In this document: positions 1-64,000 of the stretch, in pieces | How the letters are laid out: each line of letters begins with the position of its first letter | Numbering within the stretch: position 1 is the stretch's first letter | Assembly (NCBI GenBank): GCA_964016885.1 | Contig: OZ024741.1 | Span: forward strand, 383,842,001-383,906,000 | Direction of reading: 5' to 3' | Length of the DNA stretch: 64,000 nt | From: Eledone cirrhosa | Lineage: Eukaryota | The notes under the pieces: model-generated | What the model was told of the DNA's origin: nothing | Seen by the model: only the letters and a program-made list of their open reading frames with translations | Databases searched by the model: none | Translations under genes and position numbers: made by a program

Positions 1-2222
1 AAGAAAAGGGTTTGGGGATGTGCTGAACAACTCCTAATCAACAAAACTGCGATGTCGGAGGTGCGACAACTTAGGAGGAATATGACTACAGTCTGGCTGG
101 ACTACAAGAAAGCTTTCGATTCTGTTCCCCACTCTTGGATGATAAAGGCCCTCCAACTTGCTAAAGTCCCAGACATTATTGTCAGAGCCATAGAGAGGCT
201 GTCTTCTTCTTGGGCTACTATCCTAAGGTTAAAGACAGAGAGGGAGGACTCTATTTTCACTGATAAAATAAAATACTGCAGGGGTATATTTCAGGGGGTC
301 AGTCTCTCTGTAATATTGTTCATCTTGTCATTAAACCCCTTGTCCTTTCTGCTCAAGAAATGTGAGGGATACATCATTGGCTCACAGGAGGACAGAAATA
401 CGAACCTAACCTATAACTTCTTTGTGGACGATCTGAAACTCTATGCCAAGAACATGGATGGGATGAAGAAAAATCTTGACCTGGTTACAATGTTCTCAAA
501 GGATATAGGAATGGAGTTTCGCCAAGATAAATGCTCATACATGACTATAAAGCGGGGAAAAACAACGACCCAATCTAGCAACATTGTCATCAATGGTCTA
601 ACTGTTTCACCGATATCTGATGAGGACTGCTACAGATACCTGGGGATAGATGAGAACATATCCTATAATGGTATCTGTAATAAAGAACGCGTAACCAGGG
701 AATACTACACCCGATTAAGAAAAATCTGGTCATCGGAACTCTCTGCGCAAAACAAACAGTGGCTCACAATGTGTTTGCTGTGCCTGTCCTAACACCAACG
801 TTTGGAATACTCAATTGGACGATAGACGAAATCCGAGCAGTTGATGTTGGAACTCGAAAAATACTGAACAACACCGGAAACTTCCACATCAACAGTGACA
901 TAGACCGCCTTTACTTGAAACGTAAGCAGGGAGGCAGAGGCCTAACATCAGTCCAGACAACATTTGAATGTCGCATCATATCTCTCCGACAACATCTACG
1001 AACCTCGAAGCGTAGGAGCCCGCTTCTCGAGCAAGTCTATCTGCATGAAACAGATAAGATCATGAGAGTTGGGAAGGAACTCCTTGAGAGATATTCCCTG
1101 TGTGATAATCAAAAACTCACACCCAGGGATGTCGCTCAGCAGTATCGCAGTGAATCCATGGATGAAAAACAGCATGCCTATCAGCAAAAAATCATGCATG
1201 GATATGTTGCCAGGAAGCTCCAAAGTGAGAGTAATATAGATAAGGAAAGTAGTCTATCTTGGACCAACAACCGCTATATTGGCTGCCACTTTGAAGGATA
1301 CGCTTTTACAATCCAAGAACAGGAAATTAACACGAAATACCTGATTCACAAAAGAGATAGTGATACAGGCAAAACACCTAGATGTGATAACAAGTGCAGA
1401 CTCTGCAGAACTAACATCGAGGATATCACCCATGTCATCAGCAGCTGCCCAAAGATGTCATCGCGGTACTATCTACCTATGAGGCATGATGTAGTGGCCA
1501 AAACACTGTACAATGCAGTTCGTAAAAAAGATAGCCCCGATAATACACACATTAAAAGCTATAACAATGTGGAAGACATCCATGTACATAATATGAAAGA
1601 GTACTGGTGGAATGTTCCTGTAAAACCCCAATAAAATGCAGGCATAACAGACCAGATATTATGATATGGGACAGGGAGAAGAAAACATGCACAGTAGTGG
1701 AAATTTGCTTCCCAGCAGATGCCAATATAATATCAAAGTTAGTGAAAAGGAGAATATTTATGCTGAACTGATGAGAAATCTGCAGATACTCCACCCTGAT
1801 TACACCTTCAGATTTATGCCTGTTATTATTGGGGCACTGGGATATGTTAGTAACTGCCTCAATACATATCTCGAGAAGCTGGGCTTCACAGGAACAGAAA
1901 GAACACAACTAGTTAGGAAATTACAAGTACAATCCATTAATGGAACAGTAAAAATATGTAAAACATTCCAAAAATTTTGCATCTACTAACTGCATATACA
2001 CATGTACAGATACAAAGCATATACACATGCACACATACAACTCAAAACATACACATCCACACATACGATAACATCCATATCTACACATGCATGCATGCAG
2101 ACATACATACATATCTACCTAGTTGATGTTGTGTAAATTCCAATGAGAGAGTCTTGTGTCTATGTTAGAAACCGACTCTCTCTCTATTGGTAAAACTTTG
2201 TGAAATTATAAAACCAGAAGAA
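1..2222 (+). mobile_element. R4/Dong-like non-LTR retrotransposon (RT + CCHC + RLE), frameshifted, 5' part outside the window
   Basis: ORFs 52-792, 759-1634 and 1666-1989 carry WLDYKKAFDSVPH, RGIFQG, FVDDLKLY, YRYLG, GGRGL, CRLC-x7-H-x4-C and RHD. HNRPDI lies in a shifted frame at about 1643. The 3' UTR has a stem-loop (about 2139-2190) and ends in (CATA)n. Confidence 0.9.
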
Positions 2223-2302
2223 CATACATACATACATACATACATACATACATACATACATACATACATACATACATACATACATACATGCTTACATACA
2301 TA
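2223..2302. repeat. (CATA)n microsatellite at the 3' end of the R4/Dong element
   Basis: Direct read. Confidence 0.95.
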
Positions 2303-2545
2303 TATGCCTAGATATATTTCAATATGTACAATATATTAATTAAATGTCGATTAATTAAATGTCCAGCGGTAGTTATTTACAATTTCGAACCAGACCTACG
2401 CCATGTCGATAAAGTAAATACCAGTGAGAAACTAGGGTTAACTTAAATTAATAGTTGCCTCTGACCCCTAAATGTAGAGCCTTTCTAATTCTTTTAGGAA
2501 TTAATATTTAATACATGAATGTGTTTTATGATTTCGTTATTATTT

Positions 2546-2546
<1 letters not shown>

Positions 2547-2608
<62 letters not shown>

Positions 2609-2642
2609 CAGCAGCAGCAGTATTAGTAGTAGCTGCAGCAGC

Positions 2643-2695
<53 letters not shown>

Positions 2696-3298
2696 CAACA
2701 GCAGCAGTAGTAGTAACAACAACAACAACAACATCAACAACAGTAAGTTGACCAGTAATAACTGGAGCAATATCAGGAGTAGCAACAACGGCACCAGTAG
2801 TAGCAGCCACAGCAGTAGCATTAGTAGCAGCAGTAGTGGGAGTGGAAGTAGTAACAACGACTACAACAGCATCAATAGTCATATCATCAGTATCCACCAC
2901 AGCAGCAATACAAACAGCAATGGCAATAGCAACAGCAGCAGTAACTACGACTGCAACAGCAATACCAACAGTAATAACAACAGCAGCAGTAACTACGACT
3001 GCAGCAGCAATACCAACAGTAACAACAACAACAGTAATGACCATAGCAACAGCAGCAATACCAACAGTAACAACAGCAGCAGTAAGGATAAAAGCAACAA
3101 CAGCAGTAACTACGACTGCAGTAGCAAACCAACAGTAACAACTGCATCAACACTATCTACAGCAGCAATATAAGCAGTAATGACAATAGCAACAGCAGCA
3201 ATATCAACAGTAACAACAACAGCAGCAGTAACTACGACTGCAGCAGCAATATCAACAGTAATAACAACAGCAGTAATGACAATAGCAACAGCAGCAGT
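2547..3298. repeat. Compound trinucleotide-derived repeat (TAG/CAG/CAA) with higher-order units; resumes at 4982-5260
   Basis: (TAG)n, then recurring gcagcagtaactacgactgc and gacaatagcaacagcagc units. Confidence 0.9.
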
Positions 3299-4981
3299 GA
3301 AAGAACAAGGAGGAAATAGCGCAACGGTTACAAAAGGAAGTGGATAAAGCGATAACATGGAGTAAAGAAGTTAAACTCCCACTTAACACATCAAAATGCG
3401 AGTCAACCTTCATTGGAATATCCAGTGCAGAAGCGAGGTGGCAACCAAATATTACTATCGACGGGGGTAAGACTATCCTTTAACCCTAATCCTGTCTTTT
3501 GGGGCGTCACATATGATAGGACACTCTCCTTTGGGGAACATCTAAAAAGGATCTGCCAAAAACTTCAACAGCGCGTCAACATCCTGCGCACCCTTGGGGT
3601 ACCTCCTGGGGTACCTCCTGGGGTACCTCCTGGGGCTAGCATACCGCAGATGTTCGTCAAGTATACATCACAGTGCACCGCAGCCTGGCCGAGTACGGCT
3701 CCCCAGGCTGGGCTCCCTGGTTGTCAACCACTAACATCGGCAAGCTTGAAAGATCACAACTAGAAGCAGCTTGAGCGATCACTGGACATGTACGCACAAC
3801 ACTAAATGAGGCTGTCCTAATTGAAGCACACCTTCCACCGTTGGAATGCCGCTTTCATGCTCTCTCCCTCTTGAAAGCGGATGAATGGGCACACCTCCCC
3901 ACCTCCGATCATTAAAACCAATTACTCAATGCTAACGTAAGGCGCCGACTCCGCCGTCTTGATTGGCGATGTAGACAGCTGCCAGCCCTTGATCGTCTTG
4001 GCATACCCTCGACCATAGACACCCAATTACCACATAAGAAGCCGCTGTGGGAATTACCACCACCAATCCCTGCTACCTTTACCCGGTGTGCAAATCTATG
4101 CCACTAGCACTACAACTTAAAGCGGCACTGGATCATCTATCGACATCCCCTCCCCCAGTCGACAATTGCGTGTATACAGATGGATCACCATGCGCCGGTA
4201 CAACCAAATGCGGTGCCGGTCTCGTAATCATCCAAAATGAAGAGGTAGTCTCACGAGTGGCACGCGCTGACGGGCGCTCGTAGCAGTTCCTTTCATTCCG
4301 AAAGAATTACATTCAAACAAGCCCTCCTATGGTTACAGGCAGACACCAGCTGGGAGTCCTCCAATGTCATCTTTGACTGCAAGACGCTGGTTCAAGCAGT
4401 CAACAACCCCTTCCTCCATGACCCTTTCATTACCGAGCTGCAAGGGATCGCTAACAAAATCACAAATGGGAGAACCGTAGCAGCTGTCTGGGTCCCTGGA
4501 CACTGCAACATCAAAGGGAATGAACTGGGGGACGCCCAGGCGAAACAAGGCTCAGCATCTACTCAACTGGAAAGTTCAATCGGTGCCGCCACCCGACGCG
4601 CCGTCATTCGCCGGAAATTTCGCCCACCACCGATTCAGCATCAACGCCTACAATCAGTCTTTAGCCCCCACCCAAATGAAGAGAGTGAGAAAACTCTCTC
4701 CAAAGCAGATAGGAACCATCTCGTCCGCTTCCGCAGTGGACATCACACGTCATTAAGGAGATGGCTCCATATGATCGGCCAAGCGGAAATCAACACATGC
4801 CGTCTGTACGGAGAGGAAGAAGAATCCTCCGAACATCTTTGGATGAGATGTCCGGCCTTGATGGTGGATTGTTATCACCACCAACTCGGCCCCAGCATGG
4901 CTGAACTCGTGCGTCTCTAACACGCCAGTCTAGCGCTACTGAGGGTAAGCCTCAGGCGCCTGCGGTAAGAAAGAAAAAAAA
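3299..4981 (+). mobile_element. 5'-truncated, decayed Ingi/I-group LINE (end of RT, RNase H, C-terminal zinc knuckle)
   Basis: Motifs GVTYDRTLSFGEH, YTDGS..GAG, WVPGHCNIKGNE, RFRSGHH and CRLYGEEEESSEHLWMRC appear across frames. A-rich tail at 4967-4983. Putative TSD aacagcagcagt (3287-3298) / aacaccagcagt (4982-4993). Confidence 0.8.
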
Positions 4982-5994
4982 AACACCAGCAGTAACTACG
5001 ACTGCAGCAGCAATATCAATAGTAACAACAGCAGCAGTAATGACAATAGCAACAGCAGCGATATCAACAGTAACAACAACAGCAGTAATGACAATAGCAA
5101 CAGCAGCGATATCAACAGTAACAACAACAGCAGTAATGACAATAGCAACAGCAGCAGTAACTACGACTGCAGCAGCAATACCAACAGTAACAACAACAAC
5201 AGTAACAACAACAGTGGTAGCAGTATCAAAACTAAATTCATAACAACAACAATAAGAACAGAAACAACACCAAACTACGGTACTAGCAACAGTATCAGCT
5301 GTATATATAATAGCAACAATAACATATTATAAGACATCCTCATGAACATCATCCGGAACAAAAATATAAATAAATAACAACCAGGTACATAAAAATAGTA
5401 GTAATGTCGGCTGTAGTCACAATAACAGAAGCAGCAACTACAGCAGCAACAGTGACTGAAGCAGCAGCTGCAGCAGTAACTGCAACATTATTTTTACACA
5501 TTGTGCAAAAATCGACAGATGTATTAGCTCTTAACTACAGCAGCAGCAACAGCAACAGCAACACCACAACAAGCACCACCAGCAACAATAATTGCAACAG
5601 ATATAAGCGTTAGAATATCAGTTACAACAACTGCGGCATGTGATACAATAATAATGACAGCAACTGTAACATAACAGCAGTCACAACAGTAACATATGCT
5701 GCAATAGTAGTCACAACAACTGTAACATGCGACATCGGTAACATTGATTAGTATAAATAAATAACAACCAGGTACATAAAAATAGTAGTAATGTCGGTAA
5801 TGTTGTCCTTGCGACAACAACAACAAACAATAATAACGACAGCAACTGTTACAATAACAGCAACGACTGATAGAGCAATAGCAACGTCAGCAACAAGTTA
5901 TACAATAACAATAACTTATACAATGATAACAACATGAGCCACAACTAGTAGAATAGCAGCAGCTGCAATAACTGATATCATAATATCGTTTCCT

Positions 5995-6076
<82 letters not shown>

Positions 6077-6189
6077 GTATCATCGGAAAAAAACCCACGG
6101 AAAACAGACGAACACACAACTGCATCTCTACCTCTCCAGCCACTACTTGGCGTGCAATTTCGTGCATCATGTTAGAATTGTACATTACC

Positions 6190-6340
6190 TCAGTGCATTA
6201 CTAGTGCTTTATTTTATCGACCTCGTAAGGATGAAAGGCAAAAGTTAACCTCGGTGGGATTTGAACTCAGACCGTAAAGGGTCGTAACTCTATGCTGCAA
6301 AGCATGGCGTCAGACCCTCTCCCGATACTGCCAATCCACC
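6190..6340 (-). mobile_element. tRNA-derived SINE family A copy
   Basis: Box A (tggcagtatcgg), box B (gagttcaaatccc) and central gcctttcatccttac...gtcgataaaat domain on the minus strand. Confidence 0.8.
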
Positions 6341-6539
6341 CATTATATCAACAGCACTAAGTTAGACAACAACAACAGACAATAACAAGAATAGGAGAAA
6401 TAGCTTCTCCAGTAACGGAAATGACAGTAAAATAAGTTAGGATATTAACTAGTGTTACAATAATAACATCATTCTCGCTTTTTCCCGTAACTCCTTCCTT
6501 TCTGAGTCGTAGGCCTGCCACATTGACAGGGCACCGATA

Positions 6540-6692
6540 CCATGTTTTGCAGCATAGAGTTATGGCTCTTTACGTTCTGAGTTCAAATCCCGCCGAGGTT
6601 AACTCTGCCTTTCATCGTTATGGGGTCGATAAGATAAAGAACCAGTAATGCACTGGGGTAATTGCTGGCCTTGTGCCAAAAGTAGAAACAAT
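6540..6692 (+). mobile_element. SINE family A copy, 5'-truncated
   Basis: gagttcaaatcccgccgaggtt...ggccttgtgccaaaagtagaaac. Confidence 0.8.
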
Positions 6693-6964
6693 TATTTAAA
6701 CATGCTGGAGCACATTTTCTCTGAAAGATCTGAATACACCAGATTTCTCTCAGAGAAGAATAGAGTGAGTGAGAGATATAGAGGATGAATTGACCCCTTG
6801 TCTGGATGAAAGGCAATGTTGACCTCGGTGGGATTGAACTCAAAGAACAGATAGCCGAAACGAATACCGCAAAGCACTCTATCCGACGTTCTTACGTCAC
6901 TGCTACAAAATTAACAACTAATAAACAGCAACAACAGCAGCAGCAACGAAGACAACAACAACAA

Positions 6965-7006
<42 letters not shown>

Positions 7007-7282
7007 CAACAGTATTAGTTGTTGTGCATACACCTTTCCTAGTTATATTGATTTCTAAAGATATTTCAAGATAAGGAATTTTAACGGGGTGTTATAAACG
7101 ATTATATCGATTCCGATACTTGACTGGTTCTTTATTTTATTGAGGCCGAGTGAATGGAAAGCTGAGTTGATATTCCTGGGATTCGAAACCTAAAGAGCCA
7201 TCTCTAAATATTGGAATTGCCATATTGTTTGGTTTTTCTAAGTATTCAGCCAATCTCTCGACTAACTTTCCTAAATATTGTA

Positions 7283-7439
7283 CAGGGTGGGTCAGAATTC
7301 AGGACTCGCTTGTTAGTTATATTTCTTAACATACTTATTTTATTGTTATTGTATTGTCTTAATTTATTATTTTATTTCTTAATATGCTTAGCAAGTTTTT
7401 TTTATTTATCAAGTGAGACATGAATTCTGGCCCACCCTG
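7283..7439. mobile_element. Tc1/mariner-type MITE
   Basis: TIRs cagggtgggtcagaattca / tgaattctggcccaccctg, flanked by TA on both sides. Confidence 0.8.
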
Positions 7440-7824
7440 TATATTAATTTCTTACATAGATAAACGGCCATAGATATGAGGTAAGCATATAGTCTATTGC
7501 ATCGATATCAGTACTTGACTAGTATTTTTTTTTTTTACTGGCTCCGAAAGAATGAAATGAAAAGTTGACCTTCGTCCGACATTCTGTTTTCTACCATATC
7601 ATCATCCTACTTTCTACAACCGAGAATTGAAAACGGATTGCGGAGTCATCAGGCTGGTAGCTTCTTTCAAACTGACAGTTCTCGTTTAAAGTTGCGGTAT
7701 TAGCAATTCTGTCCGTCTGTCCGTCCGGACTAAAAAGCCACATCCATGATGCTCATACTTAAGTTTCAAGCGATGGTATTACTCGAAATCGAGTTGCAGC
7801 CATCATGTATGTATAGAAATAATC

Positions 7825-8080
7825 GGGCTGGACACCCGATCGCGCGGTTAAACCACTGGGAGTGAAGGACCCCTAGCCTTTGTCAAGGCATTCTTCTAGG
7901 AGAAGGTAACTCAGGAAACTGGGATAACTCCGCCATAAAGCCTGCGGCTCAGTAGTTACCGATGATGTTGATCCTTTCTTCTTTTCGGGTTATAGCTACT
8001 GTCGCTCAGAGAGTGGGATTAACTCAGTGAACAGTATTTCCTCACTTTAAAAAAATCTTCATGCACAGGCATTGCACGAT
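7825..8080 (+). mobile_element. Probable RTE-type LINE 5' region fragment
   Basis: cccctagcctttgtcaaggca..ctaggagaagg, with a related inverted copy at about 43740-43790. The clade call rests on resemblance only. Confidence 0.45.
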
Positions 8081-8800
8081 AGCATTAATTGATAATTATT
8101 AATAATGTTATATCGTTCAATGGCCATACTCGATATCATTTTTGTATGCATGCATGCACGCTCGCACGCACTCACTCGTATCGATTGGTGGAGTCATATG
8201 GGCGCCATAAACCTCGCGAAGTCCATCTCCTCACTAGGTCTGAACACAGTCGATTTCTTTCAGATAGGGAAAGAGAAGTGTGGAAGAGATATAGAAGAAG
8301 AATCCTCCACTCAAGCCAGTACTGGACTGGCACAATTTTTATTGACCACGAAAATATGAAAGGCAAAGTTGACCTCGGTGGAATTTGAAGTCAAAGAGCC
8401 GGAAAGCAAACTATCTGACATTCTAATGACTCCGCCAATTCGCCGTCGTGTAGTAATATAGGACTTTAGCTTCATATGTTCAGTTGCTGTTCTTTATCTA
8501 TAGACTAAATGTTATTGAGAAGAATTATGATCACTAATATTCCAGTTGTAATCATCCCATCCTTTTTCAGACATAATGTATTTGAGTATATATGTTCTAG
8601 TTTTTTTTTTCTTTTTTAAGATGATATGTTAGGATTTGAGGAAGATTCTACTTGTTTCGAGTGGGTTGAGCAACCATGTAGAAATTCGTGTGAGATTAGG
8701 TAACGGTCATACCTTTTTTCAGATGGTGCACTGATGGTGTAAGCTGAATAATTACTGCCGCATCTCATCTGTCACATTATAACATTAATGGATAGCGCGA

Positions 8801-8995
8801 TGGATTGGCACTGTCGGTAGACACCATGCTTAGAGTTACGGTCCTTTACGATCCGAGTTCAAATCCCGCCGCGGTTAACTCTGCCTTTCATCCTTGCAGA
8901 GTCGATAAAATAAAGCCCCAGTAACGTACTGGGGTCGATTTAATCGACTTTCTCCTTCCCCCAAATTACTGGCCTTGTGCCTATACTAAAAATTA
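8801..8995 (+). mobile_element. SINE family A copy
   Basis: Box A, box B and the shared body and tail. Confidence 0.8.
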
Positions 8996-9100
8996 TTATA
9001 ATATCAATGGATCCTCTGCAAGCTTTCTATATGTGCAACAAATAGCAGCTAAATCTTCATCAAATACCACCTCAGCAAAGAAGAAAATAGACATTAAATA

Positions 9101-9285
9101 ATTGTTTCTACTTTAGGCACAAGGCCAGCAATTACCCAGTGCATTACTGGTACTTTATTTTATCGACCCCGTAAGGATGAAAGGCAAAGTCAACCTCGGC
9201 GGGATTTGAACTCAGATCATAAAGGGACATAACTATGCTGGAAAGCATGGCGTCCGACCCTCTACCAATACTGCCAATCCACCAC
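9101..9285 (-). mobile_element. SINE family A full-length copy
   Basis: Near-identical to other copies; inverted relative to 8801-8995. Confidence 0.85.
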
Positions 9286-9664
9286 CTGTAAATAGCCATT
9301 AAATAATGTGGTTCTTATACATTATACGTGAAAAAGAATGGTGGAATGGTTAAGGCTGAAACATCTTTAATCATACGCCTTCTTAAACAAGACTCCTACC
9401 TATCATGTAGAATGCAGCATTTTCTTCTAAAACTATCCTGGAGCTGGTCGAAAAGCTTCAGTTTCGCATACATATGAGACTACGGTGATTAGGTGACAAT
9501 TTCAAACTAGTTTTATGGTATTTATCTACAGCTGTTGTGCCATGGGGCATCCAATAAATTAACCGATATGTCAAGTGTTGGCTTAATCTAATTCATTCCA
9601 CAAGCTCCTCAACAAGATTTCAGAACTGACCGAGAATTGGGACGATGACTTCAAGCAATATATT

Positions 9665-9762
9665 GTGTACGTATGTGTGGGGAAGAGGGAATATATGGTG
9701 GAACAGGTGTACGTATGTGTGGGGAAGAGGGAATATATGGTGGAACAGGTGTGCGTATGTGT
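9665..9762. repeat. 42-bp tandem duplication
   Basis: gtgtacgtatgtgtggggaagagggaatatatggtggaacag, about 2.3 copies. Confidence 0.85.
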
Positions 9763-9887
9763 GATGAGGAGTGGTTAAATGTTGGTGGTACATGTGTGCG
9801 TATGAGCGAGGCGGAGTAGGTATATGTTGGTGTGTGAGTATGTGTGTGTGTGTGAGTGTGTGTATGTGCGTAAGTGTGTGTGTGAGT

Positions 9888-9950
<63 letters not shown>

Positions 9951-10499
9951 TTTGTGTGTGTGTGTAAGTGTGTGTGACTAAGTGTGTGTGACTATGTGTA
10001 TGTGTGTGTGTGTTTTCGGTGAAATTGTAATCAGTTTGAAATGACAATGCTAATGCTCTGAAAATATCGAGAAGAAAATCTCAGCGTATCACGCAGAATG
10101 ATGTCATATGAGATGAATGGATTTTCACAGGACTTCATTTTCTTTCTTTTTTTGTGTTTTCCTTCCTTCTCACAGTTTTCTTCTTCTATGAAGAGAAAGA
10201 AATATTTACTCACTTGTACAAACAGTTGACCAATATTCAAAAACGGTCTACGTTTTATATTAAAAAAAGACATTTTATTACTTTAGTTTGGTTTTTACTT
10301 TTTGTCTTCGTCTCTCCCTTTCATCCTCTCTCTCTCTCTCTCTCTCTCTGGATTTCTCTTTTTCTCTTTCTCTCCTTCTTTCTCTCTCATTCTCTTTCCC
10401 TCACTCTGGCCCTCTCCCTCCCTCGTTCGCTCTCTGTCTCAAATGATATCGAAGACAGATTTAGACAAGAATTATGGAAAAAGAATTAGATTAACACAA

Positions 10500-10599
<100 letters not shown>

Positions 10600-11490
10600 T
10601 CATATTACACAATTCTTGCTTCATTGGTATTTTGAGAGGAACATTTTTGAGATGAAAAACATGCAAACTTCCCACATGATAATTTTCAGATTTTATTGAA
10701 TCATCCATCTTAAATGAATTGATCGATCGATCTCAATAGTTTCCCCAATAAAGCATTTGTTGTAAAGGTAATTACACTATTGCAAGAAGCAAAGTAAAAC
10801 ATTCCTGAAATACATGGACACATTTTTTTTTTTTTTTTTTTTTTAATTCATCGTGATTTCAGTTTGTTGCTTTTTATTGTTGTTACCTTCAGGAAATATT
10901 AATACACATCTGAAATTGTATTGATTCTAACATAGGCCTAGGTTATAAATTAGCAATGAAGGAGTTGCCATGCCATTCCATGAGCCCATATCTCCTTGTG
11001 TAATCGTAGATGCGCCGTAGTGATACCATGTCAAGCGTATTTAAACCTAGTAGAGCTCATTCCTTTCCCAGTCTTAACACAATAGATTTCTTCCAGAGAA
11101 GCTGAGAGAGTGATCAGAAGAAAGATAGGAAGGGTGGGAGGGAGGTGGGAGAAAAATAATGGAAAAAACCACCCCAGCCCTGGACTATTATTACTTTATT
11201 GAACTTGAAATGATAAAAGACAATTTTTTCCTCGACGGAATTTGAACTCAGAGCGCAGATAACCAGGCCGTATACTACAAAGAATTATATCCGAAGGAAA
11301 TGTTAACTCGATATAATCAATTCTAGTAGTTTCATTTATCTTATCTATCCCTGAATCATAAAAGGCAACGGGTTAACCTAGCCGAGATCTCATGTCAGAA
11401 TGGAAAGAATCGGAACAAATGTCGCAAGATTTTAAATCCGGCATTTTAAGGATTTTGCAAATCCGCCGCGCTCACATCTAAAATTATAAT

Positions 11491-11883
11491 TATTTCTACT
11501 TTTGGCACAAGGCCAGCAATTATCCCAGTGGATTACTGGTCCTGTATTTTATTGATCCGGTAAGGATGAAAGGCAAAGTTAACCTCGGCAGCATTTGAAC
11601 TCAGACCATAAAGGGGCGTAACTTTATGCTACAAAGCATGGCGTCCAACCCTCTACAGTTACTGCCAATCCACCAGCCTTACATCTAAATTTATAATTGT
11701 TTCTACTTTTGGCACAAGACCAGCAATTATCCCAGTGTATTACTGGTGGTTTATTTTATCGACCCCGTAAGGATGAAAGGCAAAGTTAACCTCGGCGTAT
11801 TTGAACTCAGACCATAAAGGGCCGTAACTCTTTGCTGCAAAGCATGGCGTCCGACCCTCTACCGATACTGCCAATCCACCGCC
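11491..11883 (-). mobile_element. Two tandem SINE family A copies (11491-11675, 11696-11883)
   Basis: Both are preceded by the same flank acatctaaa.ttataatt. Confidence 0.85.
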
Positions 11884-12401
11884 CTTCTAAAATCTACATA
11901 AATATTATAATAATTGGTAGGAAGAACTCTCCACCTGGTTGCACTATATTCTAGAAACAACAGCCTAATTTCCCATAACTTACACAGTAATGGGAACACC
12001 TGTTACTATGGGTTTCCCCAGTCAAGTATGATTTAGAAAAACAACAATGACAAGTTTATAATTTATCTCGGACTACTACTGACTCTGTCTCTTAGAACTG
12101 CTGATTTTCATGGAATGTATCCAATGTGGGCGGGAGTTTGATCATCGGTGACGATTGAGATGTTGTCGGTAAATTCTAGTTAATAATTAATTGACATACT
12201 TTTAGTATTGTCATGTGACAGTGAATAATCAATTACAATGAGGATTAAACAAAAACCTATATACAATATCAAATTCGATACAATTCTTCTGGCATGATTA
12301 ACTATGCAAACCAGCCCCAATGGTTTGGTCGCAGTATTTAAAGATTATATGTTTGCTTGTTCTGTCAGTTAAGCAGGAGCTAAATAATAACACCTATTCC
12401 A

Positions 12402-12469
<68 letters not shown>

Positions 12470-12604
12470 CTGTGTACGTACGCGCGTATCTGCGTGTATG
12501 TGTGTGTAAACGCGCGCACGTTTGTCTACATAAAGTGGTTGACTTAGGAAACACTGGGATAATTCGAAATCTGAAATGTGTGCGTCCCAATGCAAATGAC
12601 AATA

Positions 12605-12818
12605 TTTGTTTTTACTTTAGACACAAGGACAGCAATTTGAAGGGAATGGGAAAGTCGATTAAATCGACTCCAGTGCATTACTGGTGCTTTATTTATCGAC
12701 CCCGTAAGGATGAAAGGCAAAGCTAACCTTGGCGGAATTTGAACTCAGAACGTAAAATGCCGTAACTCTAATCCGCGAATCATGGTGTCTGACGCTCTAC
12801 TGATACTGCCAATCCACC
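12605..12818 (-). mobile_element. SINE family A copy (diverged)
   Basis: Shared body atcgaccccgtaaggatgaaaggcaaag...gccaatccacc. Confidence 0.75.
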
Positions 12819-15800
12819 ATCCTAACACCCTTGACAATAATAATAGTCAATTACTATGCATAATAGTTGATAAAAATCGAGTAAATTATCCTTGGTGCCA
12901 TTGTTTACTGTTTTCTATCTCCAGGGGAGTTTACCCTATTTCTTCAGCTATTATTTATAGTGATCCAAGGGTGGTGGATTGGCATTATGGTTAGAGCGTC
13001 GAACAACATCCTTTGAGGCATAGAGTTACTAGAAATCATTATTTATAGTGATCCATCTTTGATAATTTGAAAGCAAATGTACCATCTTAAATAAATATAA
13101 TTTCATCTTCACTGTATAAAGTAAACAGTCCTTGTCTTATTATCTTGTAGTTATATTTCAAATTTGGACCTCAGTCGGTTACAATGATGAGTGTTCTAAT
13201 TGTTTGATCAACGGATCATCTTGCTCATGAATTTAACGTATAAGTGCCTGAGCATACCACAGACACGTAATTTTCAGTGAGATTTGGCATGACACTGTCT
13301 GACAATTATAGATACAACTCAAATGTTTTTAAGTGGCTGGATTGGAACCTCGATAATTAGCCTGTCTTGCTGAAGATTACAATGTGCCATCTGATGGGAG
13401 CCGAACACCCTAACCACTAAGCCATGTGCTTTCACCAAAAAATACTGTGTAGAGCACTGTTAAATTGTCAGTGCATGTACGTCTGTGTAAATTATGAGAT
13501 CCGTTCTGCAACATTAGAATGTTTATACATTATACATACGGTCGGGATCTGCTGTCCCTTCTGGAAATGTCTGTAACATAAACACTTTGTTTATTTTTCA
13601 CAGCGAAGTTAAAATTGTAATTTTATCAGAGAGATGGAGAGTGAAATTGAGAGATAGTGCCTGTGTGGGTGTGTGGCTGTTGGGAGAGAGGGGGCAGGGA
13701 GAGAGAGTGAAAAAGGTGAGAGAGAGTGAGGGTGAGAAAAAGTGAGAGAGAGGGTGAGAAGTAGGTATCTAATTTATAATTGCTGTTTAATACGTTATGA
13801 AAATATATACCCAAAAAATATAGGGTTTCGAGAATATCTATAATTACTGTTGAATCAATATCTCTGGCTACTGATGTCACGGATTCTTAACAAGTTTCAA
13901 ATGTTAAACAACCTGAAATGTTGATGTCTTTTCTGAGTAGAATCTGTCAAAACATTGTTTTATTCACACGCTAGAACCAAGGTAAAAGACATTAAAATGC
14001 CAGCTGTTTTCTCGTTGTCTCGCAGCTGTTGTGAGTATGTACAACCAGTGATGGGAAATACTAGAGAACTCTCATATTGATACTTTTAACGGGCTCTGCT
14101 ATTCTACCTAACGTAGACAGATGCTAGGTGTTTATCCTCACATTCCGAGATTCTATCTTAATCTATTCGTCACAGAAGGCGGGATTACGAGAAAGTAATG
14201 GACGTAAGGTTATCTCTTTTATTGCTTTCAAACTCACCCTCCTTTATAACACTACTTTCATCCTATGACATCACTGTTTAACCTATTTTCCACTGAGAGT
14301 CTTTTAGTTCGCATCTATTTATTTTCCTTTTCATTTCATTACGGTGTATATTTCTATTCTATGTATATATTGTTATTAAATTTATCATAGTTATACATGT
14401 ATAATGTGAAAAATATTATAACAAGTAAAGATCAAAGTTGTATGGTGACATAATATATGAAGTTAATATTTACAAAATTTTATTTAACTATCATTGACGA
14501 TTTTTCATTTTCACAAGTATTTATACAGGATAGGTGACGTTCATGTTCAAAGAATATGTGGATGTATGAAATCATATTAATATATGACCTATCGTAAAGG
14601 TTGTCGTTTCCACCTTCGTCGTTGTCATATTATATACACGATGTAAAATATTTTATTTCTATTTTAGCATTTACATTTAGTATAACATTTTCCCCGTCAT
14701 CCCATTGAACGTATATTGATAGTGCCGTACACAGTTTGTTTGTTTTTTTGTTTTGTATTTCATTATATCAATATATTTTGTTTACTTTATGGAGTTTATA
14801 AAGGTCTACTAAGCCGTAGACATAACGTGTTTGATGATTGAAGAAGAAAAGATGGTGTTTGATGTATACTGCCTCCTCCAAAATATTGATTCATTACATT
14901 GACACACTGTTGAATGGATGCATTAAAGCCTCGGTATATGACTGGTGCTTATTTTATCAACTGTGGTGGCTAAAGTCGATTCCGGTTAGATTTGAAGTCA
15001 AAACATAGAAAGGCAAAACTTAATACCGGTTGACATTTAGTTCGAAACTATCAATTCTCACGTAGATTAGCGGTTTGAGTGCTCGGCATACACTCATAAA
15101 ATCATAATTTTAGTTCATGTCAATGCGTTCTGCCCTCGTTCAAGACACTGAGTTATACCCATAATTATACCCGGTTTTGTCACACACTATTTAACAATGG
15201 ATCTCCCTAAGTATTACATTAACAGTACATGTGTCTATGGAATACTCAGCCACACACTCGTTAATTTCGTGAACAGGTTGTTCCGTTGATTGAATAAACT
15301 TGACCACACGTCGTCGAAACCAACTGAGTTCCATTTCACTCCAATATCGTTCATTTTATTTCGAGGATACAATGTTAGTGTTTGCAGATGATATTTTATC
15401 CACCATTTAGAGTTGACTGTAGGATTATGATGGAGAGAAATGAAACTAGACGCTTAATGCATTGTGGCAAGAACTCTTTAATCTCTATCAAACCACTTCA
15501 ATTATTTAGTCCACTATATTAGTTTCAGATTGTTGATTGATAGTCTGTTTTGTTTTTGTTTTGTTTTTTGTTTTCTTTTGTTGCTTCCGCGAATTATATT
15601 TGGTCATGGTTCTGATCTCAATTCATTTCACAAGACAAGGGGCATCAAAAGTAGATTTTTTTTCCCTAAATACATCAATAAAAATCTCTATGGAAAAAAA
15701 GTTCAATAGCTAATCAATGTATTGCATTTTGGTATTACTTCAGATCTTTTTCCGCTGGACTTAGTTCTTTCAACCGTTTATTCCATATCTGAACACAAAC

Positions 15801-17672
15801 AAATTGATAACTCGATTTTATCTGAATACCTATAGCACTCCGAACAATTGGAAATGTCATTAGTTGAATATTTCTTCCACTATCTTAATTATCTATCCCA
15901 CATCGCCACGAAATGTATATAACTATTCTTTCTGTGAACACACATTTGGCTTGTATAATTAATTCTATGGCTTTCTTCTCCAATGATTAGATTTATTTAT
16001 CACAGGCAAAAGTCTCCATTTAAAATACTATTTCCAGTTTTATCCCATCTCGTCTCGTTCCTTCGAGCATGATTACATACATTTATGAATATATTCTTGT
16101 GTATGGCTTCCATTTTAGACAATATACTTCTGTATTCTAGTTTCATTGAATTAGAATTACAAATTAGAAATAACATATTTTTTTCTGTGTGTGTGAGAAA
16201 GGGGTGTTTATGTTTGATGGTGGGTAGCAATTCATTATACATTTATTAGCTAAGAAGATTTTGAAAATAATGACACAATTATTGCGGTATCCTACAAACT
16301 ATGTTTATGTGCTCTATATTCATTATAGACACTGTTTTTTTTGTACACTGTTTTTAAATATCTTCTAAATCTTCTCTTTCATTAAATATATAATTAATAA
16401 ATATATTTTTAAAAACTAGTGGTAGAAGGCAGGAAGCTGCATTAAGTGCAATATTTCCTGAATTTGATGCAATGAAGCAACAGTTTTCATCTTCGGTTAT
16501 CAGAGACAGTGAGGTGAGGGTAAAGCCAACCTCGCTATCTTCAATTCGGTATACGTGCCAAGACCAAGCTATGGTCATGACTCTTGAATTATGACCGGAA
16601 AAAATATAATCACGATTCGAAACGGCCAAAGTAGTCATCCTTTGAAAATTCTTTGGAGTAACGTTATTTGAGAGGACGCATAGCTCAAAAAGCAGAAAGT
16701 CGCTCCTTTCAGAATCATTACTTCTTCGCATAGAGAGATCACAGCCCCGGTACTACGGACATGAGTTTAGAATGTCTAATGAAATAAACGCAGGACATTT
16801 TTTCCTGATAACAGTAACACGGGATAAATAGATATATGAATATAGATCTACTATTTACCACTAAATTTCATGGTAACAGCAATTGTTAATATGTGCTGGT
16901 AGCTGTACATATATAAGAAAGAAATATGAATATCAAGGACATACCACCCTCACCCTTGAAATGTTTTTCGCTTTAGATATAGATGTTCCGCGTGTCATTT
17001 ATTGACATCGCATTAATCTAGAAATACATACAAATTTCATAGGCACTTATTGTTGTTGTTGTTGTTGTTGTCGCGAGGACAAATGTCAGCCCTGATCAAT
17101 GAGACCTTTGACCAAATATGTTTCACCTGTGACAAACTTATCATTTTGGGGGTGGTATTACCTAATGTATGCTGTCCCACTTTTTTACGACAATATGATG
17201 TCCTTTGAAAAAGATGTGACTGTGTGTAGCTCAAATTAAAATATGTAAAATGAATAGGCCGATTACTGGTCAAGAAATAATCACACCTGAAGATGTTGGT
17301 GTTATGCTGGACTTTAAAACAGACTTCTTGAATCCTGATATATTTTGGGGATTGAAGAAAGTTGTTTGAAAGTTGTTTGAAAACTGGCATGATAAAGGAG
17401 GAGTAAAAGAAATTATGAAGAGAATAGGGATCTGTGACCGAAATAATGAAACAAAGGATTATCACATGTTTCAAATATATTTAATACTTTTTCATGGCTG
17501 ATTAGTTCTATTCGTAAAAATTCACACGATACATCCAAAAATATTCATCAAAACCGAACGAATTTTTATTATTGTTGTTATTGTTGCTGCTGTTAGATTA
17601 TGGTCAGTGCTAATATAGCAGTGTTCCATTGCTATTAAGATTTTTTTCAAGTAAGTAGAATATAATTTATAC

Positions 17673-17952
17673 CAGTCATGGGCAACCTGCGGCCCACGCA
17701 ACTTTCTGAATGGTTCGCCTAAGTGAAATCTTTCTGATTTTTTTACCCAACTTTTCAGTCGTAATTTATCTTTCTATCATTTTTATGATCGAGGAAAGCA
17801 ACCTGTACGAATTCTGAAGTAACAAATCAAAAGAACCTGAGTTACCGCCCTTTTTTTAATGTGGGCACGAATGTAAATTAGCGCTTGCATCCCGCCTGAT
17901 GATGAGCCATATCTCATGCGGCTCACTTCTCGAAAAAGGTTGCCCATGCCTG
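17673..17952. mobile_element. hAT-superfamily MITE
   Basis: TIRs cagtcatgggcaacct / aggttgcccatgcctg and a perfect 8-bp TSD atttatac (17665-17672 and 17953-17960). Confidence 0.9.
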
Positions 17953-20714
17953 ATTTATACCATGCTGAGCGTCACTCTAGAGATCTTTCGATGACTCTTG
18001 ATGTTGTTACTGATTTTCATCTTCTTCTAGATGTTGCTGATGATGTTGCTGCTGCTACTATTGTTGTTGTTGTTATTGTTTGTATAATTATTAACTTTCT
18101 TAAGAGAATCGGTAAAGTTGCACGATTCTGAATCTAATTAAACCGACCACACAATAGCTTTATCCAGGCATAGATTAAGGATGGTGTCTAGAAAATAAAG
18201 TAAAGGAGTGGAACTATTATTACCTTGCATCATCATTTTATAATTCTATTCATATCTAGGATTCCAATATTTGATTGGTACTTTATTTTACCGACTCCAG
18301 GAAAACACAAGAAAAAGTTAATCTTGGCAAGATTTAAAATCAGAACTTAAAGATTGTACTCTAATATTGCTAGGTATTTTGTCCGACGCCATGAATGTTC
18401 TATTAATCCAATGTGATATGCTTTTATTAAATGAACATAGATAAGTAACACTGATTCCTACCTTGATTCTCACTTTGATCGCTTGTTCATATTTTGGGGA
18501 CTGTTAGAATGAGAGATAGAGAGAGAGGGGGGGGAAGGAATTTGTGGTAGTGTATCCGAGACAGACGAAGATCACATAGAGTGCTTAGTTGCATTTATTT
18601 TAAAATTATTATTGCATTTTTAAAACAATGCCGCCACGAGTTAGAAGATTCCAAGAGGTCAATCACTGCCATTACAATGGCGAGAGTAATAACGGAACGT
18701 TTATATAGCTCAGGCGGAACAAATATCATGGATCATTTTCTTTCTAAAACACTGGACTTTCGGCTGTCTCACCGACGTTTATATATGTAAAAGAAACTTG
18801 TTCAGGATTCGAACCCGAAATCAATTTTCTCTGGAATTCATCTTTACATTTCATTTATTCAAGTTCGATCTTACAAATGCCAGTAACACATTCGTCGATT
18901 TAATCAACTCTTAACTCCTCGCTTCAAAATTCGCTGTTGTGTTTGCTTTTTCAAAAATCAATATTTCATATAGTTTTCCTCTAGAGTGTGAGTTGTTGAT
19001 AGATCTTCGAAATTCCATTACTCAGTTAAATTATTTGGTAAATAGATTTTAGTAAGTACCCTGCATAACACCCGTTTTCTCTTTTATCTTGTTTATTCCC
19101 GATTTAGAGTTGTGTAGCAGATAGCAGAATGATTAATCGTCCTCTTTAACAATTTACCCCTCGACATCTACTAATTGAAGGAACACGAAATATACCCATA
19201 AACATTCTGCATCAATGTTAAACTAATCCTAATTATTGCTGGCTGCAATTGACGGGAATCCTATTTAACTAATGTTTATCACTTGTCTACACTTGTCTAC
19301 TTAACGCCATGAAACTGAAACCAAATACTGACACTTTAGAGACCTTCGGGTTTCAGAAGGTATTAAAAAATCTATTCTTAAATCAAAAGTGTAATCATAC
19401 TGATATATAACGTGTACAGTTAACCAAATATCAGAAACAGAATTAAGTACGTTTGTTAAGTAAAGGATGTCCCTACTTTTAAATAGAAAGTATGACATCA
19501 AAATGAGAAAACATTCATCTGACACCAGTAAATGAATGATGTCACGATTTTATATAAATGACAGAGGAACAGTTCTAATTTCTAATGGTATTAGCGATGC
19601 AAACTAAATCAGTAATTCTGACTGTGAAACCGAAAACATCTCTACAACGACGATAATTATAACCACATAAGTGTCAGTGATGACAATGATAAATACGGTG
19701 ACCAGATTCGTGTCTTGATTTCTTAGCGAAACAATGCAACTGCTGCAGAAAGATACGGAATCACACCTCAAAAACCAAGAGACCAGAATATGTGTTGCTT
19801 TTGAACTATAGAAAATCTTTATATTTAAGAGCGGTGAGCATATCGTATTTTAGCAAAGAATCGAAGAACGTGTCGCGAATTCGAGTCACTAGATGATTAC
19901 CTCACGCTCTACAGCCAATTCCTTATGTAAATTTAACCTGTAACTTGGATTTAAAACCATCATCTGACCCTTGAGTAATTTAGCGGAATCTACTCTATTA
20001 CAAGAATTTGGGTTAAGTGTTGTGTGCGGATGAATTCCACCTGACCTTTTACCTGTATTTGAAGTCTTAAAAAGGACAAGTACAATGTCTCCCTCTCTCC
20101 ACTGATAACGTCAGGTAAAACAAATTAAATAAATAAAATAAGGCGGTTGCTCACTAGGTCAATGAAACAGTCATTCAAGTACAGGTATCGATTTCAATCG
20201 AGTGTACCCCCGCCTAAATGTGTGACCACGTGCCAATCAATAATAATATTAGAGATGAAAAAATCGTCTAGTTTTCTCTTTTAAAATTTAGTTATGTCGC
20301 TGTGTTAGAAATCAACATTTACAAGCCACCACGGTGATCTTCCATGAATTGCTTTTCTTTTCTATGTATTTTTTTTAATTACAAACACTACTCAAAAACA
20401 AAAACAAAAGCAAAAACAAAAGCGGAAACTTTTTGAGTTAATGTGTTCTACTATGATTCCTTTCGTTCACATAGAGATTAATCAATATTATTAAAAAAAA
20501 GATAGATCGGAAAAACAAGGTAAATAGTCTAATAATGGTTAAATTGCTTAAAAAAATATTCGCATGCTCGATATCCTCTTGATATAGGAATTAGAAATTA
20601 ATAAAAATGTCGTGTATTTGACTTAATATTTCTTGAACTATATATATATATATTAGAAAGTGAGGTTTTTTTACAAAATGAAAAAAAAAACGAGGTGTCT
20701 TACACGAGTGAAAG

Positions 20715-21002
20715 TATAAGGAAAATAAATGAAATCGAAAATGCAACTGGAGTCTTTTTATATAAAAATATATATTTATTTGGTTCCTTTACCGGTTTCG
20801 CAGTTCTTCTGCTTTTCAAAAGTAGAGTTGAGATGGAGGGCTTGTGGTTTTTCTCAGATGTGAAATAAACCACAAACCCTCCATCTCAATTCTACTTTTG
20901 AAAAGCAGAAGAACTGCGAAACCGGTAAAGGAACCAAATAAATATATATTTTTATATAAAAAGACTCCAGTTGCATTTTCGATTTCATCTTTTTTCCTTA
21001 TA
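20715..21002. repeat. About 290-bp near-perfect palindrome carrying hammerhead motifs, next to (TA)n
   Basis: Arms about 20715-20855 and 20860-21002 are reverse complements. Confidence 0.9.
20895..20930 (+). ncRNA. Minimal type I hammerhead ribozyme-like motif, U3-A8 core variant (mirror copy on - at 20787-20822)
   Basis: CUU-UUGAAAA-GCAG(AAGAA)CUGC-GAAA-CCGG-UA-AAG. Confidence 0.6.
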
Positions 21003-21029
21003 TATATGTATACAAATATATATATATAT

Positions 21030-21146
21030 AACAAGGAAAGTGTGGTAAGAAACCAGGTGGACCATAACGCACCAAAGTACTTGATACTTAGGGTAGTAGA
21101 GTGATTCGAAACGGCCGGTGTGGGCCATCGGAGTCCTGACTCTTTT

Positions 21147-21150
<4 letters not shown>
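21030..21150 (+). mobile_element. (TA)n-anchored dispersed repeat terminus (related copies 42948-43022 inverted and 44081-44156)
   Basis: gtggtaag.aaccag..ggaccata.c.caccagagtact..ata.tta.ggtagtagagtg is shared by three sites. Confidence 0.7.
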
Positions 21151-21238
<88 letters not shown>

Positions 21239-21615
21239 TCTGTGTCTGTGTCTGTGTCTGTGTGTTTGTATATGTGTGTATATTTGTATATATATATGTG
21301 TGTGTGTGTGTCTGTGTACACACATATATACACACATATATATATATATATATATGTGTGTGTGTATGCGTGTGTGTGTGTGTATGTATACACACATATA
21401 TACACACATATACATACATTCCTATTATATTCCTTCGACAAAATCTAAATTTTTCCAGCTTTCCACCGTTTATCTGCTGCATATTTTACAATATCTTTTG
21501 TCGTAATTCTGTTTTCAGTCTGTTGTTCATTTATTTTTAATATTTTTTAATGTATTTAGTGTGGAATGACTGCAGCAATTTGTCTGTCGACTCTTTGTTG
21601 TGGTATTATTTCGCG

Positions 21616-24447
<2,832 letters not shown>

Positions 24448-24657
24448 ATAATTGCCAACATGGGTTTGTTTTTATTGATTTATTATTTTAAATCGAGACA
24501 GGCAAACTATATTTATTTGAATTAGTTTATTTCATTCTAGCTAACTTAGTCATTTACAATACAAACACATGTATTTACCATATATTAATTTATATTAATT
24601 TCGTTTCTGAATTTGTTTAGCAAGATTCTTTATCTGAAATCGTGTGTTGAAACCGAT

Positions 24658-25168
24658 ATTGTTATACTTTGGGAGGGTCATGTTGCCAATAAGAAACACA
24701 CGCACGAGTTGCTTTCACTTCAATTTATTATAATAAATTTATAAATTTAGCAATTTATAAATTTCTGGTTGGTTGGTTGGTTCCACAACCAGACAGTTGT
24801 TTATATATTGTCAAAGTTCTTTCGTCACACATTCTGTGACCTCTTCAATGACTGGGGATTCTTTTCTTTGTTTTTGTGCCTCTCCTTTGTTCTGTCCTAC
24901 GCCTGTCCCAACAAAATGGCGTAGGACAGAACAAAGGAGAGGCACAAAAACAAAGAAAAGAATCCCCAGTCACTGAAGAGGTCACAGAATGTGTGACGAA
25001 AGAACTTTGACAATATATAAACAACTATCTGGTTGTGGAACCAACGAACCAACCAACCAGAAATTTATAAATTGCTAAATTTATAAATTTATTATAATAA
25101 ATTGAAGTGAAAGCAACTGGTGCGTGTGTTTCTTATTGGCAACATGACCCCTCCCAAAGTATAACAAT
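24658..25168. mobile_element. About 510-bp palindromic element carrying hammerhead motifs (family B)
   Basis: Arms of about 245 bp are reverse complementary; a homologous palindrome lies at 31997-32524. Confidence 0.85.
24969..25011 (+). ncRNA. Minimal type I hammerhead ribozyme (mirror on - at 24810-24852 with C3U)
   Basis: GUCA-CUGAAGA-G-GUCACA(GAAUG)UGUGAC-GAAA-GAAC-UU-UGAC. Confidence 0.75.
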
Positions 25169-25310
25169 TTATATTAACTTGTATATATATACATATATAT
25201 ATATCGGTAGATAGCTAGAATGATACTGGATAAAACCAGTAAGAAAATTATTCATCTATATATACGAAAAGTAGAGTGTGAATATTAAAAGGGTTTTCTT
25301 CTCCAAGGTT

Positions 25311-25376
<66 letters not shown>

Positions 25377-25797
25377 TGAGTATGTGTGTCTGTGTGTGAG
25401 AGAGAGAGAGTATGTGAGTGTGCGTGTGCGCCCGCGTGTGTATGTGTGTGTGTAGGCAGATGATGATATAAATAGAAATGCATATTCTGTAGACCGGATA
25501 TTCATACAATTCGTGGCCAGGAACACCATAGATTTATATTTAATAGATTCTCTCCTTCTCTCGGCGTCCCTCTATATATGTCATTGTCTCTGGGTATATT
25601 TTACCCGATTTCCTCAACTGTTATTTAAAGTGGTCTGCTGCTATTATAGTCATATACTTAAGGACGACTACATTTCAAATTTCATATATATATAATCTGT
25701 ACCGTTACTTTAAAATAATCACTTAACTTGAGACGTATATATATATGTATGTATGTATGTATATATGTATGTATATATATATATGTATGTATGTATG

Positions 25798-25832
<35 letters not shown>

Positions 25833-26034
25833 GTACTTTTCCTGAGTCAAACCATTTTCGTTGCTGTGGTAATGCGGCTGGACTGCCGATCGCTATATTT
25901 GATTTGCTAAGCTGCCTAAACGTATTGTTATTGTTCTGGGGTACTATTCCCGATCGAGTGCTAAAGCTACATACCGAATTTGCACTCGTTAGCTTGGCCG
26001 CAAACTAAAGCTTCGTTAATGCTGTACTAAAATT

Positions 26035-26086
<52 letters not shown>

Positions 26087-26114
26087 CACACACATGCATA
26101 TATGCATACCCGCA

Positions 26115-26180
<66 letters not shown>

Positions 26181-26504
26181 GTATGCTGATAAATTGGAGT
26201 TTTCATCTCTCAGTATTACACTAGTACGGCTAACTAACGCCAACTATTCAACATCGTTAGTTTTGGTTCAGGAACTTATACCGGGATAAGGCCACAGAGA
26301 AATAAAGTTAACAATTCTGCAGCAAGGCTTGCAGGAGTATCATGCTGTGAGTGGAGAACATGTTCGCATCTCGCTCAATCCACTGACGGTGTCGTCTTCC
26401 TCCTCCTGCTCCCCTAAAATACGCGAATGTAGATTTAATTTGCGACGACTACATTTTAAATCTCAAATTTTCCCGGTTGCTTATGTATATATATATATGT
26501 ATAT

Positions 26505-27245
26505 ATAATCTTTGTGTGTTGGTATTTTAACGATAGTTATAGCTCTGATTTATCTGAATTATTGAGCCCTCTGCCACTCATGTCGAATTTTGTTTATCGT
26601 GAACTCGTGCGCCGATTTTTCGATACTCGATTATTCTACTATATTTAGCTCTAGACCTAGCTATTGACCAGTTAATTTTATTGTTCATTTTTTGTCGATT
26701 CTATTAAATGATGAATAGCTCCTGTTTATTTTAACATGTCTATTGAGCACTCTTATTCGATATGTGATTTCCCACATTCCCGAATATCTTTCGCGGATAT
26801 AGAGGTTATCTCCCTTGCTGGATACCATGTGCGTCTCAACTAGGGTTGGCTTTTTTATTCGTTTGGACAAAGCCCGTTGATAAAGTATTCCCGTCCGCCG
26901 CTCTCTAGAAGTCTTATATATTTTTATGTGGGCTGATAGGGGGCGGTTTAAGGAATTACAGAAACCCAAGAAGCTAGATTTATCATCTTTCTAGTGGGTC
27001 CGGGTAAGCTTTTTACATTCATATGATTTATTGATTTATTGATATTTTATCTGAGTGACCCGAATCTTCCTGATCGTAATTTTTCGGTCGTATGGGTGAT
27101 TTTAGACATAATCTTTGTGTGTTGGTATTTTAACGATAGTCATAGCTCTGATTTATCTGAATTATTGAGCCCTCTGCCACTCATGTCGAATTTTGTTTAT
27201 CGTGAACTCGTGCGCCGATTTTTCGATACTCGATTATTCTACTAT
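26505..27245 (-). mobile_element. (TA)n-embedded element with about 135-bp direct terminal repeats (family C)
   Basis: 26505-26641 matches 27107-27245. Relatives at 29770-30412 and 41551-41608 are in the opposite orientation. Strand assignment is arbitrary. Confidence 0.7.
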
Positions 27246-27616
27246 ATATATATATGTATATAGATATGTATATATAAGCATGCATACGCACACACATATA
27301 TATATATATACACACACACATATATATAGAGGCAAATAAATGTTAGGTTAGTGTCCATTGGCAAGTGTTAGACACTCACCCACACACATATATATACTTA
27401 TATATATATATATACACACACACAGACATATATACGTATTTGAATATTACTATTCAAATAGAACTCACAACATTAAGTTCTAGTCTGAATATGTCACTAT
27501 CTGTAAACCAGCTTTTGTATTTTATATGAGAGTGCGTACCAAGATTTTGGTGCCTGGTACCCTTGAATATATATATAATAAAATAAATATGGTTTTATTA
27601 AGATAGCTTCCATTTA

Positions 27617-27649
<33 letters not shown>

Positions 27650-28034
27650 CAGGGGGTCTAGTCTGCATGAAGAACTCAATGTAATCCATATGTTGCAAAT
27701 GTTGTTGATTGGCTTGTTCTTCAGCTACTTCCAAATAAGGTCATAGAACTCAATTTACTACTGATTTTGAATAAAATTCTCATTGCTTTTGAGAACAGCT
27801 GATGATATACATGTAAGTAAATATATTCCTTATCTGATATTTTGTAACTAACCCTACATAGATCGATAACGAAATATGGGTACGATGTATTATTATCACC
27901 TACAAACGATCGTAAAGCAGTGAAGTATTTTTCTAATGACTTGAAATTTTATTTCATTGTTTTAACTTATATTATATATATATATATATATATAAAAAGA
28001 GAGAAAGAAAGAGAGAGCGAGCGAGAGAGAGAGA

Positions 28035-28115
<81 letters not shown>

Positions 28116-28129
28116 CGAACAGATATATA

Positions 28130-28310
28130 ATTGTTTCTTTTTTTGGCACAAGGCTAGCAATTATCCCAATGCATTACTGGTACTTTATTTTATCGACTCC
28201 ATAAGGATGAAAGTTAACCCCGGCGGGATTTGAACTCAGACGATAAAGAGCCGTAACTCTATGCCTCAAAGCATGGCGTCCGACCCTCTACCGATACTGC
28301 CAATCCACCG
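28130..28310 (-). mobile_element. SINE family A copy
   Basis: Shared sequence with other copies. Confidence 0.8.
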
Positions 28311-28376
28311 TCCCGAACACATATATAATAACACAAATTCTTATTCGTTTCACGCTGGTTTGAAAAGGAAAAAAAG

Positions 28377-28620
28377 TATGTCACTTACTTCGTTATTCGG
28401 CAAAAGAAGGGAGAGAAGCTGACAGATACTGTTTCCCGCTGTTGGCGATCCTAATTTTTAAATTTTGCTGGACCGGCAATCGCTCTGTATAATCCGTTCC
28501 TGATTACTGGAATTCTATAAGGATCCAGCCTCTATAATTTTCGGCAAAGGATCGCCAACAGCGTAAAACTGAATCTGCTTCTCTCCACTCTTTTGCCGAA
28601 TAAAGAAGTTAGTGACATAG
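28377..28620. repeat. Imperfect inverted repeat, MITE-like fold-back
   Basis: tatgtcact.acttc.ttattcggcaaaaga...cgctgttggcgatcc is mirrored by ggatcgccaacagcg...tcttttgccgaataaagaagt.agtgacata. Confidence 0.7.
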
Positions 28621-28975
28621 TCACTACTTTAAAAATGAAAGCACAATGTCTTCAAACTGTTTTTAATTAAACATGCGGTATATTGCCAAATATACTATAC
28701 ATACATTCATGTATACATCGCTATTTCAGAGCACCAAACCTAATACCATATATATACGCACATACACACATATATACACATATACACACACACACACACA
28801 CGCACACACACACACACATTTATCTATATCCATTTCGTATAAGTAAAGTGTAGATGTTATAAGGATTCACTGCCCTACGGTTAGGCTTCTACATGAGAAA
28901 GGAATATATATTTCTCATTTACTACTGAAACGGTAGAAATTTGACCGTAAGTCAATGATTCTTCTAAAATCATCA

Positions 28976-29069
<94 letters not shown>

Positions 29070-29708
29070 TGTAGTGTGTGCGTGTGTGTGCGTGTAGTGT
29101 GTGTGTATGTGCGTGCTTGTGTGTGTAATGCATTTTCCTCTTTGTAATTTCAGTTGCATTGACATGTGTGCAAGTTACATGGTCATTGTTGGTGTTATTG
29201 CTATGTGAGGGAGACAAAGAGAGGGGGGGGGCGAGAGAGAGAAAGAGAGAGAGAGAAGGAGCGAGAGAGAGAGAGAGACAAGCAGACAGAAAGAGAGAGC
29301 GGTAGAAGCTGGGATGGAGGTGAGGACGGATCCGTATGTGTTAACAGTGCTGCTGGATATCTCATCTCATTGTAAATATTAGAGGCAAATAAACGTTAGG
29401 TTAGTGTCTATTGGCAAGTGTTCGACACCTACCCCCACACATATATATACTTATATATATATATATATATAGTTTTCTTATCGATTGAACGCTTGCCAGC
29501 ATTTCTATGATTTTGCGTTTCGTTTCGCTTTTTCTACCAGCCGAAATACGATTCTCACTGAATTATATATATCAAGAAAGAAGAGTGACACGGTTTGCTA
29601 TACAAAAAAAGGTTTTTAATCACATTGCTGTTAATCAATCACGTCGATACCATCTACTACTTGGAGTACCCTAGCTGGACTACAACTATAACAATAATCT
29701 GTTATCCC

Positions 29709-29769
<61 letters not shown>

Positions 29770-29776
<7 letters not shown>

Positions 29777-30412
29777 TATCGAGAATCGCATTTCGGCCCA
29801 CGAAATAACGAAAAACAACCTCCGAGATGTGTGGCAAGTGCTCAATGATTCAGATGAACCAAAGCTATAACAAACGTTAAAGGCCAAACACACTGAGACG
29901 ATGGTTAAACAATCATTCTCATAGCCAAAAAAACGATCAAGTAATTCGGGTCAACAAATAAAAAATATCTGTGATTGAAAATTTACCCGGACCCCTGGAA
30001 GGTTGGTAAAATCCAGCATTTGGGTTTCTGCGGCTCCTAAATCAAATACTGTCCGCTTACATAAATAATGTTAGGCTTCTGGTAAGATGATTGAACAAGG
30101 AAGCCACTTTCTCAACAGGTTTTAGTTCAATGTTAATACAAGGACTGACTATTACTGACCCCACGTGGGGATCGGCAAGGGAGGCAACCCCTATATCAGG
30201 CGAATGAATTCAGTTGTGTATGTTATTGCAAGAATGCAAACACATCACAAATCGAATAGAGTTCTCAACAGAAGGGTTAAAATTAACATAAACTATTCAT
30301 CAGTCAATAGAATCAACTAAAAAAATCAAGAAAAATAACTGGTCAATAGCTAGAGTCTGGAGATTAATATAAATATAAATTATCGAGAATCGCATTTCGG
30401 CCCACGAAATAA
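29770..30412 (+). mobile_element. Family C element with about 40-bp direct terminal repeat
   Basis: ataaattatcgagaatcgcatttcggcccacgaaata occurs at both ends. Internal ttacccggaccc and tgggtttctg match the reverse complement of 26950-27010. Confidence 0.65.
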
Positions 30413-30979
30413 TAATCATTTATATTTTTACTCGGAATTCTTTCCTAGAGTGCTTTAAATTATTTGTGACTTATCCCCGTCTTTCTTTTAAAAAACCGCG
30501 AAAATATTGCTATTTTGCTGAACTCCTTACACTTGTAGAGTTTTTTTCGGAATGTGTTTTACTGTTGTTTCATGTAAACAGATATTCGTCTCATTCTGAC
30601 TTCACCAGCCATGTCTCTCCATGTGCATTTATTTTTCATAATTACGTACGAGGTGAACTAGCCTGTCTTTAAATTCCCTTTTTGGCATATTCTACAGTGG
30701 TATTAGAGTTATCGTGTTTGAGCTCTGCTGATGAACGATTCCAACCGTGACCATCCCCACTGAAAGTTTCGCGAAATAGTCTTTTTAAGACTATACAGAG
30801 CATTTGTAGTTTTTCCAAATTGAAGGATGAGTATTTAGACTTTATTTTATTCTGAGTTAAGGCTCTATTGACTTTTCCCTGGATTTCACAAAATTCTCTC
30901 GATAAATCTAGGTCTTGACTCTTTTTGAATTGAGTTTGAATTATTTTCCCACATCTTACGTTAACTATTTTTCGATTTT

Positions 30980-31208
30980 AACGTTATAGTCACTTATATA
31001 TTATGAAATACTGTTGGCTTCACGATCACAATAATTTCTATACGTTTCATTTATTTATATATATATATATATATAAATGAAAAGTATAGAAATTATTGTG
31101 AGCGTGAAGCCAACAGTAATTGCCTTTCATCCTTACGGGGTCGAGAAAATAAAGTACCAGTAATGTACTGGGTAATTGTGGCCTTGTGCCAAAAGTAGAA
31201 ACCATTAT

Positions 31209-31243
<35 letters not shown>

Positions 31244-31694
31244 TATAAACAATATGAAAAGATGACGTGCTGCGTGGTTTCAAATGGGTTACATATGAAT
31301 AAAATTAGTCCTTCATCAGTGATCTTCCAGCCTTCATTGGTATTTCATCGCTTTAAAGACCATATACCTCTGGTTGGTGCGAGCAACGGCTAAAGAAGGT
31401 CGTTGGGACACGTAAATAGGGGGAACGAGCGAGACAGTAAAGTCCCTGAAATCGATGAACATAAGTTCTGTGACATCGTAGACGAGAGAATAAAGACCAT
31501 CCAACCTAGTCGAAATGTGAGCGAGGAAAGAATTTCGCACAGGTCAAACGGGAGGAAGTGATGGTGAGGGAGTAGCAGAGAGTGAGTGAGTGAAAGTGTG
31601 AGGAAGAGACTAACAGAGAGAGTGATGACGTTATAGTCACTTATATATTATGAAATACTGTTGGCTTCACGCTCACAATAATACATATACTTTC

Positions 31695-31700
<6 letters not shown>
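30980..31700. mobile_element. (TA)n-associated element with direct (30980-31035 / 31628-31682) and inverted (31092-31118) terminal repeats
   Basis: acgttatagtcacttatatattatgaaatactgttggcttcacg.tcacaataat is repeated, plus an inverted copy. Confidence 0.6.
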
Positions 31701-31735
<35 letters not shown>

Positions 31736-31825
31736 TGATAATAATGATGGCTGCGCGTTGCAAATGGTGGTGCATATGAAAAAGTAAGTCCTTCATCAGT
31801 GACCCTCCAGCCGTCCCAGGCATTT

Positions 31826-31866
<41 letters not shown>

Positions 31867-31869
31867 TAC

Positions 31870-31943
<74 letters not shown>

Positions 31944-31996
31944 CGTTTCTGAATTTGTTTAGCAAGATTCTTTATCTGAAATCGTGTGTTGAAACC

Positions 31997-32518
31997 GATA
32001 TTGTTATACTTTGGGAGGGTCATGTTGCCAATAAGAAACACACGCACCAGTTGCTTTCACTTCAATTTAATTTATTAAATATTTATAAATTTACAAATTT
32101 ATAAATTTCTGGTTGGTTGGTTGGTTCCACAACCAGATAGTTGTTTATATATATATAGTCATAGTTCTTTCGTCACACACTCTGTGACCTCTTCAGTGAC
32201 TGGGGATTTCTTTCTTCGTTTCTGTGCCTTTCCTTTCTTCTATCCTACGCCATTTTGTTTGTCAAACAAAATGGCGTAGGATAGAAGAAAGGAAAGGCAC
32301 AGAAACGAAGAAAGAAATCCCCAGTCACTGAAGAGGTCACAGAGTGTGTGACGAAAGAACTATGACTATATATATATAAACAACTATCTGGTTGTGGAAC
32401 CAACCAACCAACCAGAAATTTATAAATTTGTAAATTTATAAATATTTAATAAATTAAATTGAAGTGAAAGCAACTGGTGCGTGTGTTTCTTATTGGCAAC
32501 ATGACCCTCCCAAAGTAT

Positions 32519-32524
<6 letters not shown>
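31997..32524. mobile_element. About 530-bp essentially perfect palindromic element (family B), between (TA)n tracts
   Basis: Centre attttgttt-gtc-aaacaaaat at about 32262. The extension 31940-31996 matches 24599-24657. Confidence 0.9.
32323..32367 (+). ncRNA. Minimal type I hammerhead ribozyme (mirror on - at 32157-32201)
   Basis: AGUCA-CUGAAGA-G-GUCACA(GAGUG)UGUGAC-GAAA-GAAC-UA-UGACU. Confidence 0.8.
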
Positions 32525-32553
<29 letters not shown>

Positions 32554-32557
32554 TATA

Positions 32558-33220
32558 TATATTATAATTGAATATAAAAGTAAAACGAATACAGATATAT
32601 ACATATATGTGTTCAAATCGCAAGGGACCAGATTCACTAAGATGAAAAGAATACTAACTATAGACAATTGGGTTTGCCTGTCCCAATTTAAGAAAAAAAC
32701 AAGAAAATAAATACAAACCGGAATTGTGGTAACTACCAATCACCCAGACAGCTTAGTGCTGTTTGGCAATATTAATTGTCAATAGAATTACGAATTCTTC
32801 TCATAAGTGGGTGATGAATTAGTATACTAGACACTTCTATGTATATTAAGGACTGAATAGTGTGCTATATATATAATAACGCACATGGTATCTTAGCGTG
32901 TCTCACAAACTTACACCACTAAAAATAGAAGCCAGGTTTATTCGACATTTGAAATAGCTCAACAAATTAACGGAGCCGAATATGCCAAAGGTATATATTG
33001 AGTTAGGAACTCAAAATAGTCTCTTACAATAAAATAGCTCTAAAAAAGAGATATCTCCGAGGCGTATATTATAATTGAATATAAAAGAAAAACGAACACA
33101 GATATATACATATATGTGTTCAAATCGCAAGGGATCAGATTTGCTAAGGTGAAAAGAATACTAACTATAAACAATAGGGTTTACCTGTCTCAATTTAGGA
33201 AAAAAAAATCAAGAAAATAA
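32558..33220. repeat. About 150-bp direct repeats (32558-32710, 33066-33220) flanking unique sequence
   Basis: tattataattgaatataaaag...gttcaaatcgcaaggga...aagaaaataaa occurs twice. Confidence 0.75.
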
Positions 33221-33894
33221 AGGAGATGAAGAAAGAGAGGCAGAGGGGAGTACCAACAGAGATGGAACGACAAAAAGAGATCGATAAAATAAACATAAAA
33301 AAAGTACTGGAGATGATATGATCGATTGGATCCTCTTAAAGCGGTGCCCCAGAATGGTCGCAGTCTAATGACAGCAATCAGTAAATGAACGATATGAGGA
33401 CATGGAGGAGAGAGTGAGAGAGAGAGTGGGAGAGAGAAAGAGAGAGAGAGATGGGGACAGACAGTGGCTGAGAAATTAGTGAAGAGAACGGGAGAGAAAT
33501 ATATTGGCTCGACAAGTATAACATTTGTAGAAATTTATAGAAAAGAAAACAAATTTCTACAAATTTCATAGTTGACGACCCAATATATGTATACGTGAGA
33601 AGGTATGAGATAGAGAAAGGAGTGTGGCGGTGAGTGGGTTGACAGAGAGAAAAACATTTCATCTAGGCTTATAGAGGGAGAGGGAAAGTGGGAGTGTGAG
33701 AGGGGGAGCGAGAGAGTAAGGAAGGAGGAGAGTGAGATAGAGCGAGAGAAAGCATGTATGTTGTATGACGAGACAGATGCAGTGAGAGCGAGAGAGTGTG
33801 TGTGCGTGTATGGATTGATAGAAAACGGGAGAGAGAGAGTGTGTGTGTACATGTGGATAGACAGGGTGATATTCTGTATGTGTATAGAGACAGA

Positions 33895-33980
<86 letters not shown>

Positions 33981-34589
33981 TAGGCAGACAGAGAGTGAGA
34001 GAAAAAGAGAGAGAGAGAGCGATAGACAGAGAGAGAGGGGAAGAGAAAGAGAGAGAGAGATAGAGAGACAGACAGAGAGAGAGAGAGAGACAGAGAGACA
34101 GAGAGAGAGCGATGGGCAGACAGAGTGACATAGAGAGAAAAAGTAAACAGGTGTATATGTATGTAGATAAAGTTAGTGTGTGTGTGTAGACAGACAGGCA
34201 GAGAGTGTATATATGTGTGTATATGAGTATATATAGCTTGCTTGTATAGATAGAGGGACAGAGGTGGAGTGTGTTGCGTGTGGATGGATTGGCAGATATA
34301 GTGTAGGTGTGTGTGTGCGTGTATGTGTCTGTGTACGTGCATGTGTGTGTGTGCGTGAATGTGTGTGGGTGTGTGTGTGCGTGCGTGCGTGTGTGTGTGT
34401 TTATGTCTATGGATAGCGTGGGTATGCAAGTAACAGAAAAAAATAGAGAAAAGAGGAGTCATATATATATATACATATATATATGCACATACAAACATAT
34501 ATATACATATATACATACACATACAAATGAATACATACACATACAGGTAGATTGATAGATAGAGAGAGGGGGAGGGGGAGAGGGGGAAG

Positions 34590-35735
34590 AGAGGAGAGAA
34601 GTGAGAAGATAGAGGAGAGATGTGGGAAGAGAGAGAGGAGATTTGTGGGAAGAGAGAGGAGATATGTGGGAGAAAGAGGAGAAAGGTGAGAAGAGAAAGA
34701 GGAGAGAGGTGGGAGAGAGTGGATAGTTGAGGGAGAGAGAAGATGGAAGTGGGAGAGAGCGGAGATACGTGGAAAGAGAGAGGTGAGGTGATAGAGGAGA
34801 GATGTGGGAAGAGAGAGAGGAGATATGAGGGAAGAGAGAGGAGATATGTGGGAGAAAGAGGAGACAGGTGAGAAGAGAAAGAGGAGAGAGGTGGGAGAGA
34901 GTGGATAGTTGAGGGAGAGAGAAGATGGAAGTGGGAGAGAGCGGAGATACGTGGAAAGAGAGAGGTGAGGTGATAGAGGAGAGATGTGGGAAGAGAGAGA
35001 GGAGATATGAGGGAAGAGAGAGGAGATATGTGGGAGAAAGAGGAGAAAGGTGAGAAGAGAAAGAGGAGAGAGGTGGGAGAGAGTGGATAGTTGAGGGAGA
35101 GAGAAGATGGAAGTGGGAGAGAGTGGAGATACGTGGAAAGAGAGAGGTGAGGTGTGGATGAGAGAGGTGGGAAGAGAGAGGTGAGAGGTGGGATGAGAGA
35201 GGTGGGAAGATAGAGGAGAGAGGTGTGGGATGAAAGAGGTGGGAAGAGAGAGGTGAGGTGTGGGATGAGAGAGGTGGGAAGAGAGAGTTGAGAGGTGGGA
35301 TGAGAGAGGTGGGATGAGAGAGGTGGGAAGAGAGAGGTGAGAGGTGGGATGAGAGAGGTGGGAAGAGAGAGGAGAGAGGTGTGGGATGAGAGAGGTGGGA
35401 AGAGAGAGGTGAGGTGTGGGATGAGAGAGGTGGGAAGAGAGAGGTGAGGTGTGGGATGAGAGAGGTGGGAGAGAGAGGTGAGGTGTGGGTGGGATGAGAG
35501 AGGTGGGAAGAGAGAGGAGAGAGGTGGGATGAGAGAGGTGGGAAGATAGAGGAGAGAGGTGGGATGAGAGAGGTGGGAAGAGAGAGGTGAGGTGTGGGAT
35601 GAGAGAGGTGGGAAGAGAGAGGAGAGAGGTGTGGGATGAGAGAGGAGAGAGGTGAGGTGTGGGATGAGAGAGGTGGGAAGAGAGAGGAGAGAGGTGTGGG
35701 ATGAGAGAGGAGAGAGGTGATGTGTGGGATGAGAG
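34590..35735. repeat. Purine-rich minisatellite: 182-bp unit (about 3 copies), then shuffled GAGAGGTGGGA-type units
   Basis: ggagatacgtggaaag occurs at 34761, 34943 and 35125. Confidence 0.9.
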
Positions 35736-36599
35736 AGAAACAAATGGAGTTGATATTAATAACATGTGTAAAGATGTATATAGGAAAGATAATGAGAGAA
35801 CAAGTGATAGGGCACGGGATTGATGATGATGGTGGTGGTGGTGGTGGTGGTGGTAGTGGTGGTGGTGATAGTGATGGTGGTGGTGGTAGTGGTGGTAGTG
35901 GTGGTAGTGGTGGTAGTGGTGGTGGCGATTGGAGTGACCATGTGAGAGAAGTGATGGTGATAATGGTGATGATGACAATGATGGTGATGAAGTCGATAAT
36001 TGTTATTTAAATGACCAAGTGAAGAAGTGGTGATGAGGAAGATATTTCAGGTTGAGTTGTTAAGTTGATGATGACGGTGATGACGGTGATGACGGTGATG
36101 ACGGTGATGACGGTGATGACGGTGATGACGGTGACGTGAGATAGATATGGTGTTGATGAGGGAGATGTGGGTTGAAGTTGATGATGAGAGGAGAGTGGGA
36201 TAGTGATGTTGATAAGGATAATGTCACTGTTGGTGATGATGGCGGCGTTGAGAAAGATGGGAGGTAGAAATGGTGATGGTGGTGGAGATGAGAGTGAGGT
36301 GATGTAGTGATGTTAATGATGAAATAGATGTGAGATCGATATGCTGGTGATGATAGAGATGGAAATGAAAATAATGTTACTGATGTTGATGGTGATGAGA
36401 GAAAGATGATGATGTTGATGATGATGTTGATGATGAGAGATATGAGGTATGGGTTGGGATAATGGGTGAGATGTGAAATGGTAATGGTAAGGAAAGAGAA
36501 AGGAGGTTGACAGGACGATGGTCAGAGAGATGTGAGGTATAAATGGCGATGATAATGACGACGACAATCGTGATGAGAGATGTGAGGGTGATAATTATA

Positions 36600-36786
36600 A
36601 TTGTTTCTACTTTTGGCACAAGGCCAGCAAATACTCCAGTGCATTACTGGTACTTTATTTTATCGACCCCGTAAGGATGAAAGGCAAAGTTAACCACGGC
36701 GCGATTTGAACTCAGACCGTAAATGGGCTTAACTCAATGCTACAAATAATGGCCTCCGAGCCTCTACCGATACTGCACATCCACCA
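36600..36786 (-). mobile_element. SINE family A copy
   Basis: Shared sequence with other copies. Confidence 0.8.
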
Positions 36787-37045
36787 ACGGTGATAAAAAA
36801 GCGAGTAAGAGAAACTGAGACAGAGAGAGAGGGGGGAGTTGTGGCTGCGATGAAAAAGATGTATTTTGTCGACTGCAATGAAAGATCTGTGGTTGCGATG
36901 AGGTCGGTGATAATGGCGAAGATGTATGAGATGTGACTTTGGGAAGTGATGTTGGCGATGGCGATGAGAGAGACGATGTGAAGTAGTGATGAGGATGAGA
37001 GACGTGAGGAACAGATTGTAATAATCATGAGGGAGATGTGAGATA

Positions 37046-37230
37046 ATTGTCTCTACGTTAGGCACAAGGCCAGCAATTACCCAGTGCATTACTGGTACTT
37101 TATTTTATCGACCCCGTAAGGATGAAAGGCAAAGTTAACCTCGGCGGGATTTGAGCTCAGTCCGTAAAGGGACGTAACTATGCTACAAAGCATGGCGTCT
37201 GATCTTCTACCGATACTGCCAATCCACCCC
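37046..37230 (-). mobile_element. SINE family A copy
   Basis: Shared sequence with other copies. Confidence 0.8.
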
Positions 37231-37490
37231 CGTTAGAATGTGAAATAATGATGATGATGATAATGATGATGATGATGATGATGACGACGATGGTGATGAT
37301 GATCTTAAGGAGGAGGAGGAGGAGGCTAAAGTGAAGGAACAGGAGGTGGAACAAGATCAAGAGTTGGAGATGGTGATGAAAGAGATGAGAGGTAGTGATG
37401 AAGAGGATAACACTGAGGAGAGAGATATGAGGAATAAATTGTGAAGAAAAAGATGTTAGAAATGGTGATGAGAGATGTCAGGTAGTGATA

Positions 37491-37817
37491 ATTTATTCTT
37501 CACTCATATACAGGTATGAAAATACACTTTTGACAGGTGCAATGTGTCCCAACACAGAAGAGTCGAACTCCCACCGTCATATCCCCCATCTCTCTGTATA
37601 GTGAGCAAATAGGGTTCCACGTGCTGGCCGCCCCACAGCCCCGGCGGACAGAATGGAGAAGGCGTTACTCCGGAGGACGGTAAGGGAGATGCGCTGGAAG
37701 AACCATTCCATCTCGCTCCCACCTGCGGCTGGCCAGCTCAGCGCCTATGGTGGTGAGTAGGGAGGTAGCTCTAGGGCCAAGGACACCAGAAGTCTCCATT
37801 GCCAAGGGCACGACCAC
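37491..37817 (-). mobile_element. 5'-truncated CRE-clade non-LTR retrotransposon 3' end
   Basis: Minus strand reads VVPLAMETSGVLGPRATSLLTTIGAELA / EMEWFFQRISLTVLRSNAFSIL with one frameshift. AATAAA lies at the 3' end. Putative TSD agtgata. Confidence 0.7.
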
Positions 37818-37879
37818 AGTGATAGTTATGGTGGTGATGAAAAGAAAGAAAGAGTGAGAGAGAGGGAGAGCGAGAGAGA

Positions 37880-37938
<59 letters not shown>

Positions 37939-38269
37939 AGAGAGAGAGAGAGAGAGAGAGTATAAGATAAAAAGAGAGGTGAAGCTTGAATGCGATGAAA
38001 GAGATTTATAGCTTTGATAATGAAGACTACAATGAAAATGATGTGATTCCGTGGAGATAGGTGATGTTAGAGATTGTATGCGAGATGTGAGTTGAGGAAG
38101 TGATGTTGACGACGAGAGAGATGAGGTGAGGTCGGAGTGATGATGATAGTGATGTGAGAGATATGAGGTAGTGAAGGTGATGTTGGTGATGATATGTTAA
38201 ATGTAATGAAGTGGTAGATATGTTGGCGATGAAGTGAGAGTTGTCAGATAGTGCTGGCGATGTGATGTG

Positions 38270-39195
38270 ATTATGGTGATGATGTGAGAGATGTGATGAA
38301 GTGGTAGATATGTTGGCGATGAAGTGAGAGAGGTGAGGTAGTGGTGGTGATGTGAGAGATGTGAAGTGGTAGATATGTTGGCGATGAAGTGAGAGAGGTG
38401 AGGTAGTGGTGGTGATGTGAGAGATGTGAAGTGGTAGATAAGTTGGCGATGAAGTGAGAGAGGTGAGGTAGTGGTGGTGATGTGAGAGATGTGAAGTGGT
38501 AGATATGTTGGCGATGAAGTGAGAGAGGTGAGGTAGTGGTGGTGATGTGAGAGATGTGAAGTGGTAGATAAGTTGGCGATGAAGTGAGAGAGGTGAGGTA
38601 GTGGTGGTGATGTGAGAGATGTGAAGTGGTAGATATGTTGGCGATGAAGTGAGAGAGGTGAGGTAGTGGTGGTGATGTGAGAGATGTGAAGTGGTAGATA
38701 TGTTGGCGATGAAGTGAGAGAGGTGAGGTAGTGGTGGTGATGTGAGAGATGTGAGGTAGTGGTGGTGATGTGAGAGATGTGAAGTGGTAGATATGTTGGC
38801 GATGAAGTGAGAGAGGTGAGGTAGTGGTGGTGATGTGAGAGAGGTGAGGTAGTGGTGGTGATGTGAGAGATGTGAGGTAGTGGTGGTGATGTGAGAGATG
38901 TGATGAAGTGGTAGATATGTTGGCGATGATGTGAGAGAGGTGAGGTAGTGGTGGTGATGTGAGAGATGTGAGGTAGTGGTGGTGATGTGAGAGAGGTGAG
39001 GTAGTGGTGGTGATGTGAGAGATGTGAGGTAGTGGTGGTGATGTGAGAGATGTGGTGAAGTGGTAGATATGTTGGCGATGATGTGAGAGAGGTGAGGTAG
39101 TGGTGGTGATGTGAGAGAGGTGAGGTAGTGGTGGTGATGTGAGAGATGTGATGAAGTGGTAGATATGTTGGCGATGAAGTGAGCGAGGTGAGGTA
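38270..39195. repeat. Minisatellite, 65-bp unit with shorter sub-units
   Basis: tgtgagagatgtgaagtggtagatatgttggcgatgaagtgagagaggtgaggtagtggtggtga. Confidence 0.9.
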
Positions 39196-39384
39196 TAGGT
39201 GGTGATATTAACGATAGTAGAGCTAATGTGGGGCATTGATGGTGATGAAGGAGAGATGTGAATTAGTGAAGTGATGTTAACGATGAGAGAGATGGTGTGA
39301 GGTAATGATGACGTGAATGGTGATGTGAGTTAGGGATAATGATCGTAGTAATGATATGAGAGATCTGAGGAAATAATGATGTTG

Positions 39385-39870
39385 GTGATGTGATGTGGCT
39401 GATGATGTGAGAGATGTGAGGAAGTGATGGTGATGGTGATGTGATGTCGCTGATGATGTGAGAGATGTGAGGAAGTGATGGTGATGGTGATGTGATGTGG
39501 CTGATGATGTGAGAGATGTGAGGAAGTGATGGTGATGGTGATGTGATGTCGCTGATGATGTGAGAGATGTGAGGAAGTGATGGTGATGGTGATGTGATGT
39601 GGCTGATGATGTGAGAGATGTGAGGAAGTGATGGTGATGGTGATGTGATGTGGCTGATGATGTGAGAGATGTGAGGAAGTGATGGTGATGGTGATGTGAT
39701 GTGGCTGATGATGTGAGAGATGTGAAGAAGTGATGGTGATGGTGATGTGATGTGGTTGATGATGTGAGAGATGTGAGGAAGTGATGGTGATGGTGATGTG
39801 ATGTGGCTGATGATGTGAGAGATGTGAGGAAGTGATGGTGATGGCGATGTGATGTGGCTGATGATGTGAG
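39385..39870. repeat. Minisatellite, 51-bp unit, about 9 copies
   Basis: gtgagagatgtgaggaagtgatggtgatggtgatgtgatgtggctgatgat. Confidence 0.9.
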
Positions 39871-40084
39871 GTAGTGTTGGTGATGGTGATGATGACGTGA
39901 GCGGTGTCAGGCAGTATTGGTGACATTGATGATGATGGTGATGAAGGAGTGATGTGAGTTAATGAAGTTATGTTGACGATGAAAGAGACGATGTGAGACG
40001 GTAATGAAGTGATGATATGAGAGTTATGGGAAACAATGATGAAATGTGGCATATGTCATAGGGATGATGGTAAAGATGAGATGT

Positions 40085-40218
40085 GATAGTGATAGCGATG
40101 ATGATAATGATAGTGATGATGATGATGATGGTGATGATGGTGATGATTTTGATGATGGTGATGATGGTGGTGATGGTGATGATGATAGTGATGATGATGA
40201 TGATGATGATGATATGAT

Positions 40219-40251
<33 letters not shown>

Positions 40252-40466
40252 GTGATGATGATGTTGATGGTGGTGATGATGATGATGATCATGGTGATGA
40301 TGATGATGGTGATAATGGTGACGATGTGAGTTAGTGATGGTGATGATGTGAGGTAGGGATGGTGATCAGAGAGATTTAAAACAGTGATAGTATTGAGAAA
40401 GCCGAGGTGGGGTGGTGAAGATGATGATGATGATAAAGATGACGATGATGATGATGATAATAATAA

Positions 40467-40498
<32 letters not shown>

Positions 40499-40568
40499 AT
40501 GATGGTTGTGGTGATAATGATAATGATGATGACGACGAGGACGATGATAATGATGATGATGATGATAG

Positions 40569-40600
<32 letters not shown>

Positions 40601-40709
40601 GTGATGATGTTGCTGTTGCTGCCGCTAATGATTATGATGATGAAGACGGCGATGATGATGACGATGATGACGATAATTAAGAGGAGGCTGAAGAGGAGGG
40701 TGACGGTGG

Positions 40710-40742
<33 letters not shown>

Positions 40743-40930
40743 CCATGATGCTGATGCTGGTGGTGGTGGTGATGCTGGTCTTGATGGTGGTGGTGCTGCT
40801 GCTGCTGATGATGATGGTGATAATGACGATGATGATGACTATGATGATGACTATGCTGGGCGTGATGGTGCTGCTGCTGCTGCAGTTGCTGCTGCTGCTG
40901 CTGATGATGATGATGATGAATGTGATGAAG
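40085..40930. repeat. Degenerate (GAT)n/(GCT)n trinucleotide field
   Basis: Direct read. Confidence 0.9.
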
Positions 40931-41463
40931 TAAATTTGCGATGGGTATGATGTGGCGCTGAAATGAAATATAAAATAAAGACAAAAGAAATGTACAGGTC
41001 ACACCTATGTAGGTGTCACTAGTCTCCGACGATGTTGTGCCTGATTGGAGCTTTCTGGAAATGAAGTGTCTTGCTGACGAACACAACGTGCCAGGCGGTC
41101 CTAGATTTCGAAAGGGCCGTAACTCTATGCCGCGAAACATATTATCCGGCCCTCTACCGATTCTGCCCATCTACCGCCAATCGAACGACAATAATTATTT
41201 CTGCTTTTGGCACAAGGCCAGCAATTATCCCAGGGCTACGATCTTAGGATCATGAGTTCAACACCCTAACCACTAGTTGATGATGACAGCAGAGATATAA
41301 AATAGTTATGGTGATGCTGACAATAAGACAGATTGTGTGATGATGTGATGATGATGGTAGCGATGATGAGATGATATGAGATAATGATAATGACACTGGT
41401 GACGATATATGCTAGTGATATCGAGGACAGCGATGAAAGAAATGATGTGAAGGTGTACTGATA

Positions 41464-41554
<91 letters not shown>

Positions 41555-41610
41555 GAATAATCGAGTATCGAAAAATCGGCGCACGAGTTCACGATAAACA
41601 AAATTCGAAA

Positions 41611-41709
<99 letters not shown>

Positions 41710-41857
41710 GTTATAGGAATAACCAAAGAATACTTAGAAATATATATATATATACATATATATAGCGCTGGCCTCGGGACCCCCCTGCTGGTCCTTTACC
41801 TTGTTCTGGTGACGCAGCTCGATGGAGCATGCAACTACTGATATACTCATGTTTATA

Positions 41858-41904
41858 GGCTCTGATGATTCCCGCCATGGTGTATGGATGAAACACTGTT
41901 AGCT
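41858..41904 (+). ncRNA. Minimal type I hammerhead ribozyme
   Basis: GGCU-CUGAUGA-U-UCC..GGA-U-GAAA-CACUG-UU-AGCU, followed by AATAAA and a terminus that is inverted at 41707-41742. Confidence 0.6.
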
Positions 41905-41989
41905 AATAAAACAATGTATTTCTAAGTACTCTTTGGTTATTCCTATAACTATATATAACAAACATCACGGACGCTCTATCTCAAAATTA

Positions 41990-42025
41990 TTTTTGAAAAG
42001 CATTAGAAATGCGCAACCGGTAAAA
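41990..42025 (+). ncRNA. Degenerate U3-A8 hammerhead motif (GAAA changed to GCAA)
   Basis: UUU-UUGAAAA-GCAUU(AGA)AAUGC-GCAA-CCGG-UA-AAA. Confidence 0.45.
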
Positions 42026-42172
42026 CTTAAAACCAAAACTGAATACTAACCAATACTATTACTAATTATCAGTTATTCCTAATTAAACTATTTTTCACTG
42101 TGAACAATTTGTCAGCATTTTCTATTCCGTTTACCAATATATCATAACTTGGGTGTTACACCTCTATTCTTT

Positions 42173-42237
<65 letters not shown>

Positions 42238-42279
42238 AATACAGTATATATATATATATGTACAGTATATATAAGGTAT

Positions 42280-42322
42280 ACGTTGCTGACGATAGCTAAC
42301 AAGCTTGAAACTAGTACAGCGT
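42280..42322 (+). ncRNA. Minimal type I hammerhead ribozyme with palindromic CUAG loop III
   Basis: ACGUUG-CUGACGA-U-AGCU(AACA)AGCU-U-GAAA-CUAG-UA-CAGCGU. Confidence 0.8.
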
Positions 42323-42650
42323 TCCTTTGTCAGTGTTGAACAAACGAGCAACGGTGGTTGCTAGACACTACGGCTTAATACGGGATGTTTGTTTACAAAC
42401 ACACCGAGCATTATAATAAATGTTCGGTGAATCCATACGTGCATATATATATGTGTGCATGTATGTATATATATATATACATTATACTGTACGTCGGTAT
42501 ACATATGTGTATGTACGTGTACATACTTATATTTAAGTAACAGCCGCACTAAGAGTGGGAAATGAAATATCGTTTCATTTTTTCCGTTTATATATACATA
42601 TATATATTCCTATATATATATATATACTTATATATATATATATATATATA

Positions 42651-42706
<56 letters not shown>

Positions 42707-43088
42707 CATACATTCCTATATATATATATATATATATATATATACTTATATATATATATATATATATATATACAGTATATATATATATATATATATATAT
42801 ACAGTATATATACATATATATATATATATAGGAAAATGTATGACCCGACGGCAGAGGTTATTCCGTTTCGACGGCTATTTCTGGATGTCCAGAAATAGCC
42901 GTAAAAACGGCTTGAGCTCTGCCGTCAGGGTCATATATTTTCCTATTACCCACTCTACTACCCTAAGTATTGAGTACTCTGGTGCTATGGTCCATCTGGT
43001 TCCTTACCACAACTCCTTCGTTATATATATATATATATATATATAAAGATAGCGTAGAAAATACAATGCAACGGGAGGAAACAATACC

Positions 43089-43130
43089 ACCACTGACGAT
43101 GTTGCAGATGTGCAACGAAAGAACTTTGAT
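43089..43130 (+). ncRNA. Minimal type I hammerhead ribozyme (divergent family B)
   Basis: ACCA-CUGACGA-U-GUUGCA(GAUG)UGCAAC-GAAA-GAAC-UU-UGAU. The element ends in gaccctcccaaagtataacaa(ta)n at about 43335. Confidence 0.75.
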
Positions 43131-43329
43131 AAACTATATATATGTGTTTGTGTCTATATTGTATCTGTATTTTTGACCGTTGGTCAGTCAATGGCAACAT
43201 TGAGGACCGAATAAATTAAATTAACCGATATAAAAGACACAGAAGCGAAAAGCGAAAACCAACCAAACAGTGAGTGTGTTCTGTTATTAATTCTGGCAAT
43301 ATTACACATATACGACCCTCCCCAAGTAT

Positions 43330-43393
<64 letters not shown>

Positions 43394-43439
43394 TGCCAAC
43401 TCGTTTTCGAGTACGGCCACTACTTTATATCCATGTAGG

Positions 43440-43995
43440 AGAACCCCTAGCGATGCGCTGAACGAGTGTGACTTTTTAGTCCAGCCAGCGACTTGAAAAC
43501 TCTGGTACAGACACTACACTTGTGACAATTATTGACACATAGTGCTGGGCCCAGGGTACCATGTGACGACAAGTGCAGAGAGATCTCCAGATATAAAGCA
43601 ATGCCTGTGCCGTGAAGCTTTTATAGTGAGCAAAGGCACTGCACAAAGCCAGTCCCACTCTCTTAACCAAGATGATATTTACCAAAAAGAAGAACAAGTC
43701 AACATCATTGGATACCATCAGGGTTGCAGGTGTTATATCAGAGTTTTCCTTCTCCTAGAATTCTGCCTTGACAAAGGCTAAGGGGTCATCTCTCCCGGTG
43801 ATTTTGGATGGTCATTGACTCTTAAGAGCTCCTTTGGCCTTTTGACAGGTTTTGTTTTTAGTCCTGCAGGATGTCCAAAGTCACCCTCTTCACCAAGAAA
43901 CCTTGCTGGGGTTGCCAGTTTAGTCGCCAACGACCCGACCATGAGACAGGTTGTACTGGGATACATGTTACCAGTAGCACCAACTGGTGACCTGA
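43440..43995 (-). mobile_element. Probable RTE-type LINE 5' fragment
   Basis: GC-richer island sharing ttctcctagaa..tgccttgacaaaggcta with the reverse complement of 7870-7910. Confidence 0.45.
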
Positions 43996-44375
43996 CATAC
44001 ATATATATATATATATACAACCATACATACATACACACACGCTCATATATACACACACACACACATATATATATATAATATAACAAAGGAATTGTGGTAA
44101 GGAACCAGAAGGACCATAACACACCAGAGTACTCAATAGTTATGGTAGTAGAGTGGGGTGAGACAACAGTTGTGTTGAATAACATTGTATTGTGTTAAAG
44201 GGAGAGGGAATGAGAAATGATTTTAGAAAAAAACAATTAACAAGTGGGAGAGATGCAGCGCTTATTTTCGTTACTTTCTTGCTCTTTCTCTCACTCTCTC
44301 TCTCGTATATACATGTATGTATATATATGTGTGTCTGTGTGTCTGTGTGTGTGTGGAGAGAGAGATAGAGAGGGA

Positions 44376-44476
<101 letters not shown>

Positions 44477-44918
44477 TGAGGTGAAGAATGAAGCTGAACA
44501 GAAATATATAGAGAGAAATAGCAAGCAGAAAGAGAGAAAGAGAAAGGGGGAGAGGGAGAGAGAGAGGGAGTGAGAGAGGTGAGGTGAGAGAAAGATAGTG
44601 ATGCTAAGAGGCTAGATTATTGACTGATGATGAGATGCTAAAGTGAGTGTAAGAGCAAAGAAATTGAGAGAGAAGGTGGAGTAAACAAGAGAGAAAGAGA
44701 AGGAAAAGCATTGTAAACGAGAGAGAGAGAGAGTATGACTGAGGGGGAGATACGGAGAGGGAGACATAAAAATATATATATACTGAGAGAGAGAGTAAAT
44801 GAATGTTCGATAATGTCCCAGCAGTAGGAGGTAAAAGTGGTAGGAATAGCAGACTGACAAGCGCCATTCAGTTGAGGCGAGTGGAGCTGCACGCAAGATA
44901 GAAGCGAGAGAACATAAG

Positions 44919-44963
<45 letters not shown>

Positions 44964-45116
44964 TATATGTATATACATACATACCCACATAAATATATAT
45001 ACATACATACAAACGTAACAAGCACACACGCACACACACACAAACACTCGCGCGCACACACAGACGGAGAAAAGTATACACGTGCATAGACACAATATAT
45101 ATATATATATATATAA

Positions 45117-45149
<33 letters not shown>

Positions 45150-45446
45150 CACATACATTTCATACACTCACACATACACATACTGTGGAGTGTGTTGTTA
45201 GTGTAACCGAAGCAATAATTTTAACGTTTGGAGGTTTCGTATGAAACTAAGTCAGCATAAATAAGGCAGCAGTTATTTAGTGAAATAACGCTTAATTTCT
45301 CTCTCTCTATATATATCACCTTGATTTTTACTTTCCCCCACCCTTTGGAATTTTTTGGCTTTTCTTTTTTTTTTTCATTAACCTGGCTCGCACGCTTTAA
45401 CCGTTTCTGCAACTACAATCGGCTTTATACTATACTTTACACCATA

Positions 45447-45522
45447 ATGGCAAAACTAGAACTATTTACAATGAAGATTATCATCTTTGGAGTACTCATC
45501 TCCATGTTGGCAGAAGCTAAAG
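45447..45522 (+). CDS. Probable first coding exon of a secreted or membrane protein (signal peptide)
   Basis: ataATGG context, MAKLELFTMKIIIFGVLISMLAEAK (basic residue, hydrophobic core, A-x-A), then an AG|GTAAAT phase-1 donor. Confidence 0.6.
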
Positions 45523-45862
45523 GTAAATTTAAAAAAAAACTTTTCTTTTTTTCCACACAACCTTCGTTTTTTTTTTTTAATTTTAAATGATTATTGTCAA
45601 GTAGTGACAGTCCATAAACTCGACTATATATACATAACTCTCCAACACGAATCTGAGCTTTGTACCTGTGTAAAATATCACAATCATCATCATCATCATC
45701 ATCATCATCAGCATCGTCATCGTCATCATTATCAGTTTAACTAATATACTTTTACATCATCCTTCCCTAACACCCAACCGACTGTATATCTCCACCTTCA
45801 TATTGAAATCTGTATTTGTTATGTCCCCCTTTATTCGATGGCCTTGTGGCAAATAAAATAAA

Positions 45863-45896
<34 letters not shown>

Positions 45897-46062
45897 TGAG
45901 TTCAAATCCCGCCGAGGTTAAATTTGCCTCTCATCCATACGTGGTCGATAAGATAAAGAACCAGTAATGTACTGGCCTTGTGCCTATATAAGAAACCATT
46001 ATTATTATTATTATCCCGTCCTGCCTGTTTCTTGATGTCAGCCCTTGTGGCCAATAAAGAAA

Positions 46063-46097
<35 letters not shown>

Positions 46098-46099
<2 letters not shown>

Positions 46100-46515
46100 A
46101 TGCCCTGATTGACTTTTTCAAATTTCATTTGAAAAGGAAAATCAGAGCAGAGAGGGAAGTGCTCTCTTCCCAGCATTTTGTTGAAAGATGGGTGAGAGAA
46201 GCAAGAATGGCCCGAGTTAATGGGCCTACTCTGAGTACGTATCTGTAAATTAAAGGTGGAAAACTGGGAGAGGGCACTTGCCTTGGTGGTCAGGGTCACT
46301 GTGGCCTTTTATTGGGCTTTCTCCACAAATGTCCCTCCGAAGTCTCTCCCCTATTGGGGAATTTTTCATTGTTATTTTTTTGTTACATCCTCTGTTTTTG
46401 TTTTTTACACGCAGAAATGCCCATTTGTACCGTCCTGTATTGTCCTGCACTGTCCTTAATGTCTACTTTATGTAAACCCTTGTGGTTAATAAAGAAATCA
46501 TTATTATTATTATTA
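46098..46515 (+). mobile_element. Tx1/L1-like LINE 3' end with (TTA)n tail; shorter 3' ends at about 45838-45890 and 46015-46097
   Basis: C-terminal peptide ALIDFFKFHLKRKIRAEREVLSSQHFVERW...*. The terminus cccttgtgg..aataaagaaatc(att)n is repeated. Confidence 0.6.
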
Positions 46516-47053
46516 AAGGTGGTCAAGTGGCAAACTCGTTAGAGCAACGGACAAAATTCTTTACGGAATTTGCTTCGGCATTTTTACATTCTGCATCCAA
46601 ATCCTGCCGTAGTTCTAACTTTGCCTTTCATCTTTCCAGGGTGGATAAAATGAAGTACCAGTTATGTACTGGTGTCAATATAATAAAGCCACTCACCTCA
46701 CCTCCATCCCCAAATTGTTGGCCCTGTACCAGAATTAGAAATTATTGTATTATCGCTATCTTTACGGAAATGCTGGACAAATGCTTCGCAGTATATCTTC
46801 TGGCTCTTTTTGTTTTAAGTTCAATATCAACCTAGGTCGGCTTTACCTTTCATCCTTCTTTCAGTGGGGTCGATATAATCAAATGTTCCCTCTACCTTAA
46901 ATATATTATAGCTATATTTATTCTATTTCCGAGCTTCTGTTTCAGTATGTTATTTTTTTTCTTGTCGCTATTTCTTTTCTTTTTCCATTATTATATATTT
47001 TACAAATAGAATGCGTCAACGAACGAATCTCTTAGGATCCCATCTCTCTCACT

Positions 47054-47119
<66 letters not shown>

Positions 47120-47425
47120 TACACACACACAAACTGTCTCTCTTTCACTTACTATCTTTCTCTGTCTCACTCTCGCTCTAACAATCTCTCTTTCGCTCTC
47201 TCTCACTCAATCACTCGCCCTCTCTCTTTCTCTCTCTCTCCCCCCCTCTCTCTCTCTCTCCCCCTCTCTCTCTCTCTATTTCTCGCTCTCTCTCACAAAG
47301 TAAATCTATAGTTGTGTGATTCTGTCATTACTTTCCCTTAGTCATTTGTCCACCACTCCACGTTATATTTCTTAATAATAAAAAATATAAGGAAATATAT
47401 AAATAAAGCATTCTCGCGGAGGCTC

Positions 47426-47457
<32 letters not shown>

Positions 47458-47702
47458 ATATATGTGTGTGTGTGTGTGTATATATATGTGTGTGTGTGTG
47501 TGCGCGCGCCTGTGTGTGATTTTGTGTGCGCGCGCGTGTGTGTGTTTTGTGTGCGCGCGTCTGTGTTTTTGTGTACATAGTAAACGGTTTCACTTGACAG
47601 TCGAGTCGGGTTTGCATGTAGAGAATAATGCATATGTGTATATACATGTGTGTACATATATGTACATATATGTATGTACATATACATATATGTACACACA
47701 TT

Positions 47703-47759
<57 letters not shown>

Positions 47760-47762
47760 ATG

Positions 47763-47818
<56 letters not shown>

Positions 47819-47819
47819 A

Positions 47820-48005
47820 AGGCGTGTGGCTGAGTGGGTTGTGAGTTCGATTTCCGGACCGGGTGATGCGTTATGTCCTTGAGCAAGACACTTTATTTCA
47901 CGTTGCTCCTTCTACCTGGAGTTGCGACCGATAGATAGTATTAGCAATTGGAAAGATCAACGGAAACATTGTTTCCTCGGTCCGATTTGACGAAAGTCGA
48001 TCGTA
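47820..48005 (+). mobile_element. tRNA-derived SINE family D (CORE/V-like domain)
   Basis: gtggctgagtgg, gagttcgatt and tgtccttgagcaagacactt; inverted copy at 54636-54852. Confidence 0.75.
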
Positions 48006-48144
48006 ATATATATATATATATATATACTGATAACTTGAAATTCTTGTCAACTTGTTCCATTTGCCGTTTCATGTTATTTTCTAGGTATTTCCTTTGTTTT
48101 CCCCATTAATAAAAAAATTAGTATTATTATCATTATTATCATTT

Positions 48145-48296
48145 TACGGTCTGAGTTCTAATCCCGCTGAGGTTAGCTTTGCCTTTCGTCCTTACGGGGG
48201 TCGATAAAATAAAGCACAAGTAATGTACTGGGCTTGATCTAATCGACTTTCTCCTCCACCAAATTACTGGCCTTGTGCCTAAATCAGAAACCATTA
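48145..48296 (+). mobile_element. SINE family A copy, 5'-truncated
   Basis: Shared sequence with other copies. Confidence 0.7.
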
Positions 48297-48837
48297 TCAA
48301 TATTCTTATTATTATTGTTGATTATTCCTCGGGCGTATCATTTCATCCCCTATATATACCTGCTGTTGTTTTTTCATTATAGATTCTGCATAAAGACCCC
48401 ACCATTTTCGTAATATGTCTCTGCGTTGTTTTCTTCATCTGTTGCCTCTGTGGCAACTTAGATATATACTTTTTTTCTTAAGGATGGGAAGCAATAATAT
48501 AAGTACCAGGGAAAATCTGGTCCCTCCATCCCTTCAATATGTGGCTATGACAATACTATAAATCATTATTATCATCATCATCATTATCTGCATCATCATC
48601 ATTATCACCTTTATGATCGTTTATTATCTTTCCAACAGATTACACACACACACACACTGATTAACATCCACACACACCTTCATCACTGCTCACTGATCTA
48701 ATTTACATCAAATAAACTTCTAATTATCTACCTGGACCGTTAATCTCTATCTTCAGGTGAAAATATTAACCACAAGCAAGCATATACAAGTATAATCATA
48801 CACTCACGTACACACAGACACATGCATAAATATATTG

Positions 48838-48915
<78 letters not shown>

Positions 48916-49264
48916 TAGTGTGTATGAGTGTGTATGAGTGTGTGTGTTTGTGTGTGTGTAAATAAGGCCGTTTTTTCTCCAACTAGTCTACTCACCTTCA
49001 GCAAATACCTTAAACGGAATGCTAACCTGTACTCATATGACTTCTTCCAAACAAACCCTACTCACCACCTACAACGGTCACTTCTTTACAGCCATATATA
49101 GCGAACTTTATTATTTTGCGCGTAAAATTATAAAATGTGTGCTTATGCTTGTGTGTGAATGTGTGCTGGGTGCAACATGTATGTATGTATTAATATATAT
49201 ATATATATATGAGTAACTGTTTCTGTATGTATGTATGTATTATTGTATGAATATATATATATAT

Positions 49265-49339
<75 letters not shown>

Positions 49340-49402
49340 TATTACTCTGCTATGTATTGAGTACCTTACTTACTGTGGTTATCCCCGATTTAACCCGGGA
49401 TC

Positions 49403-49442
<40 letters not shown>

Positions 49443-49468
49443 TACATATATACATACATAAACAGTCA

Positions 49469-49538
<70 letters not shown>

Positions 49539-49545
49539 TACATAC

Positions 49546-49634
<89 letters not shown>

Positions 49635-51395
49635 AGTGTGTATGTTTGTATGCTTGTATCTATGTACATCAGGTATATATGTATGAATTTCCTTCGTAGT
49701 TTCAAATCCTGCTGCTGACAATAGATGTCAGATCTCTCGATTGTTATTGATGGGTTGACTTATTTGGTGAAATAATTTATTTCTTGAGACAGTCTAACAC
49801 TTCAGTTTATTTTCCCATGTTTTACAAATCCTAAAATAACATTAAACCAAAAACTAAAGAAAAAAAATACTAGCTTTATGTGTGGGTTGACCAAGATACT
49901 CTCATGGAAGGACCAAATGAGGTTTATTTTTCAACATTAGTCCATAGAAAGAAATAATGCAGCTGTTGATAAGAAGAGTGGAAATTACTGCATGCAAGAT
50001 TTCACAGCTCTATCATCATTCCTTCATAGTCAGCTTATGAACTTTTCAACCGACCCTCGTATGCCTATGCGAGTATGTGTATCCCTTTGTGTATGTGTAT
50101 GTGTCCTTGTACGTGTGTGTATTGCCTTTAGCTCCAGCCAATTCAGCCATGATGGAGCAGACCTATGATCAAAGCCATTCTAGCCATAATCATCCTGTCC
50201 TTTTCTCGGCCGGTGTGTGTGTCTAGGACAATACTATGCAGTGTATTTTTCCCCTTTTCAAGACGATAAGATATAATTTGAGGAAATTTTGACTGCTATT
50301 TCTAGCAGAATGAGTGACATTAGCTCATATGTGTGTATGCATTTGTGTGTGTGTGTGTGTGCATGCGTGTGTGTGATATATGTATAAACTGTACCCTATC
50401 TTCAGCTGCATGCTACGGACGAAAATCCACACTTATTGTGTAGCTCCACATCAGTGATCCTGATCAAACGATTCTAGTACCAAACACACGCCAAATATGA
50501 CCTACCCTTCGTTTTAGAATTATCAATGTCTACCTCATCCAACATGCTTTTTTCTTTATGTAAAACTGTAAGGTTGTGTTCTTTGAGGGAAGAGTTATTT
50601 GGTTACTATTTCTAGCAGATCACTGGTTTGATAAACACTTGTTCAACGTAATTTATACATACCGCTTGTATTTTATTTTAATATTTTTGCCTTAACCATC
50701 ACCAATATAAACCGACATGACCATACGTAGTTAGTGGGTTGGCACTTACATCATCATCATCATCATCATCATCACCATTACTTTCCACCATCAATCATTA
50801 TCATCATCGTTACCAACATCATCATTAGTATCATTATCGCCATCCTCATTATCATTATCATCAGTATCTCTACCAACGTTATTATCATCATTGTCACCAT
50901 CACCATCATCATCATTAGCATAATTATCGCTTTCCTTGTTATCATGTTATTAACATCGTCACCCCCATCATCATCATCATCATCATCCCCACCTTTATTG
51001 TCATCACCACCATCATCATTTTCAACACTATCCCCATTATATTCAACATCATCATCACTATTAACATAATTACTTATTACCACTACTAGCCATTGAAAGT
51101 ATCCTCTACGTGGCCACCTGAGCTGCTAGAATTAGCAGTCAAATTTCCTGAAATTACATCTTACAGTTAAGTATAATGTAATGAAATCTCGAAGGCATTT
51201 TACATAGGAAAAAGACGGGAAAGTCTCGACTGGATTGCATTTGATCATGTGTTTGGTCGATGAAAGCTGACCTGGGGCTAAACAACGACACTGGCCAACA
51301 TCAATATTATCACTTTCACCACCATTATCATTATCCTCTCCTCGCCTTCGCTCCCCACTGGGTGGCCTTGTGCCTAAATTAGAAACCATTATTAT

Positions 51396-51559
<164 letters not shown>

Positions 51560-52691
51560 AGTATCAATATAACCACGAACAACAGTAACAAAAAGATACT
51601 GCAGCTAAACGGAATGAATGAAGGTAAACAGTTTCTTAACTGCTAACTAAAGTTTGCTTTCTGCTGGCGCGTTAAGTGAAGAAGTGTTGCGTTCTTCTTT
51701 AAACCCACCGCGTTATTCTTCGTTGATTATAGCTGTAAAATGTGTTGGGACTGACGAGTTTCTGCTTAGAAACCGTTACACCTTCTTACTGGTTTTTACT
51801 TATTTTGAGACTGATTGCTTTAATAAAAGCCATTTATATTTATTTTATATTTATGTTATTTTCTGAGTTCAAAGCTTATCGATGACAACATTACCTTTCA
51901 TTCTTCTGGGCATGATAGAATAAGTAACAGTCAAGTACTAAAGTTAATATTATGCACTACACCCCACCTCCCAAATCTGTGACCTTTACGTCTAGGTTAG
52001 AAATGTTTCAATGGTACCAGTCAAATATTGAGGTAAATTTAATGGATTAAATCCTTCTGCCCAAATTGCTGACCCTGTCCTATGCTATAAACAATTATCC
52101 CTCTGTCTGTTAGCTATGATAAATGTACTGACGCAGCATGGCCGAATGGTTATAATGTGCGCTTCATAATTATTAGATGTCAGGTTCGATCTTACTGCGT
52201 GCCATCTTGGTCAATTGTCATTTATCATTGCTATGGGTCGGCCTATGCCTTGTGAATAAAATTGGGTTGACAGAAATTGTTTGGAAGATCGTTGGATGGG
52301 ATATACATGTAATTGAGAGGGGCTGCCTTATCACAGAATGTCACACTGTATTTCACGCTGTATAGGCGTGTGGTTAAGAGGGGTGTGCTGCTATCCATTA
52401 GTTTTACTGAAAATTGCGTGAGTGTTGAACGCAGCCTGCTTGACGGGTCGGGTCGGGTCTGGGCAGGGAAATGACAGAGAGAGAGAGAGAGAGAGTACTT
52501 GCTCTAGAGAGTCAGTTAATTCGGGCACTATGGAGTTCCTTCAGTGACCCTAGGTAATTCCCCGCCAACCACTGGTGATTTTTCTTTGTTCGTATTTTTT
52601 GTTATTTCTAGTTTTTACACGTTTTGTGTAACCCCCACCACCTACACTGACGAGTATTCAGTCCTTTGTAACACTTCTATTGTTTGATCCC

Positions 52692-52921
52692 TTGGTGAAT
52701 AGGCAGAATCGTTAGAGGGTTGGGCAAAATATAAGGTATTTTGTTACGAATCTTTACGTTCTGAGTTCAAATCCCACCATGGTCAACTTTACTTTTCATG
52801 TTTCCGAGATCGGGAAAATAAAATACTTGTCACGTCGTACTGGGTCGATATAATCGACTTACCCTCCTCCCTCCCACCCAAGAAGCAAATTGTCGGACCT
52901 TGATCCAAGATTAGAAACAAT

Positions 52922-52922
<1 letters not shown>
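52692..52922 (+). mobile_element. Diverged SINE family A copy with (CTA)n tail
   Basis: ggcagaatcgttagag...gagttcaaatccc...ttagaaacaatt. Confidence 0.65.
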
Positions 52923-52958
<36 letters not shown>

Positions 52959-54205
52959 GTTAACTTACTAATTAACTGATTTATGACATGAGTCTTATGT
53001 GATTCGGTCGATATCATTTATATCAGACTCGTCCACACTTGTCTCATTAGCAACTGGTGGCACTCTCCATCCCAATAGACTTTTTTTCATCTTTATCATT
53101 CATTGTGGGTGCCGTGTAATCGATGTTCATATATTTCTTTATAGTTATAGTTGTCTATTCTACTCGATAGCTCCCACTCTTTCACTTTATCTATCTCACT
53201 CCCCCTCTATCTATCTCGCTTTCTTTCGTTCATGTGTGCGTGTCCTTGCGCATATTTGTATGTCTGTGTGTGTGCACGAGTGTCTTTGTGAGTGTGTGTG
53301 TGTGTGTATGTTAGAGATACCATTACTACCAGTGAGAAGGACGGTAGCTAGTGCAGTACGTGCAATGCATTGCAGTGTTTCGTTACGGTATTTTTTATTC
53401 TGGTTTCAAATCTCCCCGAGGTCAATTTTGTCTTTCATCTTTCAGGGATCAATGAAATAAAATACCGGTGTAGTACTCAAGGTCGAATTTATCGGGGATT
53501 GGGGGAGGACGAATGTCCTGGACTCTACTCATCGAACAGAGACCCTTTCTCTCTCTCTCTTTCTTCCTGTTTATACATATATATATATATGTGTGTGTGT
53601 GTGTTGTTATATGTGTGTGTGTGTGTGTTGTTATATGAGGGGCTCCCTAAACCTGAATTGCCCCGGGCCAGCAAGGTCTAAATCTGGTCCTGGTAGTACC
53701 GTGGCCAGTATCATTTATTTCCTCTACCATCAAAATTCTTGGTCTTGTGATTAATTAGAAACCATTAAAGCGAGTGAGAGTTTGACTGTCTTCTTACAAG
53801 GAACGCGCGAGAGAAAGAAAAGGAAAGAGTGATAGTATGACTGGTGGCATGCCTACATTATTGTTGTCTAGGACAGTTTCTATGGTCGTGATACAGACTC
53901 TGTTCCATAAAAACAAGTCTTACTTGATTTATTACCTATTGATGTGCTCTCTTTCAACTTCCAAGCCTAAAGTCTTATCTAAATAATAGCAGTGTATGTG
54001 TTTGTATGTGTGTGTTTGTGTGTGTGTTTGCGTATATTTGTGCATATGGTTTTTTTTTCTATATGGTTACGTATGTTTCTGTGTACGTGTAGGTAGTCAG
54101 ATTATTTTTCTGCGAACTAGATTACTTCTTGACCTCCTCTAAGCTAATCATCGTTATACTTGGCTACTAATATATATGAATTGAACATATATATACATAT
54201 AAATT

Positions 54206-54291
<86 letters not shown>

Positions 54292-54635
54292 GTACGCTGA
54301 AATTTCTTTTACAACACTTATCAGCCACAGAGCTCAGGTCCCACAGTAACTAGTGAGTACTTTCAACTTTAAAAATGAAATATATATACTCAACATAATG
54401 CATTGAGTGTTATTTTTTTCTAACGTTATTAAATTAAAACATAGTTATCTATATTGTATGATATATAGAATGACTGGGGTGATGAATTTCTCAGTGATGT
54501 CTGCTGCATGAAAATTTAATAGTAAAGAGCGGAGCAAGCATACTTGACATGGAAAACCAAGAAAATTTCATCAACTGAATTTGACATAGCCAAGTATGAT
54601 AGCGCTTATGTGTGTGTGTATATATATATAATAAG

Positions 54636-54852
54636 GATCGATCGACTTTCGTCAAATCGGACCGAGGAAACAAATGCTTTTCGTCGGTCTTCCAGTTGCT
54701 AGTACTATCTATCGGTCGCAACACCAGGTAGAAGGAGCAACGTGAAATAAAGTGTCTTGCTCAAAGACATAACACATTGCCCGGTCCAGGAATCGAACTC
54801 ACAACCTCAAGATTGTGAACCCAATATTCTAACAACTCAGCCACACGCCTTC
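54636..54852 (-). mobile_element. SINE family D copy
   Basis: Reverse complement of 47820-48005 with a fuller tRNA head. Confidence 0.75.
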
Positions 54853-54910
54853 ACTGTATATATATATATATGTATGTATGTACCGGATCTGGTGTATGCA
54901 TCTACATTAC

Positions 54911-55072
54911 AGGGTCGGATGCCATGCTTTCCAGCATAGTTACGTCCCTTTACGATCTGAGTTCAAATCCCGCCGAGGTTGACTTTGCCTTTCATCCTTA
55001 CGGGGTCGATAAAATAAAGTACCAGTAATGCACTGGGTAATTGCTGGCCTTGTGCCAAAAGTAGAAACAATT
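54911..55072 (+). mobile_element. SINE family A copy
   Basis: Near-identical to the reverse complement of 9101-9260. Confidence 0.85.
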
Positions 55073-56335
55073 ATATCTTTCTGCACTAAGGCTATATTTT
55101 TTAATTATTCCTAAGTGCAATATATTTTCCCAGACAACCATCTGCTCTCTTCATATTGCCTTACAATAGACAATTGAGATATTGTCAAAGTGGAGGGGAA
55201 TTTCATTGTAATCGAGGCAAAACTACTGCAATGATAGTTATTACAGTAATGCAGCAATTATAGTTTATTAAGTGGAATTGTAATTTTAGATCAATTGACA
55301 CTTGAGACTAACTCTCTAAAACTATTTGATTCGATTTTGAGATGAGTGGGAAATGTAATAATATAACAGTATAATATAACTACATACGACTTCAAAATAG
55401 TGACCAACCACACAGTGACTGTTAGCATTAACTTACAGTTACGAGCTTATTTATTTCCCATTTCTCTCCGTTTGATGAATGTGTGAATAGACACAGCAAT
55501 GATTTAGAGCTGTGAAGATTTTATCAAGATTATCCAACTCGTAGAGTTATGGGAACCAAAATCCTGGGTTAAGGGACCAGATATCTAGTATAGCTTTCTA
55601 AAAATAAATATGAAAATTCTTTATGATTTTCTCCCCTCTACTATTCATGGTTATCTATATGTAAAGTAAACGAAGGCTACTAACATCTTTTGAAATTATA
55701 CTGGCGATCATGAGAACATATAAATAAAATTATTCGGGGTTCAGGGATCGTTAAAAAGTTAAAACCCCTTGATTTACAAGTTCGCAATGGTGAAAACTCC
55801 TCTTGGCCATTCGATTAGGTAGAAATAACAAACCAGGTCAAACTCTAGACTCTTACAAAAGGAAGGAGACGTTTGATAAATTAGTTTTAAATTCAATGTT
55901 TGAAAAAAACAAAAACGACAAGGTAGTTGTGGGTGGGACATTTTGATCCTTGGTCTACACAGTCAGAGCTGACTTGGCGCTTAACAACTGGTATATTATG
56001 TTGCTATATATACTTTATATTTGTTGAACAAAAGTTCTAATTGTGACCAATTTCTCTGTACACATCCTGTTTGTTCGATAAAAATAAGTTGTTTCTGTGA
56101 ATAGAATAGAAAATAAAACCAACAGGTTGTTTGAGGGACGCATTCTTTCCTACACTGTGCTGAGTCTTGCTATATTCTGTGAACTATTTTCTCCTCCATT
56201 CACTCCCTTATCTTTTTCTGTCATTCAATACATTATTTTTTTCGTTTTTCCTTTCAAACGTTTCCTTTATTTACGCAACGGTCATTTTCTCTCTCTATCT
56301 TTATCAAACTCTACCCTTCTCTCTCCCTCTCCCTC

Positions 56336-56390
<55 letters not shown>

Positions 56391-57919
56391 GTGCGTATTT
56401 ATGTAACACACACACATATATATATATATATTGTACGCATGTATGTTGCATACAAAAGCCTCCAACACATTGCTTTATTGTAAACCTCGATGTCCATCCC
56501 CACTTACACCTTTAAACGATTGGCGGGTAAACTAACTTCTCGGGGAGCTGATGTGCTGTTGTCACCTATTTTTCAGAGTTTGTTAAAATAGCTATAATTT
56601 TTTTTTTCTGATTGTTGGCTATTTTTAAAGAAGAGGAGGCTTTTAATTGAAAAGAGTAGAATACGTAAGCTCTCTCTTTCACTCCTCTCCTTCTAGTTTT
56701 CATTCTACCTTTCTATATCTCCACATCTATCACAGAAGCTTTCTTTCCTTTTTATCCTCATATATATATGTTCAATTTTTCATTATATATATATATATAT
56801 ATATATATATGCTGTCATGAAAACACTTCAATAAGGATGCCCAACATTTGAGTAAACTTTGTCTTCATCTCTTATCTCTCTCTTCCCATCTCTCTCTTTC
56901 TCTCTCCCTCTCTCTATCTCCATCTCTCTCTCTCTCTTATATATATATACATTTTTTTCCCTCCAACACTTACTCTCTTTCTTCTCCTATAATGATCGCT
57001 TCTCCCATTGTGCATCCCCAATTCTTTCCCTCAATTTATCTCTCATGTTTGTCGCCGTCTACCTTCCGTCTTCTTCTCTCATTCACACACACACACGCTC
57101 ACACACACACATACGCCCCCCCCCCCCCGACACACACACACATACACTCACACGCTCGCTGACCTGCACTTTATTTTCCCCACCTTTTTCTCTTCCTAAT
57201 CACATCCTTCCTCTGCTCACTTTATTCTACTTTCAATCCCCTTTTCCTCCGTTGTATCTCCGCCAGCTTCTTGAAGGGTGTAGGGTTTGTGTTTCTACAA
57301 CTGACCCTTTATAATAATTCAAGTCATGAAACTGCACCCAGCATTGTAGTTGCGTATTCCATTCAATACATTTGCTCTTTTCCCTTTATTATAATTCTCA
57401 CAGCCGTCAGAAACTAATAATAATTCTATTTAGTCATTCCCATAGTGTGAGGATAACAATAGCTAAGAATACTCTTTCATAGTATCTTAACTCTTAACAA
57501 CCTTTTATAATTTAGTAGAAAATATTTTTTTAATGGATTTGTTAATTCAAATGATTATAATATATTCATTAGTGGACAGATCGTTGTGGAAATTTACAAT
57601 ATATTTAAAAACTGATCTTTTAATGTCTTGCTAATGTGGTTTCATATGGTAACTTGTCTCTGCTTGCGCGATAAAAAAAATGAGACGTTGTGTGCGTGTG
57701 TTTGACTATTAGAAGAGGGAGTGAGACAAGGTGAAATTTTTCTTTCTAGTTTACATCGAATCTGTCATTTTGCTGCCAGCTATCACCTTTGTGTTACAAT
57801 AGAATTGTTATATTGTGTGTATTATGTACTTAAATGTTATCTCTTTACGCATACATAGATACATACACACATACACACATACATACATACATACATACAT
57901 ACATACATACATACATACA

Positions 57920-57948
<29 letters not shown>

Positions 57949-57950
<2 letters not shown>

Positions 57951-58140
57951 TTATACCTGTGATTATTGGGGCACTGGGATATGTTAGTAACTGCCTCAAT
58001 GCAAATCTTGCTGGGCTTCACAGAAACAGAAAGTTAGGAAGTTAGGAAATTACAATTACAATCCATGGAACAGTAAAAGTATGTAAAACATTCCAAAAAT
58101 TCTGCATCTAATAACTGCATGTACACATGTACAGATACAT
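57949..58140 (+). mobile_element. Severely 5'-truncated copy of the R4/Dong element directly after (CATA)n
   Basis: Matches 1813-2012 (attattggggcactgggatatgttagtaactgcctcaat...aaacattccaaaaatt.tgcatcta). Confidence 0.9.
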
Positions 58141-58150
58141 GTGTACATGT

Positions 58151-58245
<95 letters not shown>

Positions 58246-58653
58246 CATACACTCACACACATGCATACATACATATATATATACATACATACATACATAC
58301 ATATATGCACTGTGTGTTGTCCATATAATTCTAGTTATAATGTTTCACGTATTTATCTCCTTTCATCGAAAGACCCGTAAAATCTTGTATTTGTTTTGTT
58401 ATCGTCTCACATGTATCTCACCATATAGCAGGCTCTTATCTATTATGTAAATTGGCATCTCAAGGACAGTAACATCTTAGTTCACGAAACTGCACTGCCA
58501 ACAAAGTGGCTGACGAAGTAACGTTGTATATTGCTGTTCGTTCGTGTTATGTGCATTTTCTGCTAATTGTACATATCTATATATATGGCTAACTGATCAC
58601 ACACTTTTCTCCCTCCAAGTTCCTTTTCTCCGCTTCTTCCTCTTTTCATTCTA

Positions 58654-58689
58654 TCTTTTGATGAAGAACTAGCGTCCGAAACGTTAAGA
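58654..58689 (+). ncRNA. Degenerate minimal hammerhead motif; inverted partner at 58985-59021 (-)
   Basis: UCUU-UUGAUGA-A-GAAC(UAGC)GUCC-GAAA-CG-UU-AAGA. The partner reads CCGAUGA..UCC-GAAA-CG-UU-AAGA. Confidence 0.45.
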
Positions 58690-58815
58690 CTCTTTTCCTA
58701 TTATATCAATCGTTAAACTAATATATATATATATTCATTCTTCGATTTTACTCTATCATTTTGTTGTATTGTTTACCCGTTTACTTTTCGCATATATATA
58801 TATATGTATGTGTGC

Positions 58816-58884
<69 letters not shown>

Positions 58885-59131
58885 TGTGTATGTGTGTGTA
58901 AAAGAGTAACAAAAATAACAACAGAAACAGGACAGTATATGGAAGGAATATATTAGTTTAACGCTTGAAATAGTAGGAAGAGGGTCTTAACGTTTCGGAT
59001 TCTAGTCTTTCATCGGAAAAAGAATGAGAAATTAGAAAGGTAGAGGGGACAGGCAGTGCAGTGCAGAATCAGAAAAACTTGTATGCATATATACACATAC
59101 ATGCACCTGGTTAATTACATAGATGTTTGTA

Positions 59132-59172
<41 letters not shown>

Positions 59173-59950
59173 ACATACTTATGTATGGGAGTTGTTAACA
59201 ATATTCAATGAATTAGCAGATACTTTATAACGTAGGACAAAAGCATTGCATTATTTGGTGCGGTTCTTTGCACCAGATTTCGAGTACCACCAAGGGTCGA
59301 CTAGATAAGTAGTGGTATCGATTTATATTCCTATAATGAATGGTAGATATAAACTGAATTACAATAGAGGAAAGAAGATACACCAGTCCATCCATACGCT
59401 GTAGTCAGAGCTGAACTGGCCAAAATGGACATTTAGGCAATGCTCGGTGGGCCGCTAATAAATAGCTGAAAAAATATAATGAAAACTGAAGTCATACTTG
59501 TAGCACACAGATTAAAACGAAAATAGAAGGCATCTTAGCTGGGTAGTGAAAACACGCCTTTGATTCTCAGCGTCAGTAATATTTTAGTATACTGAATGGT
59601 TTTAAACACAGTTCGCTTCTGGCTGTAGTTGCTACGTTGTATGAAGCCTTCTATTGATAAAAAAAAACATAAGATTCGTTGGCTCTCTATGAACCTTGCT
59701 TAGAAATATGCGCCATCATTTTTATATTCATTTTAGATTTACAAGATAAAAAAGTATTTCTCGTTATTTAGACCATAATCAGACCTGACCGAGCTACCCT
59801 ATGACGAAAGCCGTTCCAAAAGTGATCAACCTGTCTATTTCGAAGTTATAATATATTTAGGATAACATTATCTAATGTGTCATTCCCTTTTACACCTTTT
59901 TAAGCAGTAGGGTGTGGTTGAGGGAGTTAGCTACTATTTTTAGCAGACGC

Positions 59951-60007
<57 letters not shown>

Positions 60008-60011
60008 TGTT

Positions 60012-60048
<37 letters not shown>

Positions 60049-60968
60049 AGACGAAAACATTTTAAATGTCTTTCCGCGTTATCAAACCTGAAAACTTGAG
60101 AAACATAAATACCCATTCATTCATCTTTATTTACTATAAATATTATTTCTTCCCTCTTTCTCTGTTTCTCTGCATCCCCTTCTCCCCCTCCCATTCTCCA
60201 TCCCCCCCCTATCTATCTATCTATCTATCTATCTATTTATCTTATCAATCCTTATAATGGATGAATTTCCGAGAGGTCTGGCGTGATGACCACATTTAAA
60301 AAAGTATTCAATACACTGACAAATATAGACATCTTTATTTTATATAGAAATGACTACTACGGGACTAGAACTGGTTTCTTTCATTCGTATTAAAATCATC
60401 AGGAAATTTTGTGTGACTTTCTCATGATTTTATGTAAATGAAATCATTTCTTTCAATCGCTCCTATCTATATTGTCTCTGTCTATCGTTGTTGTTGTTTT
60501 TACCTTTCCATTGCTCCTTATCTATGAAGTGACTTCCCACTTCTGAGACAGTTTCTAGACACCTTTTGAATTTCAAGTTACTGTTAAACATATCTTGATG
60601 CAGAAGCTCAACGAGTGCATTCCTATTGTACACACAAACGCACGCACGCAAACACACACACACATACACACACGCACGCACACAAAAACACACACACATA
60701 CACACTGAAGCACGCACGCAAACACACAAACACACACTCATACACACACACACACACATACAAAGAGACAGTAACTTAGACATACCACACCCACGTAATT
60801 TTTTACTCTTAGCTTACGCATACACTCAGCAACTGACACACAGACACATTCAATAACATACAATCGCACATAAACACACACACACACTCAGTTACAGGCA
60901 TCGATACATATCCAATAACTTACACACAGATACACTGAATAACTTGTACGTAACACGCACACACAAAT

Positions 60969-61186
60969 AATTGTTTCTACTTTTAGCACAAGGCCAGCAA
61001 ATACCAGTGTATTACTGGTACTTTATTTTATCGACCCTGTAAGGATGAAAGGCAAAGTTAACCTCGGCGGGATTTGAACTCAGACCATAAAGGGCCGTAA
61101 ACTCTTTGGTGCAAAGCATTACAACACTTTATAGTCTGAGTTCAAATCCCGCCGAGGTTAACTCGGCGGGATTTGAACTCAGACCA
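60969..61186 (-). mobile_element. SINE family A copy with local fold-back rearrangement
   Basis: SINE body followed by gtctgagttcaaatcccgccgag-gttaa-ctcggcgggatttgaactcagac. Confidence 0.8.
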
Positions 61187-61244
61187 AGGCACGCACAAAT
61201 AATACAATAAATAGAGATTGTACATTTAAAACCGTCTCTCTTCT

Positions 61245-61313
<69 letters not shown>

Positions 61314-61447
61314 AGAAGCAGAAAATTGCTTTTTGTGATCCAGTTCGTGGTTAAGAAAGCCAGTTTCATGGACGATGTCAACGTACGGTTAGGGGTAACT
61401 CCACAAGTTTGTAAGAATTCCGTTCAATCTTGGAGTATAAAGTATAA

Positions 61448-61716
61448 AAGAGAAAACACAGGTAAGCATTAAGAGAAGGATTTTATCCAGGTATTTACGA
61501 CCGTTTCATTGGTAAGTGCAACCTTATATTGCTATATTGCAAATAGCAGCCACTCAATTATAATTGGTGATCACAGTTCAATTTTCAAAATAGTGAACAA
61601 CAATTATAATGAGTGGCTGCTATTTGCAGTATAGCAATATAAGGTTGCACTTACCAATGAAACGGTCGTAAATACCTGGATAAAATCCTTCTCTTAATGC
61701 TTACCTGTGTTTTCTC

Positions 61717-61718
<2 letters not shown>
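61448..61718. repeat. About 270-bp palindrome abutting (TA)n; partial third terminus at 61916-61962
   Basis: Arms 61448-61565 and 61600-61718 are reverse complementary. Confidence 0.9.
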
Positions 61719-61719
<1 letters not shown>

Positions 61720-61781
<62 letters not shown>

Positions 61782-61857
61782 TTATATATATATGATATAT
61801 ATATATTATATATTTATAATATATATATATATATATATTTATAATATATATATATAT

Positions 61858-61918
<61 letters not shown>

Positions 61919-61965
61919 AGAAAACACAGGTAAGCATTAAGAGAAGGATTCTATCCAGGTATTAG

Positions 61966-62023
<58 letters not shown>

Positions 62024-62121
62024 ATATTATATATATATATTATATATATATATATTATAAATATATATATATAATATATATATATTATAAATATATATAT
62101 ATAATATATATAAATATATGT

Positions 62122-62166
<45 letters not shown>

Positions 62167-62292
62167 TATATATATATAATATATATATATATATACTATA
62201 TATATATATATACTATATATATATATATATATTATATATATATAATATATATATATTATATATAATATATATTATATATATATTTATAATAT

Positions 62293-62345
<53 letters not shown>

Positions 62346-62366
62346 ATATATATATATAATATATAT

Positions 62367-62399
<33 letters not shown>

Positions 62400-62441
62400 T
62401 TATAATATATATATATATAATATAAATATATATATATATAC

Positions 62442-62485
<44 letters not shown>

Positions 62486-62660
62486 TTATAATATTATATA
62501 TATATTTATAATATATATATATATAATATATATTATATATATATATATATATATAATATATATATATATGTATAATATATATATATGTATAATATATATA
62601 TATATATAATATATATAATATATATATATATATAATATATATAATATATATATATATATA

Positions 62661-62711
<51 letters not shown>

Positions 62712-63041
62712 TATATATATAATATATATATATAATATATATTTATATATATAATATATATATATTATATATATAATATATATATATAATATATATTTAT
62801 ATATATAATATATATATTTATATATATAATATATATATATAATATATAATATATATATATAATATATATAGAATATATATATATATAATATATATAATAG
62901 AGGAAGACCAAGGTTAACGTATGTTGATGCCCTAAGTACAGACACTGGTCTGTTGGAGACGCAGGACATGGCAGCGATAATGAATGACAGAGACCGCTGG
63001 AGAGAACTCGTCCATGGATCTCGAAATTTTACCCGCCTTAG

Positions 63042-63083
<42 letters not shown>

Positions 63084-63146
63084 ATATATATATATAAGTA
63101 TGTATGTATACGTACATACATATATGTATACAGACGTACAGTAGCA

Positions 63147-63218
<72 letters not shown>

Positions 63219-63331
63219 CATAATACATACAGGTACACATACATATATGCACGCATCACTTTAGCGGACGCTTATTATAAGTAAGTACCATACTAAGAGT
63301 GAGAAATGAATTTCGTTTTCATTTTTTTCAA

Positions 63332-63375
<44 letters not shown>

Positions 63376-63383
63376 GAATATAT

Positions 63384-63419
<36 letters not shown>

Positions 63420-63639
63420 ATATATTCTATATATATATATATATTATATATATATATATATATAGAATATATATTCTATATATATATATATATAATATAT
63501 ATATATAGAATATATATATAGAATATATATATATATAGAATATATATATATATAGAATATATATATATATATAGAATATATATATATAGAATATATATAT
63601 ATATAGAATATATATATATATAGAATATATATATATATA

Positions 63640-63676
<37 letters not shown>

Positions 63677-63701
63677 TATATATATATAGAATATATATAT
63701 A

Positions 63702-63740
<39 letters not shown>

Positions 63741-63753
63741 ATATATATATATA

Positions 63754-63788
<35 letters not shown>

Positions 63789-64000
63789 ATATATATATAT
63801 TCTATATATATATATATATATAGAATATATATATATATTCTTATATATATATATTATATATATAGTATATATATATATATTATATATAGAGAATATATAT
63901 ATATATATAGATATATATAGAATATATATATATATATAAAATATATATATATATATATATATATAGAATATATATATATATATATATATAGAATATATAT
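61720..64000. repeat. Long compound (TA)n field with tataa and tagaa variants
   Basis: Direct read. Confidence 0.95.
62899..63040 (+). mobile_element. RTE-clade LINE 3' fragment in (TA)n
   Basis: [38 protein letters not shown]. Confidence 0.75.

What the first reader, a model, noticed from the sequence alone, without database searches (positions are those of the whole stretch)
20895..20930. Hammerhead core variant UUGAAAA with compensatory U3-A8 pair
Seen: the core reads UUGAAAA instead of CUGANGA, followed by an intact stem II, GAAA, palindromic CCGG and a GUA site. The same core recurs at 41990 with a covarying stem II (GCAG/CUGC versus GCAU/AUGC). Known: C3-G8 is a Watson-Crick pair in the active fold and U3-A8 can replace it. 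Standard consensus searches would miss this variant.
Basis: partly seen in the sequence, partly recalled or inferred. Interest (0 to 1): 0.75.

Follow-up and report, generated by a model that had tools for sequence, protein, structure and literature searches.

The report
Known U3-A8 hammerhead in Penelope retrotransposons
This is one of many thousand copies of a likely self-cutting RNA motif at the end of a Penelope-type jumping gene, with a swapped core base pair that has been in print since 2011; the one surprise is a sister family that spread to over ten thousand copies with a further core change that would likely slow or stop cutting.

Summary
It is the pseudo-LTR hammerhead of a Neptune/Nematis-type Penelope-like retrotransposon (RT, CX4CX2C linker, GIY-YIG), 14,135 exact-pattern copies in this genome. 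Genome-wide, positions 3 and 8 are overwhelmingly paired (C3-G8 35,864; U3-A8 19,557; U3-G8 1,285; C3-A8 866), and U3-A8 marks at least three unrelated lineages. The variant is published: Perreault 2011, and Cervera and De la Pena 2014, who list the same UUGAAAA core in a Schistosoma Penelope element. This scan also noted U3-A8 before on other DNA, including this genome. The copy at 41993 is not 'the same core': it reads GCAA, not GAAA (A13C). C13 is the fixed state of a sister, young, protein-coding family (11,392 copies versus 158 non-C13). Cleavage is untested; stem I is only 3 bp, a rival hairpin is predicted to mask the core, and copy ends do not pile up at the cut site. Verdict: new member of a known kind; the C13 family is a modest, testable lead on whether Penelope elements need their ribozyme.

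The parts
20647..21012 (.). Family A insertion: two head-to-head, 5'-truncated pseudo-LTR arms of a Penelope-like element, flanked by (TA)n; no coding sequence
   Evidence: blastn of full-length copy L104 against the window: minus arm 20862-20647 (91%), plus arm 20855-21012 (92%); no tblastn hit of the element's proteins in the window; inverted repeat I24
20895..20930 (+). Minimal type I hammerhead motif, family A (the finding)
20898..20904 (+). Core U3-U4-G5-A6-A7-A8-A9 (U3 20898, A8 20903)
   Evidence: sequence; numbering as in PMC4209133
20905..20917 (+). Stem II GCAG/CUGC with 5-nt loop; first pair G10.1-C11.1
   Evidence: predicted pairing probability 0.94
20918..20927 (+). G12-A13-A14, self-complementary ACCGGU (stem III of a predicted dimer), A17; predicted cut between 20927 and 20928
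   Evidence: palindrome duplex -8.3 kcal/mol, formed in the two-copy cofold; monomer hammerhead fold +2.4 kcal/mol
20886..20901 (+). Predicted rival hairpin UCAA/UUGA that pairs U3-A6 (UCAAAA/UUUUGA in family B)
   Evidence: in the minimum-energy fold of both families; P(U3 paired) 0.83 and 0.99, P(stem I first pair) 0.006 and 0.000
20787..20822 (-). Inverted twin of the hammerhead, identical core
20647..20714 (-). About 68-nt extension ('tail') present on one arm only
   Evidence: minus arm extends to element position 243, plus arm to 175
41959..42183 (+). Family B solo pseudo-LTR (sister Penelope-like family)
   Evidence: 89% to full-length copy L140
41990..42025 (+). Family B hammerhead motif: U3-A8 core, stem II GCAU/AUGC, G12-C13-A14 (C13 at 42014), ACCGGU, A17
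   Evidence: C13 is the family state

Best explanation
The motif is the pseudo-LTR hammerhead of a Neptune/Nematis-type Penelope-like retrotransposon, carrying the published U3-A8 core swap, and it likely cleaves slowly and only as a dimer, with two sense copies pairing through ACCGGU to build stem III and cutting after GUA. Shown: the sequence, its place at both ends of full-length RT-endonuclease elements, its copy number, and pairing of positions 3 and 8 across families. Inferred: in tandem transcripts of full-length elements the 5' and 3' (or two molecules') copies would dimerise and trim the precursor about 170 nt upstream of the first ATG. The window copy itself is a truncated fold-back insertion whose antisense twin would pair with it in any read-through transcript, so this copy is likely silent. 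The sister family B keeps the same scaffold with A13C, which likely slows it further or stops it, yet that family amplified recently.
For: Full-length copies with the motif in both pLTRs around RT and GIY-YIG: L104, L099, L102 (family A), L140 (family B). Pfam RVT_1 (E 2.5e-5 and 9.8e-7, both just under the curated cut-off) and GIY-YIG (E 1.4e-5 and 9.1e-7, above it); C-x4-C-x2-C linker. No CUGANGA...GAAA core on either strand of the two full-length elements scanned. One generic pattern, four 3/8 states, whole genome: C3-G8 35,864 (reversed-pattern control 254), U3-A8 19,557 (841), U3-G8 1,285 (435), C3-A8 866 (297). Structure scan of 851 kb of held loci with positions 3 and 8 free: U3-A8 in three unrelated lineages (A/B; the GCCC/GGGC family in L101, L025; the tandem retrozyme-like family in L192, L021, L186), several C3-G8 families, two single U3-G8 hits, no C3-A8; 3 hits in 3 shuffles. 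A versus B identity is 0.84 over the core, 0.44-0.50 in the 60 nt after it, background 0.47. Palindrome duplex -8.3 kcal/mol; monomer fold unfavourable. Same UUGAAAA core and the dimer model in PMC4209133.
Against: No cleavage assay and no RNA data. Stem I is 3 bp (2 A-U + 1 C-G in A; 3 A-U in B) and is out-competed by a hairpin that pairs U3-A6, also in the two-copy cofold. In a pairwise-mutagenesis study of another hammerhead only the G3-C8 swap rescued activity, not U3-A8 (PMC9901934 passage). Copy 5' ends cluster 32-49 nt upstream of U3 (15 of 32 A copies, 10 of 31 B copies, all chosen for an intact core), and only 248 genomic copies lack the core just upstream of the cut site, of which 17 of 30 inspected are true junctions: about 1% of the family and no clear peak. 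A-B conservation extends about 90 nt upstream of the core (0.69-0.84), so it is not specific to the ribozyme. Family B spread with A13C.
Confidence: 0.72

Rival explanations
1. The motif descends from a hammerhead but no longer cleaves in either family; the region is kept because it overlaps the promoter/transcription start or the RT recognition signal of the pLTR.
For: Weak stem I and rival hairpin in both families; A13C fixed in B; conservation between A and B covers 90 nt upstream as well; copy ends cluster upstream of the core, not at the cut; Naiad elements proliferate without canonical hammerheads (PMC8557442 passages).
Against: All core letters other than 13, the G10.1-C11.1 pair, the palindrome and GUA survive between families whose RTs are 56% identical; U3 and A8 changed together in at least three lineages; published Penelope hammerheads with 2-3 bp stem I still cleave weakly (PMC4209133).
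Confidence: 0.2
2. Both families cleave: U3-A8 together with C13 is a tolerated natural double variant, helped by the dimer or by a protein chaperone.
For: C13 is shared by all three loop subfamilies of B seen here (UUAGAA, UUUAGAA, UAAGAA types) while the rest of the motif is intact; B is young (11 other B loci 94-99% identical to L140 over the RT, 5 of them above 98%); A13 changes are cited as 10-100-fold inhibitory, less than changes at C3, G5, G8, G12, A14 (PMC4075628 passage).
Against: A13 is part of the consensus core used to reject hits (PMC3088659); all other single and double core mutants were low-activity in PMC9901934; B stem I is three A-U pairs with predicted probability 0.000. 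Retention of the other letters may be simple descent.
Confidence: 0.15
3. Chance resemblance: an A/U-rich pLTR stretch that happens to fit a relaxed hammerhead pattern and was then multiplied by transposition.
For: Folding z-scores are unremarkable (-0.9, -0.6, -1.6); Rfam hammerhead models give no hit; copy number reflects transposition, not selection.
Against: Right place (pLTR, both ends), right strand, no other hammerhead core in the element; architecture matches the published Penelope consensus; descriptor gives about 1 hit per shuffled 851 kb.
Confidence: 0.04

Closest known systems
Minimal hammerheads of Penelope-like elements, U3-A8 variant of Schistosoma mansoni Cercyon elements (Cervera and De la Pena 2014, PMC4209133; main text parts 1-2 of 4, supplement file 2 parts 1-2 of 3 read)
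   Same: Type I, in pLTRs, palindromic stem III, 3-bp stem I, G10.1-C11.1; about 1,300 U3-A8 hits reported; supplement Fig. S3 row S. mansoni(4) has the same UUGAAAA core; opposite-strand pairs close together also reported.
   Different: Here: octopus-like host (inferred from homologue names), Neptune/Nematis-type carrier, 6-nt ACCGGU palindrome, 4-bp stem II, no extra base between A9 and G10.1, at least 14,000 copies; sister family with A13C, not among the rows of Fig. S3, whose GAAA column shows only GAAA and one AGAAA.
Natural U3-A8 core covariants (Perreault et al. 2011, PMC3088659; section 8 and passages read)
   Same: Same compensatory swap of the C3-G8 tertiary pair, stated to occur in several natural examples and to be active in vitro (citing Przybilski and Hammann 2007, which was not held and not read).
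   Different: The A13C change is not among the variants named in that section (A6C, A6a, U13a, U15.1-A16.1, U10.1-U11.1); figures and supplements S6/S7 were not seen.
Neptune and Nematis clades of EN+ Penelope-like elements (Craig et al. 2021, PMC8557442; introduction and passages read)
   Same: RT, CX2-5CxxC linker, C-terminal GIY-YIG with CCHH, pLTRs, inverted 5'-truncated arm, one-sided tail, (TA)n targets, optional frameshifted ORF1.
   Different: Clade not fixed by a tree here; tail about 68 nt instead of 30-40.
Dimer-cleaving small hammerheads of Penelope-like retrotransposons (Lunse, Weinberg, Breaker, RNA Biol 14:1499; not held, known only from the review PMC6765202 passages and reference list)
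   Same: Short palindromic stem III, dimer cleavage, low rates.
   Different: Could not check whether it lists U3-A8, C13 or cephalopod examples.

Membership tests
Hammerhead ribozyme, type I | Three helices around the core in type I order | tested here: met
   Stem I 3 bp, stem II 4 bp, stem III 1 bp as monomer or 6 bp as dimer; stem I is predicted unstable
Hammerhead ribozyme, type I | Core U4 G5 A6 N7 A9 G12 A13 A14 A15.1 U16.1 H17 (family A, the finding) | tested here: met
Hammerhead ribozyme, type I | Same core in family B (copy at 41993) | tested here: not met
   C13 in 11,392 copies; non-C13 in 158
Hammerhead ribozyme, type I | Watson-Crick pair between positions 3 and 8 | tested here: met
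   U3-A8; paired states are 97.5% of generic-pattern hits after subtracting controls; three independent U3-A8 lineages
Hammerhead ribozyme, type I | Rfam hammerhead model score | tested here: not met
   No hammerhead family at E<=10; the canonical C3-G8 repeat in L195 also gets no hit at the gathering score, so the models are insensitive to this architecture
Hammerhead ribozyme, type I | Self-cleavage after H17 | not testable with these tools
   No assay; no RNA holder listed
Penelope-type minimal hammerhead (Cervera 2014) | Located in pLTRs flanking a PLE ORF | tested here: met
   L104, L099, L102, L140
Penelope-type minimal hammerhead (Cervera 2014) | Palindromic stem III allowing a dimer | tested here: met
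   ACCGGU in both families
Penelope-type minimal hammerhead (Cervera 2014) | Extra nucleotide between 9 and 10.1 (usual, not universal) | tested here: not met
   Absent; also absent in the Marsupenaeus and Saccoglossus(2) rows of Fig. S3
EN+ Penelope-like element, Neptune/Nematis type | RT followed by C-terminal GIY-YIG endonuclease | tested here: met
EN+ Penelope-like element, Neptune/Nematis type | CX2-5CxxC linker and CCHH motif | tested here: met
   C-x4-C-x2-C and two Cys inside GIY-YIG read in the translations
EN+ Penelope-like element, Neptune/Nematis type | Direct or inverted pLTRs, 5' truncation, tail, (TA)n target | tested here: met
   20 of 30 loci hold the motif on both strands (neighbouring loci overlap, so not 30 independent sites)
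EN+ Penelope-like element, Neptune/Nematis type | RT phylogeny places it in Neptune rather than Nematis | not tested
   No reference set or tree built

The most novel reading that the evidence does not exclude
A young, protein-coding Penelope family reached more than 11,000 copies after fixing A13C on top of U3-A8, so its hammerhead is catalytically dead and Neptune-type elements transpose without self-cleavage; families A (A13) and B (C13) form a natural on/off pair for testing what the pLTR ribozyme is for. The alternative outcome, an active U3-A8/C13 core, would be a core variant that the two targeted paper searches did not find in print.
Probability: 0.4. Interest if true: 0.5.

Novelty: new member of a known kind. 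Interest (0 to 1): 0.27.

Why it matters
The U3-A8 swap itself is settled knowledge; here it only adds a very high-copy animal example and shows that CUGANGA-based searches would miss roughly a third of the hits of one generic hammerhead pattern in this genome (19,557 of 55,421 paired hits), plus all of family B. The open question it touches is whether Penelope-like elements need their hammerhead at all (stated as unclear in PMC8557442): a successful family with a second core change offers a cheap bench test.

Tried and rejected
Rfam scans: whole window (150 of 178 rows shown, none a hammerhead, nearly all hairpin-type miRNA models below their cut-off), local scans and three loci gave no hammerhead; the weak MALAT1 hit (21.4 bits against 70, E 0.52) was rejected as chance. 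Counting 3/8 states inside family A: rejected as a test of compensation (single changes only; all 100 listed of 132 non-U3 copies keep A8). Copy ends as a footprint of cleavage: no clear peak (rough estimate, biased sample). A second, canonical hammerhead elsewhere in the elements: none in L104 or L140. A shifted register for family B (C as an insertion, C15.1-G16.1) and a permuted core using the GAAA in loop II were considered by eye only and dropped because stem II or the A15.1-U16.1 pair would be lost. Paper searches: 'hammerhead'+'U3-A8' gave 1 paper; 'hammerhead'+'A13C' gave 1 irrelevant paper; one search gave 2, one search gave 21 (19 listed). Not held, hence unread: Lunse 2017, Przybilski and Hammann 2007, Nelson and Uhlenbeck 2008, Scott 2013, Martick and Scott 2006; supplement file 1 of PMC4209133 could not be searched and the supplements of PMC8557442 and PMC3088659 were not opened; any of these may list C13 or cephalopod motifs. 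A fuzzy-regex script timed out.

Full report
OBSERVATION. The plus strand at 20895-20930 reads as a minimal type I hammerhead: stem I CUU/AAG, core UUGAAAA (U3 20898, A8 20903), stem II GCAG/CUGC, GAA, ACCGGU, A17 at 20927. The pattern occurs three times in the window and never in 100 shuffles: at 20898 (+), at 20819 (-) and at 41993 (+). The minus-strand copy is the mirror arm of a 142-bp, 96% inverted repeat. Rfam's hammerhead models report neither copy.

WHAT IT IS. The window lies in a 3.0-Gb genome whose element proteins have octopus and bivalve homologues as best named hits (67% to an Octopus sinensis protein); an octopus-like host is inferred. A pattern for the motif with positions 7 and 8 free finds 14,135 copies, control 0: family A. 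Walking upstream from copies that keep more sequence leads to the end of a GIY-YIG domain; a search with that piece returned 30 loci, in 15 of which the motif pattern was matched within the locus. Longer stretches show full-length elements with the motif at both ends of the ORF region (L104, L099, L102). The protein has RT (Pfam RVT_1, E 2.5e-5, under the curated cut-off), a C-x4-C-x2-C linker and GIY-YIG (E 1.4e-5). By the definitions in PMC8557442 (introduction and passages) this is an EN+ Penelope-like element of the Neptune/Nematis type; no tree was built. The window copy is a head-to-head pair of 5'-truncated pseudo-LTRs in (TA)n with a tail on one arm and no coding DNA, the arrangement described in PMC8557442 and PMC3846280 (passages). 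No CUGANGA...GAAA core exists elsewhere in the two full-length elements scanned, so this motif is the element's hammerhead.

THE SECOND COPY. GCAA is not decay of one copy. The C13 pattern has 11,392 matches; B-type copies with any other base at 13 number 158 and are a mix of U, A and G (100 listed). Family B is a separate protein-coding element: L140 has pLTR-ORFs-pLTR, RVT_1 and GIY-YIG hits, 56% identity to family A over 630 residues. Over the RT, 11 other B loci are 94-99% identical to L140 (5 above 98%), whereas 39 family A loci are 92-98% identical to L098 (self and overlap rows left out; some remaining loci overlap each other), so B is at least as young as A.

DO POSITIONS 3 AND 8 COVARY? 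Inside family A, no test is possible: 132 copies lack U3 and 67 lack A8, and all 100 listed non-U3 copies keep A8. Across families, one generic pattern run four times gives C3-G8 35,864, U3-A8 19,557, U3-G8 1,285 and C3-A8 866, with reversed-pattern controls of 254, 841, 435 and 297. Many of the listed mismatch hits are recognisably single-change copies of the large families. Copies are not independent, so lineages matter more: a structure scan of 851 kb of held loci found U3-A8 in three unrelated lineages (A/B; a GCCC/GGGC family with an ACGUACGU palindrome; a 316-bp tandem retrozyme-like family whose stems II and III covary between L192, L021 and L186), several C3-G8 families, two single U3-G8 hits and no C3-A8, against 3 hits in 3 shuffles. 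The compensation reading is thus supported at the family level.

HOW IT LIKELY WORKS. As a monomer the hammerhead fold is unfavourable (+2.4 kcal/mol for A, +7.0 for B); two copies pair through ACCGGU (-8.3 kcal/mol), and this duplex appears in the cofold. That matches the dimer model for Penelope hammerheads, which cleave weakly in vitro and are proposed to process precursor RNA (PMC4209133; review PMC6765202 passages). In full-length copies the predicted cut lies about 170 nt before the first ATG. These steps are inferred. Against efficient cleavage: stem I is 3 bp and is out-competed by a hairpin that pairs U3-A6 in both families; U3-A8 was not rescued in one pairwise-mutagenesis study (PMC9901934 passage), though PMC3088659 cites in vitro activity for covarying 3/8 pairs; copy 5' ends cluster 32-49 nt upstream of U3 (15 of 32 A copies, 10 of 31 B copies, chosen for an intact core), and copies that begin at the cut site are about 1% of the family (248 hits, 17 of 30 inspected being true junctions), similar per base to the sparse starts just upstream. 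The window copy itself would fold back on its antisense twin (-216 kcal/mol over 288 nt) and is likely inert. For family B, A13 changes are cited as 10-100-fold inhibitory (PMC4075628 passage), so cleavage is likely slower or absent.

COMPARISON WITH WHAT IS KNOWN. Natural U3-A8 covariation was reported in PMC3088659 (section 8). In Penelope elements it was reported in PMC4209133: about 1,300 hits in Schistosoma mansoni, with the same UUGAAAA core in supplement Fig. S3. Earlier notes of this scan also record U3-A8 in other genomes and in a retrozyme family of this genome; none of them holds the word A13C. Two targeted paper searches found no natural C13 hammerhead, but five key papers were not held and several supplements were not seen.

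VERDICT. New member of a known kind; interest 0.27. The finding as written is ordinary. The residual value is family B: a recent, very successful autonomous family with a second core change, usable as a natural control for the unresolved role of pLTR ribozymes (called unclear in PMC8557442).

Noticed in passing
L104:2265-3700 (+), L140:6014-4500 (-), also L099, L100, L102, L105, L119, L145: Families A and B both have an upstream ORF1 and the RT-endonuclease ORF in the -1 frame, joined at a shared U UUU UUA heptamer (6 T in 7 of 9 distinct copies, 5 T and 7 T in one each). Likely programmed -1 frameshift (slippery-site label recalled); a hairpin follows in A, none was predicted in B. Frameshifted ORF1 is mentioned for some PLEs in PMC8557442 Fig. 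1 legend; which clades could not be seen.
   Followed up: partly
3' UTR of L104 and L140, 400 nt before the 3' hammerhead: Repeated GCGCGAAA/GGCGCAAAA, CCAAT and CACGTGAC/CACATGAC motifs are kept in both families; they resemble E2F, NF-Y and E-box sites (names recalled), suggesting a cell-cycle-type internal promoter upstream of the hammerhead.
   Followed up: no
family A and B copies (L031-L060, L109-L138): 5' ends of copies cluster at two places: 32-49 nt and about 180 nt upstream of U3; possibly transcription starts or pLTR boundaries.
   Followed up: partly
L192 (G000:C1:6519946-6521556), L021, L186: 316-bp tandem array in (TA)n with a U3-A8 hammerhead and a real stem III; relatives show covarying stems II and III: a retrozyme-like U3-A8 family.
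   Followed up: partly
L101, L025: Third U3-A8 lineage: UUGAGAA core, GCCC/GGGC stem II, ACGUACGU palindrome, 2-bp stem I, ending in (TA)n; carrier element not identified.
   Followed up: no
window 24848(-)/24973(+) and 32196(-)/32328(+): Two more head-to-head pairs of a very abundant C3-G8 hammerhead family; the pair at 31998-32526 is a perfect 264-bp inverted repeat; the 24848 copy has a lone U3-G8 change. Its stem III (AGAACU) is not a perfect palindrome.
   Followed up: partly
window 41862-41905 (+): Degenerate C3-G8 hammerhead-like motif inside a short inverted-repeat element (41702-41745/41914-41957) directly before the family B copy.
   Followed up: no
L212, L215-L218, L224: Short tandem duplications that begin at the first base after the predicted cut site (6 of 30 loci); the search pattern selects for that start, so enrichment is unknown.
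   Followed up: no
G000:C1:5738326-5752444: Long 466-bp tandem array with a canonical C3-G8 hammerhead and ACUAGU palindrome; retrozyme-like.
   Followed up: no

Follow-up and report, generated by a model that had tools for sequence, protein, structure and literature searches.

Head-to-head hammerhead-bearing palindromes in Eledone cirrhosa DNA as candidate Penelope-like element insertions whose inverted arms most likely arise at insertion

How do long palindromes come to recur within one stretch of DNA, folding back at nearly the same point and carrying the same one-sided extension, and yet match far better between the two arms of one locus than between loci? The question is raised by the 64,000 nucleotides of Eledone cirrhosa DNA analysed here (the window), which is animal DNA rich in microsatellites and in which a first-pass annotation had reported two separate palindromes of this kind. 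Both were recovered, one (L1) at 24658-25168 as originally placed and the other (L2) with its limits refined to 31998-32526. Their parts are as follows.

24598-24657, minus strand: L1 tail, 60 nt, same sequence as the L2 tail
24658-24903, minus strand: L1 left arm, tail-bearing, with a mutated hammerhead core (C3U at 24848)
24904-24917, no strand: L1 asymmetric spacer, 14 nt, made of 6 nt (TGTCCC) and 8 nt of family sequence
24918-25168, plus strand: L1 right arm, without tail
31814-31939, no strand: (TA)n target tract on the left side of L2, with a shorter (TA)n tract beyond the right arm
31940-31997, minus strand: L2 tail (the one-sided extension), 58 nt, prolonging an ATG-started frame from the arm
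31998-32261, minus strand: L2 left arm, tail-bearing, a pLTR-like unit with its sense on the minus strand
32252-32272, no strand: L2 fold centre, 10-nt mirror halves flanking 1 nt at 32262
32263-32526, plus strand: L2 right arm, a tailless inverted copy with (AT)n beyond it and its final 2 nt ambiguous with the flank

The two arms of L2 (264 nt each) are 100% complementary and separated by a single nucleotide, while L1 matches its own inverse at 94.6% over 520 columns (24658-25168), with mirror symmetry ending at 24903/24918. Between L1 and L2 the identity is 89.9% over 596 columns. When the four arms were aligned, those of L2 showed no differences in 252 columns and those of L1 three substitutions and two indels, whereas L1-right differs from L2 by 14 substitutions and L1-left by 17. 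Fourteen of these 17 substituted sites are common to both arms of a locus, which bears out the first-pass observation that locus-specific differences mostly appear in both arms; likewise, the proposed comparison of arm divergence, made here for L1 and L2 only, gives 0 and 3 substitutions within a locus against 14-17 between loci. The shared extension of about 58 bp was also upheld, as the tails (58-60 nt) are identical at all 60 nt compared up to the flank. The nearly common fold point was confirmed as well: the fold points are clustered, but L2 has a 1-nt loop and L1 a 14-nt asymmetric spacer, in which the TGTCC of TGTCCC repeats 24893-24897. The left arm of L1 has the tail that is missing on the right, and the right arm has, in the spacer, 8 nt of family upstream sequence that are missing on the left. 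Since each arm thus carries family sequence that the other lacks, neither is a plain copy of the other.

Hammerhead motifs were sought on both strands by a structure-aware scan, with a relaxed scan over the window as a second pass. The strict scan returned three motifs.

32323-32367, plus strand: minimal type I hammerhead in the L2 right arm, predicted to cut after 32362
32157-32201, minus strand: mirror hammerhead motif in the L2 left arm
24969-25011, plus strand: intact minimal hammerhead motif in the L1 right arm

The motif at 32323-32367 has a stem I of 5 bp, an extra nucleotide after A9, a stem II of 6 bp and a stem III of 2 bp. The earlier statement that each arm holds a ribozyme is therefore correct as to the motif, which is present in all four arms, and has to be amended as to its integrity, the strict scan finding it intact in three of four and the L1 left arm carrying C3U. 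As the two hammerheads of one palindrome lie on opposite strands, one transcript carries just one in sense. The relaxed scan yielded five cores in the window, comprising the three motifs above, one at 43093 within a third copy described below (copy 3) and one at 60402, which was set aside as unrelated and without support. When copy 3 was compared with the other hammerheads, 3 of 12 pairs had both members changed and pairing held in 47 of 48 cells, a level reached by 3 of 500 shuffles; this covariation is based on four distinct sequences, with every change coming from one of them. Rfam gave no match at gathering score across the window, and at E<=10 there was no hammerhead for 20000-45000 among the 150 of 207 matches listed, all of them sub-threshold and of hairpin type, so that the ribozyme call depends on the motif scan and covariation. 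By predicted folding, the long hairpin reaches -465 kcal/mol against -11.7 for the ribozyme fold, so that in a read-through RNA the hairpin would prevail over the ribozyme. Another open frame, which spans the L1 hammerhead, was given no weight as evidence: in L2 it is interrupted by a stop, and those of its changes that look synonymous sit at free ribozyme positions.

Marks of insertion were found at L1, and the window holds one more copy of the repeat.

24587-24598, plus strand: 12-nt direct repeat, left copy; the repeat overlaps the AT-rich ends of the element
25166-25177, plus strand: 12-nt direct repeat, right copy
43046-43335, plus strand: copy 3, a diverged single arm between (TA)n tracts, with its hammerhead core at 43093
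31942-32023, minus strand: ATG-started frame of 27 codons running from the arm end through the tail

The perfect 12-nt repeat covers both L1 junctions, and a match of this kind arose in 131 of 200,000 AT-rich control draws; read from the sequence, it is a target-site duplication (TSD) of 8-12 nt. Its position across both junctions indicates that L1 was inserted as one unit. No TSD is discernible at L2 or copy 3, because both sit in (TA)n. Copy 3 has no tail, its end coinciding to the base with that of the tailless arms. The L2 frame begins at an ATG located in the arm, 24 nt from its end, and on weak evidence it might be a candidate start of the parent ORF: in shuffled sequences the fixed frame was open in 16% and any frame in 42%, so the tail frame alone is not significant, and of the common tail variants in public contigs of run X1 (introduced below) the one at 24640 is synonymous and the one at 24654 is not, as the frame was read by hand. 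No RT or GIY-YIG gene linked to the repeat was found in the 64,000-nt window, with its three copies. A search with a 31-residue frame, a short query whose last residues extend into the flank, gave four matches (E 5e-6 to 9e-4) that we judged to be due to chance; they are repeat proteins aligned to it through 3-6 stretches, and no RT or GIY-YIG family occurs in any of them. The Atlas yielded no usable match to the 31-residue peptide, and DNA pattern scans for the parent found nothing in viral contigs nor in metagenome contigs, the latter scanned twice.

The layout of a fold-back with a one-sided extension and (TA)n flanks is common in the window, where at least three others were seen (20715-21002, 61448-61718 and 42828-42946; 95%, 92% and 85% self-complementary). 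Their extensions measure about 55-140 nt and hold no clear ATG-started frame, and the fold-backs have no hammerhead core; they are possibly the ends of other Penelope-like element (PLE) families, of Naiad-like type. A single-arm piece of 61448-61718 lies at 61916-61963, and the extension of 42828-42946 resembles 21031-21103. Shorter or more decayed palindromes lie at 28377-28619, 31006-31121 (mirrored about a (TA)n tract), 33499-33588 and 61056-61184 (two nested fold-backs inside a SINE-like copy). The SINE-like family (about 190 nt, more than 15 copies, 75-97% alike) is one that we take to resemble the coleoid cephalopod SINE core. To the right of L2 lies a 133-nt direct repeat (32558-32690 and 33065-33197, 92% identical, about 507 nt apart), and tandem arrays with a strong G skew and periods of 9, 28, 35 and 65 nt take up about 8 kb at 34000-42000. 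The dispersed elements of the window are listed here.

1-1634, plus strand: broken non-LTR retrotransposon, Pfam RVT_1, then a CCHC-type C-terminal part in another frame
21911-24440, plus strand: LINE copy, in two frames, containing Pfam RVT_1; its 3' end lies some 150 nt to the left of L1 and is a common repeat in X1 in its own right
9098-9286, 11486-11886, 28124-28313, 36597-36786, 37043-37231, 54908-55075 and others: SINE-like copies

To place the two loci within their family, public contigs were compared with the L1 stretch only (flank, tail, left arm and centre) in run X1, possibly the assembly's own sample, in X4, another sample of the same organism, and in X5 and X6, from other organisms. 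Part of the arm is present in 20 of the 24 public runs listed, from 15 studies, and six contain at least half its words; no RNA run appears among the listed runs that contain it. The L1 stretch was matched by 17,082 contigs in X1, 5 in X5 and 27 in X6, the last two runs showing the presence of similar sequence and no more. Between 24608 and 24893 every X1 bin has a summed depth of 0.93-1.95 million; the value is 243,380 across the tail end and 7,941 immediately beyond it, and the centre bin has 199,137. Since summed depth is not copy number and contigs break at palindrome centres, we take these values solely to show that the family is abundant and that most of its copies cover the arm in full. 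At least 165 X1 contigs leave the repeat at the tailless boundary (24656) into AT-rich DNA (18 of the 651 loose ends listed). Beyond the other end, at least 42 contigs (39 from X1, 3 from X6) continue past 24903 in common upstream family sequence, and one 2,018-nt X4 contig extends beyond the fold point. At the centre there are at least six different indel variants within 24904-24909 (12 of 16 listed) and, in X1 and X4, at least five asymmetric junctions into the sense arm at 24910-24911 (15 of 96 joints listed), with the arm cut at 24650, 24686, 24822, 24836 or 24852; the compared stretch could reveal only junctions entering 24910-24911. The family has two fixed outer ends and varied centre junctions. 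That the fold points are clustered yet not identical points to separate events and argues against one master palindrome.

We consider it very probable that L1 and L2 are short insertions of a candidate PLE, each comprising a pLTR, a tail and a head-to-head inverted pLTR from the same insertion, in AT-rich or (TA)n DNA. Four structural traits make the repeat behave like a PLE pLTR: both loci have an adjacent inverted 5' pLTR copy, head to head; the family has two fixed ends and an optional tail at one of them, borne by one of two arms at both loci; a minimal type I hammerhead, by its motif traits, lies inside the pLTR; and L1 has a short TSD in an AT-rich target. As the searches above found no parent RT/endonuclease gene, any clade assignment would be provisional. 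The first-pass annotation had offered two origins for the second arm, formation at each insertion, as for inverted pLTRs of Penelope type, or later homogenisation. The former agrees with the 12-nt repeat at L1 and the varied centre junctions, and the inverted arms most likely arise at insertion.

Homogenisation by gene conversion or hairpin-templated repair would make the shared differences copies of later mutations, and it would account both for the 14 of 17 sites shared by the arms and for the identity of the L2 arms. The unshared changes speak otherwise, for the L1 arm substitutions at 24848, 24706 and 24794 are all minority alleles in X1, the other letter making up 99%, 99.8% and 81% of its depth; being rare in the family, they indicate that the arms drift unrepaired. 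Only two shared differences could be checked against the family (40 of 84 variant sites listed), and both occur there: at 24832 the difference is one of the family's common polymorphisms (35% of X1 depth), and a 4-nt TATA indel separating L1 from L2 recurs in X4, X5 and X6. Moreover, had the 14 shared differences arisen after insertion, about three would be expected in the unpaired tail, which shows none (P ~0.03). Homogenisation is thus disfavoured, though possibly it acted at some sites, and as a general account we give it very little credence. It is also very unlikely, in our estimate, that the palindrome itself replicates in the manner of a MITE or hairpin retroposon, with one master copied whole. 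Such a master could explain the fixed unit length, the near-flat summed depth along the arm, the common fold point and the TSD round the whole unit, but it would not give L1 and L2 different centres or leave at least six centre variants and at least five asymmetric junctions in the contigs. The one-sided tail spoils the terminal inverted repeats, a single-arm copy exists, and arms that match within a locus nevertheless differ by 14 substitutions between loci; the symmetric terminal inverted repeats and inherited centre of a MITE or foldback DNA transposon are replaced here by a one-sided tail and differing centres.

That the palindromes are artefacts of library or assembly, arising from fold-back chimeric reads or from polishing that equalised the arms, is hardly credible to us. 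The L2 arms are 100% identical and set in (TA)n, so that polishing may have raised their identity, no contig listed spans the whole L1 stretch, and the contig comparison covered L1 and not L2. At L1, however, the arms differ and the target is duplicated, centre-crossing contigs occur in X1 and in the second sample X4, and chimeras would not keep two fixed ends. Finally, the loci might be kept by host selection as sources of hairpin RNA, supplying dsRNA to ADAR or RNAi or silencing the family. A read-through transcript would be predicted to fold into a 250-bp duplex burying the ribozyme, and PLE copies give small RNAs in a rotifer (PMC3846280). No sign of selection accompanies this: the arms of L1 are drifting apart, one of the hammerheads carries a mutation, and the window contains several other similar fold-backs, as expected of an insertion by-product; we regard such a role as very improbable.

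How, then, might insertion produce the second arm? Under the PLE reading, a GIY-YIG endonuclease/RT protein encoded elsewhere would nick AT-rich DNA, and reverse transcription would begin internally, at either of the two sites that delimit the tail. On its way the RT would traverse the uncut ribozyme, some 90-100 nt short of the fold point, and would halt at a fixed 5' end of the template, probably a transcript start inside the pLTR, whence the recurring fold point. Copy 3, whose 5' start lies by eye near the fold-point motif, seems to fit such a fixed transcript start, while the contigs running upstream count against it. Within this explanation, the second arm would derive from the same source, somewhat more probably than not by fold-back, the tip being trimmed by the endonuclease or repaired; the joining of two cDNAs primed from two nicks is given a little under an even chance. 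A plain fold-back of tail-bearing cDNA alone does not explain L1, L2 is compatible with either route, and two loci cannot decide between them. The resulting copies would probably be dead on arrival, and their arms would afterwards diverge independently. LINE-1 offers a precedent in the 5' inversions made by twin priming, in which the inverted segment is likewise formed at insertion and the junction carries microhomology or short inserts. LINE-1 inversions do not duplicate the inverted part, whereas both arms of the palindromes here cover the same sequence.

A more specific form of the two-cDNA route is possible, and we advance it tentatively as rather unlikely: the family would be mostly pLTR-only, with internal RT start on the 5' pLTR and run-off, and the inverted arm would be a second cDNA from an opposite-strand nick. 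The second cDNA would start at the other RT start site, the two would be joined at their 3' ends, and the fixed transcript start would lie beside CAAGATGGCG, which we take to be a YY1-like motif. If true, a single mechanism would account for the tail, the inverted arm and the recurrence of the fold point, and subfamily-diagnostic SNPs in many genomic pairs could test it from sequence alone. In the titles and abstract openings found, with subscription papers outside this coverage, there was no proposal of twin priming for PLE inverted pLTRs. More broadly, fold-back and the joining of two cDNAs could be told apart directly at the genomic level with this family, given its many subfamilies, its two fixed ends and its numerous independent centre junctions. 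Being perfect and present in high copy, the 250-bp hairpins might supply dsRNA and fragile sites too. In repeat annotation such copies may be mistaken for MITEs or microRNA precursors; Rfam matches to miRNA families, all below threshold, were numerous here.

As objects, the palindromes would be ordinary PLE debris, with an architecture already in print: head-to-head inverted pLTRs, one-sided tails and opposite-strand hammerhead pairs. In PLEs an inverted 5'-truncated copy often adjoins the pLTR and a 30-40-bp tail is found at one end (PMC8557442), against 58-60 nt here, and palindromes at head-to-head junctions are abundant and have been interpreted as self-priming (PMC3846280). Pen2a_Av of Adineta vaga has its inverted pLTR head to head at the 5' end, as here; its pLTR holds 12 codons, or 22 with the tail (PMC3846280), compared to the 27 codons of our non-significant frame. 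The pLTR is about 250 nt here and 193-218 in Pen2a_Av and canonical EN+ PLEs (PMC3846280; PMC8557442; Drosophila virilis Penelope, PMC2377424), and the TSD enclosing the entire unit, of about 8-12 nt, compares with 9-10 bp in PLEs (PMC3846280; PMC8557442). An AT-rich target is common to our palindromes and canonical EN+ PLEs; unlike the latter, the palindromes consist of pLTR, tail and inverted pLTR without an ORF body between. (TA)n is a favoured target of some PLE clades, and all three copies sit in (TA)n or AT-rich DNA, as in the Neptune and Naiad clades (PMC8557442). Naiads, however, are without canonical hammerheads, whereas the copies here carry the motifs, and Neptune is defined by RT phylogeny and a Cys-rich RT-EN linker (PMC8557442), whereas the repeat here is known without an ORF. 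Penelope transcription begins inside the pLTR (PMC2377424), and in vitro AT-rich DNA is cut on both strands by a PLE protein, which also extends both, with two internal RNA start sites delimiting the tail and uncut RNA as the substrate (PMC11167929). How PLE inverted pLTRs and tails are formed is still listed as open (PMC8557442; PMC11167929), and passages of PMC13282606 and PMC7334843 add nothing on palindromes.

The hammerheads resemble the minimal type I motifs of metazoan PLEs (PMC4209133) in their CUGANGA/GAAA core, the extra nucleotide after position 9, G10.1-C11.1, a 6-bp stem II, a 4-5-bp stem I and a 2-bp stem III. Loop 3 is AA here and not palindromic, in contrast to the palindromic loop 3 of the PLE consensus, and our ribozymes are predicted from motif and covariation. 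As monomers, related minimal motifs show poor cleavage, and the same study reports opposite-strand hammerhead pairs spaced by 100-700 bp, probably derived from truncated PLEs (PMC4209133). Non-LTR retrozymes (bioRxiv 10.64898/2026.07.22.740005) are likewise non-coding, related to PLE pLTRs and equipped with a type I hammerhead, but they form head-to-tail tandems, whereas the copies described here are head-to-head pairs or a single arm, none of the three in the window being tandem.

What the first reader, a model, noticed from the sequence alone, without database searches (positions are those of the whole stretch)
42280..42445. Most canonical minimal hammerhead with self-complementary CUAG loop
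Seen: 6-bp stem I, CUGACGA, AGCU/AGCU stem II and GAAA-CUAG-UA, then a hairpin (caccga.catt...aatgttcggtg) whose loop region contains AATAAA, then (TA)n. Known: a palindromic loop III allows stem III to form between two molecules. This is the best single candidate for a biochemical test.
Basis: partly seen in the sequence, partly recalled or inferred. Interest (0 to 1): 0.7.

Follow-up and report, generated by a model that had tools for sequence, protein, structure and literature searches.

The report
Hammerhead retrozyme copy with Penelope ends
This predicted self-cutting RNA motif is really there, inside a truncated copy of a non-coding repeat whose motif occurs tens of thousands of times in this animal genome and was likely spread by Penelope-type jumping genes; it is an ordinary member of a known kind (retrozymes), and this lone copy is likely inactive.

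Summary
The hammerhead is real: stem I, core CUGACGA, stem II, GAAA-CUAG-UA, predicted cut after A42316. It is not unique. The motif matches 28,493 times in the genome, 1,561 times letter for letter. It lies in a 319-bp partial copy (42273-42591) of a 422-bp tandem unit. Helices I and II covary across three related units. Copies have variable 5' ends and two fixed 3' ends about 56 nt apart, followed by (TA)n. Of 32 head-to-head junctions, 21 pair one long with one short end and none pairs like with like. Coding Penelope-like elements (PLEs) of this genome show the same footprint. Verdict: a metazoan non-LTR retrozyme, likely moved by PLE enzymes. It needs a distal helix starting at 42273, and it has U.U instead of G-C at the base of stem II. 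AATAAA is probably not a poly(A) signal. This copy lacks the unit's U6-like octamer+TATA element and has no partner ribozyme in the window. Cleavage, expression and the coding partner were not shown. The scan reported this family before on other DNA (e1-8665316).

The parts
42273..42591 (+). 5'-truncated copy (319 bp) of a 422-bp hammerhead repeat unit (non-LTR retrozyme); unit positions 379-422 then 1-275, counting from the predicted cut
   Evidence: (310 of 314 identical to a tandem unit in L030); 3 differences in 256 compared positions from array L031
42273..42327 (+). complete type I hammerhead including the distal helix I and internal loop 1
   Evidence: the exact 55-mer occurs 1,561 times in G000
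42280..42285 (+). helix I, 5' strand (pairs with 42317-42322)
   Evidence: 3 of 6 pairs change on both sides
42286..42292 (+). catalytic core C3-A9 (CUGACGA)
   Evidence: among 104 copies only N7 varies at subfamily level (71 C, 33 T)
42293..42306 (+). helix II: U.U at the base, 4 bp, loop AACA; includes a second palindrome CAAGCTTG (42300-42307)
42307..42316 (+). GAAA, palindrome ACUAGU (42310-42315, predicted intermolecular helix III) and GUA triplet; predicted cut after A42316
   Evidence: cleavage inferred, not tested
42402..42429 (+). 11-bp hairpin with loop ATAATA, one arm of the unit's branched fold; AATAAA at 42415-42420 is partly paired and not conserved
42433..42531 (+). long internal TA-rich hairpin of the unit (approximate limits; not the flanking microsatellite)
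   Evidence: fold of the 422-nt unit
42536..42591 (+). about 56-nt PLE-type 'tail' between the short end (unit 216-219) and the long end (unit 275); includes T6 at 42578-42583
42592..42830 (.). 3' flanking (TA)n target microsatellite
42176..42272 (.). 5' flanking (TA)n; it is the 3' flank of the upstream PLE fragment, into which this copy appears inserted
41955..42175 (+). neighbour, not part of the element: 3' fragment with tail of a coding RT + GIY-YIG PLE family
   Evidence: (about 90% identical to L146/L152)

Best explanation
This is a truncated genomic copy of a non-coding, hammerhead-bearing tandem repeat (a metazoan non-LTR retrozyme) that was likely inserted into a TA microsatellite by the enzymes of a Penelope-like element. 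Shown from sequence: the family, the covarying hammerhead fold, two fixed 3' ends, variable 5' ends, head-to-head arms and (TA)n targets. Inferred steps: (1) tandem arrays are transcribed, probably from an internal octamer+TATA element that resembles this genome's U6 upstream sequence; (2) two ribozymes pair through ACUAGU and cut after GUA, releasing 422-nt monomers that a host ligase would circularise, as in coral, mussel and axolotl; (3) a Neptune/Nematis-type PLE protein nicks (TA)n and primes reverse transcription at one of two sites about 56 nt apart, runs through the cleavage junction and stops at a variable point; (4) this copy started at the long end and stopped 44 nt past the junction, so it keeps an intact ribozyme but lost the putative promoter and has no partner nearby, and is likely inert.
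For: Copy number: 28,493 motif matches against 4 for the control; tandem units of 422 and 484 bp and a homologous 468-bp family (254 of 409 aligned positions identical). Fold under selection: on 11 hand-picked distinct sequences, 6 of 15 pairs change on both sides, 0 of 500 shuffles reach this, and slid controls give 0-2. In 104 copies, subfamily-level changes fall at N7, loop 2 and helix I pair 3 (53 U.G, 40 G.U, 8 A-U). Circular folds of the three units have z -7 to -9 against 40 shuffles each. Ends: of 119 arms in 71 loci, 51 end long, 43 short and 25 elsewhere; 85 of the 94 long/short ends run into TA-rich sequence. Of 32 head-to-head junctions, 21 are long+short, 0 are like+like and 11 have an unclassified arm (two of the 21 look like a segmental duplicate in L062). 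Coding RT + GIY-YIG elements of the same genome have the same two ends, about 39, 50 and 66 nt apart, and their tail runs into the ORF start. PMC8557442 names tail-at-one-end, 5' inversion and (TA)n bias as PLE traits (passages). No coding capacity: longest ATG frame 51-66 aa. Promoter-like element: TATGC..ATT.GG lies exactly 43 nt before TATATA in 75 of 75 copies where the regex found both, ATGCAAAT in 66 of them. Three distinct U6 upstream regions carry TATGC(A/T)AAT(T/G)AG at -77 to -79 and TATA at -30; the 484-bp unit matches one 12 of 12 (1 of 500 shuffles). Rare substitutions on the RNA-sense strand: A>G 34 against T>C 16 (p 0.016, one of six tests, about 0.1 corrected).
Against: No coding partner found. 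The units matched 3 of 50 GIY-YIG loci, all as separate insertions, and 8 PLE proteins hit 4 of 71 repeat loci without being contiguous with a unit. Only the best 150 of 10,596 GIY-YIG candidates were scored. U.U replaces the usual G10.1-C11.1 pair, and a second palindrome (CAAGCUUG) makes a mispaired dimer 2.5 kcal/mol more stable than the active one in the two-strand fold (1.9 in a natural tandem). 5' ends do not pile up at the cut site (4 of 40 distinct junctions at -2..+1, tallied by eye from the first 100 of 1,383 matches), so the genome gives no direct sign of cleavage. Some variants recur in non-adjacent units or in both arms of one array (L031, L067), which a single monomer circle does not explain. 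The promoter match is weak in the exact subfamily of this copy (10 of 12; 87 of 500 shuffles), is 9 of 12 by eye in the 468-bp unit, has 43-nt spacing against 47-49 in U6, and is absent upstream of U1. A T5-T7 run in every unit would stop Pol III before the next unit. In Xenopus only 1 of 9 predicted retrozyme dimers cleaved in vitro (10.64898/2026.07.22.740005). All repeat loci studied come from the first 22 Mb of one contig.
Confidence: 0.8

Rival explanations
1. Non-autonomous PLE copied from linear, uncleaved multimeric transcripts. The hammerhead is inherited from a pLTR, cuts rarely, and no RNA circle is involved.
For: Copies run through the cut site with no pile-up of 5' ends. Units within an array are heterogeneous in L031 and L067. 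[quoted passage not shown]
Against: Covariation shows the fold was kept while the units diverged to about 60% identity. Related animal repeats accumulate as circles (PMC7229834). This rival differs from the best reading only in the template, and the genomic data here cannot exclude it.
Confidence: 0.3
2. The copy is the 3' end (pLTR) of a coding PLE whose body was lost by 5' truncation.
For: Coding PLEs of this genome leave many such 3' fragments with the same two ends, one directly upstream.
Against: Upstream of the ribozyme, copies continue into the previous unit, an inverted arm or unrelated flank; none of 71 loci continues into a PLE frame. Arrays of up to 8 units occur.
Confidence: 0.1
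3. A satellite spread by DNA recombination or rolling-circle DNA, with a hammerhead relic.
For: Tandem arrays with near-identical units (0-4 differences among full units of one array).
Against: Fixed 3' ends, long+short pairing in 21 of 21 classifiable inversions and (TA)n targeting are not expected from unequal crossing-over.
Confidence: 0.05
4. A host 3'-end module in which the ribozyme and AATAAA process a gene's transcript at this locus.
For: Hammerhead followed by AATAAA on the same strand.
Against: AATAAA is partly paired and lost in 10 of 98 copies. The copy is young, lies among other mobile fragments and has no second ribozyme of its family in 64 kb. Host genes were not annotated here.
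Confidence: 0.03

Closest known systems
Metazoan non-LTR retrozymes (coral, mussel, axolotl; Cervera and de la Pena 2020, PMC7229834, parts 2-4 of 6 read; review PMC7761336, passages)
   Same: Tandem units of a few hundred bp, GC under 50% (0.36-0.38), one type I hammerhead per unit, strongly self-paired fold. The 1-bp helix III with palindromic tetraloop is as in axolotl HHR_Amex1 and the U.U at the base of helix II as in HHR_Amex2.
   Different: No sequence identity tested or known. Here the ends are fixed and PLE-like, a feature those passages do not describe. The review says retrozymes seem to lack promoters, whereas this unit carries a U6-like element. Expression and circles are not shown here.
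Penelope-like elements, Neptune/Nematis type (Craig et al. 2021, PMC8557442, passages; Cervera and de la Pena 2014, PMC4209133, parts 1-2 of 4)
   Same: Hammerhead near the 3' end, 5' truncation, partial tandems, inverted 5' copy, tail at one end only, (TA)n target.
   Different: No RT or endonuclease. Tail about 56 nt rather than 30-40 (39-66 in this genome's coding families). The ribozyme is canonical rather than the min-HHR type. The clade is assigned only from the CX2-5CxxC linker and C-terminal GIY-YIG; no tree was built.
Vertebrate retrozymes as PLE derivatives (Li, Clavereau, Pollet 2026, 10.64898/2026.07.22.740005, parts 1-3 of 5 read)
   Same: Proposes exactly this dependence on PLEs, from co-occurrence and pLTR similarity.
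   Different: Vertebrate-centred (35 genomes, four invertebrates). It uses homology, not insertion ends. Here there is an insertion footprint but no pLTR homology found.
Newt satellite 2 and schistosome hammerhead satellite (seen only as a passage in PMC2220036; the primary papers were not held)
   Same: Hammerhead repeats with internal promoters: snRNA type, Pol II, in newt; Pol III in schistosome.
   Different: Polymerase unknown here; the element resembles this genome's U6 upstream region, not its U1 upstream region.

Membership tests
Type I hammerhead ribozyme | Core C3 U4 G5 A6 N7 G8 A9, G12 A13 A14, A15.1-U16.1, H17 | tested here: met
   (H17 = A)
Type I hammerhead ribozyme | Helices I and II supported by covariation | tested here: met
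   3 of 6 and 3 of 5 pairs change on both sides; the helix II changes all come from one sequence (the 468-bp family)
Type I hammerhead ribozyme | G10.1-C11.1 pair at the base of helix II (typical) | tested here: not met
   U.U in 102 of 104 copies at each side; same departure reported for the active axolotl HHR_Amex2; G-C in the 468-bp family
Type I hammerhead ribozyme | Helix III, here formed between two copies through a palindrome | tested here: met
   ACUAGU palindrome, kept in all three units; double hammerhead -25.6 kcal/mol; computed only
Type I hammerhead ribozyme | Match to an Rfam hammerhead model | tested here: inconclusive
   no match; models expect an intramolecular helix III (my knowledge)
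Type I hammerhead ribozyme | Site-specific self-cleavage | not testable with these tools
   needs in vitro transcription
PLE minimal hammerhead (min-HHR, PMC4209133) | Helix II 7-8 bp, helix I 4-5 bp with ill-defined loop 1, extra nucleotide before G10.1-C11.1 | tested here: not met
   helix II 4 bp, helix I 6+3 bp with internal loop; fits the paper's 'canonical' type
Non-LTR retrozyme | Tandem units of about 150-450 bp, each with a type I hammerhead | tested here: met
   422-bp units, up to 8 in a row; the 484-bp subfamily is slightly above the range; this copy itself is under one unit
Non-LTR retrozyme | Non-coding, GC below 50%, self-paired fold | tested here: met
Non-LTR retrozyme | Expressed as linear and circular unit-length RNA | not testable with these tools
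   no RNA holder listed; contigs only
PLE-mobilised non-autonomous element | Tail at one end only, 5' inversion, 5' truncation, (TA)n target | tested here: met
   same in coding families
PLE-mobilised non-autonomous element | Sequence shared with the pLTR of a coding PLE | tested here: inconclusive
   none in 50 GIY-YIG loci or 71 repeat loci; small sample of 10,596 candidates
Autonomous PLE | RT + GIY-YIG open frame | tested here: not met
Poly(A) signal | Conserved, unpaired AAUAAA 10-30 nt before an A tail | tested here: not met
U6-type (type 3 Pol III) promoter in the full unit | Upstream element and TATA box at U6 spacing | tested here: inconclusive
   motif match 10-12 of 12 but spacing 43 against 47-49; region missing from this copy

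The most novel reading that the evidence does not exclude
The family is a self-transcribing retrozyme: it carries a promoter borrowed from this animal's U6-type genes, cuts itself only as a dimer, and is copied as an RNA circle by a Neptune-type Penelope enzyme that primes on both sides of a TA break at two sites 56 nt apart. Its thousands of young insertions would then be a genomic record of the PLE tail-forming step and a ready substrate for reconstituting PLE retrotransposition in vitro.
Probability: 0.3. Interest if true: 0.6.

Novelty: new member of a known kind. Interest (0 to 1): 0.33.

Why it matters
The single copy matters little: it is one of tens of thousands and probably inert. The family matters modestly. 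PMC7229834 only proposes PLEs as the carriers of animal retrozymes, and PMC8557442 calls the origin of tails and inversions an open mechanistic question. Here a short non-coding element and coding PLEs of the same genome show the same long+short end rule, which supports that link from insertion ends. It also offers a small natural RNA for testing dimer cleavage and PLE priming. Searches for a description in print found no paper on retrozymes of this kind with such ends, but only the open-licence library was searched, and the supplements of the cited papers were not read and may list this family.

Tried and rejected
DNA search of the own genome with 42275-42445 returned nothing because common words are skipped; patterns were used instead. 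One search was void (regex slip) and was repeated. Expression: no RNA holder listed; the two runs guessed to be RNA laid only short TA-rich pieces; X3 and X4 hold the family as thousands of contigs of unknown kind, X6 and X7 a few contigs, X8 none laid; none of this bears on expression. Rfam miRNA and snoRNA matches are TA-repeat artefacts below gathering score. The hairpin survey failed (1 hit, bad regex) and was redone. A splice reading of AAG|GTAAGT ... CAG|G in the unit was dropped: about 30 nt long and the donor is changed in the 484-bp subfamily. The idea that this copy equals a whole Pol III transcript (start near TATA+30, end at T6) was dropped: 5' ends are spread over the unit without a clear cluster there. 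A target-site duplication cannot be read inside (TA)n. Search for the coding partner was negative (one search gave the 468-bp sister family instead). Rows dropped: 39 of loci L001-L109 were left out as overlapping duplicates; 6 of 110 anchors were left out of the column counts as truncated or shifted. Loci were chosen by exact patterns, which favours intact, young copies. Primary papers on newt satellite 2, the schistosome repeat and Lunse et al. 2017 were not held.

Full report
Observation. A strict descriptor finds this one site in the window and none in 500 shuffles. Rfam gives no hammerhead match.

It is one copy of a large family. The pattern CTGANGA-N14-22-GAAACTAGTA matches 28,493 times in the 3.0-Gb genome against 4 for the control, and the exact 55-nt ribozyme 1,561 times. 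The matches are single copies, tandem arrays and head-to-head pairs. The units are 422 and 484 bp (342 of 422 aligned positions identical). A homologous 468-bp family has a related ribozyme (the pattern that found it gave 5,702 matches, 95 of the first 100 of this family). The window copy spans 42273-42591 and differs at 3 of 256 compared positions from a young array. The units are non-coding and about 37% GC.

The fold is under selection. Among 104 copies the common variants lie at N7, in loop 2 and at helix I pair 3, which alternates U.G, G.U and A-U. On 11 hand-picked distinct sequences including one of the 468-bp family, 6 of 15 pairs change on both sides; 0 of 500 shuffles reach this, and slid controls give 0-2. 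The tool warns that related sequences inflate this test, and the helix II changes come from that single sequence. The architecture is the 'canonical' metazoan type I of PMC4209133, not its minimal type. The 1-bp helix III and the U.U pair each have a precedent in axolotl ribozymes that cleave better as dimers (PMC7229834). Computed energies agree with dimer dependence: active monomer -4.4 against -11.5 kcal/mol for the inactive fold; strand-swapped double hammerhead -25.6 against -23.0 for two monomers. A mispaired dimer using a second palindrome (CAAGCUUG) is slightly lower still, -28.1.

The ends point to Penelope-like enzymes. In 71 non-overlapping loci (70 from the first 22 Mb of contig C1 plus the window; 39 overlapping loci dropped) there are 119 arms: 51 end at unit position about 275 (328 in the longer unit), 43 at about 216-219 (270), 25 elsewhere. 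Of the 94 fixed ends, 85 run into TA-rich sequence. 5' ends are spread across the unit. Of 32 head-to-head junctions, 21 join a long-ended and a short-ended arm, none joins like with like, and 11 have an unclassified arm. PMC8557442 lists a tail at one end only, an inverted 5' copy and (TA)n bias as PLE traits. This genome holds many RT + GIY-YIG elements with a CX2-5CxxC linker, so Neptune/Nematis type (no tree built). Their 3' ends follow the same rule, with tails of about 39, 50 and 66 nt that continue into the ORF start in tandem copies. The window copy sits in the (TA)n right after a 3' fragment of one such family (41955-42175). I did not find the coding partner: no unit continued into a PLE frame in 50 GIY-YIG loci or 71 repeat loci.

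Promoter. Three distinct U6 upstream sequences have TATGC(A/T)AAT(T/G)AG at -77 to -79 and TATA at -30; three others lack the element, and U1 genes use something else. The unit has the same kind of element 43 nt before TATATA in all 75 copies where the regex found both. The match is 12 of 12 in the 484-bp unit (1 of 500 shuffles) but 10 of 12 in the 422-bp reference (87 of 500). The spacing is 4-6 nt shorter than in U6, and a T5-T7 run in each unit argues against simple Pol III read-through. This is a candidate only. Internal promoters are reported for newt and schistosome hammerhead repeats (passage in PMC2220036), while PMC7761336 says retrozymes seem to lack them. The region (unit 311-360) is missing from the window copy.

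RNA intermediate. No RNA run is listed. Rare substitutions show A>G 34 against T>C 16 on the sense strand (p 0.016 before, about 0.1 after correcting for six tests), a weak hint of editing that I tested after reading e1-8803865. 5' junctions do not pile up at the cut site (4 of 40), so templates were circles or uncut multimers rather than cut linear monomers. Variants shared by non-adjacent units in L031 and L067 are not explained by one monomer circle; multimeric templates or later conversion would explain them.

The AATAAA hairpin is one arm of the unit's branched fold and is kept, with a different sequence, in the 468-bp family, where the hexamer reads AGTAAA. 88 of 98 located hairpins have AATAAA; most of the rest read AATAAG with the stem kept (14 of 112 anchors had no hairpin located). 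Copies have no A tail. It is unlikely to be a poly(A) signal.

Verdict. A real, intact hammerhead sequence in a truncated and probably inert copy of a non-LTR retrozyme family with a clear PLE insertion footprint. No second ribozyme of the family lies in the window. It is a new member of a known kind. The link to PLEs is already proposed in print (PMC7229834; 10.64898/2026.07.22.740005), and the scan has described this same 422-nt family at another locus (e1-8665316). I reached the two-end reading, before that look-up. For a bench test, a natural two-unit array including the distal helix is a better substrate than this copy.

Noticed in passing
window 63100-63336: A small two-armed insertion of the 484-bp subfamily without the ribozyme: a minus-strand piece joined to a plus-strand piece that is only the tail, ending in (TA)n.
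   Followed up: partly
window 31998-32526: Perfect 264-bp inverted repeat with two divergent hammerhead-like motifs (GAAA-GAAC-UA, not palindromic) of another family; related copies at 24814-25007 (inverted pair, one with a long end) and 43093-43126.
   Followed up: partly
window 20715-21002: Head-to-head pair of 3' ends of a coding PLE family (as in L141), one long and one short.
   Followed up: partly
window 41990-42023 and L141, L146, L152, L158: Coding PLE families here carry hammerhead variants with a U3-A8-type core (UUGAAAA or UUGAUAA) and a CCGG palindrome; one reads GCAA in place of GAAA. PMC4209133 mentions the U3-A8 covariation.
   Followed up: no
window 41862-41900: Another hammerhead-like motif (GAAA-CACTG-TT) related to copies in L146 and L147; a third repeat family in the same pile of insertions.
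   Followed up: no
L160-L189 (G000:C1): 468-bp sister family with G-C at the base of a 5-bp helix II, GUU triplet, arrays of more than ten units and two 3' ends about 70 nt apart.
   Followed up: partly
L190-L193 and L205-L215: U6 genes of this genome have an octamer-like element at about -78 and TATA at -30; U1 genes have a different upstream motif (AATCAGT-like) and also a TATA-like box.
   Followed up: partly
window 21911-24224 and 684-1634: Remains of non-LTR retrotransposon frames: 22803-24221 matches RVT_1 (E 1e-30); the other two frames gave no Pfam match.
   Followed up: no
window 42300-42307: A second palindrome, CAAGCTTG, overlaps helix II and competes with the active dimer in the computed fold; it is absent from the 468-bp family.
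   Followed up: partly

Follow-up and report, generated by a model that had tools for sequence, protein, structure and literature searches.

We found that the element at positions 43045-43334 of the window (the whole analysed stretch of 64,000 nucleotides of Eledone cirrhosa DNA) is the truncated 3' end of a Penelope-like retroelement (PLE) with a minimal hammerhead motif, and that selection acting on source-element RNA is the likely reason why stem II of this motif stayed paired. We give this reading a probability of roughly 0.6. The first-pass annotation had proposed selection on the RNA structure from three copies in the window, which alone are weak statistical evidence because they represent only two lineages. 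The proposal is supported by the pairing of stem II in 14 lineages, by 28 copies with a CG/CG intermediate, and by an excess of G-U-tolerant over mismatched stem II states. Pairing kept by selection is no demonstration of cleavage: in the lineage of the window copy (family A), both helix I and loop 3 are degraded.

The window copy is a solo, 5'-truncated 3' end (pLTR) of 290 bp on the plus strand, as judged from other genomic copies and from the ORFs upstream in longer ones. A tblastn search found no match in the window, indicating that this copy has no remaining ORF. It lies inside (TA)n, with 43335-43388 on its right and a shorter (TA)n at about 43022-43044 on the other side (no strand assigned). 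A comparison of termini showed that the copies have in common the pLTR terminus GACCCTCCCCAAGTATAACAA (43314-43334, plus strand). Among 149 termini, 58 were followed by (TA)5 and 44 and 27 by two family tails of 30-50 bases (71/149 tailed). There were at least 40 family A copies at 94-98% identity, scored out of 258 candidates in the 3.0-Gb genome. A hammerhead pattern covering both stem types gave 21,057 genomic matches and its reversed control gave 0, so the pattern is not due to chance; by hand count, the first 100 matches listed comprised 71 from family B and 29 from the A side.

Family B is represented in the window by two fold-back insertions (no strand assigned). The one at 24658-25168 has arms that are 94.6% identical, a core at 24973 on the plus strand, and a mirror copy near 24850 on the minus strand with U at C3. 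The other, at 31998-32526, has 264-nt arms that are 100% complementary, cores at 32328 (plus) and 32196 (minus), and A at H17. Longer copies of both families extend upstream into an ORF with the reverse transcriptase (RT) motif YxDD, a linker, and a GIY-YIG-type end (VVY..YIGET). The linked ORFs of the two families are 61% identical over 324 aa, so the flanks of the motif are homologous, and the element at 43089, which had been annotated as family B, belongs on these comparisons to a sister family (family A) of the element at 24969 and 32323.

Several features identify the element as Penelope-like. RT is followed by GIY-YIG in one ORF, as in endonuclease-bearing PLEs, and the copies include partial-tandem pLTRs, inverted 5'-truncated copies and a terminal tail. 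At one locus (L065) two elements are in tandem, with motifs 5.1 kb apart. Both ORFs examined (P0001 and P0002) have a C-X4-C-X2-C linker between RT and endonuclease, which conforms to the CX2-5CxxC linker of Neptune/Nematis. Pfam searches with 32 aligned relatives detected GIY-YIG in 8/32 and RVT_1 in 1/32; P0001 and P0002 searched singly against Pfam and PDB gave nothing useful, with no match for P0001. As judged from its sequence, the element is a Penelope-like element with a Neptune/Nematis-type linker, the comparison with these clades being based on their published descriptions. The sections of Craig et al. (2021, PMC8557442) that describe Neptune and Nematis list further shared properties: a C-terminal GIY-YIG domain, a CCHH-type motif, partial tandems, inverted truncated copies, a tail, microsatellite targets and a pLTR hammerhead. 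Naiad, described in the same paper, differs, and we rejected assignment to it since the endonuclease motifs here lie after RT, at the C-terminus, and not at the N-terminus. We also rejected a non-LTR retrozyme. According to the available text on metazoan non-LTR retrozymes (10.64898/2026.07.22.740005), these likewise have a type I hammerhead and are linked to PLE pLTRs, but they are non-coding tandem units, whereas the copies here are dispersed 3' ends of coding elements, the window copy being solo and 290 bp long and the long copies carrying the ORF.

The motif in the window copy is on the plus strand. The 5' strand of helix I (ACCA, 43089-43092) pairs with its 3' strand (UGAU, 43127-43130), the third pair being a C-A mismatch. 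The core CUGACGA (N7 = C) and an extra unpaired U at 43100, between A9 and G10.1, occupy 43093-43100. Helix II (43101-43116) has 6 bp, GUUGCA/UGCAAC, closed by the loop GAUG. It is followed at 43117-43126 by GAA, a helix III of A-G/C-U around a non-palindromic AA loop (from the sequence, the registers and duplex energies), and the triplet CUU; the predicted cut site is after 43126. A scan of the window for hammerhead cores with paired stem II gave five matches: 24973, 32328 and 43093 on the plus strand, the mirror core at 32196 on the minus strand, and an unrelated AT-rich match at 60402.

Most properties of the motif agree with the minimal hammerhead (min-HHR): CUGANGA, GAAA and NUH in type I order, the extra base between 9 and 10.1, the pair G10.1-C11.1, and a helix II of more than 4 bp. 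In contrast to the palindrome expected across 15.2-16.2 and loop 3, the G15.2-C16.2 pair is present but the AA loop is not self-complementary, and for this reason we classify the motif as a variant of the PLE min-HHR. Helix I is 4-5 bp in family B; in family A it has 2 bp, the C-A mismatch and then 1 bp, compared with about 2-5 bp in published min-HHRs. The mismatch is present in nearly all A-side copies from the middle zone of the tree (see below) onward, and the loop 3 palindrome AGUACU was seen only in the oldest copies (L179 and L180). Duplex energies indicate that a helix III dimer with the AA loop is about 7 kcal/mol weaker than one with AGUACU. The predicted monomer fold contains only helix II in family A and helices I and II in family B. 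We rejected a type III reading through the upstream mirror arm, since this arm is missing from the solo copy and the closing of helix I follows the type I order. Rfam gave no hammerhead-family match at E up to 10 for 43060-43160, and no hammerhead among the 150 listed of 178 matches over the window, where hairpin-like microRNA matches occurred below threshold only. From its sequence, the motif is a minimal type I hammerhead of a known kind, in a degenerate variant, for which cleavage is a prediction only.

The known kind is the min-HHR of metazoan PLE pLTRs, with the consensus CUGANGAH-G..C-GAAAN..NUH (Cervera and de la Pena 2014, PMC4209133). The accessible part of that paper describes the extra unpaired base that separates A9 from G10.1, families rich in compensatory changes, and weak cleavage that occurs only as dimers, and the dimer model is repeated in the review literature (PMC6765202; PMC6466107, as available to us). 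The window motif fits the consensus, and published rows with an AG-xx-CU helix III and CUU or CUA triplets exist; the closest among the supplement rows available are Oikopleura (AG-AU-CU, CUU) and Marsupenaeus (AG-CG-CU, CUA). PMC11875169 makes no mention of CUU triplets. The motifs here differ from the published ones in a non-palindromic loop 3 (AA, or GA or AG), in the mismatched helix I of family A, and in the extra base of family B, which is G where the consensus has H (PMC4209133, in the part seen). The Poseidon element PAc of Anolis is likewise a PLE with a hammerhead in its pLTR, a tail and AT-rich targets; its hammerhead overlaps the ORF start, whereas the motif here is found 200-270 bases downstream of the ORF and about 220 bases upstream of the terminus (PMC11167929, in the sections available).

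Loop 3 varies across subfamilies, being UA in the oldest copies and otherwise AA, AG or GA (for example L222-L241, L114, L179 and L180). Many small PLE hammerhead variants were reportedly described by Lunse et al., and these may include non-palindromic loops. The GA form, which is very abundant, accompanies H17 = A and characterizes a large family B subfamily (92 among 100 listed; 4,090 pattern matches). By prediction, tandem G-A makes the dimer about 4 kcal/mol stronger, and purine-purine loops may form tandem non-canonical pairs there. Beyond helix I, A-side copies (L002, L147 and others) have AUAG on the 5' side and CUAU on the 3' side, which could add 4 bp after an internal loop; the G of this extension is lost in the window copy and a few others.

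Comparison of the three window copies largely bears out the first-pass annotation with respect to stem II. We found GTTGCA at 43101-43106 and TGCAAC at 43111-43116 in the element at 43089, and GTCACA/TGTGAC at 24981-24997 and in the 32328 copy. These are the two compensatory changes that had been described: pairs 10.3 and 10.4, which covary, differ on both sides (U-A to C-G and G-C to A-U). GAAAGAACT is common to the elements at 43089, 24969 and 32323, as noted before. N7 is C at 43089 and A in the other two, and H17 is U at 43089 and 24969 and A at 32323. Variation had been described as limited to these tolerant positions, but the extra base (U vs G), loop II and helix I also differ. Helix I is ACCA/UGAU with the C-A mismatch at 43089 and GUCA/UGAC in family B, and it contains a third two-sided change (A-U vs G-C) that had been overlooked. 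The elements do have a common terminus, although the letters first given for it were one base off (GACCCTCCCCAAGTATAACAA has C in place of the quoted A), and the TA said to follow it is not present in the right arm at 24969, where an extra C precedes TT.

Stem II is paired well beyond these two families. In 14 lineages, 54/56 core-anchored stem II positions were paired, 50 of them as Watson-Crick pairs, compared to a shuffle mean of 17, so the covariation does not disappear in a larger set. Because four other in-genome families in this set were selected by eye from motif matches, the eight protein-found lineages are the fairer test; 31/32 of their positions were paired. None of 100,000 shuffles reached 54/56 or 31/32. 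The protein-based search identified 15 metagenome loci encoding relatives; in 11 the identity was 36-48% along long stretches. The core motif was present in 7/15, about 90-170 bases after the ORF match, in a search that did not require pairing. Among the other 8/15, without a core motif, three had less than 160 bases downstream, two were short matches, and three (L100, L105 and L109) had none. By eye, helix III is palindromic and helix I is paired, with different letters, in 5/7 of the metagenome motifs (L101, L103, L104, L106 and L107). A second overlapping core-like match in each of L098 and L104 was left out of the 14-lineage test. Stem II was 99% paired, with two two-sided pairs, in 31 copies sampled without selection (19 distinct), a figure behind which there are only two lineages.

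Core variants at metagenome positions L101:1239-1275 and L104:3754-3795 comprise U3-A8 (as reported for Schistosoma) and a swapped U15.1-A16.1, with palindromic helix III. Within the genome, a search for other hammerhead families gave 2,384 matches vs 287 for the control, and the minimal hammerheads present include at least four further types whose stems are unrelated (L069, L075, L081, L068 and L091). The commonest of these has stem II GAGAU/AUCUC and helix III AAUU or AUAU, and it follows a different Penelope-like ORF (L076 and L084).

Taken with the copies of families A and B, these data support a hammerhead fold and selection on stem II pairing, as judged from sequence. We rejected covariation among the inserted copies themselves: of 100 listed copies changed at position 10.2, only about two or three had a matching change in the partner (by eye). 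The evidence supports selection on the replicating source elements and not on inserted copies, which decay without compensation.

To order the stem II states, we used two trees, one of 130 and one of 101 copies, in which the variable positions of stem II were masked. Written as the two variable pairs on each strand, the older A-side copies hold CA/UG, CG/UG, CG/CG, UG/CG and UG/CA. The trees form a ladder on the A side, with CA/UG oldest and UG/CA, which includes the window copy, youngest; CG/UG, CG/CG and UG/CG copies fall in a narrow middle zone within which the tree gives no order. CA/UG is common to the oldest A-side copies and family B. By this placement, both compensatory changes arose on the family A line. 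We infer that, after the split from family B, the source lineage walked from CA/UG through CG/UG, CG/CG and UG/CG to UG/CA by way of G-U wobbles. The wobble steps are calculated to cost at most about 2 kcal/mol relative to paired neighbours, and the mismatch steps about 4 to 5. TA/TA was rejected as an intermediate, since it occurred in 2 of 100 listed copies, both in the family B background. Contigs from four runs have the same variant sites, without linkage.

Counts of the stem II states are in agreement with such a path, with limits. There were 1,356 UG/CA copies, and CA/UG made up 52 of the first 100 listed of 502. In the middle background (CUGAUGA-U with a 4-base loop), all 76 genomic copies listed comprised 28 CG/CG, 8 CA/CG, 18 CG/CA and 22 CA/CA. 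Genome-wide, G-U-tolerant states outnumbered mismatched states 159 to 48 (159 being 187 minus the 28 CG/CG). In a matched interval of the CUGAUGA-U background there were 71 wobble singles (34 + 37) vs 9 mismatch singles, together with 13 TG/TG and 4 CA/CA. As controls, family B had 17 wobble vs 22 mismatch copies, and CpG decay elsewhere in the element, after two pattern-selected sites were removed, was near even (TG 32 vs CA 28). The ratio on the largest contigs, 38 vs 4, overstates the genome-wide one: beyond contig C8 the excess is only 75 vs 35, and mismatched copies, at 48 in total, are not rare. The mismatched CA/CA and CG/CA states are concentrated on the later, smaller contigs, which may have stronger CpG decay or duplicated segments. 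Some of the mismatched copies lie in clusters (four CA/CA on C22, three on unplaced contigs), which may reflect duplication. Compared to flank CpGs of mid-age copies (19:11, a small control), the genome-wide excess is not significant (p 0.12). The path itself is four substitutions in one lineage. The chance that four substitutions form two whole pairs is 15/495 and that of a mismatch-free order is 6/24, and because copies are not independent events, small p-values overstate the evidence. Five of 6 UG/CG copies, compared to 5 of 27 UG/CA copies, were nearer the older flank type, in a test that is partly circular.

The same counts bear on the possibility that the two-sided changes came from mutation bias and DNA repair without selection on RNA, either by CpG decay of a CG/CG source or by correction between hairpin arms. 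All four changes are transitions at CpG, TpG or CpA, and double decay of CG/CG can yield CA/UG as well as UG/CA. Mismatched decay products exist, gathered on smaller contigs, and flank CpGs of mid-age copies lean to TG (19 vs 11). However, pure decay would require each CpG to survive with a probability of 26% and would give about 160 TG/TG copies (229 doubles, 70% TG/TG), whereas about 25 were observed, and three flank CpG sites mostly survive in older A-side copies. Because CA/UG is the older state, common to family B, the CpGs must first have been gained. Correction between DNA arms would not be expected to favour G-T steps, and distant lineages with unrelated stems still pair. This alternative is already weakened, and we consider it improbable. 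Still less probable, to the point that we give it very little weight, is that the wobble states arose by A-to-I editing of element RNA that was then copied back into DNA. Both wobble states are sense-strand A-to-G changes from paired parents, and the flanks of older UG/CA copies have more A>G (3.6%) than T>C (1.8%). But hyperediting was not seen in the 10 wobble copies examined (A>G 2.1%, T>C 1.8%), and family B, whose arms match those of the CA/UG parent, had no wobble excess (17 wobble vs 22 mismatch). Young family A had only 4 UG/CG copies in an interval that holds 19 in the older background. Editing could not produce the C>U, G>A and U>C steps.

A stronger competitor, though on balance unlikely, accepts selection on stem II and the core but assigns them a non-cutting role, such as a folded landmark bound by the element's protein, with cutting relaxed or lost. 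The helix I mismatch and the lost loop 3 palindrome were fixed in the source line, yet this line amplified to thousands of copies, and published min-HHRs cut weakly (PMC4209133, accessible part). In the sections of PMC11167929 available, insertion of the anole element in vitro was unaffected by hammerhead mutations, and the cut site did not coincide with the end of any read; the dispensability of cleavage for insertion in vitro keeps a non-cutting role alive. Against it, the subfamilies all retain the complete set of catalytic core bases, the pairs A15.1-U16.1 and G15.2-C16.2, and U, A or C at H17. This conservation is partly circular because the pattern searches demand the core, but the core was also mostly kept in 30 loci found by DNA similarity. 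In addition, the large family B subfamily switched loop 3 to GA, with its stronger predicted dimer.

Under the preferred reading, that of a hammerhead selected in replicating RNA, selection on helix II would act in the RNA of the source elements that are being copied. By analogy with published PLE hammerheads, two motifs in tandem or partial-tandem transcripts would pair through helix III, and the paired motifs would cut slowly after CUH, probably with help from the element's own protein; such dimer cutting would trim multi-copy RNA. The anole PLE hammerhead, in the text available, was shown to cut only with its protein present and was not needed for insertion in vitro (PMC11167929), whereas cutting here is predicted. 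Points against full function are the helix I C-A mismatch, the AA loop 3, the 48 mismatched copies and the solo copy without a partner. The window copy is probably inert, because it has neither a dimer partner nor an ORF. In read-through RNA of the fold-back insertions of family B, a long duplex would be expected to trap the motif.

The class of motif is published, and covariation among families was noted in 2014, so the earlier observation is a confirmation; the modest new element is the age-ordered allelic series. A search of the accessible literature found no report of such a stepwise path or of the family A hammerhead, and the part of PMC4209133 available reports no step-by-step path through subfamilies. 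We tentatively suggest, as a possibility we hold at somewhat under even odds, that the compensatory walk of a ribozyme helix by way of G-U intermediates is preserved in full among the dead copies of one genome, while pairing in helix I and the palindrome in loop 3 were lost from the source line. If true, this would be direct evidence for selection of the Penelope hammerhead fold during retrotransposition, and the selected part would be helix II and the core rather than fast RNA-only dimer cleavage. It would also put at hand a natural allelic series for what PLE hammerheads do, a role still called unclear in the text seen of PMC8557442. Age-ordered variants of stem II, helix I and loop 3 in one lineage would argue that pairing mattered in vivo and would supply variants to assay.

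Other repeats surround the element in the window. Directly to its right, in the same (TA)n, is a young repeat of about 600 bp (43389-43990; copies 91-98% identical) that often lies beside Penelope copies in the other genomic loci examined. Directly to its left is a short fold-back repeat of another abundant family (42831-43022; 69 BLAST pieces in genomic loci and the window). Two adjoining open frames of 301 and 473 aa at 21911-24224 encode, by motif only, a non-LTR retrotransposon reverse transcriptase. A 316-aa open frame at 684-1634 has a cysteine cluster and an RHD motif and resembles the C-terminal region of a further non-LTR element, and its sequence also flanks loci L057 and L067. Another fold-back at 20715-21002 has 142-nt arms that are 96% complementary, with 4 bases between them.
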